Position numbers and translations under genes: made by a program. This document shows, piece by piece, positions 1 through 64,000 of a stretch of 64,000 bases of DNA. This stretch comes from Thermoplasmata archaeon (GTDB taxonomy: Archaea; Thermoplasmatota; Thermoplasmata; Thermoplasmatales; ARK-15). Within the stretch, counting starts at the first letter, position 1. The number at the start of each line of letters is the position of its first letter. The notes beneath the pieces were generated by a model. That model was not told where the DNA came from. It searched no databases and saw nothing but the letters and a program-made list of their open reading frames with translations. The stretch spans positions 55,814-119,813 of the forward strand of contig JBAMMA010000006.1 in NCBI GenBank assembly GCA_039794005.1. The letters are read 5' to 3'.

Positions 1-2565
1 TCTTCTCATTTTATAATATTCTTTTGTCCTTTCTACAATCCATCCCAAGACCGGTGTTTGAACCCTTCCTGCGCTCAAATTCTTGTTTATTTTACAGTTT
101 ACCTTATCGCTTAGACCCACCTTCTTGCAATAGAATCTCCAAAATACAGTCTGCATTTTCCTTGATAAAACAAACCCAACCCACCTGTCTTCAATCCTCC
201 TTACTAGCTGGGCTTTGATCATATTCAAATCCATTTCCCTTGGGCTATTTATCGCCTTTAGTATGGCCTCTTTTGTCACCTCATGGAATTCCACCCTCTT
301 TATGTTTCTGTTCATAGGCCTGATATTTAAAAATATGTCCCATGCAATCTTTTCGCCTTCAATATCCGGATCTGTACCTATAAAAACCTCATCCACTTCA
401 AATGCAAGCTTTCTTATATCTTCAATTGTATTAATTTTATCCATTACTATTTCTTCACCGCATTTTGGACACCTGTTTCTAATGGAATCTGTTACCTGAT
501 GGCCATTCTTACACCTCTTGATGGAATTGTAATATGGAATAAAATTGATTTCACCATCTTTTTCAACCTTTTCAATTCCATAGAATCCCAATGGTCTGGT
601 TGTAAGATCAAAAAGATGGCCCTGTGATGCAACGATCATCATTGTCATTTTACCAAGGAATGTTTCGTAAATCCTTATTCCGTTCATGTCAAAAAATCCA
701 GGTTTTCCAAAAAATGATGATATTGTCCTTGCTTTAGTAGGAGATTCGACAACCATTAAAACATGTTTCATTTCCGATAATGATGATATTACATTTTTTT
801 CAATGCCATCATTCATTATATCCCTATCTTTTTCAACCTCCCTTATGTTTAATTCCAAATTTTCAATTCTCTCTTTTTCAAAATCTTTGAATTCTATATC
901 GGGAATTGAAATTTTCAATTTATTCTCAAACTTTGAAAAGAGGGCATCGTTTTCATATAACACTATAGATATCCCCTTTGTAAGTTGTCCTCTGAACAAT
1001 CTTGAAGTTCTACCAGATGCATGAATATATGTTGTATGTGACGGTACCATGACCCAGCCATTCATAATAACAAAGTTTGTCTGCTTATTCATATAATCTG
1101 TAAATTCGGGATCGTTTAGATATCTTTCAACGATCTCATATGCCTTTTTGATATCTTCATCAACATTTTGTTCCTCAATCTTTTTCTGTAAAACAATCAA
1201 TGCCCCTTGGCTCATGTTTTTTAACATCTTTTTCATCTTTTTTGATAATGAAGAAATCTCGGGATCATTGCTTTTTCTGGCAATTAAATTTAATATTCTT
1301 ACCATCTGCTGGAATGGTAGTATTTCACCTATCTTTATTGCAAATTTCGGAATACCATAAAAAATGGAATACTTAATTCTCCATGGTATATCTATACCTC
1401 TTACCAAAAGACCATTATGACTCGACACTCCGACGAGAACATTCACTTTACCATTGATAAAATCTTCAATACCCTTAGAATTTTTGGAAGTAATGGCCAA
1501 AGATTTTATTCCATTTTTATTTAAATATTTTGATATTTCTTCAGCCTTTTCAATTCCATATTCCGGAGATACAAATATTATTATTCCATCCTTAAACATT
1601 TTAACCATATTTAATATTTTGTTCATGCCATCTTCCAGTTTAGCCTTATAATCTATGATATTTCTCAAAAATATTGAAACGCTACCGGGCCTGAAGCCTA
1701 AAACGGATGTGATCAATTTATTACCACCTGTCATTGTTGCGGATGAAAATATTATAATTTTATCCTTCAACTTTTTATTTTTAATTTCCTGCAGCTTTCT
1801 ATACCTCTCAACATCATCTTGTTCCTTCAATATTTCCTGTATCCTTGAAATATCGTTTTCATCAAATCCTATTACCTTCAATATGGAATATACACCCTTT
1901 TTTGTTTTTATCGCTGAATCAATATCATCAACAAAGATTAAATTGTATTCCAAAGAAGTTATTTTTTCAGCATTGTTCATTATATATCTTCCTGTAAAAA
2001 CGGCAATATCAAAGTTTCCGGAATAAAAATTGTTCTCATTTTCTATTCTTTCAGCTTTTTTCATTCCTGAATGAACGGAGACTATTTTTGGATTTAAGCC
2101 CAATTTTTCAGCATATTCTTTTAAAATTTTTAATGATTGATCTAGCAATGTTCTTGTTTGAAATATCAGTATAGATTTTTTACCTTTTGTAAAATAGTAT
2201 AAAGAGGATATCAATCCAAAGGTAGTTTTACCAAAACCTGTAGGTGCTACAATTCCAAAACTTTGACCTCTAGATAATCTGGATATCCAGGACCTTTGAA
2301 TTCCTGAAGGAGAAAAACCTATTGAACCTTTAAACAGCTTTTCAAAATCTTTCAACATATTGATTGTATTTTCCATCCATTGCAAATTTTTCAGCTTACC
2401 TAAAAATTTCAAATTTTCAACCAATTCAATTGGACTACTGAATTCTTTATGACCTGATAGACACTCCTCACAAACAGAGCCATAAAATAGCCTTCGTGCA
2501 TTAATATTTTTACCACAATTCGGACATGTATTAATAAACGTTGATTCTGGTATATAAGAATTCAT
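1..2565 (-). CDS. rgy: Reverse gyrase (partial; C-terminus runs off the window; absent from the ORF track)
   Basis: Manual translation from ATG at 2565 gives the N-terminal Zn finger CPNCGKNINARRLFYGSVCEEC, Walker A APTGFGKTT, FVDDID, TOPRIM VVESPTKA and GTDPDIEGEKIAWD, a second Zn finger RCKNGH..CPKC, and SAGRVQTPVLGW. The motifs checked are in one frame. Confidence 0.95.
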   Translation of the reverse strand, partial: MNSYIPESTFINTCPNCGKNINARRLFYGSVCEECLSGHKEFSSPIELVENLKFLGKLKNLQWMENTINMLKDFEKLFKGSIGFSPSGIQRSWISRLSRGQSFGIVAPTGFGKTTFGLISSLYYFTKGKKSILIFQTRTLLDQSLKILKEYAEKLGLNPKIVSVHSGMKKAERIENENNFYSGNFDIAVFTGRYIMNNAEKITSLEYNLIFVDDIDSAIKTKKGVYSILKVIGFDENDISRIQEILKEQDDVERYRKLQEIKNKKLKDKIIIFSSATMTGGNKLITSVLGFRPGSVSIFLRNIIDYKAKLEDGMNKILNMVKMFKDGIIIFVSPEYGIEKAEEISKYLNKNGIKSLAITSKNSKGIEDFINGKVNVLVGVSSHNGLLVRGIDIPWRIKYSIFYGIPKFAIKIGEILPFQQMVRILNLIARKSNDPEISSLSKKMKKMLKNMSQGALIVLQKKIEEQNVDEDIKKAYEIVERYLNDPEFTDYMNKQTNFVIMNGWVMVPSHTTYIHASGRTSRLFRGQLTKGISIVLYENDALFSKFENKLKISIPDIEFKDFEKERIENLELNIREVEKDRDIMNDGIEKNVISSLSEMKHVLMVVESPTKARTISSFFGKPGFFDMNGIRIYETFLGKMTMMIVASQGHLFDLTTRPLGFYGIEKVEKDGEINFIPYYNSIKRCKNGHQVTDSIRNRCPKCGEEIVMDKINTIEDIRKLAFEVDEVFIGTDPDIEGEKIAWDIFLNIRPMNRNIKRVEFHEVTKEAILKAINSPREMDLNMIKAQLVRRIEDRWVGFVLSRKMQTVFWRFYCKKVGLSDKVNCKINKNLSAGRVQTPVLGWIVERTKEYYKMRR

Positions 2566-2686
2566 GATTTATTTATTAAAATATACATTTAAAAAATATT
2601 CCATAATATTTTATATTTATTTGTTTAAATATTTTACATAAAAATATAAAAAATTTTTTTAAACAATATTTTGGATATTTTTATCC

Positions 2687-3952
2687 ATGAGCATTTTGAT
2701 TAAAAATGGATTTATCGTAACTCAAAATAAAAACAGAGATATATTTCTTGGGGATATTTATATTGAGGGAAATAGGATAGTGGAAATCGGAAAAAATCTA
2801 TCCTATGAAGCAGAATACAGAATAGATGCCACAAACAATATAATAATCCCGGGGTTGATAAATACTCACACCCATGTTGGAATGGGTGGATTTAGAGGAT
2901 TGATTGAGGACATGCAGTTAGACGATTTTTTAAAAAAGACATTCGACCTGGACTCAAAAAGAACAGATGAGGACATATACCATTCATCCATGGTCTCCAT
3001 TGCAGAGATGCTTAGAAATGGGATAACATCATTTTTGGATCTTTATTATTCTGAGGACATTATAGCAAAGGCCGTAAGGGATTCCGGCATTAGGGGATTT
3101 TTGTCTTGGGTCACACTTGATGAAAGGTATACAACGCAGAAGGGAAATCCCCTTAAAAATGCCGAGGATTTTATCATTAAATTCAAAGGTAATGAAAGGA
3201 TCTATCCATCAGTTGGCTTTCAAGGCGTATACGTATGTTCTGATGAGACTTTAATGAAGGGAAAAGAAATCGCTGAAAGGCACAATACTTTAATGCACAT
3301 GCATCTGAGCGAAACTAGAAAGGAGGTATACGATTTTCTAAAAAAGACAAATAAAAGACCCGTTGAGCATCTATATGACATTGGATTTTTAAATGACAGA
3401 TTAATGGCAGTTCATACTGTATGGATTACGATAAGAGAAGTAAAATTCCTGAGTGAAAAGAGAGTTAATATATCCCACAATCCAGTTAGTAATATGAAAC
3501 TTGGCACTGGTGGAGCTTCTCCTATTCCTGAATTGATTAAATACAATGCTAATGTAACACTTGGTACTGATAGCAATACTACAAACAATAATCTTGACTT
3601 GTTCGATGTGATGAAAACCACAGGGCTTTTGCACAAAAATGAGAGATGGGACGCATCAATTTTAAAGGCCCAGGAAATTTTTGATATGGCCACAATAAAT
3701 GCTGCAAAGGCCCTAAAGATGGAAAACCATTTGGGTTCCATAGAGGAGGGTAAAATGGCAGATATTGCGATCATTGATCCATATCCAAATGGCATTCCGC
3801 TCAGAAAAGATTCTTTAATTCCAAATTTAGTCTATTCAATAAAAGGCCTTAACGTGACAAAAACTATAGTTGATGGAAAAATCGTAATGGATAATGGAAA
3901 ATTGACTTTATACGATATGGAAAAGACAATAAACTTCTTCAAAAATCTTTAA
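2687..3952 (+). CDS. Metal-dependent amidohydrolase, MTA/SAH deaminase-like
   Basis: PGLINTHTH, HMHLSET, HNPVSNMKL and LGTD motifs. Confidence 0.85.
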   Translation: MSILIKNGFIVTQNKNRDIFLGDIYIEGNRIVEIGKNLSYEAEYRIDATNNIIIPGLINTHTHVGMGGFRGLIEDMQLDDFLKKTFDLDSKRTDEDIYHSSMVSIAEMLRNGITSFLDLYYSEDIIAKAVRDSGIRGFLSWVTLDERYTTQKGNPLKNAEDFIIKFKGNERIYPSVGFQGVYVCSDETLMKGKEIAERHNTLMHMHLSETRKEVYDFLKKTNKRPVEHLYDIGFLNDRLMAVHTVWITIREVKFLSEKRVNISHNPVSNMKLGTGGASPIPELIKYNANVTLGTDSNTTNNNLDLFDVMKTTGLLHKNERWDASILKAQEIFDMATINAAKALKMENHLGSIEEGKMADIAIIDPYPNGIPLRKDSLIPNLVYSIKGLNVTKTIVDGKIVMDNGKLTLYDMEKTINFFKNL

Positions 3953-5144
3953 TCAACTTATAAAAAACCTTTGCATCGTTTACCATATTTTTTATAACGC
4001 AGTATTCATCTGGACTATGTTCAACAGGTTCTAAAGTTGCCCAGACGACAGCATGATAACCCCTTTTCCTCGCCATTGCCGCTACTGTTCCACCACCAAT
4101 GCCTATCAATTTTGGTTCTACTTTCAGTACATCATTTATACTCTTTTTTAAATTTACAACCAATGGTGAACTCTCTGGCGTTTTTGGAGCAGGGTCGTTT
4201 CTCTGAACTGTTTCTAAGGTTATTTCTATTCCATACTTATTTTTGTATGATTCAACAATTTTTATAATCGTATTTAAAACATCATCTATTTTATATTCTG
4301 GTAGGATCCTCATATCAAAATATACCTTTGCACTTCCAGGAATTGTATTGATATTTTGAACAGCGCTCGACATCATCGTAGGTTCAAATGTCGAATATGG
4401 GGGTATGAAAACATTATCATAGATATCGAAATTTTTGTGCAATTCCTTGTCTATTTCCATGGAAATTTCAAATAAATATCTTGAGGAATTTTTTCCGAGA
4501 TCTGGCCTTGATCCATGAGACTGTTTCCCAATGACCTTTATTCCTAGCCACAGTATGCCTTTTTCGGCAATCTCTATTTCATCCCCCTTTTCGTTACCGG
4601 CATCTGGAATTATAAAATAATCATCCTTACCAAATTCCTTATAATTTTCCATAACATATTCCATGCCATATTTTGAGCCAACCTCTTCATCGCTTAATGA
4701 CATGAAACCTATGTTGTATTTTGGCCTGATCCCATTATCTATTATCGCCTTTATTGCAAAAAGGCCTGCCACCAAATCTTGACCGTTATCCTCTGTACCC
4801 CTTCCATATATCCTATCATTAACAACGGTGGCCTTGAATGGATCGTAATGCCATTGATTAATATCCCCTTCAGGAACTGTATCCATATGGGCTGCAATCC
4901 ATATCGTCTTTTCCCTAATTTTACCATAATATTTTGCTATAATATTTGGCCTAGTGTAGTTTTTATCATCTATTGCATTCAATTCTTTTATATAATCAAA
5001 ACCCATGTTTTCAATGTAATTCTTTATAAATCTAGATCTTTCCCATTCACCATTTCCACCGAGATCCGGGCTTATTGCCTTTATCGGTATCATTGATGTC
5101 ATGAATTCTATCATCTCTTCTCTATAATCTTCAATTTCTTTCAT
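3939..5144 (-). CDS. M20 family metallopeptidase (ArgE/DapE-like)
   Basis: AHMDTVP, GRGTEDNG, DEE and C-terminal EH motifs. Confidence 0.88.
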   Translation of the reverse strand: MKEIEDYREEMIEFMTSMIPIKAISPDLGGNGEWERSRFIKNYIENMGFDYIKELNAIDDKNYTRPNIIAKYYGKIREKTIWIAAHMDTVPEGDINQWHYDPFKATVVNDRIYGRGTEDNGQDLVAGLFAIKAIIDNGIRPKYNIGFMSLSDEEVGSKYGMEYVMENYKEFGKDDYFIIPDAGNEKGDEIEIAEKGILWLGIKVIGKQSHGSRPDLGKNSSRYLFEISMEIDKELHKNFDIYDNVFIPPYSTFEPTMMSSAVQNINTIPGSAKVYFDMRILPEYKIDDVLNTIIKIVESYKNKYGIEITLETVQRNDPAPKTPESSPLVVNLKKSINDVLKVEPKLIGIGGGTVAAMARKRGYHAVVWATLEPVEHSPDEYCVIKNMVNDAKVFYKLIKDF

Positions 5145-5325
5145 ACTTTACACCCTTTTCAGGTAACAAAACTGGGATGCCATCAATGATTTCATAATAT
5201 ACATTACAACTTTCGCATAACAATTTTCCAGAAAAAATTTCATTATCCCTCCCAACACTTTCAATAAGTGTGAGAGGGTTTTTGCACACAGGGCATACTA
5301 TTATTTTTAACGTTTCACTTTTCAT
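5131..5325 (-). CDS. trm112: Trm112-family methyltransferase activator
   Basis: 64 aa with CPVCK..L..LLCESC..YEIIDGIPVLL. Confidence 0.85.
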   Translation of the reverse strand: MKSETLKIIVCPVCKNPLTLIESVGRDNEIFSGKLLCESCNVYYEIIDGIPVLLPEKGVKYERN

Positions 5326-5673
5326 TTATATGCTGTATAACAAATATATTCCATATATTAACGATATTATTGCAATTACCCATAGTATACCATTGATGAG
5401 TGATTTTCTTTTTATGCCGAGATCGAATATTATTCCCCTTAGGCCATTAAGACCATGGTAAACAACTGCCAATAAAAATCCAATGTAGAATGCTTTCCAC
5501 CATGGGTTCTGTATTCTTTGCAAAATAGCCTGAATCGTCAATTCTATAGAACCTTCGACGTGCATTATCCATAGATGAACGCCAAGGAAAAATACCATAA
5601 AAATTGCGGTAATTAATTGCAAAAGCCATGCCAGTGGCGCAATTGATCCTTTTATACTTTCCTGATTTGTCAT
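5326..5673 (-). CDS. sdhD: Succinate dehydrogenase membrane anchor subunit
   Basis: Three hydrophobic helices, WLLQLITA, YHGLNGLR; last gene of the sdh cluster. Confidence 0.88.
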   Translation of the reverse strand: MTNQESIKGSIAPLAWLLQLITAIFMVFFLGVHLWIMHVEGSIELTIQAILQRIQNPWWKAFYIGFLLAVVYHGLNGLRGIIFDLGIKRKSLINGILWVIAIISLIYGIYLLYSI

Positions 5674-5691
5674 TATATATCACCTCATTTT

Positions 5692-6102
5692 TTAAGAATG
5701 CAGGAATGCATCAACAACAACATAACTCAGCAGAATCCATCCTATTATGCCTAATGCCATCATTATCCAGAAGAATAATTGTCTCTTCTTTGTTCCAATG
5801 CCAAACTCATTTATAACCAACCTAATACCATTTGCGCCATGATAAAATATCACGAGGAATAGCAATATATCGAGTGCAACGAATGGAGGGCTTTCAACGG
5901 TTTTTAGGAAATTCTTGAAATTTGATCCTCCTGTTGATTGTGTCCCTATTAACTGTGATAATGCGGCGAAGTGGATATAAAGGTATAACAATATTACAAG
6001 ACCCGTTAGCCTGTGGAAAAGGAATGCAATTCCATCGGATAAATGCCTTCCTTTCAATTTTATCCAATATAATGAATCCTTTAATGACATTTTATTCACC
6101 AC
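5692..6102 (-). CDS. sdhC: Succinate dehydrogenase cytochrome b subunit
   Basis: FHRLTG and YHGANGIR heme-ligand motifs. Confidence 0.9.
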   Translation of the reverse strand: MVNKMSLKDSLYWIKLKGRHLSDGIAFLFHRLTGLVILLYLYIHFAALSQLIGTQSTGGSNFKNFLKTVESPPFVALDILLFLVIFYHGANGIRLVINEFGIGTKKRQLFFWIMMALGIIGWILLSYVVVDAFLHS

Positions 6103-6841
6103 CTTTTATGTGGAATATTCTCTTTAATTCATATGCTGCTGCCTGAACCTTTAGCTTTTGAATTGCGGTTGCAGGATCTATCTCCTTTGGACATGCATTG
6201 GAACATTCAGATGAGAAGTGGCATCTCCAACAACCCTCTGGGTCGCTCACTATCGCCAGCCTTAAATTTTTACCCTGGTCCCTGCTATCTGCATTGAACC
6301 TGTATGCGGCAGTTAATGCAGCAGGGCCCAGATAATTCGGATCGCTATTTGATATTGGACATGCTGCTGTACATGCACCGCATTTTATACATAATGTTAA
6401 AATATAATATTTTTTCAATTCCTTTGGATATTGCAATAATTGACCTTCTGGATTGTCCTTCCTGATCAAATATGGTTTAACATTTTCATGCTTCCTGAAA
6501 AATTCATCGAAATCAACAACAAGATCCCTAATCCATTTAAATGCGGCACCTTGTAAAGGTTCGATTATGAACACCTTTTTGCCATTCTCAATTTTTGCGG
6601 GCTCAATCTTTGAAAATAATGTGGAACATGTGGTCCTTGGGAAATTATTTACCATCATTGCACATGAACCGCAAACTTCCATACGGCATGATGCCCTGAA
6701 AGAGAGTGAATGGTCTATGTTATCCCTGACATAAAAAAGGCCGTCAAGTACCGTAGTGTCCTTTTCAATGGGGATTTCATAATCTTTATATTCCCAGTGT
6801 GATGGATCTCCCCTTTTTATCCTTAATATTATGTTCTCCAT
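6092..6841 (-). CDS. sdhB: Succinate dehydrogenase iron-sulfur subunit
   Basis: SCRMEVCGSC, CIKCGACTAACP and CWRCHFSSECSNACP clusters. Confidence 0.95.
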   Translation of the reverse strand: MENIILRIKRGDPSHWEYKDYEIPIEKDTTVLDGLFYVRDNIDHSLSFRASCRMEVCGSCAMMVNNFPRTTCSTLFSKIEPAKIENGKKVFIIEPLQGAAFKWIRDLVVDFDEFFRKHENVKPYLIRKDNPEGQLLQYPKELKKYYILTLCIKCGACTAACPISNSDPNYLGPAALTAAYRFNADSRDQGKNLRLAIVSDPEGCWRCHFSSECSNACPKEIDPATAIQKLKVQAAAYELKRIFHIKGGE

Positions 6842-6850
6842 ATTATCACC

Positions 6851-8554
6851 TCAATATTTCCTCTCTTCTGGCTGCCACTTCGTAACCCTTACAGGTATGT
6901 ATGACAGTTCAATCTTTCCATCCCTCTTAATCGCTATGGTATGCTTCATCCAATTAACATCATCCCTCTTTGGATAATCGGTTCTATAATGAGCTCCTCT
7001 GCTCTCTTTTCTTGCGATTGCACCCAATATTACTACTTCCGCAACCTCCAACAAATTGCTCAATTCTAAATATGTTACCAAATTCATGTTGTAAAACATA
7101 TTTTTATCTTCAACGTAAACGTTTTCAAACCTCTTTTGTAATTCCTTTACCTTTTGCAATGCATCTGTCAAATCCTTTTCATTCCTGAATATTCCAACCT
7201 TTTCTTGCATGGTGTTTTGCAGCTCCTTTCTAAGGCTTGCAACACTTTCAGAACCTCTCTCCTTGAAAGGTTCTTTGAATATTCTGTTTTCTTCTTCCTT
7301 TACCCTTTGCATGTTCAATTCTGGTATGTTTGAAACCTTCTGAACATATTTTGCAGCTGAAACACCTGTTATATCTCCATATGCAAGGCACTCCGCCGTT
7401 GAATTTGATCCCAGCCTGTTTGCACCGTGTATGCTAACACATGCCGCCTCACCTGCGGCAAAAATACCTGGTATTGGAGACATTCCATCTATATCCACCT
7501 GGATACCACCCATTGTATAATGTGCCGCAGGCCTTACAGGTATTGGTTCTTTTGCAGGATCTATGCCATTAAACTTTATTGTCAAATCCCTTATGGCAGG
7601 CAATCTCTCCTTTATCTCTTCATCACCTAAATGCCTTAAGTCCAACAATACATATGGACCCCATGGGCCTTCGAATCCTCTTCCGGCCTGAATTTCCCAC
7701 ATGATTGACCTTGACACCACATCCCTCGGCGCAAGTTCCTTTTTCTGTGGAGCATACCTCTGCATAAATCTTTCTCCATCCTTATTTATTAAATAACCGC
7801 CTTCTCCCCTGGCACCTTCTGTTATAAGAATACCAGAAGGAACAAGGCCTGTTGGATGGAATTGAACAAATTCCATATCCTCCAGAAGCATTCCAGCCCT
7901 CAGTGCCATTGCAGCTCCATCACCTGTAACAGTATGTGAATAAGTTGTGAATGGGTACAACCTTCCAAGACCGCCTGTTGCTATAAGCAACCCTTTTCCC
8001 TGGAATATTTCATATTCACCTGTTTTCATGTTTATGGCAGTCAATGCATTAAATCTTCCATTATCAATGATTATTGATGTGGCAAAATATTCCTGAAACT
8101 TTTCAACACCATCATATGTCAAAAGCCTTTCATAAAGGGTATGCATAGCATGGAATCCTGTTCTGTCTGCAGCGTATGTTGCCCTTGGAAAACTGTGTCC
8201 ACCAAAAGGCCTTTGTGCTATCTTTCCATCATCCCTTCTGCTCCATGGCATTCCCCAGTGGTCCAGATACAGAATTTCGTTTGGCATTGTTCTAACAAAT
8301 CTTTCCACTGCGTCCTGATCTGCAAGGTAATCTGATCCCTTTATAGTATCGTATGCATGCAGATCGTAGCTATCCCCTTCATACAAAACTGCTGCAGTCC
8401 CGCCCTCTGCAGCCACAGAATGTGATCTTAGGAAGTATAACTTTGATACTATCGCTATGGTCAAATTTTTATCCGTTTCCTTCGCAGAAATTGCAGCCCT
8501 GAGACCGGCCAAACCTGCACCCAATATGATTAAATCAGCTTTATGAACATTCAT
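6851..8554 (-). CDS. sdhA: Succinate dehydrogenase/fumarate reductase flavoprotein
   Basis: GAGLAG, RSHSVAAEGG, QFHPTG, HYTMGG, HGANRLGSNS, ESRGAH. Confidence 0.96.
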   Translation of the reverse strand: MNVHKADLIILGAGLAGLRAAISAKETDKNLTIAIVSKLYFLRSHSVAAEGGTAAVLYEGDSYDLHAYDTIKGSDYLADQDAVERFVRTMPNEILYLDHWGMPWSRRDDGKIAQRPFGGHSFPRATYAADRTGFHAMHTLYERLLTYDGVEKFQEYFATSIIIDNGRFNALTAINMKTGEYEIFQGKGLLIATGGLGRLYPFTTYSHTVTGDGAAMALRAGMLLEDMEFVQFHPTGLVPSGILITEGARGEGGYLINKDGERFMQRYAPQKKELAPRDVVSRSIMWEIQAGRGFEGPWGPYVLLDLRHLGDEEIKERLPAIRDLTIKFNGIDPAKEPIPVRPAAHYTMGGIQVDIDGMSPIPGIFAAGEAACVSIHGANRLGSNSTAECLAYGDITGVSAAKYVQKVSNIPELNMQRVKEEENRIFKEPFKERGSESVASLRKELQNTMQEKVGIFRNEKDLTDALQKVKELQKRFENVYVEDKNMFYNMNLVTYLELSNLLEVAEVVILGAIARKESRGAHYRTDYPKRDDVNWMKHTIAIKRDGKIELSYIPVRVTKWQPEERKY

Positions 8555-8869
8555 AATAATCGCCTTTTGAACATCTTAGATGTAATTATTATTGATATTT
8601 AAAATTCATGATTAAATAAAATTAAATATAATTTTTAAAATTTTAGTTTCCAAATATATTTATTTATCCGTATCATCAATTTCTTATATTTTTAATTATT
8701 TTTATTAATTCATCTATTTCCTTGAAATATCCTTTTCATTCATTCTATCTGATTAATAAAATTATCATATTATAAATTAGACTATGTAAATAACCTTGTT
8801 TTATTCCATTTTTTCTCTATTAAATTATATATCATTGCAATGATATAAAATGAATAAAAATTAAATAGG

Positions 8870-8942
8870 AGCCACCGGAGGGAATTGAACCCCCGACCTG
8901 CTGATTACAAGTCAGCCGCTCTACCGACTGAGCTACGGTGGC
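8870..8942 (-). tRNA. tRNA-Thr (TGT); CCA not encoded
   Basis: GCCACCG/CGGTGGC acceptor stem, GCTGA-CT-TGT-AA-TCAGC anticodon arm, GGTTCAATTCC T arm. Confidence 0.96.
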
Positions 8943-8993
8943 AGAAATCTATTATTTTGAATATAAAAGGCATTAATAAATTTATTGAAGTTT

Positions 8994-9332
8994 TTATTTA
9001 CCCTTTTTTAAATCCTGGAGCATCCTTTCATATTCTTCCTTTGTTATTTCTCCACTCGCATATCTTTTTCTTAAAATTTCGATCGCTTCATCCTTTTCAA
9101 ATTTTTCTACCTTTGCACTTTTTATGATTCTTAACAAGAATGTTATGAGTATGAATAAAACTGCTACCAAAAAAATGTATATGTAATATATTGCAATGTT
9201 TAGTAAATAAATAAAATATGGGCAACAATAACCCTTTGGATTTATAGATAATTCAATTACAGTATATGTCAAAAAAACTATTATCGCCACGATTATTGCT
9301 ATGATAGTTATAATCAATCTTTCACGTTTCAT
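8994..9332 (-). CDS. Two-TM membrane protein with C-terminal SHOCT domain
   Basis: Two hydrophobic stretches followed by AIEILRKRYASGEITKEEYERM. Confidence 0.8.
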   Translation of the reverse strand: MKRERLIITIIAIIVAIIVFLTYTVIELSINPKGYCCPYFIYLLNIAIYYIYIFLVAVLFILITFLLRIIKSAKVEKFEKDEAIEILRKRYASGEITKEEYERMLQDLKKGK

Positions 9333-9421
9333 ATAAACAATAAATGATATTGTAGTTAAAATTATTATTGATTATTACAAATGTTTTAAGTATATAATGG
9401 CAATATAGAAAAACGATAATT

Positions 9422-10225
9422 ATGGAACCTGACCTTTCAAAGATTAAGCCAATATTACAGGGCAGAAGTAAGCTTGATGAAAATATGAAGAAAATAAAAT
9501 ACAAAATAATGGTTATGAGTGGAAAGGGTGGAGTTGGTAAAACTACTGTGGCAGTAAACTTAGCTGTTGAGCTTTCAAACAAAGGATATAAGGTAGGTCT
9601 TTTAGACTCTGACATTCACGGACCAAATGTACCTAAGATGTTAAATATAGAAGATGAACAACTATATGGTGATGATTCAGGCATATATCCCTTGGAAATA
9701 ACTCCAAATTTGAAGGTAATATCGATTGGTATGATGTTGCCCGAAAAAGATGCCCCAATAATATGGAGAGGCTCTTTAAAGCATAAAATGATTCAACAAT
9801 TCCTGGAACAGGTGAATTGGGGTGAATTGGATTTTTTGGTCGTAGATCTCCCTCCCGGCACAGGAGACGAACCACTTAGCATTGCACAGCTGATAAAAGA
9901 TGTTTCGGGTGTTGTAATAGTTATTACGCCTCAGGAAGTTGCCCTAATGGATGCTAGAAAAGCAATAAATTTTGCAAAGGAACTCAACTTGAAAATATTG
10001 GGCATAATAGAAAACATGGTGGGTAGTGTATTTGGAGAAGGGGGCGGAGAAAAGGTCTCAAAGGAATACAACGTCCCATTTCTTGGAAAAATACCGATGG
10101 ACCCTGAGATCGTGAAATCGGGCGATTCCGGAGAACCTTTCGTTTTAAAGGATACAGAATCTGCAAAGGTTTTTAAAGAGATCGTTGAAAAAATTATCAA
10201 TAATCTTCCAAAGAAAGAAGGGTGA
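9422..10225 (+). CDS. mrp: Mrp/ApbC/Nbp35 Fe-S cluster carrier ATPase
   Basis: [25 protein letters not shown] and GIIENM motifs. Confidence 0.92.
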
Positions 10226-11174
10226 TATATCTATTTAGGCTCTTGTGAACATACAATTTATGTATTTCCAAAACATGGAAATATTCCTTTGCGAATTCAA
10301 CGTATTTTTCTGATGGGAATATTATTGATACATGACCCTTTTCTTTTATTACATCTCTGAACGTTTTCAGGGCCCTCTGATATAGATGATCTATTGGTTC
10401 AGTTTTAAATGAACTTCTTCCATATGGTGGATCTGTGACAATTGCATCAAATTTTCCAAGCTCCTTGATCAATGAAAAATCTCCACGGTAAATTTCAGTT
10501 TTTATATTATAATATGAAGTATTCGTGATACAACCATTAACCATCTTTGATTCAATATCTATTCCTACGGATTCTATTCCCATGAGGCCTGCCTCTATTA
10601 ATATTGATCCTCCCCCACAGAATGGGTCTGCAATCCTGCCACCTCTCTTTACCCTTGCAATATTAACCATGGCCCTTGCCAGCTTTGGCTTCATTGCAAG
10701 ATTAGTCTTATAAGGTCTTTTATCTGGATGCCTCTCTAAAAACCCTTTATCCGGTATTGGCAACAAATTTGTAAAATAATAAAGATCATCTATATGATAT
10801 ATTCCGATTTCAACATCCGGATTTTTTAAATTTACTTTACCCTCTATATTTTTTCCAATCTTTTTTTCGATCTCCATCCTATTTATATTTTTGTTAACAA
10901 AATCAAAATACCTTACGGCGAATGTTACTCCTTCTGCCATTTTTCCGGTTACATCATTTATAATGTCTTTTACATAGAATAAAACTATGCCGATCCTCTT
11001 AAGAAATGCAGACCTATCTATAATTGGTTCAATCTCATCAGATTCAACCATAACAACTGGCTTTTCCATCAATATTTTATGATTTATATTTTCACCTTCA
11101 AAAATGCCTTCTATTTCAGATATTGGAAGTGTATTATGCTCCTTTGAAAGTTCTAAAATTGATTTTATTCCCAT
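10197..11174 (-). CDS. trm11: tRNA m2G10 methyltransferase (THUMP + MTase, Trm11/TrmG10)
   Basis: [28 protein letters not shown]; start taken at the second ATG. Confidence 0.85.
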
Positions 11175-11359
11175 GTGTATGCGCAAACAATCATATTTTC
11201 TTCAATTTTTATGAAATATTTACATTTCTTGCATTCAATTGTAGGAACCATATCTTTATAAAGAGGGCAGTATACTTCACCTTCTTCTATTTTCCTATAC
11301 TTTGGGGCTAAAGTCTCAAAATGCTTTTCCTCATCCATCAAAAAGCATATATTAATCAT
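11165..11359 (-). CDS. Small Cys-rich hypothetical protein (possible Zn binder)
   Basis: CP-x10-CKKC-x12-C pattern; fills the folD-trm11 gap on the same strand. Confidence 0.6.
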   Translation of the reverse strand: MINICFLMDEEKHFETLAPKYRKIEEGEVYCPLYKDMVPTIECKKCKYFIKIEENMIVCAYTWE

Positions 11360-11367
11360 GGTATAAA

Positions 11368-12213
11368 TTATTTATTTTCCATCAATGAAAATGCATTTTC
11401 CACAACCTGTGATGTAACTACCATCGTGGTCACAGATCCAACACCTCCAGGCACTGGCGTTATTGATGCCTTCTTTGAAATGCTTTCAAAGTCAGCATCA
11501 CCAACAATTCTGTTATTCACAGAATTTATACCAACATCTATTATCACAGAATTTTCCCTCACCATTTCTTCCTTCAAGAAATTTGGCTTCCCGACCGCCA
11601 CCACAATTATATCCGATTCCAAGGTTTTTTCCTTTAAATTGTTTGTCTTGCTATGACAGATTCTTACCGTTGCATCCCTATTTAAAAGCAGCATTGCCAA
11701 GGGTTTTCCAACAACTTGTGTTCTATTTATTATGCAAACATCTTTTCCCTTTATATCTATTTTATAATATTCCAAGATTTTGATTACGGCCATTGGAGTT
11801 GATGGGACGTGTTTTTCATAACCTGCCATCATCATTCCTAAATTATAAGGGCTTTGACCATCACTATCCTTTCTTGGGTCTATTGCATTTAAAATCTTTT
11901 CTTTTTCAATGCTTTTTGGAAGGGGCATCTCAACCATTATTGAATGTATTTCCTCGTTTTTATTCAATTCTTCAATCTTTTTTATTATATCCAATGTTTG
12001 AACATTTTCATCAAAATATATAATTTCTGCATCTATTCCCAGTTTGTTCATATTTTTTATTTTAGATTTTGAATAAATTTCAGATGCGGGATCTTTTCCC
12101 ACCAGTATTGTTCTAAATACAGGTTTTTTATTATATCTTTTGTAAAATTCTTCGACCATCCCTTTAACATTTTCTTCCATATTTCTTGCAACGATTTTTC
12201 CATCCAATATCAT
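11368..12213 (-). CDS. folD: Methylene-THF dehydrogenase/cyclohydrolase
   Basis: MILDGK, VVGKPLA, IDVGIN, ITPVPGGVG. Confidence 0.95.
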   Translation of the reverse strand: MILDGKIVARNMEENVKGMVEEFYKRYNKKPVFRTILVGKDPASEIYSKSKIKNMNKLGIDAEIIYFDENVQTLDIIKKIEELNKNEEIHSIMVEMPLPKSIEKEKILNAIDPRKDSDGQSPYNLGMMMAGYEKHVPSTPMAVIKILEYYKIDIKGKDVCIINRTQVVGKPLAMLLLNRDATVRICHSKTNNLKEKTLESDIIVVAVGKPNFLKEEMVRENSVIIDVGINSVNNRIVGDADFESISKKASITPVPGGVGSVTTMVVTSQVVENAFSLMENK

Positions 12214-12274
12214 GGTTGGGATAATGCATTAGATATTAAAAATAGTTTATATTTTCATATACAATTTTATTATT

Positions 12275-12721
12275 ATGTTATCAGATTCGGACATATTGAA
12301 AATTATAAATAAAGGAGAATTGACCATAGAGAATTTTTGCGAAGAATGCCTAACACCCAATGGATATGATGTACGCATAAATGAATGCCTTTATGATAAT
12401 GAAAAATCGTGCAAGATACCAAAAAACAAATTTTTCATAGTATCTACGATAGAGATATTTCAATTCCCGGAAGATATTGCTGGGCAGATATGGTTAAGAA
12501 CAACATACGCCAGAAAAGGAATATTTATTTCTGGAGGTTTGATAGATGCAGGATTTAAGGGAAATTTAAACATATTTCTGTACAACTCAAATGAAGAGAT
12601 AGAATTTAAAAAATATGATAGAATAGCGCAGGTAGTGTTCTTTAAATTATCAACAAAGGCAGAAAAGGGATATTCAAAAAGGTCAGGACACTATCAGAAT
12701 CAATACGGAATAATAAGATAA
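12275..12721 (+). CDS. dcd: dCTP deaminase/dUTPase family protein
   Basis: MLSDSDI, RTTYARKG, IDAGFKG, RIAQVVF, YQNQ. Confidence 0.85.
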   Translation: MLSDSDILKIINKGELTIENFCEECLTPNGYDVRINECLYDNEKSCKIPKNKFFIVSTIEIFQFPEDIAGQIWLRTTYARKGIFISGGLIDAGFKGNLNIFLYNSNEEIEFKKYDRIAQVVFFKLSTKAEKGYSKRSGHYQNQYGIIR

Positions 12722-12779
12722 ATTTAATAAAAAGAATTAATTAACTTTATAAAAAGAAACATTAAACAAGTGAAGAGTT

Positions 12780-13211
12780 ATGTTTGAAATAACATTAAAA
12801 ATGATAAGTCCTACACCTCAGGAAAACGATATTGATAATGAATTAATTGAAATTCTATCATCTATAGGATATTTGCCAGAAACAAAGGGAAATGATAAAA
12901 ATGAAATTAAAAACAGCGTACCTTTCAAATTATTTAGGGATTGTTTTATAAACAATCCAAACAAATATTGGACTCCGGAGGAGATGATCACATTTTTAAA
13001 TACAACAAGGCCTACGGTATATAGACATTTGAATAAATTAAAATCTCTAGACCTTTTGGAAGAATTGAATGAGGGGAGAACAAAATATTACAGGTTGAGA
13101 AATGGAAGCTTTCTTGCGGCATGGAATTTTGTTGAGGCAAATGTCAGAATTGCACTTCAAAATTATAGAAAAAGGATTGAATATATTGAGAATAAAAAGG
13201 GAGGTATATAA
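12780..13211 (+). CDS. Winged-HTH transcriptional regulator
   Basis: TRPTVYRHLNKLKSLDLLE recognition helix plus wing. Confidence 0.75.
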   Translation: MFEITLKMISPTPQENDIDNELIEILSSIGYLPETKGNDKNEIKNSVPFKLFRDCFINNPNKYWTPEEMITFLNTTRPTVYRHLNKLKSLDLLEELNEGRTKYYRLRNGSFLAAWNFVEANVRIALQNYRKRIEYIENKKGGI

Positions 13212-13212
13212 C

Positions 13213-13464
13213 ATGAACCAGCTAACTAAGGGATCTAAGGTAAAAATTTATTTGATGAACGACAACATACCTGAAGTAGATGGAGAATTCGAGGGATTTT
13301 TAAACCTTGGAGAGGATTCTGCTATTTTGATAAAATCATGCAATGATAAGAAAAAGAAATATAAAATAATACCTGTTCCAGCTATTGCTTATCTTGAAGT
13401 TACAGAATTGAGTGAGGAAAAAGAGGAGGATGAATCGAACAAAAATGTCACATACTTTGCATAA
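13213..13464 (+). CDS. Small hypothetical protein, possible Sm/LSm-like beta-barrel with acidic tail
   Basis: GGAGGT RBS before ATG 13213 (track start 13102 is too long); GSKVKIYL..GEFEGF..IIPVPAIAYLEV. Confidence 0.6.
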   Translation: MNQLTKGSKVKIYLMNDNIPEVDGEFEGFLNLGEDSAILIKSCNDKKKKYKIIPVPAIAYLEVTELSEEKEEDESNKNVTYFA

Positions 13465-14425
13465 ATTTGAATTTTCAAAACTCCCAAACGTTATGGATTC
13501 CGAATCTATCATTGATATAGCATTTAAAAGGGCAAAAAAGATAGACCTGGCAAGGCATCCGGACAAAGTTGCAATGTATAGGAATTGGGACATAAACAAA
13601 TTAAAAGAAATGGAAAAAACTGTAAAGGATTTGTGCAATAACTACATTAAATCTTATCCAATAATTGAAAATCTTGACCCTTTTTACCAAGACCTTGTAA
13701 AAATATTAATTGATGTAAATAGATATAAAATATCACTTTCTTCAATTAAATGGTGCAAAAATAGGATTGTTGAACTTACTACCAAGACAGTAAAAAAACT
13801 TGAATCAACAAGGGATATGGATGATTTTAAGAATATAATGAATTCTTATTTTGGAAGGTTTTCTTCATTTGTAAAAGGCGTTGACGAATATTTAAAATAT
13901 CTTGAATATGCTAGGAAGAGGCTGAAAGACATTCCTAGTATCGATACGGATATGTTTACAGTTGTTGTTGCCGGATATCCAAACGTGGGAAAATCTGAAT
14001 TAATTAAGAGAATTTCATCAGCAAAACCTGAAGTTGCACCATACCCTTTCACAACAAAGGGGATATTGATAGGCCATAACACTATAGGAATGGTAAAAAT
14101 ACAGATCGTTGACACACCAGGCATTTTAGACAGGCCATTTGATGAGATGAATGACATGGAAAAACAAGCAATTCTTGCAATGAGGCATCTTGCAGATGTT
14201 ATAATATTTGTAATTGACCCAAGTGAAACCTGTGGATATCCAATAGAAAAGCAGGAAAAATTGCTTGAAAACATAAAGAATGATTTTAATGTCAAAATCA
14301 TCGAAGTTGAAAACAAGTCCGATTTAAAAATAAGAAACAATAATAGATTAAAGATTTCTGCTCTTAAAAACGAAAACATTGATAAATTGATGGATGAAAT
14401 AAAAAAGGTGATGGAAGGTGGATGA
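13445..14425 (+). CDS. Nog1/Obg-family GTPase
   Basis: GYPNVGKS, YPFTT, DTPGILDR, NKSD, ISAL; start uncertain. Confidence 0.9.
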   Translation: MSHTLHKFEFSKLPNVMDSESIIDIAFKRAKKIDLARHPDKVAMYRNWDINKLKEMEKTVKDLCNNYIKSYPIIENLDPFYQDLVKILIDVNRYKISLSSIKWCKNRIVELTTKTVKKLESTRDMDDFKNIMNSYFGRFSSFVKGVDEYLKYLEYARKRLKDIPSIDTDMFTVVVAGYPNVGKSELIKRISSAKPEVAPYPFTTKGILIGHNTIGMVKIQIVDTPGILDRPFDEMNDMEKQAILAMRHLADVIIFVIDPSETCGYPIEKQEKLLENIKNDFNVKIIEVENKSDLKIRNNNRLKISALKNENIDKLMDEIKKVMEGG

Positions 14426-16076
14426 TATAAGGGAATTGATAAGAAAGATTGCCGCAACAAATGCTTTGGAACATGATGGAAAAGCGGATGCAAAGGCAGT
14501 TATAGGAAAAATCGTATCTGCAAGACCAGACTTAAAAGGTAATATTAAGGAGATTATACCTATCGTTAACGAAATTGTGAATGAGATTAATTCTATTGGC
14601 ATAGAAGAGATAAAGAAAATTGGGGTATTGGAAAAAGAAAAGCAAGAAAAAAATGAAGAAAAGACTTTACCTCCTCTTCCCGATGTTAAAGGTAAGGTAA
14701 TAATGAGAATGGCCCCCTCTCCCTCCGGGCCCCTTCACATAGGGCATTCCAGAATGGCAATATTAAATGATGAATATGTAAAAATGTATGATGGCATAAA
14801 CATATTAAGGATTGAGGATACAAATCCAGGAAACGTTGAACTGGAAGCCTATGACATGATCAAAGAAGATTTAGAATGGCTAGGGGTAAAAGTGGACAAA
14901 ATTGTAATTCAGACAGATAGGTTTGATGTATACTATAAATATGCAAAAACTCTTCTGGAAATGGGGAAGGCTTACATAACACTATGCGATGAAAAGGAAT
15001 GGAGATCTTTAAAGGCTAAGCAGAAACCCTGTCCAGACAGGGATATTGATCCATCAATTCACCTTGAAAGATGGGAAAAAATGCTCTCCGGAGAATATGA
15101 AGAAAGACAGGCGGTATATGTTATTAAAACAGACCTGTCTCACCCAAATCCTGCCATTAGGGATTGGGCAGCCTTCAGAATAATTAAAAAGCCGAAACAT
15201 CCAAGGACTGGAGATAAATTCATTGTATATCCTTTGATGAATTTTTCGGTAGCCATCGATGACCATGATCTAAATTTAACACACATAATAAGGGGCAAGG
15301 ATCACCTGAACAACACTTACAGGCAGTTGTACATATATGAATATTTGAACTGGCCAAAACCTGTTTTTATACACTATGGAAAGGTAAAAATTGAAAATTC
15401 AATTTTGAAGACATCTATAATAAAAAAGGGGATTAGAAATGGGGAATACTCTGGATGGGACGATGTGAGATTGGGAACCTTAAAGGCCCTAAAGAAAAGA
15501 GGAATAAGACCGGAATCAATAAGAAAATACTGGATAGACGTTGGATTAAAAGATGTGGATATAATATTTTCATGGGAACTGTTATATTCATATAACAGGA
15601 AGATCATAGATCCTCTAACAAAAAGGTATTTTTTTGTTTCCGATCCAGTTGAATTTTCATTAATTGCAAATGTGGATTTAAAGGCAAGAATTCCTCTGCA
15701 TCCTTCAATAAAGGAATATGGTTTCAGGGAATACAGCGTGAAAAATGGTGACAAGATAATGATAACGAAAAAAGACTATGAGGATGTGAAGAATTCAGTA
15801 TTTAGGCTAAAGGATTTTGGTAATTTCAAAATTGAGGATAATAAATTAATCTTCATAAACAATGATACATCAAATCTCAAAAATATGAAGATCATACATT
15901 GGGTTCCTGGCAATTCAATTAAATGCAGAGTTTACAAGCCAGATGGAAAAATTGAGGAAGGTTATGCTGAACCATTGTCTATAAACGATGTTAATAATGT
16001 TGTGCAGTTTGAAAGGTTTGGTTTTGTAAAGTTGGAGAAAAATGATATTTTAATGGGATATTATACGCATTCTTAA
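14418..16076 (+). CDS. gltX: Glutamate-tRNA ligase (archaeal type)
   Basis: RMAPSPSGPLHIGH, RIEDTNP, RGKDH, QFERFGF. Confidence 0.96.
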   Translation: MDDIRELIRKIAATNALEHDGKADAKAVIGKIVSARPDLKGNIKEIIPIVNEIVNEINSIGIEEIKKIGVLEKEKQEKNEEKTLPPLPDVKGKVIMRMAPSPSGPLHIGHSRMAILNDEYVKMYDGINILRIEDTNPGNVELEAYDMIKEDLEWLGVKVDKIVIQTDRFDVYYKYAKTLLEMGKAYITLCDEKEWRSLKAKQKPCPDRDIDPSIHLERWEKMLSGEYEERQAVYVIKTDLSHPNPAIRDWAAFRIIKKPKHPRTGDKFIVYPLMNFSVAIDDHDLNLTHIIRGKDHLNNTYRQLYIYEYLNWPKPVFIHYGKVKIENSILKTSIIKKGIRNGEYSGWDDVRLGTLKALKKRGIRPESIRKYWIDVGLKDVDIIFSWELLYSYNRKIIDPLTKRYFFVSDPVEFSLIANVDLKARIPLHPSIKEYGFREYSVKNGDKIMITKKDYEDVKNSVFRLKDFGNFKIEDNKLIFINNDTSNLKNMKIIHWVPGNSIKCRVYKPDGKIEEGYAEPLSINDVNNVVQFERFGFVKLEKNDILMGYYTHS

Positions 16077-17239
16077 CCCTTTATCTTTTTGTTAAATTCA
16101 TCTTTTATTCTTTCTACAGCATTATCCTTGAATATGTTGATTATTGCATTGTAAACGGCATGTATTCCTATTAATAGACTTTCCTTTGCATTTTCTGGAT
16201 TTGAGGCGATTCTGAAATCATCACTATGGCCGGGTATTCCCGGATATCCAATCTTTATATCAATATGTCCGGTGGGAACTACCTTGCTAACGTTAGCTTC
16301 ATCCGTTGAACCTGAAGGAAAAGGTTTTTCCTTGTCTATTCTCCTTGGATGTATGTTTAATTTTTTTAATTCCATTTCTATGTAATCATTTATGGTTTCA
16401 TTATTCAGATAATCTGAATATAATGGTGTTATTCTCTCATACTGGCATTTTGCTCCAAAGGCATTGGATGTACTTAAAATCAAATTTTTTATTTTATTTT
16501 CAAAATCTTCTAAAAATTCTCCGGATGATGACCTCATATCTATTTCAAGGACAGCCCTTTCAGGAATAACGTTTGTAGCATATCCGCATTCCCTAAATAC
16601 CATTCCTATAACGAGATTGTCTTTAACGTTTGCTTTATCCCTAAACATGTTTATGTTGACATAACTGGCTACTGCAGCATCAAGAGCGTTTATACCCTTT
16701 TCAGGAGAATCTGCTACATGTGAAGATTTTCCTATAAATGTTGCCTTTGATGTTACATCTGCCAATGTTACGGCACCAAGGTTCCAGGAATCGTCCGGAT
16801 GCATACCAACCACAAAGTCAACATCTTTAAATGCACCCTCTTCTACCATTTTAGCCTTGCTACCAGCATATTCACCAATACCCTCCTCAGATGGGGTGCC
16901 AAAAACAACTATCTTTGCATCATTCAATATTTTGGATAGATTTATTGCAACTCCATAGGCCCAGGCGGCTATGAGATTGTGACCACAGGAATGACCATTG
17001 GGAAGGGCATCATATTCTGCCAGTATTCCAACGGAATATTTTCCTCCCCCATATTCTGCTCTAAATGCTGTCTCCATTCCCAAATATGGCTTTATCACTT
17101 TGAAATTATGTTTTGATAATTTTTCAGCGAGCAAATTAGAAGATTTATATTCCTTTGAACCTATTTCGGCAAAATCATAAATCATCCTTGATATTTCCAA
17201 AATTTCTTTTTCACAGCATATTTTAATATTAAAATCCAT
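16073..17239 (-). CDS. M20D amidohydrolase (AbgB-like)
   Basis: AEYDAL..GHSCGHNLI, GTPSEEG, GSTDEANVS. Confidence 0.85.
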   Translation of the reverse strand: MDFNIKICCEKEILEISRMIYDFAEIGSKEYKSSNLLAEKLSKHNFKVIKPYLGMETAFRAEYGGGKYSVGILAEYDALPNGHSCGHNLIAAWAYGVAINLSKILNDAKIVVFGTPSEEGIGEYAGSKAKMVEEGAFKDVDFVVGMHPDDSWNLGAVTLADVTSKATFIGKSSHVADSPEKGINALDAAVASYVNINMFRDKANVKDNLVIGMVFRECGYATNVIPERAVLEIDMRSSSGEFLEDFENKIKNLILSTSNAFGAKCQYERITPLYSDYLNNETINDYIEMELKKLNIHPRRIDKEKPFPSGSTDEANVSKVVPTGHIDIKIGYPGIPGHSDDFRIASNPENAKESLLIGIHAVYNAIINIFKDNAVERIKDEFNKKIKG

Positions 17240-17257
17240 GTTACCTGTAATATTTTT

Positions 17258-19219
17258 CTAATACCTAATTTTTACCTCTTCGTAAGCATCCCTGAGCAAT
17301 TTTAAATAATAAGGTATTGAATAGTCCACATTTTGATAACTAGATGTGGCCTTTAACGGCCTTTCAGAATATATTATGTATTTTACGTGCTCGGATGGAT
17401 ATAATAATAAATCCTTTCTATAATATTCATCTAATATTTGCTTTGTGGGCGTATTTACCAAATATTCCCAGGGATATTTGGTAATTCTTTTTTCCAAAAG
17501 CAATTTCTCTGGGTTTACATCCCTATTTTCCAGCATTTCCTTGTACTTGAAAAATAATTTATTTAGATCAATCTTTTCAACATCTTCTTTATTTTTAACA
17601 TTTTTCAATAATTCCAATGCCTCCGTTTGAAATTCTTTAATAAATTCTGGTGTATCATGCCTCCTAAGCATAATACCACGAATTTTATATTCCCCATTTA
17701 TATTATAGGCAATATATCTTCCAGGGGAACCTAAATATTGTTCGCCCTTTAATGGGATTATTTTCATCCAATAATATTTTCCAGATAGTTCAATGGGCAG
17801 TTCCGTTTCTTTTTCTATTTCTTCAACAATGCTTTCTTCCACAAAACCTGATAACCATAAGGAATCTACTATTATTGATATTACATCATACCCATGCTTT
17901 TCAACAATGTCTTTTGTCTTTATTATGATATCCCTGGCATATGCATTTATGCTTTCATGTACTTCAATGCTTCCAAATTTAGCATTCCTGTACCCTGTAT
18001 ATCCAAATGAAGTCACAAGCATCCATTTAAATGCCTTGTCTATTCCCTCTAAATCTTTGATTGTTTTCTTCAATTTTTTTATCTTTATCCTAAGATCGAG
18101 GAAATCTTCAAGCGCATATGACAAAAAACCCCTCTTTTCCATGCTAACTTTATACCCTATCTCGGGCACAATTTCACATCTTTCACATTCTGAATTGACA
18201 GTCTCCAATGAAAGGTTTTTCTTTACTATTATTGATGGATACATTGAGGTAAAATCAAGCTCAGATACCTCCCAGTATATTCCAGGAGATACCTGATATA
18301 CTAGGCCTCCTTTGTCAGATTTTATTAACATTTCGAGGCTCTTTTCCTTTTCTGGCCTCGATTTATGGTATGGAACGGCAATACCGTTTCTAAGCGCCTT
18401 TGAAACTTCCATGCTTGAAATTAATGTTCCCGGTGTAGACCTAGCTGCATATGATGGATCTAAGGAGGATATTGATGAGGATGCCAGAACACCAAAAATT
18501 CCACCTTCAGAATATATAAAGCTAGTTTTTGGATCTATAAGAGATCTTCCCCTTGGAACATAGGTCAATTCCTTGTGATATTTATAACCATAGGAAAAGT
18601 ATTCCTTTTGTCTTATTAAATTCCATCCTGGAATTCTTCCTATGTAAAATTCAACATTTCTATTTTTTGAATCATAGATCCAATTTGGCAAAATTGTATC
18701 TATATCATCCATTATCAAAATATCTGGGTCTTCTTCCATCACAATATCCATAATTTTCAAATAATCTCTCAAGGGGATGTATTTACCGTTGTATTCATAT
18801 CCCGTGCTATCTCTTTTAAATTTTATGATTTTTAATCCAGAAAAATTTGGTATTCCCCCTTTATAATCATAATAATTCAATTTATTTTCGGACAAATATC
18901 TCAATGATAACCTTATATCCACATTGTATAAATCTACCAGATAATAGTTAAAATATTTTTCAACCAAAGATGATATTTTGAAGAACGATTGTGGAACTGT
19001 TTTTATATAATATCCATCGATTTCACCGAACACCGTCTTAATTCTTTTTTTCCCCTTTTCTACGATTCCAGGGAATTCTATTTCAAATATCCTTTCAGAA
19101 ATATTTCTTTCATCGGATATTAAAAATTCCGGATAATATTTCTCTCTCTTTATTATTATCTTATCATTTTCTTTAAAGAATAATATTGCATCTCTTAATA
19201 TCTCTATTGAGACGAGCAT
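17258..19219 (-). CDS. polB2: Family B DNA polymerase, PolB2 group
   Basis: Motif A DFTSMYPSII, motif B KWMLVTSFGY, variant motif C IIVDSLW; eroded exonuclease region. Confidence 0.9.
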   Translation of the reverse strand: MLVSIEILRDAILFFKENDKIIIKREKYYPEFLISDERNISERIFEIEFPGIVEKGKKRIKTVFGEIDGYYIKTVPQSFFKISSLVEKYFNYYLVDLYNVDIRLSLRYLSENKLNYYDYKGGIPNFSGLKIIKFKRDSTGYEYNGKYIPLRDYLKIMDIVMEEDPDILIMDDIDTILPNWIYDSKNRNVEFYIGRIPGWNLIRQKEYFSYGYKYHKELTYVPRGRSLIDPKTSFIYSEGGIFGVLASSSISSLDPSYAARSTPGTLISSMEVSKALRNGIAVPYHKSRPEKEKSLEMLIKSDKGGLVYQVSPGIYWEVSELDFTSMYPSIIVKKNLSLETVNSECERCEIVPEIGYKVSMEKRGFLSYALEDFLDLRIKIKKLKKTIKDLEGIDKAFKWMLVTSFGYTGYRNAKFGSIEVHESINAYARDIIIKTKDIVEKHGYDVISIIVDSLWLSGFVEESIVEEIEKETELPIELSGKYYWMKIIPLKGEQYLGSPGRYIAYNINGEYKIRGIMLRRHDTPEFIKEFQTEALELLKNVKNKEDVEKIDLNKLFFKYKEMLENRDVNPEKLLLEKRITKYPWEYLVNTPTKQILDEYYRKDLLLYPSEHVKYIIYSERPLKATSSYQNVDYSIPYYLKLLRDAYEEVKIRY

Positions 19220-19449
19220 TTTATTTCAATCTTTTCAATTTCTTTCTCCATTTCTATCAATATTGATAAAAAAACTGCCTCAAGAGGGTCTTCAAGAGAA
19301 TATGTGGATTCTGCAGAATACCTTTTTGCCTTTTCTATGATCCTTTCAATGTATTTTTTATCCTCTGAATGCATGGCCTTCATAAACGACTGCCATCTAT
19401 CAATTATATTGTTTATTTCCTGCCTCATCGTTGAAACATTCCTACCCAT
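19204..19449 (-). CDS. PolB2-associated small helical protein (PPB2, arCOG07300-like)
   Basis: MGRNVSTMR..W..F.KAM..EDK..DPLEAVFLSILIE; overlaps the polB2 start. Confidence 0.8.
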   Translation of the reverse strand: MGRNVSTMRQEINNIIDRWQSFMKAMHSEDKKYIERIIEKAKRYSAESTYSLEDPLEAVFLSILIEMEKEIEKIEIKCSSQ

Positions 19450-19454
19450 TCACA

Positions 19455-20012
19455 TCACCCATTTTGATTATTGAAGTCAAATAAAGATAGCTGACCTGGT
19501 ATATAATAGAAGTGATAATTCTTTTCACCATATTTTATGTTGTATCCATAACTATGCTTTTCAGTGATTATGTATGGAAATTTGGATGTTATGGAAAATG
19601 GGTATGATGAAAAGAACAATGTTATGGAATTATTTTCACTTGTATATTCCACGAGACCATTAACAATTCCAGATATTAATGCATACTTTTCATCGTTCCT
19701 GAGGTCAGAATATGATATGGGGTCAAAATAATACATTAAAAGGTCATATTTATTTTTCAATTCCTTTATAATTTCAATGATCTGATAAAATGTGAAACCC
19801 CTTCTAATTTTTATTTTTATATCATTTCTGAATTTTTTAATGATGTTATATGAATGCCTTAAATTCAGAGGTGAATAATTCCCCAATATTATGTAATCTG
19901 ACATGCCAAAAATTTGTGATTCAACCAGGAGCCTATCCGAGGGAAAAATCTCAGGATTTTTTATTATGTACATCTTTCCATAATCAAATATGTCCAAAAG
20001 ATTTAAAATCAT
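19455..20012 (-). CDS. Probable inactivated RadA-like protein (iRadA) of the PolB2 operon
   Basis: IRRGFTFYQ resembles the RecA-fold RAFT.YQ segment; no Walker A; position in the operon. Confidence 0.6.
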   Translation of the reverse strand: MILNLLDIFDYGKMYIIKNPEIFPSDRLLVESQIFGMSDYIILGNYSPLNLRHSYNIIKKFRNDIKIKIRRGFTFYQIIEIIKELKNKYDLLMYYFDPISYSDLRNDEKYALISGIVNGLVEYTSENNSITLFFSSYPFSITSKFPYIITEKHSYGYNIKYGEKNYHFYYIPGQLSLFDFNNQNG

Positions 20013-20053
20013 TTTAGAATTTAAAAAACAATAATAGATTTAAAATTTTTTAA

Positions 20054-20602
20054 TCACGATAGCATAATATCCATCTGATCATATCCCACCTGCTGTAAAA
20101 GTGTTGGGTTTTCAAAGAAACCTGTACCTGTAATGTTTATTAAATATTCATAATAATATATCAAAAATATTGATTTGTGAAAATGCGGTAAATAAAATTC
20201 TTTGTATTCAAAGACTTTATACGTTCCACTGCTGTATAAAGGCATTAACGCATGCTGGAATGGAAAATATGCCTGCGCTGGAGAATCCATCTGTTGGAAA
20301 AGTATTGAAAGTGAAGAATAATTCTTTAAAGATTGGTATATTTCCTGAATATCGATTTGATATAAATTTGACTTAGAAACATTATAAATGTGAGTATAAT
20401 TTTTAATTTCATTTGTGTTATATATCTTTTCTATTGTTGATAAATTTACAAATGCTACATTTATTGGAACAACTGTAGTCTGTGGCGCATTACCCCAGAA
20501 AGTTGCATTCTTTACTGAATAATAAATTTCAAAATAAAATGCTACCACCAAAACTACCACCAAAATAATTATTATTGCCAAAATCTTCTTTAAAGACATC
20601 AT
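20054..20602 (-). CDS. Membrane-anchored/secreted hypothetical protein
   Basis: KK plus hydrophobic N-terminal anchor; several N-X-S/T sequons. Confidence 0.65.
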   Translation of the reverse strand: MMSLKKILAIIIILVVVLVVAFYFEIYYSVKNATFWGNAPQTTVVPINVAFVNLSTIEKIYNTNEIKNYTHIYNVSKSNLYQIDIQEIYQSLKNYSSLSILFQQMDSPAQAYFPFQHALMPLYSSGTYKVFEYKEFYLPHFHKSIFLIYYYEYLINITGTGFFENPTLLQQVGYDQMDIMLS

Positions 20603-20677
20603 CGTGGGTATATATTAAATTAAATTAATAAATTTTATTTTCACAAATATTTATGAACCCATCGAGGATTAAGATAT

Positions 20678-23299
20678 ATGATGTCAGATCCATTAGACCT
20701 TGAAATTCTTCATAATAGAGGTTTTGTGAGAAAGAAGTGCGAAAAATGTGGAGCAACATTTTGGACTTCAGACCCAGATAGAAATACATGTGGTGAATTT
20801 CCATGCGATCCTTACATTTTTCTGGATAAAAGGATAATGAAAGAGGAAATTAATTTTTATGAAATGATGGATAAATTTATAGAATTTTTTAAAAGTAGAA
20901 ATCATGGAAAAATAGAAAGATTTCCCGTAGTTGCTAGATGGAGAAAGGATGTTTTTCTTGTAAATGCTTCTATATACGATTTTCAGCCACACATAACATC
21001 TGGAGAAGTCCCCCCACCTGCAAATCCTCTGGTTGTGGCACAGCCATGCATTAGACTTGTTGATATTGATGATGTAGGTAAAACAGGAAGACATTTAACA
21101 AGCTTTATCATGATGGCACACCATGCGTTCAACTATCCGGATAAATACGTATATTGGAAAGATGAAACGGTTTCATACGCCCTGGATTTTCTGGAAAGTT
21201 TAGGAATAGATAAAAATTATATAACTTTGAAGGAAAATCCGTGGACAGGAGGAGGGAATGGAGGATATGCATTTGAGGTAATAGTTGGAGGTCTTGAGGT
21301 GGCCACTCTTGTTTTCATGGAATTCATTGAGGATCCAAATGGTGATATTGAACTGAATGGCCAAAAATTTAGGAAAATGGATATAAGGGTTGTTGACACT
21401 GGATATGGATTGGAAAGGTTTGTCTGGGTATCTAAGTCATCACCCTCTATTTTCGATGCCATTTATTCAGACATAATAAATAGAATTTTAGAAATTTCAA
21501 ATAAAAAGTTTCCTGAATCTTACAATGAATTCATGAAAAGATTTGTTTCAATCAAAGACAAGAGTGAGGATGTATTGATTGAATGGGCAAAAAAAATAAT
21601 AATGGATCTCGGTTTGGATGATTCTTACATTGATTTTCTGAACTATATAAGGAAGATCGAGCTGATTGTAGACCATACGAGATCTGCTCTCTTTATGTTA
21701 AATGATGGGGCTGTACCATCTAACGTAAAATCCGGGTATCTTGCAAGATTTGTTCTAAGGAGGTTGTTTAGGGTTTTGGAGGAAACAAATTTGATCGGCC
21801 ATATGGATTACATATTTAAATTGGAAATGGAATATTTCAAGTCAATGCTTGATGAGGAGATGTTTCCAGTAATAATGGATATGGTAAAAGTTGAATATGA
21901 AAGATATAAAGAGAACATTAAAAAGTCCGAGAATATTATTGAAAAATACTTGCAAAAAGGGAATGTTGATTTAGATACACTGATACAACTTTATGATTCA
22001 TATGGTATTTTGCCTGAAATCGTTGCAGAAAAGGCAAAGGAAAAGGGGATTTTGATAAAAATACCGGAGAATTTTAGGTCTATCGTGGCATCTAAACATG
22101 AAAGGTCTCAGGAAAAAGAAAAGGAAAAGACGGTGAAATTAAATTTGAAACCAACCAGGACACTTTATTATGAAGACCCTTACATGAAAGAATTTGATGC
22201 GAATATAATATTCATAGGGGAAAATTTTGTGGTTCTGGATCAAACCGCATTTTACCCTGAAGGAGGAGGACAACCTTCAGATCTCGGTTATATGATGCAA
22301 GATGAAAAGAAATATTTTGTTAAGGATGTGCAAAAGTATGGAGATGTTATATTGCATTATTTAGAGAATGAAAATGAAATGCCAAGGATTGGAAAAGTTC
22401 ACGGAGTGATAAATTGGGATAGAAGGGCAAGGCTTATGAGAAATCATACTGCAACACACATTCTTTTACACAGCTGCAGAAAAATTTTAGGAAAACATGT
22501 GTGGCAAGCTGGTGCACAGAAAGATGTTTTATATTCCAGATTGGATATAACGCATTACAAGAGGATTTCCAATGAAGAAATAAGGCAAATTGAAAAGGAG
22601 GCCATGAAAATCATAACCGAATGCGTTCCTGTATCAGCGGAATGGATGGACAGGAATGAGGCTGAAAAACTTTATGGATTCAGGTTATATGAAGGTGGAA
22701 TTCCACCGGGCGAAAAAATCAGGGTTGTTAAAGTAGGCAATTACGATGCGGAAGGTTGTGGTGGCACACATGTTAAAAATACAGGTGAAATAGGTTTCAT
22801 AAAAATTATAAAGGAAGAAAAAATACAGGACGGTGTTTCAAGGATAATATTCACTTCCTGGCTTGGAGCCATTGAAGAGGTGCATAAAATAGAAAACATT
22901 CTAAATATATCTTCGGGTATTTTAAAAGTAGAACATGACAAATTGCCTAAGACGATTGAAAGATTTTTTGAAGAATGGAAAGAATTGAAGAAATATAAAG
23001 AAAAAATGCAGGAGAGGATCATTTATTATATAATAGAGGATATAAAAAATAAAAAAATAGATATAAAAAATGGCAAAATATCTTATGGTGAGGTGGAAAA
23101 GGATATTTTATTCAACGTTGCTAAACTGCTAAAGGAAAAAAAGATTGATGCCATTTTAAAATCTGAGAATCTAATAGGCATTGTAGATTCTGGAAACATT
23201 AAAATCCCAGAAAATATAAAATATAAGGACGTTGGATTTATAAAAATTATAGAGGGTGCAAAATTGGATGATGTTGTTTCAATGTTGGAGGTTAAATAA
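20678..23299 (+). CDS. alaS: Alanine-tRNA ligase (archaeal type)
   Basis: ASIYDFQP, QPCIR, DTGYGLER, editing motifs HTATH and CGGTH. Confidence 0.96.
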   Translation: MMSDPLDLEILHNRGFVRKKCEKCGATFWTSDPDRNTCGEFPCDPYIFLDKRIMKEEINFYEMMDKFIEFFKSRNHGKIERFPVVARWRKDVFLVNASIYDFQPHITSGEVPPPANPLVVAQPCIRLVDIDDVGKTGRHLTSFIMMAHHAFNYPDKYVYWKDETVSYALDFLESLGIDKNYITLKENPWTGGGNGGYAFEVIVGGLEVATLVFMEFIEDPNGDIELNGQKFRKMDIRVVDTGYGLERFVWVSKSSPSIFDAIYSDIINRILEISNKKFPESYNEFMKRFVSIKDKSEDVLIEWAKKIIMDLGLDDSYIDFLNYIRKIELIVDHTRSALFMLNDGAVPSNVKSGYLARFVLRRLFRVLEETNLIGHMDYIFKLEMEYFKSMLDEEMFPVIMDMVKVEYERYKENIKKSENIIEKYLQKGNVDLDTLIQLYDSYGILPEIVAEKAKEKGILIKIPENFRSIVASKHERSQEKEKEKTVKLNLKPTRTLYYEDPYMKEFDANIIFIGENFVVLDQTAFYPEGGGQPSDLGYMMQDEKKYFVKDVQKYGDVILHYLENENEMPRIGKVHGVINWDRRARLMRNHTATHILLHSCRKILGKHVWQAGAQKDVLYSRLDITHYKRISNEEIRQIEKEAMKIITECVPVSAEWMDRNEAEKLYGFRLYEGGIPPGEKIRVVKVGNYDAEGCGGTHVKNTGEIGFIKIIKEEKIQDGVSRIIFTSWLGAIEEVHKIENILNISSGILKVEHDKLPKTIERFFEEWKELKKYKEKMQERIIYYIIEDIKNKKIDIKNGKISYGEVEKDILFNVAKLLKEKKIDAILKSENLIGIVDSGNIKIPENIKYKDVGFIKIIEGAKLDDVVSMLEVK

Positions 23300-24966
23300 T
23301 GTTCAACGTACATGAAATAGATTCTATTGTTAGAAAATACTTTTCCGTTTATGAGGCAAAATTAACGCCTGAATATTTGGAATATAAGGTATTGATATAT
23401 CCATCACATAAAGAAACAATGAAACAATTCAGAATGTTGTGGAAGGAATTGAAAAGTTTTGAATATTTACCAACTTTGTCGGATGAAAAAGGTGAATACA
23501 TTATAAGGGTAATACCATTTCCACAACAAAAGGGATTTTCAATATGGGTAAACATAATTCTATTGATTGCAACACTCATATCAACAATTTTGGTGGGTGC
23601 TTCAAACTATGGAGGATATTTCAACGAATATTGGCTCAGCGCGAATTCGATCATAGGTGGAACATTATTTTTTGCTATTCCATTAATGGCAATACTTGGA
23701 TTACATGAACTCGGCCATTACTTTGCTTCAAAGAGGAATGGTGTAAGGGCATCCCTACCGTTTTTTATTCCTGCACCGACTATGGTAGGAACGCTTGGAG
23801 CATTCATATCAATAAGGGAACCAATACCCGATAGAAAAGCTCTTTTAGAAATAGGAGCTTCAGGTCCGATTGTTGGATTTATTGTGGCAATACCCATAGC
23901 AATATTCGGCAATTATCTGGGGAATATAATGCATCCAGTTATACAGGATTCAGCGACGAGAATGGTAATATATCCACCTCTAATATACAACATAATAAAT
24001 CTATTTGTTCCGGAGACTTCTTATATGTTTCCCATGGCGTTTGCCGCGTGGGTGGGATTTGTTGTTACAGCGATTAACCTTCTGCCCATAGGACAGCTTG
24101 ATGGTGGGCATATAGCGAGGGCCCTGCTTGGAAATAAATCAAAATATCTAAGCTATGCGTTCTTTGTATTCCTGCTAATAATTGGGTTATTCTATATAGG
24201 TTGGCTAATTTTTGCGCTTTTTGTCCTAATATTGGGACTTAATCACCCCCCTTCACTTAATGACGTGTCTAAAATTGAAAAGAAGGGATATACGATAGGA
24301 ATAATTTCAATATTGTTGATATCAGTTACTTTTGTACCGGTGCCGATAAATGAATATGTATTATATGAAAGGATAAATGTTCAGACTCCTAGCACGCAAG
24401 TTCCATTAATAATAAATTGCATTGAAAATTACACGGGAAAAATAATAATAAAGAATACGGGTGATAAGATTGAAAATGTTAGTGTAAATGTAATATCACC
24501 GTTAAAAGTTGATTATAAAAATTACATTGGAAATCTCTCTGTTAATTCTTCATGGATAGAATATTTCAACGTTAGCATAAATAACAATACAAAACCCGGG
24601 TTGTACAATGTAACGTTTATTTTCAAAACAATCCTTGAAAGTTATAGCGCTTATTATAACATGTCTATAATTGTATTTAATAAAACAAACAATATAAAAT
24701 TCATAAATCCAACATATTACACAAATGTATCAAAGATCAACGAATCTTTTATCTACACTGGAAATACAACTACGATGATAAAAATATGGCCCATTAACAA
24801 TGCATCGATTTTCATAAACAACATTTTGATGAATAATTCAGCACAGATAATGGTAAATCCAAACTCGATTACGAACATGACGATCTTGTTTAAAAATCCT
24901 GGAAACTACAATTTAATATTATATTATGATGAAAATGCTACATGCATGAGGATTAGCTATGTCTGA
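23299..24966 (+). CDS. Site-2 protease (M50) with Asn-rich C-terminal extracellular domain
   Basis: HELGH and NLLPIGQLDGGH motifs; multiple TM helices. Confidence 0.9.
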   Translation: MFNVHEIDSIVRKYFSVYEAKLTPEYLEYKVLIYPSHKETMKQFRMLWKELKSFEYLPTLSDEKGEYIIRVIPFPQQKGFSIWVNIILLIATLISTILVGASNYGGYFNEYWLSANSIIGGTLFFAIPLMAILGLHELGHYFASKRNGVRASLPFFIPAPTMVGTLGAFISIREPIPDRKALLEIGASGPIVGFIVAIPIAIFGNYLGNIMHPVIQDSATRMVIYPPLIYNIINLFVPETSYMFPMAFAAWVGFVVTAINLLPIGQLDGGHIARALLGNKSKYLSYAFFVFLLIIGLFYIGWLIFALFVLILGLNHPPSLNDVSKIEKKGYTIGIISILLISVTFVPVPINEYVLYERINVQTPSTQVPLIINCIENYTGKIIIKNTGDKIENVSVNVISPLKVDYKNYIGNLSVNSSWIEYFNVSINNNTKPGLYNVTFIFKTILESYSAYYNMSIIVFNKTNNIKFINPTYYTNVSKINESFIYTGNTTTMIKIWPINNASIFINNILMNNSAQIMVNPNSITNMTILFKNPGNYNLILYYDENATCMRISYV

Positions 24967-26068
24967 TATTTTCACCATAAATAGCACAAGTGGTAAGGCA
25001 AGGAGTGGCATTATTAAAACGCCTCATGGATATGTCAAAACACCAGTATTTATGCCAGTTGCCACAAAGGGAACAATAAAGACAATTCCATCATGGGATT
25101 TTAAATCGCTGAGGATAGAGATGATTATATCTAACGCATTCCATTTATATTTTAGGCCTGGGCTAGAAATTATTAAAAAGTTTGGAGGCCTACACAAATT
25201 CATAAACTTTGAAGGATCGATATTCACAGACAGCGGCGGTTTCCAAATGTCAAATGAAGACTTTTACTTTGGAATTAGGGAAAATGGAATAATATTTAGA
25301 GACCCGGTTTCAGGAGAGAAGATATTGTTTACTCCTGAACTTTCCGCAAAGATCCAGAATGAGATAGGTTCTGATATTGCCATGGCCCTGGATTATGTTT
25401 TGCCATACGGTAAAAGCAAAAGAAGAATGGAAGAGGCTGTAAAATTAACTTACAATTGGGCAAAATTGTTCAGGGAAAAAAGGGATGGTATTTCATTTGG
25501 AATTGTTCAGGGGGGAACATTTAAGGATCTCAGGGAAAGAAGTGCAAATGAAATAACATCTATAGATTTTGAAGGTTATGCAATAGGCGGATTATCTATG
25601 GGAGAGCCGAAGGAACTGATGATGGATATACTGGAATACACGGTAGATTTACTGCCAAGAGAAAAACCGAGATATTTTATGGGATTGGGATCCCCACTGG
25701 ACATTATAAAGGGGGTAATGTTAGGTATAGATATCTTTGATTCTGTATTTCCAACCAGAAACGCAAGGCATGGACTGGCATTGACATGGAATGGACCCAT
25801 AAATCTCAGAAAAAATTATCTAAAAGATAATTTCAATAAACTGGATGAAAGATGCGAGTGTAAAACATGCAATTTTTATAATATTTCATATATTCATCAT
25901 CTCTTCAAGGAAAATGAAATATTGGGGCTCTATTTATTAACAATCCATAACATAAATTTCATGATGGATTTAATGGAAAAGATAAGGGAAGGCATTGAAA
26001 AAAATACAATAAATGAATTATATGAAAAGTTAGAGGAGGCGTATGGTAAAAATGGTGATAAGAAATAA
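24959..26068 (+). CDS. tgt: Bacterial-type tRNA-guanine transglycosylase
   Basis: TPVFMPVAT, HLYFRPG, TDSGGFQ, FGIVQGG, IGGLSMGE, FDSVFPTRNAR, Zn site CECKTC..H; 369 aa with no PUA extension. Confidence 0.92.
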   Translation: MSDIFTINSTSGKARSGIIKTPHGYVKTPVFMPVATKGTIKTIPSWDFKSLRIEMIISNAFHLYFRPGLEIIKKFGGLHKFINFEGSIFTDSGGFQMSNEDFYFGIRENGIIFRDPVSGEKILFTPELSAKIQNEIGSDIAMALDYVLPYGKSKRRMEEAVKLTYNWAKLFREKRDGISFGIVQGGTFKDLRERSANEITSIDFEGYAIGGLSMGEPKELMMDILEYTVDLLPREKPRYFMGLGSPLDIIKGVMLGIDIFDSVFPTRNARHGLALTWNGPINLRKNYLKDNFNKLDERCECKTCNFYNISYIHHLFKENEILGLYLLTIHNINFMMDLMEKIREGIEKNTINELYEKLEEAYGKNGDKK

Positions 26069-27692
26069 AATCATTGAAAATAAGGATACATTGGTTGAAG
26101 AACTTTCTAAAATTGATGATGGAAGCGTAATAGCAATTGCCGGGTTCAACAATTCTGTTACCCCTTTGTACATTATGTATTCATTAATAGATTCATATAA
26201 AAAATATGGGAGGCCAAAAAACATATTTATTGAGGCAGACTCCTTCCCTGGAGTTCCAGGGACAGGCTTAGACATAATAATGAAAGAAATTTATGAAAAT
26301 AGGTGGAAAGATTTCATTTCGGGTATATTAATACCATATTTATATAGATCTGAATACCTACAAAGGCTTGCGATGGAAAATTATTTTGAAATATATAGCT
26401 TCAGCATAGGCATAACAACATCACTTTTCAGGGAACTGGGTTCAGGAAGACCTGGTGTTTTAACAAAGATAGGTCTTGGAACATTTCACGATCCAAGGCT
26501 TGATAATTCAGCGGTAAATGAAAAAGCGAGAATTAAAAAGAGGTGCAAGGCGGAATTGATTAATATAAATAATGAGGAATACCTTTTGTATACAGCACCA
26601 AAACCACAGATTGCATTTGTAAGGGCCACATCCTCGGACATTGATGGAAATCTTTCTATGGAGGAGGAGGGGATTTATGGTGCGACCTTGCCTGTGGTTT
26701 TGGCGACAAAGTCAAATCCTGGAGGAAAGGTATTTGCTCAGGTAAAATATGTAGTTTCTCAGAAAAGTAGATCCCCGAAGGAAATACATGTACCCGGGCC
26801 TCTCGTTGATTATATCGTTCATGCGCCAAAAGAATATGCTCCTCAGGGTTCAACAGTATATTACGATCCCATGATATCTGGCCAGAGCATACCTAATGAA
26901 ATAAAAATTAAATTTCCAAACAGGGAGATGGATGAGAGGTTCGTCATAAGGAGGAGGGTTGCTTACGAAATTGCAAAATTGATTGCACGTGAAAAGAGAG
27001 ACATAATAGTAAATTTTGGTACGGGCCTTCCAACAGAAATATCTTCCGTTTTGGCTGAGGAGGGCATATCTGAATGTATTCATACCACAGTTGAATCGGG
27101 ACCTTGGGGAGGTGTTGCATTAACCGGAAATGATTTTGGACTTTCATATGGCCCTTATTCAATAATACAACAGGCCGATCAATTTATCGTTTATGAGGGA
27201 GGAATTGCAGATTTGACATCACTAGGTTTTCTGGAGGTTGATAAAAATGGAAACGTGAATCCATCGTATACTGGCGAAAGGATACCTGGTCCGGGTGGAT
27301 TTTCTGACATATCGAGCGGAATTAATAGGATATATTTTGCTGGCGGTTTTACAGGAGGCGAAAGAGATATAAGAGTACATGAAAATAAATTAATAATAAA
27401 AAAGGATGGAGACATTATAAAATTCGTTGAAAGAGTGAAAAAGGTATTTTTCTCTGGGGAATATGCAATAAAAAGGAAAAAGGAAGTATTATACATAACT
27501 GAAAGGGCAGTATTTACCCTGACGGAAAGTGGGTTAAAATTGATAGAGATAGCCCCCGGGGTTGATATAGATAAGGACATTTTGGAAAAGATGGAATTCA
27601 AGCCAATTATTGATGAATATGATTTTATACCAGAGATTATATTTTCAAATAAAAAAATGAATTTAAAGGAAATATCAAATTGTTTGATATAG
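26043..27692 (+). CDS. Fused acyl-CoA:acetate/propionate CoA-transferase (YdiF/Pct type)
   Basis: TKIGLGTFHDPR, catalytic VESG, GNVN, YITERAVF, EIAPGVD. Confidence 0.88.
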   Translation: MVKMVIRNKIIENKDTLVEELSKIDDGSVIAIAGFNNSVTPLYIMYSLIDSYKKYGRPKNIFIEADSFPGVPGTGLDIIMKEIYENRWKDFISGILIPYLYRSEYLQRLAMENYFEIYSFSIGITTSLFRELGSGRPGVLTKIGLGTFHDPRLDNSAVNEKARIKKRCKAELININNEEYLLYTAPKPQIAFVRATSSDIDGNLSMEEEGIYGATLPVVLATKSNPGGKVFAQVKYVVSQKSRSPKEIHVPGPLVDYIVHAPKEYAPQGSTVYYDPMISGQSIPNEIKIKFPNREMDERFVIRRRVAYEIAKLIAREKRDIIVNFGTGLPTEISSVLAEEGISECIHTTVESGPWGGVALTGNDFGLSYGPYSIIQQADQFIVYEGGIADLTSLGFLEVDKNGNVNPSYTGERIPGPGGFSDISSGINRIYFAGGFTGGERDIRVHENKLIIKKDGDIIKFVERVKKVFFSGEYAIKRKKEVLYITERAVFTLTESGLKLIEIAPGVDIDKDILEKMEFKPIIDEYDFIPEIIFSNKKMNLKEISNCLI

Positions 27693-29152
27693 GGGTGAAA
27701 GGATTGGATAATATTAATGAATTGATTGAAAAATACAAGTCAATTGAGGCAATAAATCATGCAAAGAGGTTGATGTTTTGGGACATGGAGACGGTAATGC
27801 CGCCGTCTGGGATAGAGGAGAGGTCTGAAGTTTTATCAAATATTGAAAACTATCAAAAGAAGATGTATCTGGAATTGAAGGATCTGGTAGATAAAATTGA
27901 AGAGAATGATGATTATTCAGAGGCAATAAAAAGGATATTAAAAAAGCAAATACACTATTATTCATCATTGCCCGATGAAATCAACAGGGAGATCACAAAA
28001 ATATCTGCCATTGCAGAGAGTGTTTGGAAAATTGCCAAGAATAGAAATAATTTCAAAATTGTCGAACCATATTTAGAAAAAATTGTAGACTTGGAGATTA
28101 AAATAACCGAATACCTTGGATATAAAAAGCATCCGTATGATGCATTGCTTGATAATTATGAAGAAGATTTTACAGTTGATGATGGAGATAAAGTATTCGA
28201 TTATTTAATAAGAGAGACAAAAGGAATGATAGATAAGGTGATGGATAAAGAATTTTCAAAAACACAAAAAATAAAAAATGAAAAATATAAAAAGGAATGG
28301 ATGGTTTCAATATCGAATGATCTAAAAAATATATTCAAAATACCTGAAGACAAATTTAGGATTGATGAATCCGTTCATCCATTCACAATAAATATTTCAC
28401 CAGACGATGTTAGAATTACAACAAAATTTGAGCTTATTGACTTCAAAAAATCGCTTTTTGCAACAATACACGAAATGGGACATGCTATATATCTTTTAAA
28501 CATTAACAAGGAATATGGATGCACTCCATTATATTCATCGCCATCGTTTGGGTTTGATGAATCACAATCAAGGTTTCTTGAAAATTTCATAGGTAAAAGC
28601 AAAGAATTCACCGAATTTTTTTATCCAATTTTGAAAAGACATCTGCCATTCATTAAAAAATATGATACTGATGAAATATACTATTATTTCAACAATATAG
28701 ATAGAACGCCAATTAGAATTGATGCTGATGAATTGACTTATAATATTCATATTGCAATAAGGTATGATATTGAAAAGAATTTGATTGAAGGTAAATATAA
28801 AGTTAGTGAAATACCTGAAATATGGGATTCCAAAATGGAGGAATACCTGGGGATTAGGCCTAGGAATCACAAGGAGGGAATTCTTCAAGACATACACTGG
28901 TATCAGGGGAGTTTTGGTTACTTTCCAACATATACACTTGGAAACATAATAGCTGCAATAATATGGTATAAAATAGAAAATATCAGAGAACATTTAATGA
29001 ATGGTGATTTTGACCAAATCTTTGAATTTCTTAAAAATAATATACACATATATGGTGCCCTATACTCGCCAAAGGATTTGCTAAGAAGATCATTTAACGA
29101 AGATTATAATCCAGAATATTTAATAAAATATTTTAAAGAAAAATTTATTTAA
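27680..29152 (+). CDS. M32 carboxypeptidase
   Basis: HPF, HEMGH, ESQSRF, IRIDADE, QDIHW..GYFPTY. Confidence 0.93.
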   Translation: MFDIGVKGLDNINELIEKYKSIEAINHAKRLMFWDMETVMPPSGIEERSEVLSNIENYQKKMYLELKDLVDKIEENDDYSEAIKRILKKQIHYYSSLPDEINREITKISAIAESVWKIAKNRNNFKIVEPYLEKIVDLEIKITEYLGYKKHPYDALLDNYEEDFTVDDGDKVFDYLIRETKGMIDKVMDKEFSKTQKIKNEKYKKEWMVSISNDLKNIFKIPEDKFRIDESVHPFTINISPDDVRITTKFELIDFKKSLFATIHEMGHAIYLLNINKEYGCTPLYSSPSFGFDESQSRFLENFIGKSKEFTEFFYPILKRHLPFIKKYDTDEIYYYFNNIDRTPIRIDADELTYNIHIAIRYDIEKNLIEGKYKVSEIPEIWDSKMEEYLGIRPRNHKEGILQDIHWYQGSFGYFPTYTLGNIIAAIIWYKIENIREHLMNGDFDQIFEFLKNNIHIYGALYSPKDLLRRSFNEDYNPEYLIKYFKEKFI

Positions 29153-29287
29153 AAAGGTAAATATTTCTATTAAATTATATTGATAACATACTTTAAAATA
29201 AAAATTTTATTATTTTTATTTTCAATTTCAAATATAAATTAATTAAGTTTTCGAAAAATTTAAATAGTATATAAATATTTAATCTAT

Positions 29288-29575
29288 ATGTCTGAACTTG
29301 CCATCAAGGTGGGCAAGGTAATAGCTATTAGAGGAAACATGTTGATTGCAAAATCTTTCAAGGTTCCTAATGTTGGAGATGAGGTATACGATTCTAATGG
29401 AAAACTTGTGGGACGTATAATTAACATTTTTGGTCCAGTAAATTCACCGTATTTCAGAGTAAGGATAGAAAAGGGGAAGGAGGTAAAAGGTTATTTGTTT
29501 ACAAAAGGTGATAAAGATGGCGGAGGAAGAAAGGAAGGAAAAAAGGGACATAAGGAATTGGATAGAAGAGATTGA
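29288..29575 (+). CDS. gar1: H/ACA RNP protein Gar1/Naf1
   Basis: [12 protein letters not shown]; typical position upstream of tfb. Confidence 0.8.
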
Positions 29576-30473
29576 TAAATGTCCTAAATGCGGTTCAACA
29601 CACCTCGCCAGAGATTATGAGAGAGGCGAATTGACCTGTCTAGACTGCGGTTTTGTCATTGATGAGGGATATATAGACCAGGGACCAGATTGGAGAGCTT
29701 TTGATGCAGAACAAAAAGAGGAAAGGGTTAGAACCGGAGCACCCATGACATATACAATACACGATAAGGGATTATCAACTGAAATTTCTTGGAAAAACAA
29801 GGATTCATATGGGAAAAATATTCCAACAAGAAACAGGTCTCAATTATATAGATTGAGGAAATGGCAAAGAAGGATAAAGGTTTCAAATGCTGCGGAGAGA
29901 AATCTTTCGCAGGCCCTCCAGGAACTTGAGAGAATGGCAAGCAATTTAAACCTTTCTAAGGAGGTAAGGGAAGCTGCCGCTGTAATATACAGGAAAGCCG
30001 TGAGGGAAAACATGATAAGGGGCAGGAGCATTGAAGGCGTTGTTGCAGCGAGCATATATGCCGCATGCAGGCAGTTAGGTATACCGAGGACACTTGAGGA
30101 AATTGCATCAATAACGAGAATAAAGAAGAAAGACATAGGGAGGATATTCAGGATAATGTCCAGGACTTTGAAGCTAGGTCTATTCCCATCAAAACCAGAG
30201 GAATATGTTGACAGGTTCTGCGCAAAACTTAATTTATCTCCAAAGGTAAAAAACAGGACAATGGAGATAATAAAAATGGCGGAAGAAAAGGGATTATCTT
30301 CTGGAAGAGGTCCAACAGGGCTTGTTGCGGCCGCCCTTTATATTGCATCCGTAATGGAAAATGAAAGAAGAACACAGAGGGAAATAGCAGAAGTAGCTGG
30401 AGTTACAGAAGTAACAATAAGAAACAGATACAAAGAGATGGCTGAAAAATTGGGTTTAAAAATAGATATTTAA
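29517..30473 (+). CDS. tfb: Transcription initiation factor IIB
   Basis: Zn ribbon [34 protein letters not shown]; GGTGA RBS before ATG 29517. Confidence 0.97.
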
Positions 30474-30504
30474 AATTTTTAAAATTTATTTATATATCTT
30501 ATTA

Positions 30505-30518
30505 GAAAGCTTTATATA
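30505..30518 (+). promoter_or_regulatory. Candidate BRE/TATA promoter
   Basis: GAAAGCTTTATATA about 35-45 nt upstream of ATG 30552. Confidence 0.5.
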
Positions 30519-30551
30519 TTATTAACTATTATATATTTAAGGTGAAGTTTT

Positions 30552-30908
30552 ATGGTAGAATTTGATGAAAAGGATGAGGAGTTGGTAAAGGATCTTGTAT
30601 CCGCAGGTTTACAGAAAAATATTGCTAGGAGTTTGGTTTATTTAAAAAAGGTAGATGAGGCTACTTCAGTTGAAATTGAAAGGTCAGCAAAATTAAGGCA
30701 ACCAGAGGTATCAATAGCAATGCAGTGGCTGGAAAAGAAAGGTTGGATTACAAAAAGGGATATTAAGAAAGAGGGAAAGGGAAGACCGGTATATAAATAT
30801 AAATTGGCTAAATCCTTCAAGGACATTGTCAATGAAATTGAGAATGATTTAAAGGCAAAGATTGATGAAATACAAAAAGTAATACAGGATTTAAAATCAA
30901 TTACCTGA
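30552..30908 (+). CDS. Winged-HTH transcriptional regulator (TrmB/ArsR-like)
   Basis: LRQPEVSIAM..L..KGWI..GKGRP.Y.Y. Confidence 0.85.
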   Translation: MVEFDEKDEELVKDLVSAGLQKNIARSLVYLKKVDEATSVEIERSAKLRQPEVSIAMQWLEKKGWITKRDIKKEGKGRPVYKYKLAKSFKDIVNEIENDLKAKIDEIQKVIQDLKSIT

Positions 30909-31514
30909 TTTTCTATTTTTATATATTTTATATATTATATATATAAGTATTAGTATCCCTATTATAATAATAACAGGATCCAATGAAGATATGACATTTA
31001 CTATTATATTCCAGTTACTTCCAAGATAATATGCCGTGTAAGATAAAATTACACTCCATATGAGTGTTCCAAGGAATGTGTAAATTGAAAATTTTACTAT
31101 GTTCATTTTACCTATGCCTGCGGGCAGGGATATTATTCCCCTTATAACCGGTAAAAGTCTTGCTATAAAAACTGATTCAGGGCCATATTTATTAAACCAT
31201 CTCTCAGCCCTTTCAAGGTCTTCCTCGTATATGAAAAAATATTTACCATATTTTATTATCAATTCTCTTCCTCCAAAATATCCTATATAATATGCTATCA
31301 ATGAACCTGCCAATCCCCCCAGCGTTGAAAACATTATAACGAGGTAAATGTTCAAATAATTGAGATATGCGAGATATGCAGAAAATGGAATTATTACCTC
31401 GCTAGGCAATGGAAGCATTGCAGATTCCAATGTCATTAAAATGAATATACCAAGATATCCATGCTCTTTCAGATAATTTATTACGAAATTTACAACCACG
31501 GAAGATATCGACAT
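30897..31514 (-). CDS. DedA family membrane protein
   Basis: LESAMLPLPSE, WFNKYG, RLLPVIR..ISLPAG. Confidence 0.92.
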   Translation of the reverse strand: MSISSVVVNFVINYLKEHGYLGIFILMTLESAMLPLPSEVIIPFSAYLAYLNYLNIYLVIMFSTLGGLAGSLIAYYIGYFGGRELIIKYGKYFFIYEEDLERAERWFNKYGPESVFIARLLPVIRGIISLPAGIGKMNIVKFSIYTFLGTLIWSVILSYTAYYLGSNWNIIVNVISSLDPVIIIIGILILIYIIYKIYKNRKSGN

Positions 31515-31589
31515 CTTGAATTATCACCAAACAATGTTTCAAATAAAAAGCATAAATAAAAATTTATTTGTTTTAAAAAATTTAAAAAT

Positions 31590-32951
31590 TCATGAGTCTA
31601 AAAATGCCCTGTAGGCTTCATACGTGCTGTAAAGATCTAATTTGCTAACTATTTCAAACGGGGAATGCATACTCATCAAGCCTGGCCCTATGTCAATTAC
31701 CTCCATTCCATACTTTGCAAAGTATTTTGCTACTGTTCCACCGCCACCTTCATCCACCTTCCCCAAAAGGCCAAATTGATATTTTATGTTATTCTTCTCA
31801 AATATTGAAACCATTTCGGCCACGAGTTCTGCCCTCGCTTCACTCGTTGAATATTTTCCTCCGGATCCGGTATATTTTGTTATTATAACACCGTGACCGG
31901 CCTTTGCTGCGTTCAACATATCATGAACACTCTTAAATAATGGATTCACGACGGCATTAACATCTGCACTTATCACTTTGCTCTTATGCAAAATATCCAA
32001 ATATAAAGAATATGAATATTCAACCCCTGCCGCATCCAGCGCCTTTGTTATAACATATTCAATCAAATTGCTCTGTGCACCTGTATTTCCATCACTTCCA
32101 ATCTCTTCCCTATCCAATAATATCACTATTTCATTTCCATTTTTTCTTGAATCCATCAGTGCATGAAATGATGTGAATGCACAAATTCTATCATCCTGTC
32201 CATATCCACCCACCATGGATTTGTCAAATCCAACATCCCTTGCACGTCCCGCAGGTACAATTTCTATATCTGATGAATATAAATCCGTTTCATCAATGTT
32301 GTATTTTTCCTTTAGCAATTTCAATATGAATGATTTGAGTGGATTCTTTTCATCGGATTTATCAGGCATGTGTGATGCCAGGATTTGCAGATCCTCACCT
32401 TCAAAGCCTTCAAGGAGTTTTTTCTCACCCTGTACCTTCTTGGCTAAATGAGGCAAAAGGTCTGGTATGGTAAAAACAGGGTCTTCTTCATTTTCACCAA
32501 TGTTTATCTTTACCTTTGTCCCATCCTTCTTTACAACTATTCCTTTAATAGCCAATGGCCTACTTACCCATTGATATTTCTTTATCCCACCATAATAATG
32601 CGTTTTAAATAAAACGGTCTCTGTATCTTTATCTTCAACTATAGGATAAGGCTTTAGATCGAGCCTCGGGGAATCAATATGCGCTGCAATTATTTTGAAT
32701 CCATTTTCAAAACTGCCAGAAAGATTTACAAACGCTATGGCTTTACCATTTTTCTTTATGTAAAATTTATTTCCTCTATATCCTTGATAATATTCTTCAA
32801 ATCCATTTTCCCTGGCAATGTTTTCAAAATATTCCACAGCTTCTCTTTCAGTTTTTACGTTGCTCAAGAATTCTTTATATTTCTCTGCAAATTCAAATAC
32901 CTTCTTTTTTTTATTTTCATCTATTTCATACCAACCACTTTTATTTTCCAT
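31590..32951 (-). CDS. M18 aminopeptidase
   Basis: AHIDSPRLDLK, GQDDR, DREEIGS, SMHSPFE. Confidence 0.92.
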   Translation of the reverse strand: MENKSGWYEIDENKKKKVFEFAEKYKEFLSNVKTEREAVEYFENIARENGFEEYYQGYRGNKFYIKKNGKAIAFVNLSGSFENGFKIIAAHIDSPRLDLKPYPIVEDKDTETVLFKTHYYGGIKKYQWVSRPLAIKGIVVKKDGTKVKINIGENEEDPVFTIPDLLPHLAKKVQGEKKLLEGFEGEDLQILASHMPDKSDEKNPLKSFILKLLKEKYNIDETDLYSSDIEIVPAGRARDVGFDKSMVGGYGQDDRICAFTSFHALMDSRKNGNEIVILLDREEIGSDGNTGAQSNLIEYVITKALDAAGVEYSYSLYLDILHKSKVISADVNAVVNPLFKSVHDMLNAAKAGHGVIITKYTGSGGKYSTSEARAELVAEMVSIFEKNNIKYQFGLLGKVDEGGGGTVAKYFAKYGMEVIDIGPGLMSMHSPFEIVSKLDLYSTYEAYRAFLDS

Positions 32952-32955
32952 ATTT

Positions 32956-33771
32956 TCACCTCTCTATGACAATTGAAGCATAACCAACTACATCCTTCAT
33001 CTTGACAATATCACCACTTGTGGCATATTTCAAAAGCCTTGGATTTCCATTAAGGGCCATAATTGCAGTGGCAATAGGCCCATATCCACATGCTGTGACC
33101 TCTCCACTTTCAACATATTCATAAAATGATTTTACATCTTTATTTAGAAGTTTTTCAATTGCAATCAAATCGTTTCTATATGCAACTTCCTTAGGAACAT
33201 AATGGGAAAAATCTGATGATGCAATTAAAACTGCATTATAATCGTTTATTGCATCCTTTATTATTCCAGACAAAATTTTTGCAAATTCATAATATTGTGA
33301 TAACATGACTATAGGAACTATTTTTATATCGTGCTTTAAATATTGAAGAAAAGGAAGCTGTACTTCTATGGAATGTTCAAATGCATGTGCCTCCTTTGAA
33401 ACATCAACGATATCCCTTATGATTCTTCTGTTCAATTCTTCATCTATCTTTACCCTTCCAAAGGGTGTATAATAATCCTCTGTGGTGGCCGATATAGCAC
33501 TGCCTATTCCTGTGTGGTTTGGACCTATGATTATAAATGTTTCCGGATATCCATCTTTTGCCAATTCACTATAAAAATGGGCTGCAACAGGTCCGGAATA
33601 AAAATACCCTGCATGAGGAACGATTCCACCCAACACCTTTCCCAACCTTATTGTATTTAGTGAAGGTATTTTTCCAGGACCTATTGGATGTAAATATGAT
33701 TCCTCTATAGCCATTTTTAGGTCTTTTGGATTTGATGGATAGAACTGTCCGGCAACGGCAGGCATCCTCAT
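32956..33771 (-). CDS. MEMO1 family protein (AmmeMemoRadiSam protein B)
   Basis: [41 protein letters not shown]. Confidence 0.92.
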
Positions 33772-34364
33772 AAGGGTGCCTCGAAGTCTTCCGGTTTATA
33801 TGGAAATTCCTCGTAATTCTTTATCTTTCCGTAGTTTAACATTGCCTCTCTGGCAAGGAGATAATAAACTAAAGACAAAGCCTTCCTACCCTTGTTGTTT
33901 GTAGGAATTACCAAATCCACATAGGATATCCTATTGTTAACATCACACAATGCAATTATAGGTATTCCAATCTTCACGGCCTCTTTCATTGCCTGCTGGT
34001 CTATGATTGGATCATTGATTATTATCAAATCCGCCTCAACGTAATTCGGCAATTCTGGGTTTGTCAAAGTACCTGGTATAAACCTGCCCGCTATTGCTTT
34101 CGTTCCAACAACCTCTGAAAACTTTTTGATTGGTTGGTGTGCATACTGTCTCTGGGCAACAAGAAGAACCTTTGATGGTTCATATCTGGATATGAATTTC
34201 CCGGCAATCCTTATCCTGGAATCTGTCTTTGATATATCCAGAATATAGAGACCATCGGACCTAATTTTGTATATAAAAGATGTCATATGCTTTGTCTTTA
34301 CCTGCGTACCTATCTGTACTCCGGCCTTCAAATATTCATCCTCTGAAACTAATAAATCCACCAT
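33768..34364 (-). CDS. rps2: 30S ribosomal protein uS2
   Basis: [28 protein letters not shown]. Confidence 0.96.
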
Positions 34365-34366
34365 GC

Positions 34367-35575
34367 TTAATCCTCCATATACTCTTCTATTCTAATTAGC
34401 TGGTTCAACTTTGATGTTCTCTCCCCTCCAATAGCACCCGTCTTTATATATTCTCCGCCAACGCCAACTGCAATCTCGGCTAGCGCATTATCCTCAGTTT
34501 CACCACTCCTGTGGGATACGATTGTCGTATATGCAGCCTCCTTTGCCATCTTTGTTGTTTTGATGAAATCTGTTAAAGTTCCTATCTGGTTTGGCTTTAA
34601 TAATATTGCATTTGCAGAATCGGATTCAATGCCCTTCATAAGTCTGTCAGGATTTGTTACGAAAAGATCATCGCCTACAACCAAGGTTTTAGAGCCTACC
34701 AGTCTGGTCAATTTTGAAAATCCTTCAAAATCATTTTCCTCCAAAGGATCTTCTAAATATTTAATTTCATACTCATCCACTAAACCTTCCAAAAATTCTA
34801 TCTGCTCATCTTTTTCCAATTCTCTGCCTTTGTAAATATATTTTCCATTGCTAAAGAATGATGTTGCGGCCACATCCAAGCCTGGGAATATTTCTATGTC
34901 ATATCTGCTTCTAAAATCATCTATAACGGATTTTAATATTTTTAAAGCCTCCTCATCATTTAGTGGAGCAACCCAGGCCCTTTCGTCTCCAACACCAATG
35001 GAAATGTTCGGGAATTTATCCCTTAATTTTTTGCCAACCGCTTTGTGTATTTCAGCATTAATGAATATTGATTCTGAAACCTTTCTAGCGTGTGATATAA
35101 CAAGGAATTCCTGTATTGTAGTTCCATTTATTGCATGCTTTCCTCCCCCGATGATGTTTGCAACCGGGATGGGCATTCTAATTGAAACATGGCCCCCCAA
35201 ATATCTATGTAATGGCAAACCTATGTCATTGGCGGCCGCCTTTGCAACAGATATTGAAGTTGCAATGGCCAAATTTCCACCGATGGTAGAGAAGTTTGTT
35301 GTTCCATCTATGGTATGCAAAATATGGTCTATGTATTTTTGGTTGAATACATCCTGACCTATCAATTCAGGGGCAACCTTTTCTTTGAATATCTTAAGAG
35401 ATTCATCAATACCCCTGGGTGGATAGTCCTTCACTTCATTACTCCCCTTACTTGCACCTGAGGGTGCAATTGCTATCCCAACGGCATTATTGTCTGTATG
35501 TATTTCAACCTCTATGGTTGGATTGCCCCGGGAATCCAAGACCTTTCTAGCAAATGCAGCATCAATAATACTCAT
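34367..35575 (-). CDS. eno: Enolase
   Basis: DSRGNPT, PSGAS, EDP, GDDL, KPNQIG, SHRSGET. Confidence 0.95.
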
Positions 35576-35592
35576 GATATCACCATATTATT

Positions 35593-38259
35593 TCATTTAT
35601 TTAAATTCTTTTTATACTTTATTGCAGCCTGTGCTGCAGCCAACCTTGCAATAGGTATTCTATATGGGGATGCTGAAACATAATTCAATCCTATGATATG
35701 TGAAAATTCGACTGCCGATGGTTCTCCACCATGTTCTCCGCATATTCCTACCTCTAGATTTGGATTTGTGCTTCTCCCCTTTTCCACACCTATCTTCATC
35801 AATTCACCAACACCATCTCTATCAAGTATTTCAAATGGATTGTTTTTGAGTATGTTCATTTCGAGATATCTGTTCATGAATGTTGCTTCAACATCATCCC
35901 TGCTGAAACCAAACGTCATCTGTGTTAAATCGTTAGTTCCAAAGGAGAAGAAATCGGCATATTTTGCTATTTTATCTGCGGTCAATGCACCTCTAGGTAC
36001 TTCTATCATTGTGCCAAATTTATATTTAACCTGTCCCTTGGATTCTTCCTCTGCTATGGGTATGAGCTTTTCCCTCAAAATCTTTAATTCATTGTCTATT
36101 CCTACCAATGGTATCATAATCTCCGGGATAACATTCTTACCCTCACTTTTTACCTTGAGAGCAGCCCTTATTATGGCTCTTACCTGCATTTCATATATCT
36201 CCGGATATATTATGCCCACCCTGCAACCCCTGAAACCTATCATGGGGTTAAATTCCCTTAAACTTCTTACTGTCTTCAATATATTCTCCTTTTCATTTAT
36301 CTTAGATATTAATTGATCCATTTCCTTTATATCCTTTGATTCTTTGAGCTTAAATTTGAGTTCATAAAGTTCGTTCATAAGCTCTTCTTCTTTAGGTAAA
36401 AATTCGTGTAATGGAGGATCTAAAAGCCTTATTATGACAGGATATCCGTCCATTATCCTGAAGAATTCCACAAAATCATTGATTTGCATGTTCAATAGTT
36501 TGTTTAGATTCTCAATTCTCTCCTCCTTTGTCTTTGACATAATCATTGCAACCATTATTGGCAACCTATCCTCCCCGAGAAACATCCTCTCAGTTCTTGC
36601 AAGGCCGATGCCTTCTGCACCCATTTCCCTTGCCAATGCTGCCTCTTCCGAGGTATTTGCATTCGCCCTAACACCAAGAACCCTAACTTTGTCACAATGA
36701 TTGAGCAATTCCTTCAATTCTGATGTGAGCTCTGGCCTTACAAGGGGGACCTCTCCGAGATACACTTTTCCGGATGTTCCATCCACAGTTATTATTTCAA
36801 ATTCCTTTACAACATAACCGTTGGATTCGAATTTTCTTAATTTCATGTCTATTTTAATATCCTCAGCCCCAACAACAGCAGGCTTTCCCATAGATCTTGC
36901 TACAACAGCAGCATGACTTGTCATGCCTCCCCTTGATGTTAAAACAGCCTGTGAAACTGCAATACCATGAACATCATCTGCCATTGTCTCAGGCCTTACC
37001 AGGATTACCTTTTCACCTTTTCTTGCCATTTCAACAGCAGTATCTGGGTCAAACACAACCTTTCCAATTCCTGCACCTGGAGATGCCGCCAAACCTTTGC
37101 CTATCTCTATTTTCTTTGCCTTTTCATCCACTTGAGGATGTAATAGATGATCCAACTGGGAAGGATCAACCCTCATGATCATCTCTTCATCAGATATTAT
37201 TCCCTCCTTGTACATATCAACTGCTACTTTTACTGCTGCCCTTGCGTTCATTTTTGCATTTCTTGTCTGCAATAGATAAAATTTTCCTCTTTCGATTGTG
37301 AACTCTATGTCTTGTGGATGCCTGTAATGCTTTTCCAATATTTCTGCGCTCCTCAACAATTCTTTATACGCTGATGGAATCTCCTTTTCCATTTCTTTTA
37401 TTGGTTTTGGAGTCCTTATTCCCGCAACTACATCCTCACCTTGAGCATTTGCCAAATATTCACCATAAATCTCCTTTTCACCTGTGCTTGGATTCCTTGT
37501 AAATGCAACACCTGTTGCAGAATCAAATCCCATGTTTCCAAACACCATCTGAACTATTGTAACGGCTGTACCCAAATCTTCAGGAATATTGTTTAATTTC
37601 CTGTATACCTTGGCCCTTTCATTATTCCAAGATTCAAATACTGCTTTTATTGACAATTCCAACTGTTTGTAAGGATCCTGTGGAAACTCCATGCCATTCC
37701 TTTTTATTATTTCTTTAAATTCCTCCACCAATTCCTTTAAATCGTTTGCATCTAAATCCACATCGTTCTTAACTCCCTTCTTCTTTTTTTTCTCTTCCAA
37801 TGCCTCATCAAAATATTTACCATTAATACCCAACACAATCCTTCCAAACATCTGGACTAATCTTCTATATGAATCATATGCAAACCTTTCATTTTTCGTC
37901 AATTTTGAAAGGCCCTGAACGGTCTCGTCATTTAAGCCTACATTTAAAACAGTATCCATCATACCTGGCATTGATACTGGCGCTCCAGACCTGACAGATA
38001 CCAACAATGGATTCTCCTTTCCCCCAAACTTTTTGCCTGTTTTTTCCTCCAATTTATGCATTGATTCAACAACATCTTCCCAGAGGCCTTCTGGAAATTT
38101 CCCGGTATTTATGTAAATTTTACAGGCCTCTGTTGTGATAGTAAAACCTGGAGGTACAGGCAATCCTATTTTTGTCATTTCTGCCAAACCTGCACCCTTG
38201 CCTCCTAGTAAATTTACCATTTCCTTTCCGCCTTCTTCAAAAAAATATATCAGCTTCAT
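35593..38259 (-). CDS. ppdK: Pyruvate phosphate dikinase
   Basis: GGKGAGLAEM, SMPGMMDT, GGMTSHAAVVAR, FSFGTNDLTQ, GICGEHGG. Confidence 0.96.
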   Translation of the reverse strand: MKLIYFFEEGGKEMVNLLGGKGAGLAEMTKIGLPVPPGFTITTEACKIYINTGKFPEGLWEDVVESMHKLEEKTGKKFGGKENPLLVSVRSGAPVSMPGMMDTVLNVGLNDETVQGLSKLTKNERFAYDSYRRLVQMFGRIVLGINGKYFDEALEEKKKKKGVKNDVDLDANDLKELVEEFKEIIKRNGMEFPQDPYKQLELSIKAVFESWNNERAKVYRKLNNIPEDLGTAVTIVQMVFGNMGFDSATGVAFTRNPSTGEKEIYGEYLANAQGEDVVAGIRTPKPIKEMEKEIPSAYKELLRSAEILEKHYRHPQDIEFTIERGKFYLLQTRNAKMNARAAVKVAVDMYKEGIISDEEMIMRVDPSQLDHLLHPQVDEKAKKIEIGKGLAASPGAGIGKVVFDPDTAVEMARKGEKVILVRPETMADDVHGIAVSQAVLTSRGGMTSHAAVVARSMGKPAVVGAEDIKIDMKLRKFESNGYVVKEFEIITVDGTSGKVYLGEVPLVRPELTSELKELLNHCDKVRVLGVRANANTSEEAALAREMGAEGIGLARTERMFLGEDRLPIMVAMIMSKTKEERIENLNKLLNMQINDFVEFFRIMDGYPVIIRLLDPPLHEFLPKEEELMNELYELKFKLKESKDIKEMDQLISKINEKENILKTVRSLREFNPMIGFRGCRVGIIYPEIYEMQVRAIIRAALKVKSEGKNVIPEIMIPLVGIDNELKILREKLIPIAEEESKGQVKYKFGTMIEVPRGALTADKIAKYADFFSFGTNDLTQMTFGFSRDDVEATFMNRYLEMNILKNNPFEILDRDGVGELMKIGVEKGRSTNPNLEVGICGEHGGEPSAVEFSHIIGLNYVSASPYRIPIARLAAAQAAIKYKKNLNK

Positions 38260-38433
38260 AATTAATTCACCTTTTAAAGAGGAAATATAAACTAAAATAT
38301 ATTTTTTGTTTTTGAAAGTTAAATGTAAAATTTTTTTATCTCTGAATAAAAAATTTTTAAAAAATTGCTTTTTATTTTAAAAAATTTCTAAATGCTTTTA
38401 AAAAAGTTTATATATAATTATTTGATAATATGA

Positions 38434-38940
38434 ATGATGACAAAAATATGTCCTAGGTGCAACACTGAAAATCCAGACAATGCGGTATACTGCATAAAAT
38501 GTGGATATAAATTTGGCGAAGAACAGGATATTCAAAACAAAAATGAAATGATAAATGAACCTGGTAAAACTACAGGAATACCGATATATATTTGGGTTGT
38601 TCTTTCGCTTGTATTTTCAATAATTTCATTTATAGCTTTCCTAATATGGACTTTAAATCCACTCTTTGATATTGTTATGTCCGCATCAAGGGGATTCTTT
38701 TTAATAAATTATAATTTAATTTATTTTACAATATTAATAATCTTTTTAATTGGGTCGATAATAGTTTTGAATAATGTCATAAAAATTTACGAGAATTTTA
38801 AGGGGAATAATTTGGATTATATTAGAAAAAGATTGACAATAGAATTTATTGTTATATCTTTCATATTTGGATTGATTATTACTGGAGTATTTTTGCTTTT
38901 ATTACAACTTGACCTTGAATCAAACATTAAAAAACAGTAG
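38434..38940 (+). CDS. Zinc-ribbon membrane protein
   Basis: CPRC..N....CIKCG followed by three hydrophobic segments. Confidence 0.75.
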   Translation: MMTKICPRCNTENPDNAVYCIKCGYKFGEEQDIQNKNEMINEPGKTTGIPIYIWVVLSLVFSIISFIAFLIWTLNPLFDIVMSASRGFFLINYNLIYFTILIIFLIGSIIVLNNVIKIYENFKGNNLDYIRKRLTIEFIVISFIFGLIITGVFLLLLQLDLESNIKKQ

Positions 38941-38994
38941 TCTCAAATTTTTTATATTTTTTGTACATTACATTCATTCTACCGGGGTGTAACA

Positions 38995-39927
38995 ATGGAT
39001 AGAATAGTTGTAGCAGTTGGAGGCAATGCTCTCCAATTACCGGGAGATGCGGGTAAATATGAAGAAATGGTTAAAAGGGCGGAGGAAACAGCGGAAAGCA
39101 TATATTTCCTTTTCAATGAATATGATGTAGCATTAACGCATGGTAATGGTCCCCAGGTAGGGGCAATTCTTCTGCAAAATGAACATTCTAAAGAAATTGT
39201 ACCTCCAATGCCTTTGGATGTTCTAGGAGCTGAAAGCCAGGGTATGATCGGTTATATATTAACACAAGGCTTTGAGAGGGCTTTTAACAAATATAAAATT
39301 AATAAAAAAATTGTAACGGTTGTAACAAGGGTGGAAGTGGATGAAAATGACCCCGCGATGAAAAATCCAACAAAACCTATTGGCCCATTCTATACAAGGG
39401 TTCAGGCTGAGGAATTGATAAGGGAAAAACATTGGAATATGGTGGAGGATTCTGGAAGGGGATGGAGAAGAGTCGTTCCTTCTCCAGATCCGAAGAGAAT
39501 AGTGGAAAAAGATGAAATATTATCTTTAATTGAAAGGGGATATGCTGTTATTTCAGTAGGAGGGGGAGGAATACCTGTTGTAAAAAGAAATGGTTTCTAT
39601 TATGGCATTGAAGGTGTAATAGACAAAGACCTAGGAGCTGCAACATTGGCCAAGGATATAAATGCATCAGAACTTTTTATTTTAACAGCGGTGCCTCAGG
39701 TATACATAAATTTTGGAAAACCTGAACAAACACCGATAGAAAAAATAAACGCAGACGAACTGGAAAAATATTATAGGGAAGGCCATTTCAAGCCCGGAAG
39801 CATGGGGCCTAAAGTATTGGCTGCAATAAGATTTGTGAGAAATGGAGGAAAAAGAGCGCTTATTACAAGCCCTGATGCATTGAGAGATGCATTGAACGGT
39901 AAAAATGGAACCTGGATATATCCATAA
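38995..39927 (+). CDS. arcC: Carbamate kinase
   Basis: GGNAL, THGNGPQVG, RRVVPSP, VIDKD, GSMGPK. Confidence 0.95.
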   Translation: MDRIVVAVGGNALQLPGDAGKYEEMVKRAEETAESIYFLFNEYDVALTHGNGPQVGAILLQNEHSKEIVPPMPLDVLGAESQGMIGYILTQGFERAFNKYKINKKIVTVVTRVEVDENDPAMKNPTKPIGPFYTRVQAEELIREKHWNMVEDSGRGWRRVVPSPDPKRIVEKDEILSLIERGYAVISVGGGGIPVVKRNGFYYGIEGVIDKDLGAATLAKDINASELFILTAVPQVYINFGKPEQTPIEKINADELEKYYREGHFKPGSMGPKVLAAIRFVRNGGKRALITSPDALRDALNGKNGTWIYP

Positions 39928-39947
39928 ATATAAAAATTATTATATTT

Positions 39948-42449
39948 TTACAAATATTTTTTCAATTCATCGATTTTCCTTTTCAATTCATCGAAAGAAA
40001 TTTTGTTAGTATCAATATTCCTCAGTTCTTCTTTAATGAAAATGTCATTAAGGCTTATTTGCTTTAAACTTCTTTTTACATCAAGAACATTTTCCTCTTC
40101 AATTTTCTTTAATATTTCTTTTGCCCTATTAACTACACCCTGAGGTAATCCTGCCATTGAAGCTACCTCTATTCCATAACTTTCGCTCATACCACCCTTT
40201 TTAATTTTCCTGGTGAAAACTATTCCATCCTGCGCTTTTTCAACGGGCATATGGTAATTTTTTACTCCTTCCAAATGCTTTTCCAATTCTATTAAATGGT
40301 GGTAATGTGTTGCAAATATTGTTCTTGCCTTAATTTTATTGTGTATGTATTCCGCTGCGGCCCATGCTATAGCAAGGCCATCAAACGTTCCTGTGCCTCT
40401 CCCCACCTCGTCCAATATTATAAGACTTTTCTCTGTTGAATATACTAAAATCTTTGAAAGTTCAACCATTTCCATCATAAATGTGCTTATACCCCTTAAA
40501 ATATCATCCGTTGCCCCTATCCTTGTAAAAATCCTATCAACGATGCCAATCCTTGCATGAGATGCTGGAACAAAAGATCCTATTTGTGCCATTATCACTA
40601 TATGCGATATCATCCTCATGTAAGTGCTCTTCCCAGACATGTTAGGGCCAGTTAAAATGATGAATCTATTATTTTCAGTATCCAAATAAACATCATTCGG
40701 AACAAAATTATTTACAAATTCCTCTACCACAGGATGCCTTCCATCTTTTATATCTATCACAGTCGAATCATCTACTATTGGCATAACGTAATTTTTCTTT
40801 GCTGCGTTTTCAGCAAAAGTTAACAAAACATCTATGTCTGCTATTATTTTTGATGTTTCTACAATACCATCATAGTTTGATATCTTTTCTAAAAGCATTT
40901 TAAATACTTCATTTTCCCTGAATGACATGTTTTCCTTTGCATCCAACACTTTGTACTGTAAATCTTCTAATTCCCTCGTTGAATACCTTTCAACATTTTT
41001 AAGCGTCTGTTTTCTTATAAAATGCTGTGGGACTCTCTGAATATTTGATTTTGTCACTTCAATATAATATCCAATTATATCATTATAACCTATCCTTAGG
41101 TTTCTAATCCCGGTCTTTCTAATCTCTTCGTTTTCAATAATTCTAATGTTCTTTTCCACATCTCTTAAAATTTTTCTATAATTATCCAAAATTTCGTCGT
41201 AACCATCTTTTATTTTATATCCTTCTGATTCATCTTCCTCTATAGCCATTTCAATTTCTCTTTTAACTTCTTCAAACACATTTATCGAATTGTAATATCT
41301 TTTTATCAAATCAGATTTAAAATTCGATAATGATTCCTTGATTTGAGGAATATTTTCTAAAAAGGACTTAAGTTTTAAAAGGTCCTCCTTTGTGGCCTTC
41401 CCCGTCTTTATTCTTCCCCATATCCTTTCAATATCTGGTAATTTTTCTAAGATTGATGATATTTCCATCCTTATTATTGTAGATTCATAAAATTCCTTGA
41501 CCGCTTGTAACCTCTCGTTTATCTTATCTTTATCAATTAATGGGAAAGATAATAATGATAATAGACGCCTTGATCCCATCTTTGTTTTGCAGTTGTCTAT
41601 AATTCCATACAGAGAATTTTTCTTTTCACCCCTGTAATCGGAAAAAATCTCTAAATTTTTGACTGTGGAGTCATCTAAAAACATGTAATCATTTATGTTT
41701 GAAATTCTAATTTCTCTAATATTTTTTAAAATCTCTTTATCTCTACTTTCAAGATATTTTAAAAATCCGCCCAGTGAAATTAAAATTTCATTTTCATTAA
41801 TAATTTCATTTAACAGATTTCCCTTTATATTTTTATTTACAATATCTATTGCTTCTTGAAAGGAAATTTCTATTTTTGATAAATAGATATACTTTTCCTT
41901 TGATATTTTTTCTATTTCATCGTCTTTAACATTTATCAATAAAATTTCCCTTGGATTCAGTTTATACAGTTCTGAAAGTATTTCATCTTTATTTTTCGAT
42001 TTTATGATTTTAATTTCCCCTGTAGATATGTCGGAAAATACAGAAACAAAATCTTTTTCATGGTAAAATGAAAAAAGATAATTTGTTATTCCAACAATCA
42101 AATCATCTTCCAATACTGTACCGGGTGTAAAAATCCTTGTTACTTCTCTTTTCACAATTCCTTTTGCAAATTTTGGATTTTCAATCTGTTCACATAATGC
42201 TACTTTATATCCCCTGTTCAAGAGTTTTGATAGATAAGGATAAAGAGCATGATAAGGAATTCCCGCCATGGGAACTTCATTTTTATCTTTGTTTCTGGAA
42301 GTCAAAACAAGGTTAAGTTCCTTTGAAACTGTTATGGCGTCATCGCCAAAGGTTTCATAAAAATCTCCAACTCTATATAATAGAATTGCATCTTTGTATT
42401 TCTTTTTAATTTCATTGTATTGTTTCATCAATGGAGTGTCCATAAGCAA
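39948..42449 (-). CDS. mutS: DNA mismatch repair protein MutS (MutS1 type)
   Basis: TPLMKQY, RVGDFYETF mismatch-binding motif, GPNMSGKST, STFMMEM, DEVGRGT, SYGIEVA. Confidence 0.95.
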   Translation of the reverse strand: MLMDTPLMKQYNEIKKKYKDAILLYRVGDFYETFGDDAITVSKELNLVLTSRNKDKNEVPMAGIPYHALYPYLSKLLNRGYKVALCEQIENPKFAKGIVKREVTRIFTPGTVLEDDLIVGITNYLFSFYHEKDFVSVFSDISTGEIKIIKSKNKDEILSELYKLNPREILLINVKDDEIEKISKEKYIYLSKIEISFQEAIDIVNKNIKGNLLNEIINENEILISLGGFLKYLESRDKEILKNIREIRISNINDYMFLDDSTVKNLEIFSDYRGEKKNSLYGIIDNCKTKMGSRRLLSLLSFPLIDKDKINERLQAVKEFYESTIIRMEISSILEKLPDIERIWGRIKTGKATKEDLLKLKSFLENIPQIKESLSNFKSDLIKRYYNSINVFEEVKREIEMAIEEDESEGYKIKDGYDEILDNYRKILRDVEKNIRIIENEEIRKTGIRNLRIGYNDIIGYYIEVTKSNIQRVPQHFIRKQTLKNVERYSTRELEDLQYKVLDAKENMSFRENEVFKMLLEKISNYDGIVETSKIIADIDVLLTFAENAAKKNYVMPIVDDSTVIDIKDGRHPVVEEFVNNFVPNDVYLDTENNRFIILTGPNMSGKSTYMRMISHIVIMAQIGSFVPASHARIGIVDRIFTRIGATDDILRGISTFMMEMVELSKILVYSTEKSLIILDEVGRGTGTFDGLAIAWAAAEYIHNKIKARTIFATHYHHLIELEKHLEGVKNYHMPVEKAQDGIVFTRKIKKGGMSESYGIEVASMAGLPQGVVNRAKEILKKIEEENVLDVKRSLKQISLNDIFIKEELRNIDTNKISFDELKRKIDELKKYL

Positions 42450-42891
42450 TAATTATTAATTGAATCGAATTAAAAACTTTTTGATTTAAAATTGTTTTAA
42501 AATAATTTACAATAAATTAACAAATTTAAAAAATATAATGTTTCTCTCACCAAACCATGCATATAAGGTAAATTCTAGTCCTTTTTGAATATCATCAAAA
42601 CATGTCAGGTAAAATTGCACAGAAAGGACAAATGCTATACTGTTTATAATTAATTGTTACTTTTGTATTTATCTTTTAAATAAAAGGTAAACCATCAAAT
42701 AATTGAAAATTTTGATACTATTTTTTATTCAAAAATTAATTTATTAAAAAATTTAAAGAATTTTTAATTTCAAATTTTCATTTGTATTTATCAAAGTTTT
42801 GATTTTCTATTAATAATTCCAATTTTTTAGCATCAAATTATCCAGTAATCTAATGCAATGTTTAAAAAGAGACTCATTATAATAATACAAA

Positions 42892-43053
42892 ATCTTTTTC
42901 TACATAATAAATGCATTAATTGTTTAAATTGTTCACATGCTATAATAGATACTGTGGGTTTCAATCCTACTATAATCCAATTTTAACCCACATCTCTACA
43001 GAAACAATTGAAGAGAAAGAGATGTTTCAATCCTACTATAGTCCAATTTTAAC
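42892..43053 (-). CRISPR. Orphan mini-CRISPR array: two 30-nt repeats, one clear 36-nt spacer, and a probable degenerate third repeat
   Basis: Repeats at 42958-42987 and 43024-43053 differ by 1 nt. On the minus strand they read GTTAAAATTGGA(C/T)TATAGTAGGATTGAAAC, with the canonical ATTGAAAC end. Spacer at 42988-43023. A degenerate copy lies near 42892-42920, 37 nt further on. No cas genes in the window. Confidence 0.8.
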
Positions 43054-43126
43054 TGGATCAAAAAAAGTTTTAGAGAATTTTGAACCCTTTAGTTCAAATT
43101 TCCTTAGGTGTTGAACATGAAAGTGA

Positions 43127-43269
43127 TGGGGGCACTGGGATTTGAACCCAGATCCGCGGGTCTCTCCCTAGGATCATTTCTCCAGTTATTCATCATTTTT
43201 CAGCAGACCCATGGAGAATCATTTCCTTAACTGGAGCCCGCTAGGATGCCCTGATTACCCCATGCCCCC
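43127..43269 (-). tRNA. tRNA-Trp (CCA) with 69-nt intron at position 37/38
   Basis: GGGGGCA/TGCCCCC acceptor stem; GCGGG-CT-CCA-G|intron|A-CCCGC; CTGGG-TTCAAAT-CCCAG; bulge-helix-bulge with CTCC/GGAG central helix. Confidence 0.95.
43162..43230 (-). ncRNA. tRNA-Trp intron-encoded box C/D guide RNA (predicted Cm34 and Cm39)
   Basis: C box ATGATT, D' CTGA, C' ATGATGA, D ATGA. Guides TAACTGGAG and GGGTCT are complementary to the exon-intron junctions, and the N+5 rule lands on C34 and C39. Confidence 0.88.
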
Positions 43270-43377
43270 TTACTTCCTATTGGCTCTCCTCTGGCGCATT
43301 AATCTTCTCATTCTCTTCTTTCTCCACTTCCATCGCATCTGTCCTCTCTTTTTCCAGACTCTGCTACTCCTCTTCAT
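43270..43377 (-). CDS. rpl41e: Ribosomal protein eL41/eS32 (35 aa; below the ORF-track cutoff)
   Basis: [35 protein letters not shown] contains the [13 protein letters not shown] signature; AGGTG RBS. Confidence 0.88.
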
Positions 43378-43410
43378 TCTAACACCTTGTGAAATTATAT
43401 AAAATCAAAA

Positions 43411-43430
43411 AAAGATATAAATTTTTCATA
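43411..43430 (-). promoter_or_regulatory. Candidate BRE/TATA promoter for rpl41e-tRNA-Trp
   Basis: Minus strand GAAAAATTTATATC about 35-50 nt upstream of ATG 43377. Confidence 0.5.
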
Positions 43431-43496
43431 ATTAGTTTAAAATCAAACTAAAAGATAAATTATTTATATAATAAATAATACATCCAAATAGATAAG

Positions 43497-43841
43497 ATGA
43501 AAGGGGACAAATCCAAAGAGAGATTATTGAAAGGAATAATTTCGATTTTGATATTAGATGAATTGATGGATGGTCCAAAGCACGGATATGCAATAGAAAA
43601 AGACATATCTGAAAAATTGGGTCATAAATTACCTCCTGGAATGATATACGTTATGTTAAAAACATTGGAATCTAAGGGATGCATTAAATTTGAGGATTCC
43701 ATTGGAAAAACGGGAAGAAATGTTAAAATTTATTATATCACAGATGAGGGGAAAGATCTTTTAAAAAACCATGTAGAACAGTTGGAAAAGTTGAAAATAA
43801 TATTGGATAATATCATATACAGGGTAAAACAAAAAATATAA
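43497..43841 (+). CDS. PadR-family transcriptional regulator
   Basis: GPKHGYAI, PGMIYVMLKTLE.KG, YYITDEG. Confidence 0.9.
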   Translation: MKGDKSKERLLKGIISILILDELMDGPKHGYAIEKDISEKLGHKLPPGMIYVMLKTLESKGCIKFEDSIGKTGRNVKIYYITDEGKDLLKNHVEQLEKLKIILDNIIYRVKQKI

Positions 43842-43867
43842 ATAATTTATAGATATATAACTTATTT

Positions 43868-44397
43868 ATGAATGAAAAGGATTTCTGGAAGCATGGGCAT
43901 AAACATCATGCCCAGAGAAGAAATGATTCTTTCGATATAGAGGAAATATTAAACTTTATGGAACCGGACATAGATTTTGATATTGTTGACTTAGGAGCTG
44001 GAGATGGTTTCTTCTCAAAGATCTTTTTGAATAAATATAAAAGTGTTACAGCAGTAGATATATATGACGGATTTTTCGGTGAATTAAATTCACTTGGAAT
44101 AAAAACAATAAAGGCAAATCTTTGCACTTTCAATGATGGAACCTGGGATGTCTCATTCATGGCAAATGTTTACCATGGATTAAGACATGATTGTAAAGAA
44201 GATATATTAAAAAATATAAATAAAATTACAAAAAAGTATTTTTTATATTGGACTTTAACCCGGATTCTGGCTTTTTATTTGGCCCACCTGTAAAACTAAA
44301 GAAGGAGATTGTTATAAAAGATTTCACCGATTCAGGATTCAAATACGTTAAAGATAAAAATCTAAAATACCATTACTTAATAAAGTTTGAAAAATGA
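43868..44397 (+). pseudogene. Class I SAM-dependent methyltransferase, frameshifted near 44230-44245
   Basis: VDLGAGDG motif. The -1 frame continues ILDFNPDSGFLFGPP..HYLIKFEK to TGA 44395-44397, which overlaps the next ATG (ATGA). Confidence 0.75.
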
Positions 44398-45562
44398 ATA
44401 ATGATGTAAAGAAGATTATATTTTCAAGATTCTTTCTAAGTTTTAGCTACGGAGCGCTAAATGTAATTGTATCTATATACTTGCATCTTGAAGGTTACAA
44501 TAATTTAACAATAGGAGTTATTTTATCTTTAGGAATTTTGATAAATGCTGTAATTGCATTTGTTTTGCAGTTTTGGCAGACCATTTTGGAAGAAAATATA
44601 TATTGATTTTAATTTTAATACTCTTCTCAATATCATCATATCTCTTTATAATCATAAAAAATCCATATATCATTTCAATTTTGATAGGAATTGGTGGATT
44701 TACTGGTGTTGGAGGTGGACCGATAGGTTCTGGCGGTGCAACGGGAACGATAATGACCGCAATAATATCAGAAAATGTTGAGAGAAAAAACTATTCAAAG
44801 ATTTTGGGAATAGCCTCATCAATAGGAATTGTAGGGTCAATTTTGGGTTCATTCACCATTACCATTTTTGACATTTACAATATTGATTACGTGAATATTT
44901 TTTATTTATCTATAATTAATGGATTAATTTCTGCATCCATAATATTGTTTATAAAAGATAATAGAATAAGAAATCCAAGGCTTTGGCCATCAATATCCTG
45001 GAAAAAGATAATAAAATTGTCAATTCCAACAATTCCAGGCGGATTATCATCTGGACTAATTACGCCATTCTTCTCACTCTGGTTTGTTGAAAGGTATCAG
45101 GTATCTCCAGGGCTTGTAGGGGCAATATTTGCAATTTCCAACATATTTACAATAACAACCATGGTTCTTCTTCCTTATATGATTTCATGAAATGGAAAAA
45201 GTGAATTAAATACAATAATAATTACAAGGGGTTTGGGGTCATTGTTTTTGATTTTGATTGGGCTGAGTCCAAACATACTCCTGGCTTCAATATTCTTCAT
45301 ATTAAGGAATGGATTCCAGATGGGTTCAATACCGATAAGGCAATCCTTCTCCCTTGGAGTTGTTGATGAAAAGGAAAGAGCGACAGTATCTGGAGCTACA
45401 ACACTTTCAAGGATAGGTAGCTCTTCCTTAACTCCTGCTATAGGGAGTTCTCTAATGAATTATACAATTGAACTCCCACCAATTCTAAGTGGTATTGTGA
45501 ATATATTTGATCCACTTTTATATTATTTATTATTCAAAAAAGAATTCGACAATAAAAATTAA
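44394..45562 (+). pseudogene. MFS transporter in three fragments (frameshift near 44565 and in-frame TGA at 45188-45190)
   Basis: MFS motif A LADHFGRK lies in a shifted frame; the 45233 ORF is in frame with the 44573 ORF across one TGA; VDEKERA C-terminal motif. Confidence 0.8.
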
Positions 45563-45565
45563 AAA

Positions 45566-46021
45566 TCATTTAATCCAATTTTCATCCATTTTCGTATACT
45601 TTATAATTTCTTCCTCCGTGAAAAATACTGGCATTTCCCTTTTGAAAGATTCTTCAGAATCTGAACCATGTATTAGGTTTTTCTCAATGCTTGTGGAATA
45701 ATCACCCCTTATTGTTCCTGGCTCTGCTTCTGCCCCGTTTGTCTTTCCCATTAGTTTTCTTACCACATTTATAACATCATTCCCCTCCACTATCATCGCT
45801 ATAACAGGGCCCGATGTTATGTAGTTAACAAGATCATTGAAAAACTTTTTATCTCTGTGTATTTCATACAATTTTTCAGCTCTTTCTCTGGATAATAAAA
45901 CCATTTTCATAGCCGTTATCTTTAACCCTTTCTTTTCTATTCTCGATATAATTTCACCAACTAGATTTCTCTGTATTGCATCAGGCTTTAATATTATCAG
46001 CGTTCTGTTTATCATTTCCAC
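45566..46021 (-). CDS. ndk: Nucleoside diphosphate kinase
   Basis: [22 protein letters not shown]. Confidence 0.96.
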
Positions 46022-46226
46022 TCACCATGTGTATCCTCATCTTTTTCTCTTCCCTATATGCGTTTGTCCATGTCACATATTTTGGTATCCTGCCCAACTT
46101 TAGCATGTTCTTTTCACATTTGCTGCTACAAAAATATAGTATTGAACCATCCTTTTTAATAAACATCTTTCCAGTACCGGGCTCTATCTCTTTTCCGCAG
46201 AATGAACAGTTCTTCTTTACGGGCAT
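45981..46226 (-). CDS. rpl24e: 50S ribosomal protein eL24
   Basis: CSFCG..IEPGTG..FCSSKC. Confidence 0.95.
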
Positions 46227-46231
46227 TTACA

Positions 46232-46441
46232 TCACCTTGCCACAAGCTTTCTTGCTTCCCTTGCTGTTTCTCTCAACATCACAATGTCCCCAATGTTTAC
46301 CGGTCCTATTATGTTCCTCGTTATTATTCTACCTTTATCTGGGCCATCAAGTACCTTTACCTTTACCTGGATGACTTCTCCCGTCATCCCCGTTCTTCCC
46401 ATTATCTCAACTACCTCTGCTGGAGTCGCCTCATCAGGCAT
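46232..46441 (-). CDS. rps28e: 30S ribosomal protein eS28
   Basis: [23 protein letters not shown]. Confidence 0.96.
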
Positions 46442-46453
46442 CTTTAATCACCT

Positions 46454-46825
46454 TTATTTATTCAACTTTGAAAGTTCTTCTAATAATTTCTTTAAATCTT
46501 CCTCAGCCTTTCCAGGATCAATTATTGCAACGCTTGCTGCAGATTGAACACCTGCCCTCTTCCCCAATTCCTCTTTACTTTTAACGTAAATGTAGGGAAC
46601 CTTTTTCTCCTCACAAAGTAGAGGCAAATGTGCAACAACCTCAGGGGGATTTACATCCATTGCAATTACTACCAGTTTTGTCTCCATTCTTTCAACTGCC
46701 TTTGTTACCTCGTTCGTTCCTTTCCTTATCTTTCCGGATTGCCTTGCAACTTCAACCACATTTAGACCCATGTTTTGCAAATCCTCAGGTACATCAAACT
46801 TTACATATGCCGCTTTTCCTGCCAT
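46454..46825 (-). CDS. rpl7ae: Ribosomal protein L7Ae
   Basis: [21 protein letters not shown]. Confidence 0.96.
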
Positions 46826-46900
46826 TATTCACACCTCTCTCATAAATCAATCATAGGTAAGATGGAAGAAAACTATTTTTTATTTAAACTTATCTCTTTA

Positions 46901-47287
46901 TTATATCCATCTTTCTCCTTTTTCTGATAATTCCTTTTTCCAGATGGGAACCCTCTTTTTTATTTCATCGACAATATAGATTATGGCTTCAAAACCCTCT
47001 TTTCTATGTTTGCTTATTACCTTCACAACCATTGCTATTTCACCATGTTTAACAAAACCGATCCTGTGAAAAATGCAAACATCTTGGATTTGGTATTTTT
47101 CCAACGCCTCTTTTGATATCTTTTCCATCTCCAATTTTGCCAGATTTATTTCAGATTCATAATATAATCCCTTTATCTCATATCCTTCATATCCCCTCAC
47201 AATACCTTTGAATATTATTTCATCCCCAGTCTCTTTATTATAATTGCAGTTTAATTCAACATAATTTTCAGATATTTCTATCATCAT
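46901..47287 (-). CDS. moaE: Molybdopterin synthase catalytic subunit
   Basis: F.G.VR, HRIG, HRKEGF, K..VPIWKKE; start taken at ATG 47287. Confidence 0.85.
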   Translation of the reverse strand: MMIEISENYVELNCNYNKETGDEIIFKGIVRGYEGYEIKGLYYESEINLAKLEMEKISKEALEKYQIQDVCIFHRIGFVKHGEIAMVVKVISKHRKEGFEAIIYIVDEIKKRVPIWKKELSEKGERWI

Positions 47288-47825
47288 ACTTTTCAAGCAT
47301 ATATGAATATCTATCAAATTCGCTGAATATACAACCGCAATATCCCTGTCTATACATTTTATATTTCCTTGCCATGTCATCTCCCTTTGGATAATTTTCT
47401 CTGTAATCTTTATAATAGAATTTTATTCCATACTTTTTCTCCATCCTATATCCTATTTGTTTTATCATCTCATGTTTTTGAAATGGCGAATATAACATCG
47501 ATGTTGTAAATCCATCATATCCATTTTCTTTGGCATATTTTGCCACCCTGTCAAGCCTGTCGGCATAACAAAACATGCATCTTAAATATTCCCCTTTTTT
47601 ATTCAACTTTACGGCATTTTCTAACCATTCCTGAACATTGTATTCTTTATCTATGATCAATTCAAATTTTTTCTCCTTTGAAAATTCAATAAGCGTTTCA
47701 AGTCTCCTTATATATTCTCTCAGAGGATGTATGTTTGGATTATAAAAATATACTTTAAATTCTTGGTCAATGTCGTCAATCATTCCTGATAAACATGGGG
47801 CACAACATGCATGTACCAATATCAT
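47268..47825 (-). CDS. queH: Epoxyqueuosine reductase QueH (DUF208)
   Basis: HACCAPC, FYNPNIHP..EY.RR, RCMFCY..RL, FTTSMLYSPFQ, YRQGYCGCIFS. Confidence 0.9.
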   Translation of the reverse strand: MILVHACCAPCLSGMIDDIDQEFKVYFYNPNIHPLREYIRRLETLIEFSKEKKFELIIDKEYNVQEWLENAVKLNKKGEYLRCMFCYADRLDRVAKYAKENGYDGFTTSMLYSPFQKHEMIKQIGYRMEKKYGIKFYYKDYRENYPKGDDMARKYKMYRQGYCGCIFSEFDRYSYMLEKYDDRNI

Positions 47826-48556
47826 ATGAACTTTGGCTCCCTTTTTTCAAAGAATGCCTTTATTGCTTCCTTACCGTTCTGTGACGCAACTATTTTTCCG
47901 AACATGGATCTTTCTAAAACATACGAATTTTCTTTCAACATTAATTTATAGGCACGTATTGCATCAGGATTCTTTTTTGATATTTCCATTGCAATCTTTT
48001 GAGCCTCATTCAAATAGTCTTCAGATATCACATGTATTATTCCAAGATTCTTTAATTCCTCAGCACTCAAAACTTTTCCGGTCAAAAGGAGATATGATGC
48101 CATGCTTTTCCCAACATACCTGATCAGTCTTTCAGCACCTCCCCAACCCGTGACCAAACCAACGTTTATTTCAGTTTGCCCCATAACAACGTTTGGCCTG
48201 GCGACTCTTATATCGCATGCAAGAGACAGTTCCATACCACCACCATATGCAGGGCCATTTAATGCTGCGATGTATACCTTTTCACTATTTTCAATGTAAT
48301 CTAAAACCATCTGTCCAATGAATGAAAACCTACTACCGCCATATTCGTCCAAGGTGATCATCTGTGAAAGATCCCCACCCGCGGAAAAATATTTCCCAGA
48401 ACCTGTAATTATGACTGAAATTATATTTTTCTTGGATTCCAAAGATCTAAAAGATGAATATAGTTCCTCCATCAACTCAATGTTCATTGCATTTGCCTTA
48501 TCTTCACGCCTAATTGTGATTATTGCATATCCGTTTTTTTCCTCAAGTTCAATCAT
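47822..48556 (-). CDS. Enoyl-CoA hydratase/isomerase
   Basis: FSAGGDL, GGGMELSLACD, GQTEINVG. Confidence 0.9.
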   Translation of the reverse strand: MIELEEKNGYAIITIRREDKANAMNIELMEELYSSFRSLESKKNIISVIITGSGKYFSAGGDLSQMITLDEYGGSRFSFIGQMVLDYIENSEKVYIAALNGPAYGGGMELSLACDIRVARPNVVMGQTEINVGLVTGWGGAERLIRYVGKSMASYLLLTGKVLSAEELKNLGIIHVISEDYLNEAQKIAMEISKKNPDAIRAYKLMLKENSYVLERSMFGKIVASQNGKEAIKAFFEKREPKFI

Positions 48557-48586
48557 ATTTTAGATTATATAAATTAAAATTATAAA

Positions 48587-49300
48587 TCATTCTGTTTTAT
48601 ATCCTCCATTTAAAAAAATATTTATAAGCATTTTTTTATATTTATCCTCAATATTCAAGACCCTTATCTTTTCAATCGTTTTTTCATAATTGTATTTCTT
48701 TCTCTTTATTTCAACGTTCATATTATTTAAATCTATAATTGCGTAAGATATTCTATTATCAAAATCCCTCGGTTGACCAACACTTCCAGGATTTATATAA
48801 TAAGTTTTTCCAATTTTTCTGAAAAATGGTAAATGCGTATGACCAAATATCACGAAGTCCGATTCAGAATTCTTGAATTTAATTTTTAATATTTCATCAG
48901 ATGTATTTGGCCTCACGTAATCGTATAAATAATTTTCCAAGGATCCATGAACCATTGTGAATTTATAGGATTCTATTTCAAAATTTAGAAAATAAGGAAG
49001 GGATGAAAGATAATCAATATGTTTTTTATCTAATTTTTTTCTATAAAAATTCCTGGTATATTCTGACAATTCATGAAATTCCTGCGAACATTTACAGTCG
49101 ATATTAAATGCATTTGCAGCATCATGATTTCCCATAACGGCCTTAGGTCTTAATTCAATCAACTTATCCAGAACGATATCTGGATCCGGGCCATAGTCCA
49201 CCGCATCACCGGAAAATATTAATATGTCGTAATTTTCTTTCAGAGATTCTTCAAAAGCTTCAAGATTTGAATGTATATCTGATATGACCAATATTTTCAT
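48587..49300 (-). CDS. Metallophosphoesterase (YfcE/MJ0936-like)
   Basis: SDIHSN, GD.VDYG, GNHD, GHTH, NPGSVGQPRD. Confidence 0.9.
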   Translation of the reverse strand: MKILVISDIHSNLEAFEESLKENYDILIFSGDAVDYGPDPDIVLDKLIELRPKAVMGNHDAANAFNIDCKCSQEFHELSEYTRNFYRKKLDKKHIDYLSSLPYFLNFEIESYKFTMVHGSLENYLYDYVRPNTSDEILKIKFKNSESDFVIFGHTHLPFFRKIGKTYYINPGSVGQPRDFDNRISYAIIDLNNMNVEIKRKKYNYEKTIEKIRVLNIEDKYKKMLINIFLNGGYKTE

Positions 49301-49358
49301 AAAAAAATAAATAAATGTCACTATAAAATTTTTATTTGATATATGTATTTACTTATCA

Positions 49359-50171
49359 ATGGTTTATTTAACGAAAAGGGAAAAAGATATAATTGAATTT
49401 ATACTAACAATTGGAGTATTGTGTTTAATATTCTTTTCTTTGTATATTTACACGGGAAACTGGCCACCTATGACGATTGTTGAGTCAAGTTCAATGGAGC
49501 ATGGAACAAATTTTACCTGGGGAGCAATAAATGCTGGGGATATAGTATTAATCAAAAAGGTATACAGTGTAAATGATATAATAACATATGTTGAGGGCAG
49601 GGAAATTAATTATTCGACCTATGGAGATTATGGTAACGTTATTTTGTATGAACCATATAATAATACAGTGCCAATAATACATAGGGCTATGTTATATATT
49701 ACATGGAACGGCACAATGTTCCATATTAAGGGCGAAAATATGGCAATAAAGGATGGGTGGATGAAAATTATTGGTTATAATGTTATATTATTCAATGTTG
49801 GTTTTAAGCATAAGGATTTTGCTGTTGATTTATCACCATTTGTTGGTGAGGATGGTTTTATAACAATGGGAGATAATAACTTGGGTATTTACGTTCCTGG
49901 AACGCAAGGTGTAATACCAAATGCAACGGTTTACTTTGCATCTGATCAAAATAATAATCTGGCGCCTGGCCCTGTAAAACTTTACCAAATTGTTGGAATT
50001 GCAGTTGGATGGATACCTTGGCTAGGTATTTTGAAGCTTTTAATATATGGAGACACATATTATATACCTATACAAAGCTACTTTTATTTTGGAGTCCTGA
50101 TGACTATAATAATATTAGTTTTATTATTTTATGACAACATTATAAGAATGATCAAAAAATTATTTAAATAA
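49359..50171 (+). CDS. Signal peptidase I (S26, archaeal)
   Basis: VESSSM, GDIV, IIHRA, TMGDNN. Confidence 0.88.
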   Translation: MVYLTKREKDIIEFILTIGVLCLIFFSLYIYTGNWPPMTIVESSSMEHGTNFTWGAINAGDIVLIKKVYSVNDIITYVEGREINYSTYGDYGNVILYEPYNNTVPIIHRAMLYITWNGTMFHIKGENMAIKDGWMKIIGYNVILFNVGFKHKDFAVDLSPFVGEDGFITMGDNNLGIYVPGTQGVIPNATVYFASDQNNNLAPGPVKLYQIVGIAVGWIPWLGILKLLIYGDTYYIPIQSYFYFGVLMTIIILVLLFYDNIIRMIKKLFK

Positions 50172-50260
50172 TTTATAAATTTTTTAAAAAATGGTTAAAA
50201 AAAATGAAAAATTTATATTTAACAAAAATAATTAATAATAATTATAAGGGTGAAAGAAAA

Positions 50261-51139
50261 ATGATAAACAATGGATTAAAGATAGGGATCACCATCGTAA
50301 TATCGTTGATTGTATTGGGAACATTTGTTGCAGGAGCTAGCTTTGCATCACATAAGAAAGTTCCAACATTCGTAATATTGATCAACGGATACACTGTAAG
50401 CGGAGTTGGATACTGGGAAATGGGCGTTGATATATATCAGCAATTGGTACATGCAGGATACATAGTTGGCATTATGTCATATTATGGTCCATTTGCCATT
50501 AATTTTAGCAATGGATATCAGTATATAATACCAAACTTCAATGGAACGAATAATACTCCAATCGAGGTCATTGCTGCCCAACTTGCAAATGCTTTGATAA
50601 CAATCAAAAATAATTATGGAAATGTGAATTTTGACATTGTGGCACACAGCATGGGTGGTTTAATAACGATGTACATGCTTGAAAATTACATATTGCCAAT
50701 AAATCTGAAAAATGTTATAACAATTGGATCACCATTTGAAGGTACAAATGCAGCATATGTTGCATACTTCCTTGGCATGATTGGAGTATCCGGATATCAA
50801 AATCCAGGTTATCAGGATAAAGAGATGATGCCTGGATCCGCATTCATAACAAAACTCAACTATTATCAATCAAATGTTACATCAAACTATCCTAAAACTG
50901 TAATGATTGCATATGCTGGAAATTATGACCCGTGGTGGGGATACATATTATTCTTTGGAGCAGACAATGATGGTTTGGTTCCCGAATATTCTGCACTTGG
51001 ATTTCACCACAATTATCAATTTGTATTCCCAGATTTGCATTCACCAGGCTGGGATAAATATACATTTAGGGGAATATGTTTCTTTGAGGACCAGAACGTT
51101 GCAAATACAATTTTGAACAATCTATCGGGAAATTATTAA
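50261..51139 (+). CDS. Secreted alpha/beta hydrolase (lipase/esterase-like)
   Basis: Signal peptide, AHSMGG nucleophile elbow, GSPFEG, NDGLV; GGGTGA RBS before ATG 50261. Confidence 0.85.
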   Translation: MINNGLKIGITIVISLIVLGTFVAGASFASHKKVPTFVILINGYTVSGVGYWEMGVDIYQQLVHAGYIVGIMSYYGPFAINFSNGYQYIIPNFNGTNNTPIEVIAAQLANALITIKNNYGNVNFDIVAHSMGGLITMYMLENYILPINLKNVITIGSPFEGTNAAYVAYFLGMIGVSGYQNPGYQDKEMMPGSAFITKLNYYQSNVTSNYPKTVMIAYAGNYDPWWGYILFFGADNDGLVPEYSALGFHHNYQFVFPDLHSPGWDKYTFRGICFFEDQNVANTILNNLSGNY

Positions 51140-51185
51140 AATTTTTTGAAAAACCTTTTTATTTTTCTTTATTTTTCAAATTTTT

Positions 51186-54100
51186 ATGTTGGAAAAACAA
51201 TTTAAAATATATTCAAATTCAATTATAAAATATTCAAAAATTATTATAATAATATGGATAATATTTACATTGTTGATGTTACCATTTTCAAATTTATTGT
51301 TTAAAGAAACCTCATACGACATTTCATCTTCGGTTATACCAAAAAATAGCATGGAATATCAGGCATCAAAAATATATGCTCAAGAATTTCCCTCTCAAAA
51401 TTCAAATGTTTCAGCTTACGTAATTTTGATTGAAAACGCCTCTTTAAATGATACAAAAAATATAAAATTGATATGGAAACTGACAAATGAATTAGAAAAT
51501 AATAGTATTATAAAAAAGTACGACGGTAATATTTCAGATATATTGATTGTGGAAAGAGATATAATTAAGGAGGGGACAAATTATACATATAAAATTTATA
51601 ATTCAACTTCAATATTATTAAAAAATATTAAAAATTCATTTAACATTTTATACAATTATACGTTAGAAATAAAAAATTATGAGATATTTATATATAATGC
51701 AGAAAAAAATATTTATGAAAATATAACAAATTTAATAAATATAACGAATAAAACGCTCTTGTTGGAATTCGGTCTCCCCAGTTATTACGTTCAAGTATTC
51801 CTTTATGTTTATGATAAAACAAAGAATATTAATATTTCAAATGAATATGCATTGAAATATACAATTAATTTTATTGAAAATAATATATCAATAATGAAAA
51901 CATTTTTAATCTCTTACATATACAATTTTTCAAAGATATGGAATTATTCATTAACGGATGTATCTCAATATTTAAACGTTGAAGAATATTCTATTGGAAT
52001 AACAATATACAATTCATCATTTTCATCTTTTTATGTAAACAACAACACCTTAAGATTCTTCGATATTTTATATAAATATTTTAATGTAACAAATTTTCAA
52101 AATTCGACTTTGATTTTGCAATTTTCTTTGGATTACATAATAAATAACCTTGAGAATACAGAATTGAAAAGATACTTGCCCGTAAGCGTTAGAGATTTTG
52201 TATTGGAAACATACAATTCATCAGCATCATTAAATTTAACATTCAATATAACGAGGGAATTTTTAGGGAATAATTATACAAGATTGGAAAATATATACGG
52301 GTCAAATTTTACATATTCAATATTTAATTTATCAAATGTATATAATTTTACTTATAATAAATATTTAAATTATATAAAATCAAACGGTACTTTAATAAAT
52401 TTTACATCTTTTTTAAATATTAATATAGAAGATCTGTTAAAATTTTCACTAAATGGATCAATATATTACAACAGCGCTAACATTACATATAATTGGGCAA
52501 AGAATTATTTCAATGGATATCCTTTCTTGAACATTCAACCATCCTTAAGGGATTATATATTAAAATATAATTATGCAGATATAGATGAATTGGAAAATGA
52601 GACGTTCTTGAATGGCAATTTTTCAAGTTATCCATTTATTCCTGGACCATATGTCTATCATAGTTTTGTTGGGTATAAATACAATGTTTCAATGATTTTA
52701 ATAACAACTAATGATAGTGCGCCAATTAACTTAACATACACTATTGGAAATATTGCAAAAAAAGTACTGGGGAATAATTTAGAATATTTAATAGCAGGAT
52801 CTGCAGCCATGGAGTCGCAGTTGACGAGTGACACTAACCTAGGACTTCTGAGGGCACTGTTTATAGGTATTATAGTATCTCTTCTAATCAGTATTATTTT
52901 CTTCAGGTCCCCGGTAGCTGGAATTTTACCATTGACAATATTTGGTATGTCTGCAATAGATGGAATGGGCATTAACGGTATTTTATATAAATATGTCTTA
53001 AATTCACAGATATCATTTATTACGCCAACACTCCTTTTAATATTACTTTTGGGGCTATCTACTGACTATACAGTCTATATGCTCTCCAGGTATAGGAATG
53101 AGTTAAGAAAAGGGAATGAGAAGCCGAGCGAGACTATGACGGAATGGTCAGGGCATGCAATATTTACGAGTGGTTTAACTGTGATATTATCATATATAAC
53201 ATTGTGGCTTTTTGATGTCCCACTCTTCGGGGACTCTGGTCTGACAAATGCAATATCTATAACAATTACAGTTATAATGGCTCTCACATTAATACCATCT
53301 ATAACGTATTTGCTCAACAAAAGGATGTTTTGGCCTTCTAAAATTGATTCACATAAAAATGAAATAATAATGGAAAAGATATATCATGTGGACAGGAAAT
53401 ATTACAAGCATTTGATTATTATATTCATTATACTTGTGGTTATTGGCCTTATATTTTATATATCGATACCAACAAACATGGATGTTTTTGATCTGGTTCC
53501 ACACCAGAGCGGAATAAATGCAGTTATCGCCATAAACAATTCATTCGGTGGAGATGCAGTCTTCCAGAATTACATTATATTAAAATTCAACAACACGATA
53601 TTAAAGGATGGTAAAATAGATAAATATGCCCTAAATGTTTCTAATAACCTAGAAAATTATCTCCTCCAAAGCAAAAACGTCTCAATGGTATTTGGACTTG
53701 GCCATCCCTTCGGCAATTATGAATTATATAAAAATTCTTCGATTTTGGCCAATGAAACTTTTGAAAAATATAGATTGAATTACGTTGGAATTGATAATAA
53801 GACAATTTTAATTATATATAGATCCTCAATTATATCCTGGGATAACAGGGAAGTCATGTATACAGGATACTTAGACAAATCCCTGAAAAATATAATACCA
53901 TCAAACATAACATATTATGTTGGTGGACTTTCCCAGGGACTTTACGATGCACAAATCCATACAAATGATGCGTTCTATTCAATAATTCCCATATTGACGG
54001 TGGCAGCATTCTTTATTCTCTTAATACAATTCAATTCTATTTTTACACCACTCAGATTAATATTAATGGTCCTCGGATCTGTTTTGATATCTTTGTCGAT

Positions 54101-54494
54101 TTCATATGTGATATTCTATTTCATTATGAAAATGCCAATCCTCGTTCTTTTGCCCCTTTTTGTCTTCGTTACCTTGCTTGCAGTTGGACTTGATTATGAT
54201 ATATTCATGATAACTCGCGTGAGAGAGGAGGTTATGAAAGGGAAAGATGACTCAGAAGGCATACATACATCCTTAAAAGAGAACGGTTATGTGATATCAA
54301 TCCTTGGATTAATATTGTTTTCAACGTTTGCATCATTGTACTTTAGCTCAATAGGAATAATACAAGAGATAGGCGTTGGCCTGGGTCTAGGCGTTATAAT
54401 AGATACATACATATCATGGATGTTTTTCATACCTTCTGTAATGCTTTGGATGAAAAGATATAATTGGTGGCCTTCAGAATACAAAAAATTTTAA
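51186..54494 (+). CDS. MMPL/RND-family transporter with large Asn-rich extracellular insertion
   Basis: GLSTDYTVYMLSRYRNE and GLDYDIFMITRVREE repeats; two TM bundles. Confidence 0.9.
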   Translation: MLEKQFKIYSNSIIKYSKIIIIIWIIFTLLMLPFSNLLFKETSYDISSSVIPKNSMEYQASKIYAQEFPSQNSNVSAYVILIENASLNDTKNIKLIWKLTNELENNSIIKKYDGNISDILIVERDIIKEGTNYTYKIYNSTSILLKNIKNSFNILYNYTLEIKNYEIFIYNAEKNIYENITNLINITNKTLLLEFGLPSYYVQVFLYVYDKTKNINISNEYALKYTINFIENNISIMKTFLISYIYNFSKIWNYSLTDVSQYLNVEEYSIGITIYNSSFSSFYVNNNTLRFFDILYKYFNVTNFQNSTLILQFSLDYIINNLENTELKRYLPVSVRDFVLETYNSSASLNLTFNITREFLGNNYTRLENIYGSNFTYSIFNLSNVYNFTYNKYLNYIKSNGTLINFTSFLNINIEDLLKFSLNGSIYYNSANITYNWAKNYFNGYPFLNIQPSLRDYILKYNYADIDELENETFLNGNFSSYPFIPGPYVYHSFVGYKYNVSMILITTNDSAPINLTYTIGNIAKKVLGNNLEYLIAGSAAMESQLTSDTNLGLLRALFIGIIVSLLISIIFFRSPVAGILPLTIFGMSAIDGMGINGILYKYVLNSQISFITPTLLLILLLGLSTDYTVYMLSRYRNELRKGNEKPSETMTEWSGHAIFTSGLTVILSYITLWLFDVPLFGDSGLTNAISITITVIMALTLIPSITYLLNKRMFWPSKIDSHKNEIIMEKIYHVDRKYYKHLIIIFIILVVIGLIFYISIPTNMDVFDLVPHQSGINAVIAINNSFGGDAVFQNYIILKFNNTILKDGKIDKYALNVSNNLENYLLQSKNVSMVFGLGHPFGNYELYKNSSILANETFEKYRLNYVGIDNKTILIIYRSSIISWDNREVMYTGYLDKSLKNIIPSNITYYVGGLSQGLYDAQIHTNDAFYSIIPILTVAAFFILLIQFNSIFTPLRLILMVLGSVLISLSISYVIFYFIMKMPILVLLPLFVFVTLLAVGLDYDIFMITRVREEVMKGKDDSEGIHTSLKENGYVISILGLILFSTFASLYFSSIGIIQEIGVGLGLGVIIDTYISWMFFIPSVMLWMKRYNWWPSEYKKF

Positions 54495-54529
54495 ATAAAG
54501 TAATAAAGATTTGTATTTGGTGAAAATTA

Positions 54530-55348
54530 ATGGTTAAGTATTGCCCTAGGTGCGGTTCACCTAACACGGACGACGCACTCTTTTGTATTAAATGCGGATA
54601 TAGATTTGGAGAAGAAATAAAAAAACAGGAAATTACTCCAGAACCGCAGATACAGATACAAACCCCAAAAAGTGAAAAGAAAAAGTTTGATTTCATCGGG
54701 ATTATAACTCAGGATAAGAGGTTTGAAATAATATTTTTTGCTATTATAGCCGTTATAATAATTCTAGCGGTCTATATGGATATAAGTATATCAAATCTTC
54801 AAAATGAACTAAATCTAACACAACAAAAATATTATAATTTATGGAATCAATTGAATGCAACAAATGCACAATTGTACAATTTAAAACAGACAATCAACAA
54901 TCAATCATACCAAATTTTGTTTTTGCAGAATAAGATAACCAACTATACTCAACAAATATCCATGCTTCAATCCGAATTGAAACAGAAAAATATTACTATA
55001 AATAACCTAAACAACATAGTCTATGGAAATGATTCTATGTATTTACTTTCAAATCAATCCGTTTTGCTATCAACAGGAGAGTTATATTACTTCAATCTCA
55101 CTGTACGCTATTCTGGTCTTCTTGAAATAATGGTAAAATCTACAAGCCCATATGCCATTGAAGTTGTAAATAACAATCTTGCCTTTCAGGTTATTTATTC
55201 TTCAAATGGAACTGTACAGACATCTATTTATCAGGTACCTGTATATGGAACACCTATAAGTCCCCAGACATATGAACTTATAATATCAAACACTCAAAAA
55301 TCAACCGGGCAAAGCGTTTACATTGTATCGGCCACACTCCTTTATTAA
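54530..55348 (+). CDS. Zinc-ribbon / single-TM / coiled-coil surface protein
   Basis: CPRC..CIKCG, one TM helix, Q/N/L heptads, beta-rich C-terminus. Confidence 0.75.
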
Positions 55349-55363
55349 AATTTATTAAACAAT

Positions 55364-56545
55364 TTGTTTATTTTATTTATTGTGAATATTAATCCCGACC
55401 TGTGTATAAAATGTCGCGGAATCAAAAATCTCTGCGGCTTAGATCCCTGTCCATTGATGAAATATTCCACTCCATTGCCTGAAAAATTGGATTATTACAA
55501 GGGCCCTTCTCCTCCCGATATTTTTGTTGGTAGGTTTTCATATCCTAGGGTGAACATATATACCTTGGCAGGGAATTTTTATTCCCTCACTAATTTATAT
55601 CCAAAAAGCATTGATGAAATCCTATCCATAAGAACTTCACTTTACAGGGTTGGGAAAAATTTGAATATAAAAAAGGTGGATAAAATTGGTGAAAAGATAC
55701 AGGAAATTTCTCTTTCGGAAAAGGATGTAGAAATAGAAGCAGATATAAAAAGTATTGAAAATTCAATACTCTTAGGTAAAGAACATTCTCCGATAGGACC
55801 AAAAATGGTAGTAAAAAAATTGGATTATATTGGAGAATTGAAGATACCGAAAAGGATTGAATACATTACAAATGATTTTGATTTAAATGCAAATGATGCA
55901 ATTTTAATATTATATGAAAACAATTTTGAATTAGATTATATAAGGAGGATATTTTCATCCGGCTCCTTGGGAAAAATAAAGGACAGAAGGTTCATTCCTA
56001 CTAGGTGGTCCATTACAGCTGTTGATGATATTATAGGAAAAGGATTAATTGAAAAGGTAAAGGGATTTGACAGTACAGATGATATAATATTTTCGTTCAA
56101 GGAATATATGTGGAATAAATTTTACATATTTATTCTTCCTGGTAATTGGTCATTTGAAATGATCGAAAACTGGTATGGGGAAAAACATAAAATAAATGCA
56201 TTGGAAAATGGTGATTATGAAGATTATTATGGAAGGAAGGATTATGCCAATGTTGTTGGAGGGGCATATTATGCTGCAAGACTGTCAGTTTTGGAATATT
56301 TAAACAAAAACAATATTTCAGGATCTGTCATAGTTTACAGGGAAATAGGAAAGGAATACAATATACCTTTAGGGGTATGGGTGATAAGGGATACGGTTAA
56401 AGATGCAATGAAAAATGCTTTTCACACCAATTATAGGAATATAGATGAATTGAATCTTATTCCTGAATACATAAAAGAAATAATAAAGGGTTCAAGAACA
56501 TATAGAAAGAATTATTTACAGAAGAGGCTGGATTTCTATGGATAG
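55364..56545 (+). CDS. nreA: Archaeal Nre DNA repair protein
   Basis: CIKCRG..LCG..CP, SPP..FVGR..YP, PTRWSITAVD, YYAARL, PLGVWVIR; C-terminal PIP-like QKRLDFY; likely start GTG 55382. Confidence 0.9.
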   Translation: MFILFIVNINPDLCIKCRGIKNLCGLDPCPLMKYSTPLPEKLDYYKGPSPPDIFVGRFSYPRVNIYTLAGNFYSLTNLYPKSIDEILSIRTSLYRVGKNLNIKKVDKIGEKIQEISLSEKDVEIEADIKSIENSILLGKEHSPIGPKMVVKKLDYIGELKIPKRIEYITNDFDLNANDAILILYENNFELDYIRRIFSSGSLGKIKDRRFIPTRWSITAVDDIIGKGLIEKVKGFDSTDDIIFSFKEYMWNKFYIFILPGNWSFEMIENWYGEKHKINALENGDYEDYYGRKDYANVVGGAYYAARLSVLEYLNKNNISGSVIVYREIGKEYNIPLGVWVIRDTVKDAMKNAFHTNYRNIDELNLIPEYIKEIIKGSRTYRKNYLQKRLDFYG

Positions 56546-57791
56546 GGAATATTTGGAAAAGATGTGGGAAATGGGCAAGATAGTGACTTCAAAAAGGGAG
56601 GAATATGTAAAAATAATATTTGGGGAGGAGGATTTCAAACATGTGTCCGATAAATCCGAAAATTTCAGGCTTCTTTTTTTAAGCAGATATTCAAAGATCA
56701 AGAAAATTTTGACGAGCAAAATATCAGTTTCAAACGTTATGGACATAGATTTCATAAAAAGAAGGGAGAATGAAAATGGCACAATAATTGGGATGGTGAT
56801 GGAAAAATATCCTGGCCCCTACAATCAAATATTGGTGGAGGATCCAACAGGTCAAATCGTTGTTAAGCTAAATCCTGAAATGTATGATGAAGTATTGAAT
56901 GACGATATTATTGCAATAAAGGGAAAAATAAGAAATGGAAAGTTCATTGCGGAGGAAATAAATTATCCGGGGATAGACAATATACAAAAACAGGAAAAAT
57001 TGGTTAAAAGCGATAATTCCATAGCTTTTATTTCTGACATACATGTCGGAAGTAAGAATTTTCTCTCATCATCATTTGAAAAATTTATAGATTGGATAAA
57101 TAGCAATAAAGATTCTGCAAAAAGAATAAAATATTTGATAATTTCAGGAGATTTGGTTGATGGTATAGGCATATATCCCGGGCAGGAAAAGGACTTGGAT
57201 ATAGATGATATTTACATTCAATACGATAATTTGTCTAAATATATATGCAGAATAAGGGATGATATAAAGATATTCATGATACCTGGAAACCATGATCTTA
57301 CAAGGATATTGGAACCCCAGAACAGGCCACCAAAGGCCGTAATGGACATGTTTCCCTCAAACGTGAAATTTTTAACGAATCCAGCTTACATTTCAATAGA
57401 GGATTTTAAAATTTTGATATACCACGGTACAAGTTTAAATGATGTAGCAGACCTGGTAAAAGGAATGAAATATGAAAACACGGAAAGATTGATGATAGAA
57501 TTAATAAAGAGAAGGCATCTGGCACCATTCTACGGAAGGAATGTTCCAATTGCACCAATAAAAAATGATATAATGGTTATTGACGACATACCGGATCTAT
57601 TTATAACAGGTCATATACATATGTTTAAATATGGTATTTATAGAGGGATTTTACTCCTGAATGCTTCGACATGGCAAAAACAGACGGATTATCAGAAAAT
57701 GATGAACCTTAATCCAATGCCCGGATACGTGGCAATCAAAAATCTTTCCTCGAGAGGTTTTGAATACAAACATTTCACACCTGGACCATGA
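56538..57791 (+). CDS. polD1: DNA polymerase D small (exonuclease) subunit DP1
   Basis: OB fold, then SDIHVGS, GDLVDGIGIYPGQ, PGNHD, RRHLAP, GHIH. Confidence 0.93.
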   Translation: MDREYLEKMWEMGKIVTSKREEYVKIIFGEEDFKHVSDKSENFRLLFLSRYSKIKKILTSKISVSNVMDIDFIKRRENENGTIIGMVMEKYPGPYNQILVEDPTGQIVVKLNPEMYDEVLNDDIIAIKGKIRNGKFIAEEINYPGIDNIQKQEKLVKSDNSIAFISDIHVGSKNFLSSSFEKFIDWINSNKDSAKRIKYLIISGDLVDGIGIYPGQEKDLDIDDIYIQYDNLSKYICRIRDDIKIFMIPGNHDLTRILEPQNRPPKAVMDMFPSNVKFLTNPAYISIEDFKILIYHGTSLNDVADLVKGMKYENTERLMIELIKRRHLAPFYGRNVPIAPIKNDIMVIDDIPDLFITGHIHMFKYGIYRGILLLNASTWQKQTDYQKMMNLNPMPGYVAIKNLSSRGFEYKHFTPGP

Positions 57792-58689
57792 TTTCCATGA
57801 AATCCCTTGCAACCACAGTCTTTTCAAATATAGATTTTGCTTCATTTTCAATCAATTTTACTTTATCTGCTCTATACCTCGGGCTTATATGGGTCAAGTA
57901 CAAATATTCAACGTTTGCCTTTTTGGCCAATTCTGCAGCCTGCCTAGCAGAGCTGTGACCATATTCATTCGCTTTTGATTCCAACGATGAATCTACTGTG
58001 GCTTCATGGACCATGATTTTCATGTTCTTTGACTCTTCTGCTAGAAGGTCGTTTGGTGATGTGTCTCCTGAATAAACTATGCTTCTTCCCTTTCTAATAC
58101 CATCAGAAATATCATCCAATGTTATTATTTTGCCATTTTTATTTATAGAGCCATTCCTGGTAATTATATCGACTTCTTTGCTTGTCAATGAATATTTTTC
58201 CATTAATTCTCTGGATATCCTTTTCCTATCCTTTTCCTTTAATATGTAAGAAAATGAATGAACTGGATGTTTTGCCCTTATTGCCTTTATCGTATAATCA
58301 CCAAAATCCAATACTTCATTATCTTCAATCTCCCTTACAAAAATAGGAAAAGATAATGAATAATATCCAAGATTCAAAAATGTTGAAACCTGCCTTATTG
58401 TATCTGGAGGGCCATATATTTCAAGCTTTTCTTTTCTGTCGTTCAACGTCATCGTCTGTATTAGACCCCCAAGACCTAAAAAATGGTCCCCATGGAAATG
58501 TGTAATGAATATTTTGGTTATTTTCATAAAGCTAAGGGAGCTCATCATCAATTGTCTCTGTGTTCCTTCCCCAACATCAAACAATATGCATTCACTGTCC
58601 AATTGAACGCCTATGGAAGGCATTCCCCTCTCAGGGCTTGGCCATGAGCCGCTCGTTCCCAAAAATACCAATTTTATTGTCGATATCAT
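57775..58689 (-). CDS. rnz: Ribonuclease Z
   Basis: LGTSG, D.GEGTQ, THFHGDH, YSGDT, HEAT, THISPRY. Confidence 0.95.
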   Translation of the reverse strand: MISTIKLVFLGTSGSWPSPERGMPSIGVQLDSECILFDVGEGTQRQLMMSSLSFMKITKIFITHFHGDHFLGLGGLIQTMTLNDRKEKLEIYGPPDTIRQVSTFLNLGYYSLSFPIFVREIEDNEVLDFGDYTIKAIRAKHPVHSFSYILKEKDRKRISRELMEKYSLTSKEVDIITRNGSINKNGKIITLDDISDGIRKGRSIVYSGDTSPNDLLAEESKNMKIMVHEATVDSSLESKANEYGHSSARQAAELAKKANVEYLYLTHISPRYRADKVKLIENEAKSIFEKTVVARDFMEIMVQV

Positions 58690-59363
58690 ATCTTTTTCAC
58701 TACTGTTCCTTGAAATTTTTCACCATTTATAGCATTTTCAATATTTTTAATGTCCTTACCGACAACGTCAATCTCAATTGAACTCCTTTCTGCAATTTTT
58801 AAGGACAGAAGGTCCAATACCAGGTTTGGTCCAGCATTGGATTTTTCAGAATAGAACATTTTTAATAATGATTCATAATCAATTAATTCTATCAACTTTG
58901 CATTTTTATTTACCTTCGGGTCTGAATCGTATATACCACCAACTGATGTAACGTTAATTACTTTCCTGGATTGATAATATTCCGCCGCAAGCATTGATAC
59001 TGCATCCGTGGTATGGCCTGGAACTGTTCCTCCAGTAATTAATATTTCACATTTCTTATCATAAAAATGTTCTGAATAACAGGAATTTTCATATTTTTGG
59101 AAATGGGAATAAACTATCATCGCGTTCATTCTTGTTGCAAGAATTCCTATATAATCTAGATTATATTCATCCAATCCATTGTTCCTGGCATAGGATATAT
59201 ATTCTCTTGCAACATTTCCGCCTCCAACAACTATTACAAACATGTATCTTTTAGTGTATTTTTCAATCATTTCAGAAAATGACGTTAAAAATGAATTATC
59301 AAATTTTCCTGGATTTACGACTGACCCGCCAAGGGATAGGATAATATATTTCATCGGTATCAT
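58686..59363 (-). CDS. pyrH: Uridylate kinase
   Basis: SLGGSV, VGGG, GT.PGHTTDAV, YDSDP; start at 59363 or 59354 rather than 59432. Confidence 0.92.
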   Translation of the reverse strand: MIPMKYIILSLGGSVVNPGKFDNSFLTSFSEMIEKYTKRYMFVIVVGGGNVAREYISYARNNGLDEYNLDYIGILATRMNAMIVYSHFQKYENSCYSEHFYDKKCEILITGGTVPGHTTDAVSMLAAEYYQSRKVINVTSVGGIYDSDPKVNKNAKLIELIDYESLLKMFYSEKSNAGPNLVLDLLSLKIAERSSIEIDVVGKDIKNIENAINGEKFQGTVVKKI

Positions 59364-59403
59364 AAAAAATAAAAGGGATAAAAAAATTTGGATGTGAACA
59401 AAA

Positions 59404-60621
59404 ATGGACGATAAAAGTAAATACGATTTCAAAAGGTCTTTGGAGGAATTAATGAAATACGAGGGCAGAGGTACTGAATTGATTTCATTATACGTACCTC
59501 CAAATAGACCTATTTCCGATGTTATAAATTATTTAAGGGATGAATATTCACAGAGCAGTAACATAAAAAGTAAAACTACGAGAAAAAATGTTATGAGTGC
59601 TATAGAATCTATGATTTCAAGGTTAAAGGTTTACAGAATGCCACCTCCAAATGGTCTTGCATTGTTTATTGGAACCGTTCCGTACAGAGGAGATCAAACC
59701 CAGATGGTCACATATATAATAGAGCCGCCAGAGCCAATACAATCATTGATTTACAGGTGCGATTCAAAATTCTATTTGGATCCTCTCTTGGCCATGCTAG
59801 GTCAAAAAGACGTTTATGGGTTGATTGTCATTGACAGGAGCGAGGCCACAATAGGATTTCTAAGGGGTACTAGAATTGAGGTCGTAAGAAATATGCAATC
59901 AAATGTTCCGAGTAAGCATCATCAGGGCGGTCAATCATCAAGAAGATTTGAAAGATTGATTGAACAGGCTGCACACGAATTTTTTAAAAGGGTAGGAGAT
60001 TCTGCTAACGAGGCTTTTCTCAATGAAAATGATTTAAAAGGCATATTGATTGGTGGACCAGGATCAACAAAGGAGGTATTTGCCAATGGAGATTATTTAC
60101 ATCACGAACTTAAAAAGAAGATTATTGATCTTTTCGATACTGGATATACGGACGAGTATGGATTGAGAGAGTTGGTAGAAAAGGCATCACAAAAATTGGA
60201 GGAGCTTGAAATAGCGCAAGAGAAAAAGATAATTAATAGATTTTTGTCAGAAATAAGGAAAAATGATTCTTTAGCAGTATATGGGGAAAAACAGGTTATT
60301 GAGGCGTTAAAAAATAATCAGGTAGATACATTGATAATATCAGAAGCCCTTAGGAAGTACAAGGTTATATATCAATGTCCAAACTGCGGGGAGAGAATTG
60401 AAGATATAATCATTGGCGAAATACCTGAAAAATATTGTCCTAAATGCAATACTTTAATGAATGTTGTAGAAAAAACGGATATTATAGATGAATATTACAA
60501 ATTAGCGGAGGCATCAAACGCAAAGGTTTATTTGGTTTCGGATGAAAGTGAAGAAGGAAAACTTTTCCTAAAGGGTTTTGGCGGTATAGGAGCAATATTA
60601 AGATACAAGAAAAAGGATTAA
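59404..60621 (+). CDS. prf1: Peptide chain release factor aRF1
   Basis: NIKS, YRCDS and GGQS motifs; C-terminal CPNC..CPKC ribbon. Confidence 0.96.
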
Positions 60622-60627
60622 AGGATT

Positions 60628-60879
60628 TTATTTTATTAGATCTACAACAACCACATCCTTTACTGATTTCATACTCTTAAAGGGCAGGACCAACCTTCCC
60701 TTGGCATCCATCTGGTATCCTCTTATTTCTAAATCATCTGATGGCTTAATGAGCAGATGTTGTATTTCCCCAGTCTCAGTATCGATAACAACATTATCCA
60801 GAACACCCAAAATTAAACCGTCACCCGTTGTTACTGTTTTTCCCCTTATTTCACTGATGAATTTTTTCATTTTTACCAC
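60628..60879 (-). CDS. PRC-barrel protein (CdpB-like)
   Basis: GKTV.T.DG..LG.LDNVVID.ETG.I..L..LPF..MKSVKDVVVV. Confidence 0.85.
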   Translation of the reverse strand: MVKMKKFISEIRGKTVTTGDGLILGVLDNVVIDTETGEIQHLLIKPSDDLEIRGYQMDAKGRLVLPFKSMKSVKDVVVVDLIK

Positions 60880-60924
60880 CTTTTAATGGAACAAAAAAAT
60901 ATAGGGAAAAGGTTTATTTAATTT

Positions 60925-63147
<2,223 letters not shown>

Positions 63148-63183
63148 CTATTAACCTTTAGTTAAAATGATTTATTTTAATAT

Positions 63184-63612
63184 TTAAATTTTTCTATTAA
63201 GGTTTCTTAATGCGTTTACCATCTTTACCGCACTATGAACCGCTTCCCTTGCCTTTTCTACCCTCTCCATTGCCTGGAGCCTTGTCATTCCGTGGCCTGT
63301 AATACCCAATGCTACGGGCTTTGAATATTCTATCTGCAAATCCTCAATTTTTCTTGCTGCATTTTCCATAATTATTGCATCATGCTCAGTTTCACCTTCA
63401 ATAACAGCTCCAAGAGTTACAACTGCATCAACGTCATTTTTCTCTAAAAGTGCTTTAACACCTAATGGAATTTCAAAAGTGCCAGGAACATACAATATAT
63501 GGGAAATTTCAGCGCCCAAAAATTCTGCTTCGACCTTAGCTCTTTCTAACATTATCATAGTTATATCAAAATTATATTCAGATACAACAATTCCAAGCTT
63601 TATTTTATCCAT
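63184..63612 (-). CDS. ribH: 6,7-dimethyl-8-ribityllumazine synthase
   Basis: VPGTFEIP, LGAVIEGETEH, PVALGI. Confidence 0.93.
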   Translation of the reverse strand: MDKIKLGIVVSEYNFDITMIMLERAKVEAEFLGAEISHILYVPGTFEIPLGVKALLEKNDVDAVVTLGAVIEGETEHDAIIMENAARKIEDLQIEYSKPVALGITGHGMTRLQAMERVEKAREAVHSAVKMVNALRNLNRKI

Positions 63613-64000
63613 GATCGCACCCAATTTAATAATGAAAGAAATGATAAAATAGTTTCGTTTTAATTCTATTTTTTAAAACTATAATTTTTATATTAATTTC
63701 TAATATAAAATTTATAAGAATTTTATAATATAAATTCAACAATTTTTTAAATATTACGAACTTAGTTTTTTAATATTAGGTATTATTTGAATTTCAATTT
63801 TTTATGGTTGGACAAATAGATTCTTAAACATCTAAAGAAATAATAAAATTAAAATAATATTGAAATGAAATAATAATTAAATTATTAAATATTAAAAATT
63901 GATGTAATTAATGAAATACAAAATAATATAATTTTTATAATTATATACATAATATTAAATATTTTTATTTAATCTTCACTCACTAGTACTTCGGAACCTC

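Follow-up and report, generated by a model that had tools for sequence, protein, structure and literature searches.

A bacterial-type tRNA-guanine(34) transglycosylase with a variant base pocket in a QueF-less archaeal family that keeps QueA and QueH

The usual teaching is that bacteria and eukaryotes modify their tRNA with queuosine and archaea with archaeosine. A 2020 review, in the part covered here, also assigned queuosine to Bacteria and Eukarya only (PMC7694415). The 64,000-nt stretch of Thermoplasmata archaeon DNA analysed here (the window) carries a transglycosylase gene of the bacterial type, which raises the question of what this enzyme does in an archaeon and which base it uses. The host is a hot-spring archaeon, and its sequencing-run listing showed four DNA rows, from two studies labelled hot springs metagenome, and no RNA entry. 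The best explanation, to which we give a probability of about 60%, is an active G34 Tgt that feeds QueA and QueH on the way to queuosine, with the source of its preQ1 left unexplained.

The gene lies in a co-directional cluster with the following members:
20678..23299, + strand: alaS, archaeal type, first gene of the cluster (TIGR03683, 1083.5 bits)
23299..24966, + strand: M50/S2P-type membrane protease, overlapping the tgt start by 8 nt
24959..26068, + strand: tgt, bacterial-type tRNA-guanine(34) transglycosylase, 369 aa (Pfam TGT 446 bits, TIGR00430 428.2 bits)
26043..27692, + strand: CoA-transferase family gene, its start overlapping the tgt end by 26 nt
27680..29152, + strand: M32 carboxypeptidase, last gene of the cluster

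The overlaps agreed with the embedded cluster described by the first-pass annotation, and the 8 nt common to the S2P stop and the tgt start read ATGTCTGA. The tgt frame was intact and began with ATG. A sigma-70 promoter and terminator scan was set aside, as the host is an archaeon.

The protein had a single Pfam TGT domain (residues 13-362) and no PUA domain or other extension, as first described. It scored well above the cut-off (306.75 bits) of NCBIfam TIGR00430, the tRNA guanosine(34) transglycosylase Tgt model, and reached 428 bits with the superfamily model TIGR00449, whereas the arcTGT model TIGR00432 gave 155.6 bits against a cut-off of 350; the NCBIfam matches were limited to the Tgt, arcTGT and ArcS models. 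The assignment to the G34 type rather than to arcTGT was thus upheld. The best solved relative was the T. maritima TGT (2ash, E 1.4e-112, query residues 5-366), and identity to solved TGTs was about 50%. Tgt is a well-known family, of which this gene is an ordinary representative, and its relatives are already labelled Tgt by the NCBI pipeline.

The hallmark motifs were FMPVAT (31), DSGGFQ (91), GIVQGG (181), GGLSMGE (210) and FDSVFPTRNARHG (260). Residue equivalences were taken from a HMMER alignment to Z. mobilis TGT chains. D261 (in FDSVFPTR) aligned with Asp280, the catalytic nucleophile, and D91 (in DSGGFQ) with Asp102, the other catalytic aspartate. The base-recognition residues D145, Q184 and G211 corresponded to D156, Q203 and G230, and M241 aligned with M260. 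The peptide switch was present as L212-S213 and E216, the counterparts of Leu231/Ala232 held by Glu235, and the zinc site CxCxxC...H as C299/C301/C304 and H330 (C318/C320/C323 and H349). Residue roles in Z. mobilis TGT are supported in part by the covered sections of Biela 2013.

We searched the window genome, which is 87% complete, for the genes of both deazaguanine pathways. QueA was found at 386 bits (NF001140, cut-off 324), together with an epoxyqueuosine reductase in the window:
47268..47825, - strand: queH, epoxyqueuosine reductase, last queuosine step (Pfam QueH 191.6 bits, profile positions 1-173 of 175)

QueG gave no match above its cut-off in this genome. The genes are dispersed, with 21 kb between tgt and queH and queA on another contig. 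The genome also has a true arcTGT, PUA domain included, on contig C19 (G000:C19:238-2139, 539 bits), as well as RaSEA, and QueC with QueD-like and QueE-like genes make up a preQ0 synthesis set; preQ0 is the only deazaguanine that the genes show the cell making. The tRNA genes included Asn GUU, Asp GUC, His GUG and Tyr GUA, and U33-G34-U35 was seen in tRNA-Asn, tRNA-Asp and tRNA-Tyr. With QueA and QueH present, the wobble-position deazaguanine pathway proposed at first pass gained support.

From these partners the following route is predicted. Tgt would take G34 out of tRNA-Asp, Asn, His and Tyr via a covalent Asp261 intermediate and put in a 7-deazaguanine base, most likely preQ1. QueA would then transfer epoxycyclopentanediol from SAM onto the inserted base, and QueH would carry out the reduction to queuosine. 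This queuosine route would run alongside the normal archaeal archaeosine route (QueC/D/E, arcTGT and RaSEA).

The distribution of the genes was determined across the class. Bacterial-type Tgt occurred in 51 of 201 sampled genomes and in 23 of 77 genera, so that the earlier description of such genes in archaea as sporadic was an understatement. QueA co-occurred with Tgt in all 51 Tgt-bearing genomes, and queA lay no more than 40 nt from tgt in 38 of them (counted from the Tgt and QueA tables). In the window's family (f1), Tgt, QueA and QueH were each present in 16 of 16 genomes, and both QueA and QueH were of full length and high score. The f1 and f2 Tgt sequences formed a single clade mirroring genera (support 99* in FastTree and 98* in IQ-TREE), and a Tgt tree that tracks taxonomy in the window's family and its sister family is what vertical inheritance predicts.

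Gene order told the same story of a native locus. The order alaS-S2P-tgt was conserved in three family genera (g1, g78 and g79), with the CoA-transferase gene following tgt in g1 and g78. A related-locus search of genome contigs returned one close relative only, the genus-mate locus L030, which had the same order through the M32 carboxypeptidase and a Tgt at 81% identity, against 68-95% for the neighbouring genes. Selection on tgt was strongly purifying (pN 0.118 against pS 0.752) and similar to that on alaS. The gene order, the tree and the selection together bore out the suggestion that the gene is domesticated, and on the best reading Tgt, QueA and QueH have long been present in this Thermoplasmata lineage and were passed down vertically.

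The step missing from this pathway is the supply of preQ1. QueF (PF14489) was found neither in the window genome (G000) nor in any of the 16 family genomes, seven of which are at least 90% complete. TIGR03139 and TIGR03138 detected it in 0 of 5 genomes, with nothing above 14 bits, and a sister-family QueF used as a tblastn query gave no match in the window genome. Among importers, QueT, HlyIII and ureide permease were each found in 0 of 16 family genomes and QPTR in 0 of the 6 genomes tested. A conserved 295-aa protein of no known family, encoded next to queA, was considered for the missing step and rejected, as its signal peptide, C-terminal anchor and richness in N-glycosylation sites mark it as a surface protein and so no candidate. 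An aldo-keto reductase adjoining queA was likewise rejected, being present in two of four genera only. In the QueF-less families f16 (5 of 5) and f20 (3 of 4), a QPTR/YhhQ gene adjoins queA-tgt, which sets a precedent for salvage within the class, whereas f1, f5, f18 and f28 are Tgt-bearing families counted as having neither QueF nor an importer. As the window's family has neither QueF nor the known importers, preQ1 would have to be either salvaged from neighbouring bacteria through an importer not yet recognised as such or made by an equally unrecognised preQ0 reductase.

The second unusual feature is the specificity pocket. Two codons specify it:
25397..25399, + strand: Val147, equivalent to Z. 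mobilis Cys158 (HMMER alignment)
25598..25600, + strand: Met214, equivalent to Z. mobilis Val233 (HMMER alignment)

The alignment reproduced the Val and Met that had been read by eye, and the pair differs from the preQ1-type combination of Cys158 with Val or Ile at 233. The pocket is atypical, as had been claimed. Among the 120 nearest homologues, the position equivalent to 158 was C in 116, V in 3 and M in 1, and that equivalent to 233 was I in 76 and V in 38 (114 of 120 together), L in 4 and M in 2, with Met limited to the cluster that holds the query and to the relative at 81% identity. A further 140 sequences showed 99% C and 0% M at the specificity positions. The Leu231 and Glu235 equivalents were kept alongside the Val/Met change. 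The window Tgt reads DYV and GGLSMGE where the arcTGT of the same genome reads DIF and GGVVPLL, and judged by its residues the Val/Met pocket resembles neither an arcTGT nor a queuine-type pocket.

The Val/Met pocket was confined to one genus, in 2 of 16 family genomes, and the canonical Cys/Ile pocket was kept in 11 of 16, all of them QueF-less; the Val/Met pocket arose later than the loss of QueF. We compared QueF with the pocket in a table that leaves out 11 of the 51 class Tgt sequences (10 from f17 and 1 from f12). All 22 QueF-plus sequences examined were Cys/Ser-Ile, and non-canonical pockets occurred only in the QueF-less lineages g1, g2, f5 and f16, although f18, f20, f28 and the 11 f1 genomes are QueF-less yet canonical. 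That a non-canonical pocket goes with the loss of QueF is suggestive only, since the lineages are few and related. Of eight genus-specific substitutions, counted over 122 columns conserved in the other 17 family and sister sequences, two fell within the 13 positions that we took as the pocket, which is no significant enrichment (hypergeometric P(X>=2) = 0.20). There was no Tgt-specific acceleration in the genus: identities for g1-g79 against g78-g79 were 60.9 and 62.5 for Tgt and 60.5 and 66.1 for alaS, and the relative rate of Tgt equalled that of alaS, queA and queH. The long Tgt tree stem (0.32-0.33) is a property of the genus as a whole and not of Tgt alone.

Published mutagenesis indicates what the change may do. 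In Z. mobilis, C158V raised Km(preQ1) from 0.9 to 16 uM and left guanine unaffected (PMC3660597, in the part covered), and in E. coli C145V raised Km(preQ1) 55-fold (PMC3074131, in the part covered). On this basis Cys158Val/Ile233Met should lower affinity for preQ1. Several points count against the preQ1 reading: there is no visible preQ1 source, the cell is seen to make preQ0 alone among the deazaguanines, Cys-to-Val experimentally weakens preQ1 binding, and the 2020 review did not extend queuosine to Archaea. We consider the substitutions to be probably a genus-specific conservative retuning in which the pocket would stay closed to queuine.

We weighed first the proposal that preQ0 from the archaeosine branch is inserted at G34, either as the end product or to be reduced on the tRNA before QueA, with the pocket tuned for the nitrile. 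Bacterial TGT accepts preQ0 in vitro. The window genome has the QueC, QueD-like and QueE-like genes, and the family-wide absence of QueF that a preQ0 preference requires was observed (16 of 16 genomes), with no known importer found; two bacterial enzymes also lose preQ1 affinity, 18- to 55-fold, on the change C158V. However, the steps of QueA and QueH come only after preQ1, and since both proteins are retained, complete and with high scores, in all 16 family genomes, the base that ends up on the tRNA is more plausibly preQ1 than preQ0. QueA chemistry requires the aminomethyl group of preQ1. That the pocket is an adaptation to preQ0 was weakened further: QueF loss is family-wide while Val/Met occurs in 2 of 16, with 11 of 16 QueF-less members retaining Cys/Ile; the pocket shows no convergence on that of arcTGT and keeps Glu235 and Leu231; and the substitutions are not enriched there. 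The insertion of preQ0 in this way is unlikely overall. It is similarly doubtful that the family bypasses QueF and derives wobble queuosine from preQ0 of its own making, with the pocket of the genus retuned to the nitrile. Such a route would call for a preQ0 reductase unrelated to QueF, or for preQ0 to be inserted at G34 and reduced once it is on the tRNA. Use of preQ0 by Tgt is possible but less likely than use of preQ1. The first-pass observation was confirmed, and its interpretation partly supported.

It is very unlikely that the gene is a decaying relic, or an enzyme for another target (DNA as in DpdA, position 15 or mRNA), and that no queuosine is made. Such a reading draws on the hole in the pathway at preQ1 and on the literature searched, which gave no experimental evidence for queuosine in archaea. 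It is opposed by the intact frame, the complete set of catalytic and zinc residues, the purifying selection, a relative rate the same as that of alaS, queA and queH, and the restriction of NCBIfam matches to Tgt, arcTGT and ArcS models; a dedicated arcTGT is already present for G15.

Direct salvage of queuine, as by QTRT1 or the Chlamydia TGT, is still less credible. In that case Val158, Ser232 and Phe106, all eukaryotic states, would be steps towards the eukaryotic pocket, and the absence of a detected preQ1 synthesis gene would be accounted for. But the Ser232 and Phe106 equivalents are common to the whole clade, T. maritima included, and QueA and QueH would be useless and yet are conserved in 16 of 16 genomes. 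Queuine-type TGTs carry the motif GG[LS][AS]G (PMC11570991, in the part covered), whose space-opening Gly is missing from GGLSMG; Met233 is the opposite of that Gly and bulkier than the bacterial Val or Ile, and Val233 alone already prevents productive queuine binding in Z. mobilis (PMC3660597, as far as covered). Almost no weight can be given to the view that the gene is a bacterial contaminant, or was transferred recently, and was then sorted into an archaeal bin, for although the nearest solved and named cellular non-archaeal relatives are Thermotogae and Clostridia, tgt lies in overlapping frames on a 120-kb contig, with an archaeal alaS (TIGR03683, 1083 bits) on one side and TFB on the other, its GC (0.34) matches its surroundings, the same order recurs in a second species and three genera, and the gene tree mirrors genera.

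A quarter of the sampled genomes in one archaeal class thus carry Tgt and QueA together, and one family retains Tgt, QueA and QueH throughout, makes preQ0 and is without QueF or the known importers. Two questions become testable: whether Q34 occurs in archaea, and where preQ1 originates without QueF. As a natural variant, the Cys158Val/Ile233Met pair lends itself to testing the specificity rules drawn from the Z. mobilis, E. coli and human enzymes. If true, a route from the cell's own preQ0 would be a new branch point of archaeosine and queuosine and the first archaeal route to queuosine.

Compared with known systems, the window Tgt shares with arcTGT (P. horikoshii 1iq8) the superfamily fold and catalytic aspartates, but with an E of only 1.6e-21, without the C-terminal and PUA domains and without a GGVVP-type pocket. 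Human QTRT1 chains matched at E 1.2e-78 and share the Val at 158, Ser 232 and Phe 106, whereas Gly233 of QTRT1 is Met in the window Tgt, and QueA and QueH, absent in queuine users, are present. The parts covered of PMC11570991 and PMC11130926 describe QueF-less bacteria with QPTR/YhhQ or QueT, Bartonella and Chlamydia that keep Tgt, which implies precursor salvage. The window's family likewise keeps Tgt without preQ1 synthesis; in contrast to those bacteria, none of the four transporter families was found in it and the cell makes preQ0 itself.

The closest likeness is to bacterial Tgt (T. maritima 2ash, Z. mobilis 1enu and E. coli), with the same equivalog family, whole-length alignment, the same size and no PUA domain, the catalytic Asp pair, Asp156/Gln203/Gly230, the Leu231/Glu235 switch, CxCxxC...H and the partners QueA and QueH. 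It differs in the changes of Cys158 to Val and of Val/Ile233 to Met, in an archaeal host that also runs archaeosine synthesis, and in a family without QueF or a known precursor importer. Archaea with a bacterial queuosine pathway have been reported before: Castelle et al. 2021, in the parts covered, described the genes in DPANN and some Methanosarcinales and read them as laterally acquired (PMC8204110). In those parts, Thermoplasmata go unmentioned in the main text in connection with the pathway, one part of supplementary Table 5 has a single Thermoplasmata row with QueA only, and neither QueF absence nor pocket residues are mentioned (PMC8204110). What is new is a family with neither QueF nor an importer, together with the variant pocket. 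The genes of those archaea are co-localised and those of the window genome dispersed, and the set is the same three: Tgt, QueA and a QueH-like protein (PMC8204110, in the parts covered).

The window encodes a bacterial-type tRNA-guanine(34) transglycosylase (Tgt), as the first-pass annotation had recognized:

24959-26068, + strand, tgt, open reading frame of 369 aa

The protein contained a single Pfam TGT domain (residues 13-362, 446 bits) and no further domain. It scored 428.2 bits with TIGR00430, the NCBIfam bacterial equivalog 'tRNA guanosine(34) transglycosylase Tgt' (cut-off 306.75), and only 155.6 bits with the archaeosine model TIGR00432 (cut-off 350). Its best solved relative was Thermotoga maritima TGT 2ash (E 1.4e-112, residues 5-366), followed by Zymomonas mobilis TGT chains (E about 1e-92), human QTRT1 (E 1.2e-78) and Pyrococcus arcTGT 1iq8 (E 1.6e-21). 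Residues D91, D145, Q184, G211, L212, E216, M241, D261, C299/C301/C304 and H330 were all kept. The cluster representative P0001, though listed as 100% identical, differed at one residue (R for N after CKTC).

The window corresponds to contig C6, 55814-119813, of genome G000 (1.10 Mb, 20 contigs, 87.2% complete, 0.29% contaminated), which has 'Thermoplasmata archaeon' MAGs as its closest named relatives. A search for queuosine and archaeosine genes found:

Contig C19, 238-2139, - strand (locus L065), second TGT-family gene, arcTGT with PUA domain (TIGR00432, 539 bits)
Contig C19, 54445-55440, QueA (NF001140, 386 bits, cut-off 324)
Window, 47268-47825, - strand, queH (191.6 bits)
Elsewhere in G000, RaSEA (TIGR01210, 348 bits, cut-off 212)
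Elsewhere in G000, QueC (228 bits)
Just upstream of QueC, QueD-like PTPS gene (Pfam 77.7 bits, under the QueD equivalog cut-off)
Elsewhere in G000, QueE-like radical SAM gene (235 bits, under the 300 cut-off)

QueG gave no match above cut-off in G000. Tgt, QueA and QueH together cover the three steps that bacterial queuosine synthesis carries out on the tRNA, beside what appears from gene content to be a normal archaeosine route. The G000 arcTGT has Y, S and Y at the three zinc-binding cysteines of P. horikoshii ArcTGT (CsCpvC aligned to YvSpYi), while the histidine is conserved. Throughout the four genera that make up the window's family (f1), queH is paired with an enoyl-CoA hydratase gene, which in the window (47822-48556, - strand) lies directly upstream and overlaps it. 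A 295-aa protein without family match (C19, 52491-53375, - strand; L064, 6492-7376) adjoins queA in three genera; with a signal peptide, a membrane anchor at the C-terminus and numerous N-x-S/T sites, it is probably a glycosylated surface protein.

The missing step was QueF, which reduces preQ0 to preQ1. No PF14489 match was found in G000 or in any of the 16 f1 genomes surveyed (four genera; completeness of 90% or more in seven of the genomes), and in five f1 genomes TIGR03139 and TIGR03138 gave at most 14 bits (TIGR03139 cut-off 86.9) or nothing. A tblastn search of G000 with the sister-family QueF ORF gave no match, while 6 of the 15 other ORFs from its 12-kb locus did match. The search for precursor transporters proposed in the first-pass annotation drew a blank: QueT, HlyIII-type and ureide-permease-type transporters were each found in 0/16 f1 genomes, and QPTR/YhhQ in 0/6 genomes examined. 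Tgt, QueA and QueH were each present in 16/16.

Most likely, Tgt would put preQ1 in place of G34 in tRNA-Asn, Asp, His and Tyr, and QueA and then QueH would finish queuosine. G000 has a gene for each of these tRNAs, with U33-G34-U35 seen in tRNA-Asn, Asp and Tyr; the tRNA-Tyr gene has an intron. With introns allowed, ARAGORN placed tRNA-Tyr(GUA) at C19, 76027-76119 (intron about 21 nt; miscalled as tRNA-His without introns) and, within the window at about 43127-43269 (- strand), a tRNA-Trp(CCA) whose intron is 69 nt long. The main argument for an aminomethyl base rather than a nitrile reaching tRNA in f1 is the universal retention of QueA and QueH.

The strongest alternative, though less likely, is insertion of preQ0 at G34, with or without later reduction, in line with the altered base preference suggested earlier from the substrate pocket. 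The manual alignment behind that suggestion was right: HMMER aligned D145-Y146-V147 with Z. mobilis chain residues 156-158 and G210-E216 (GGLSMGE) with 229-235, so Val147 and Met214 (codons verified) occupy the Cys158 and Val233 positions. Among the 120 nearest homologues the first position was C in 116, V in 3 and M in 1, and the second I in 76, V in 38, L in 4 and M in 2, both M being accounted for by the cluster of the query itself and a relative at 81% identity; among 140 other sequences in a wider alignment, C reached 99% and M 0%, respectively. Excerpts of published work report that the C158V exchange in Z. mobilis takes Km(preQ1) from 0.9 up to 16 uM with guanine unaffected and that V233G opens a queuine-required cavity between residues 233 and 158 (PMC3660597), that E. 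coli C145V raises Km(preQ1) 55-fold (PMC3074131), and that queuine-salvaging bacterial TGTs carry GG[LS][AS]G (PMC11570991). By analogy, Val147 should weaken preQ1 binding, which together with the absence of QueF favors preQ0, and Met214 should fill the queuine cavity instead of opening it, which argues against a second alternative, direct use of queuine. Against preQ0 insertion, QueA and QueH are conserved, and the G000 arcTGT reads D-I-F and GGVVPLL at the same places, so the Tgt pocket is not converging on a preQ0-type pocket. Within f1, DYVLPYG/GGLSMGE occurred only in the window's genus, g1 (G000 and G208); genera g78 (7 genomes) and g79 (4) had DYCIPYG/GGLSIGE, the canonical state of the f1/sister clade, and g2 (3) had DYCVPYG/GGLLIGE. 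QueF was thus lost before the Val/Met pocket arose, and its loss does not require that pocket. Genus-specific substitutions numbered 8 among 122 conserved columns, 2 of them in the 13 pocket positions (not enriched, P = 0.20), and Tgt had diverged no more in this genus than alaS, queA or queH, which cautions against over-reading the pocket changes. The first-pass reading is partly supported: it holds as to a native bacterial-type wobble-pathway gene, and is weakened as to an altered preference such as preQ0.

The tgt gene is native, in line with its earlier description as apparently domesticated, and constrained. A relic is unlikely given its pN/pS of 0.118/0.752 (dS saturated; alaS 0.138/0.746). 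Contamination is contradicted by synteny, GC like the surroundings and the Tgt trees. The order alaS-S2P-tgt was common to three genera, with the CoA-transferase gene next in two, and the genus-mate locus L030 matched the window throughout alaS-S2P-tgt-CoA-transferase-M32-orf95-TFB (76/69/81/83/68/76/95% identity). In trees rooted on the G000 arcTGT (FastTree, 161 sequences; IQ-TREE, LG+C20, quick search, 51 sequences), f1 and its sister family formed one clade (support 99 and 98) that recovered the four f1 genera, the window Tgt pairing with its genus-mate (100) and nesting with genus g78 (96). The branching order of archaeal groups and the Thermotogae/Clostridia group was not settled, so we make no claim on the donor.

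Across the class, Tgt exceeded the equivalog cut-off in 51 of 201 sampled genomes (23 of 77 genera). QueA was present in all 51, and in 38 of these no more than 40 nt separate queA from tgt (our count from two position tables); the QueA class total, 78/201, includes one unpublished Tgt-less genome, G098, of family f13. QueA-like genes of 98-250 bits, most starting near profile position 20, occurred in 27 Tgt-less genomes (f3 6/19, f10 7/10, f13 8/23 including G098, f25 3/6, f27 1/1; fragments in f5 and f12), where the usual QueA substrate would be missing. QueF was found in 37/201 genomes, including 32 of the Tgt-plus genomes; the other 19 belonged to f1 (3), f5 (4), f16 (5), f18 (1), f20 (3), f28 (2) and f17 (1). 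In f16 and f20 a QPTR/YhhQ gene (TIGR00697, 54-60 bits, cut-off 50.95) flanks a two-ACT-domain gene and adjoins queA and tgt. QPTR occurred in 5/5 f16 and 3/4 f20 genomes and hardly elsewhere (9/201). By gene context, QPTR would visibly meet the preQ1 gap in these QueF-less families, suggesting that archaeal owners of the pathway use precursor salvage; its near confinement to them leaves f1, f5, f18 and f28 with the gap. The 125-aa two-ACT-domain protein, encoded directly upstream of queA-tgt in f5, f16 and f20, may be a small-molecule sensor linked to Q-precursor salvage; its gene was located in six loci:

L105, 5784-6158, two-ACT-domain protein
L106, 5509-5883, two-ACT-domain protein
L107, 5546-5926, two-ACT-domain protein
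L109, 5620-5997, two-ACT-domain protein
L110, 4589-4963, two-ACT-domain protein
L111, 6002-6376, two-ACT-domain protein

Our literature search, which left most subscription journals outside and so does not prove absence, turned up neither a publication on Q in this class nor an experiment that detected Q in archaea. The main interest here is a queuosine pathway without QueF or known importer across all of f1, in an archaeon making preQ0. In the excerpts consulted, Castelle et al. 2021 (PMC8204110) describe bacterial queuosine pathways (QueA, QueH-like, Tgt), whole or in part, from 34 genomes of archaea, of which 12 are DPANN, and from some Methanosarcinales, and their supplementary Table 5 lists a Thermoplasmata genome with QueA only.
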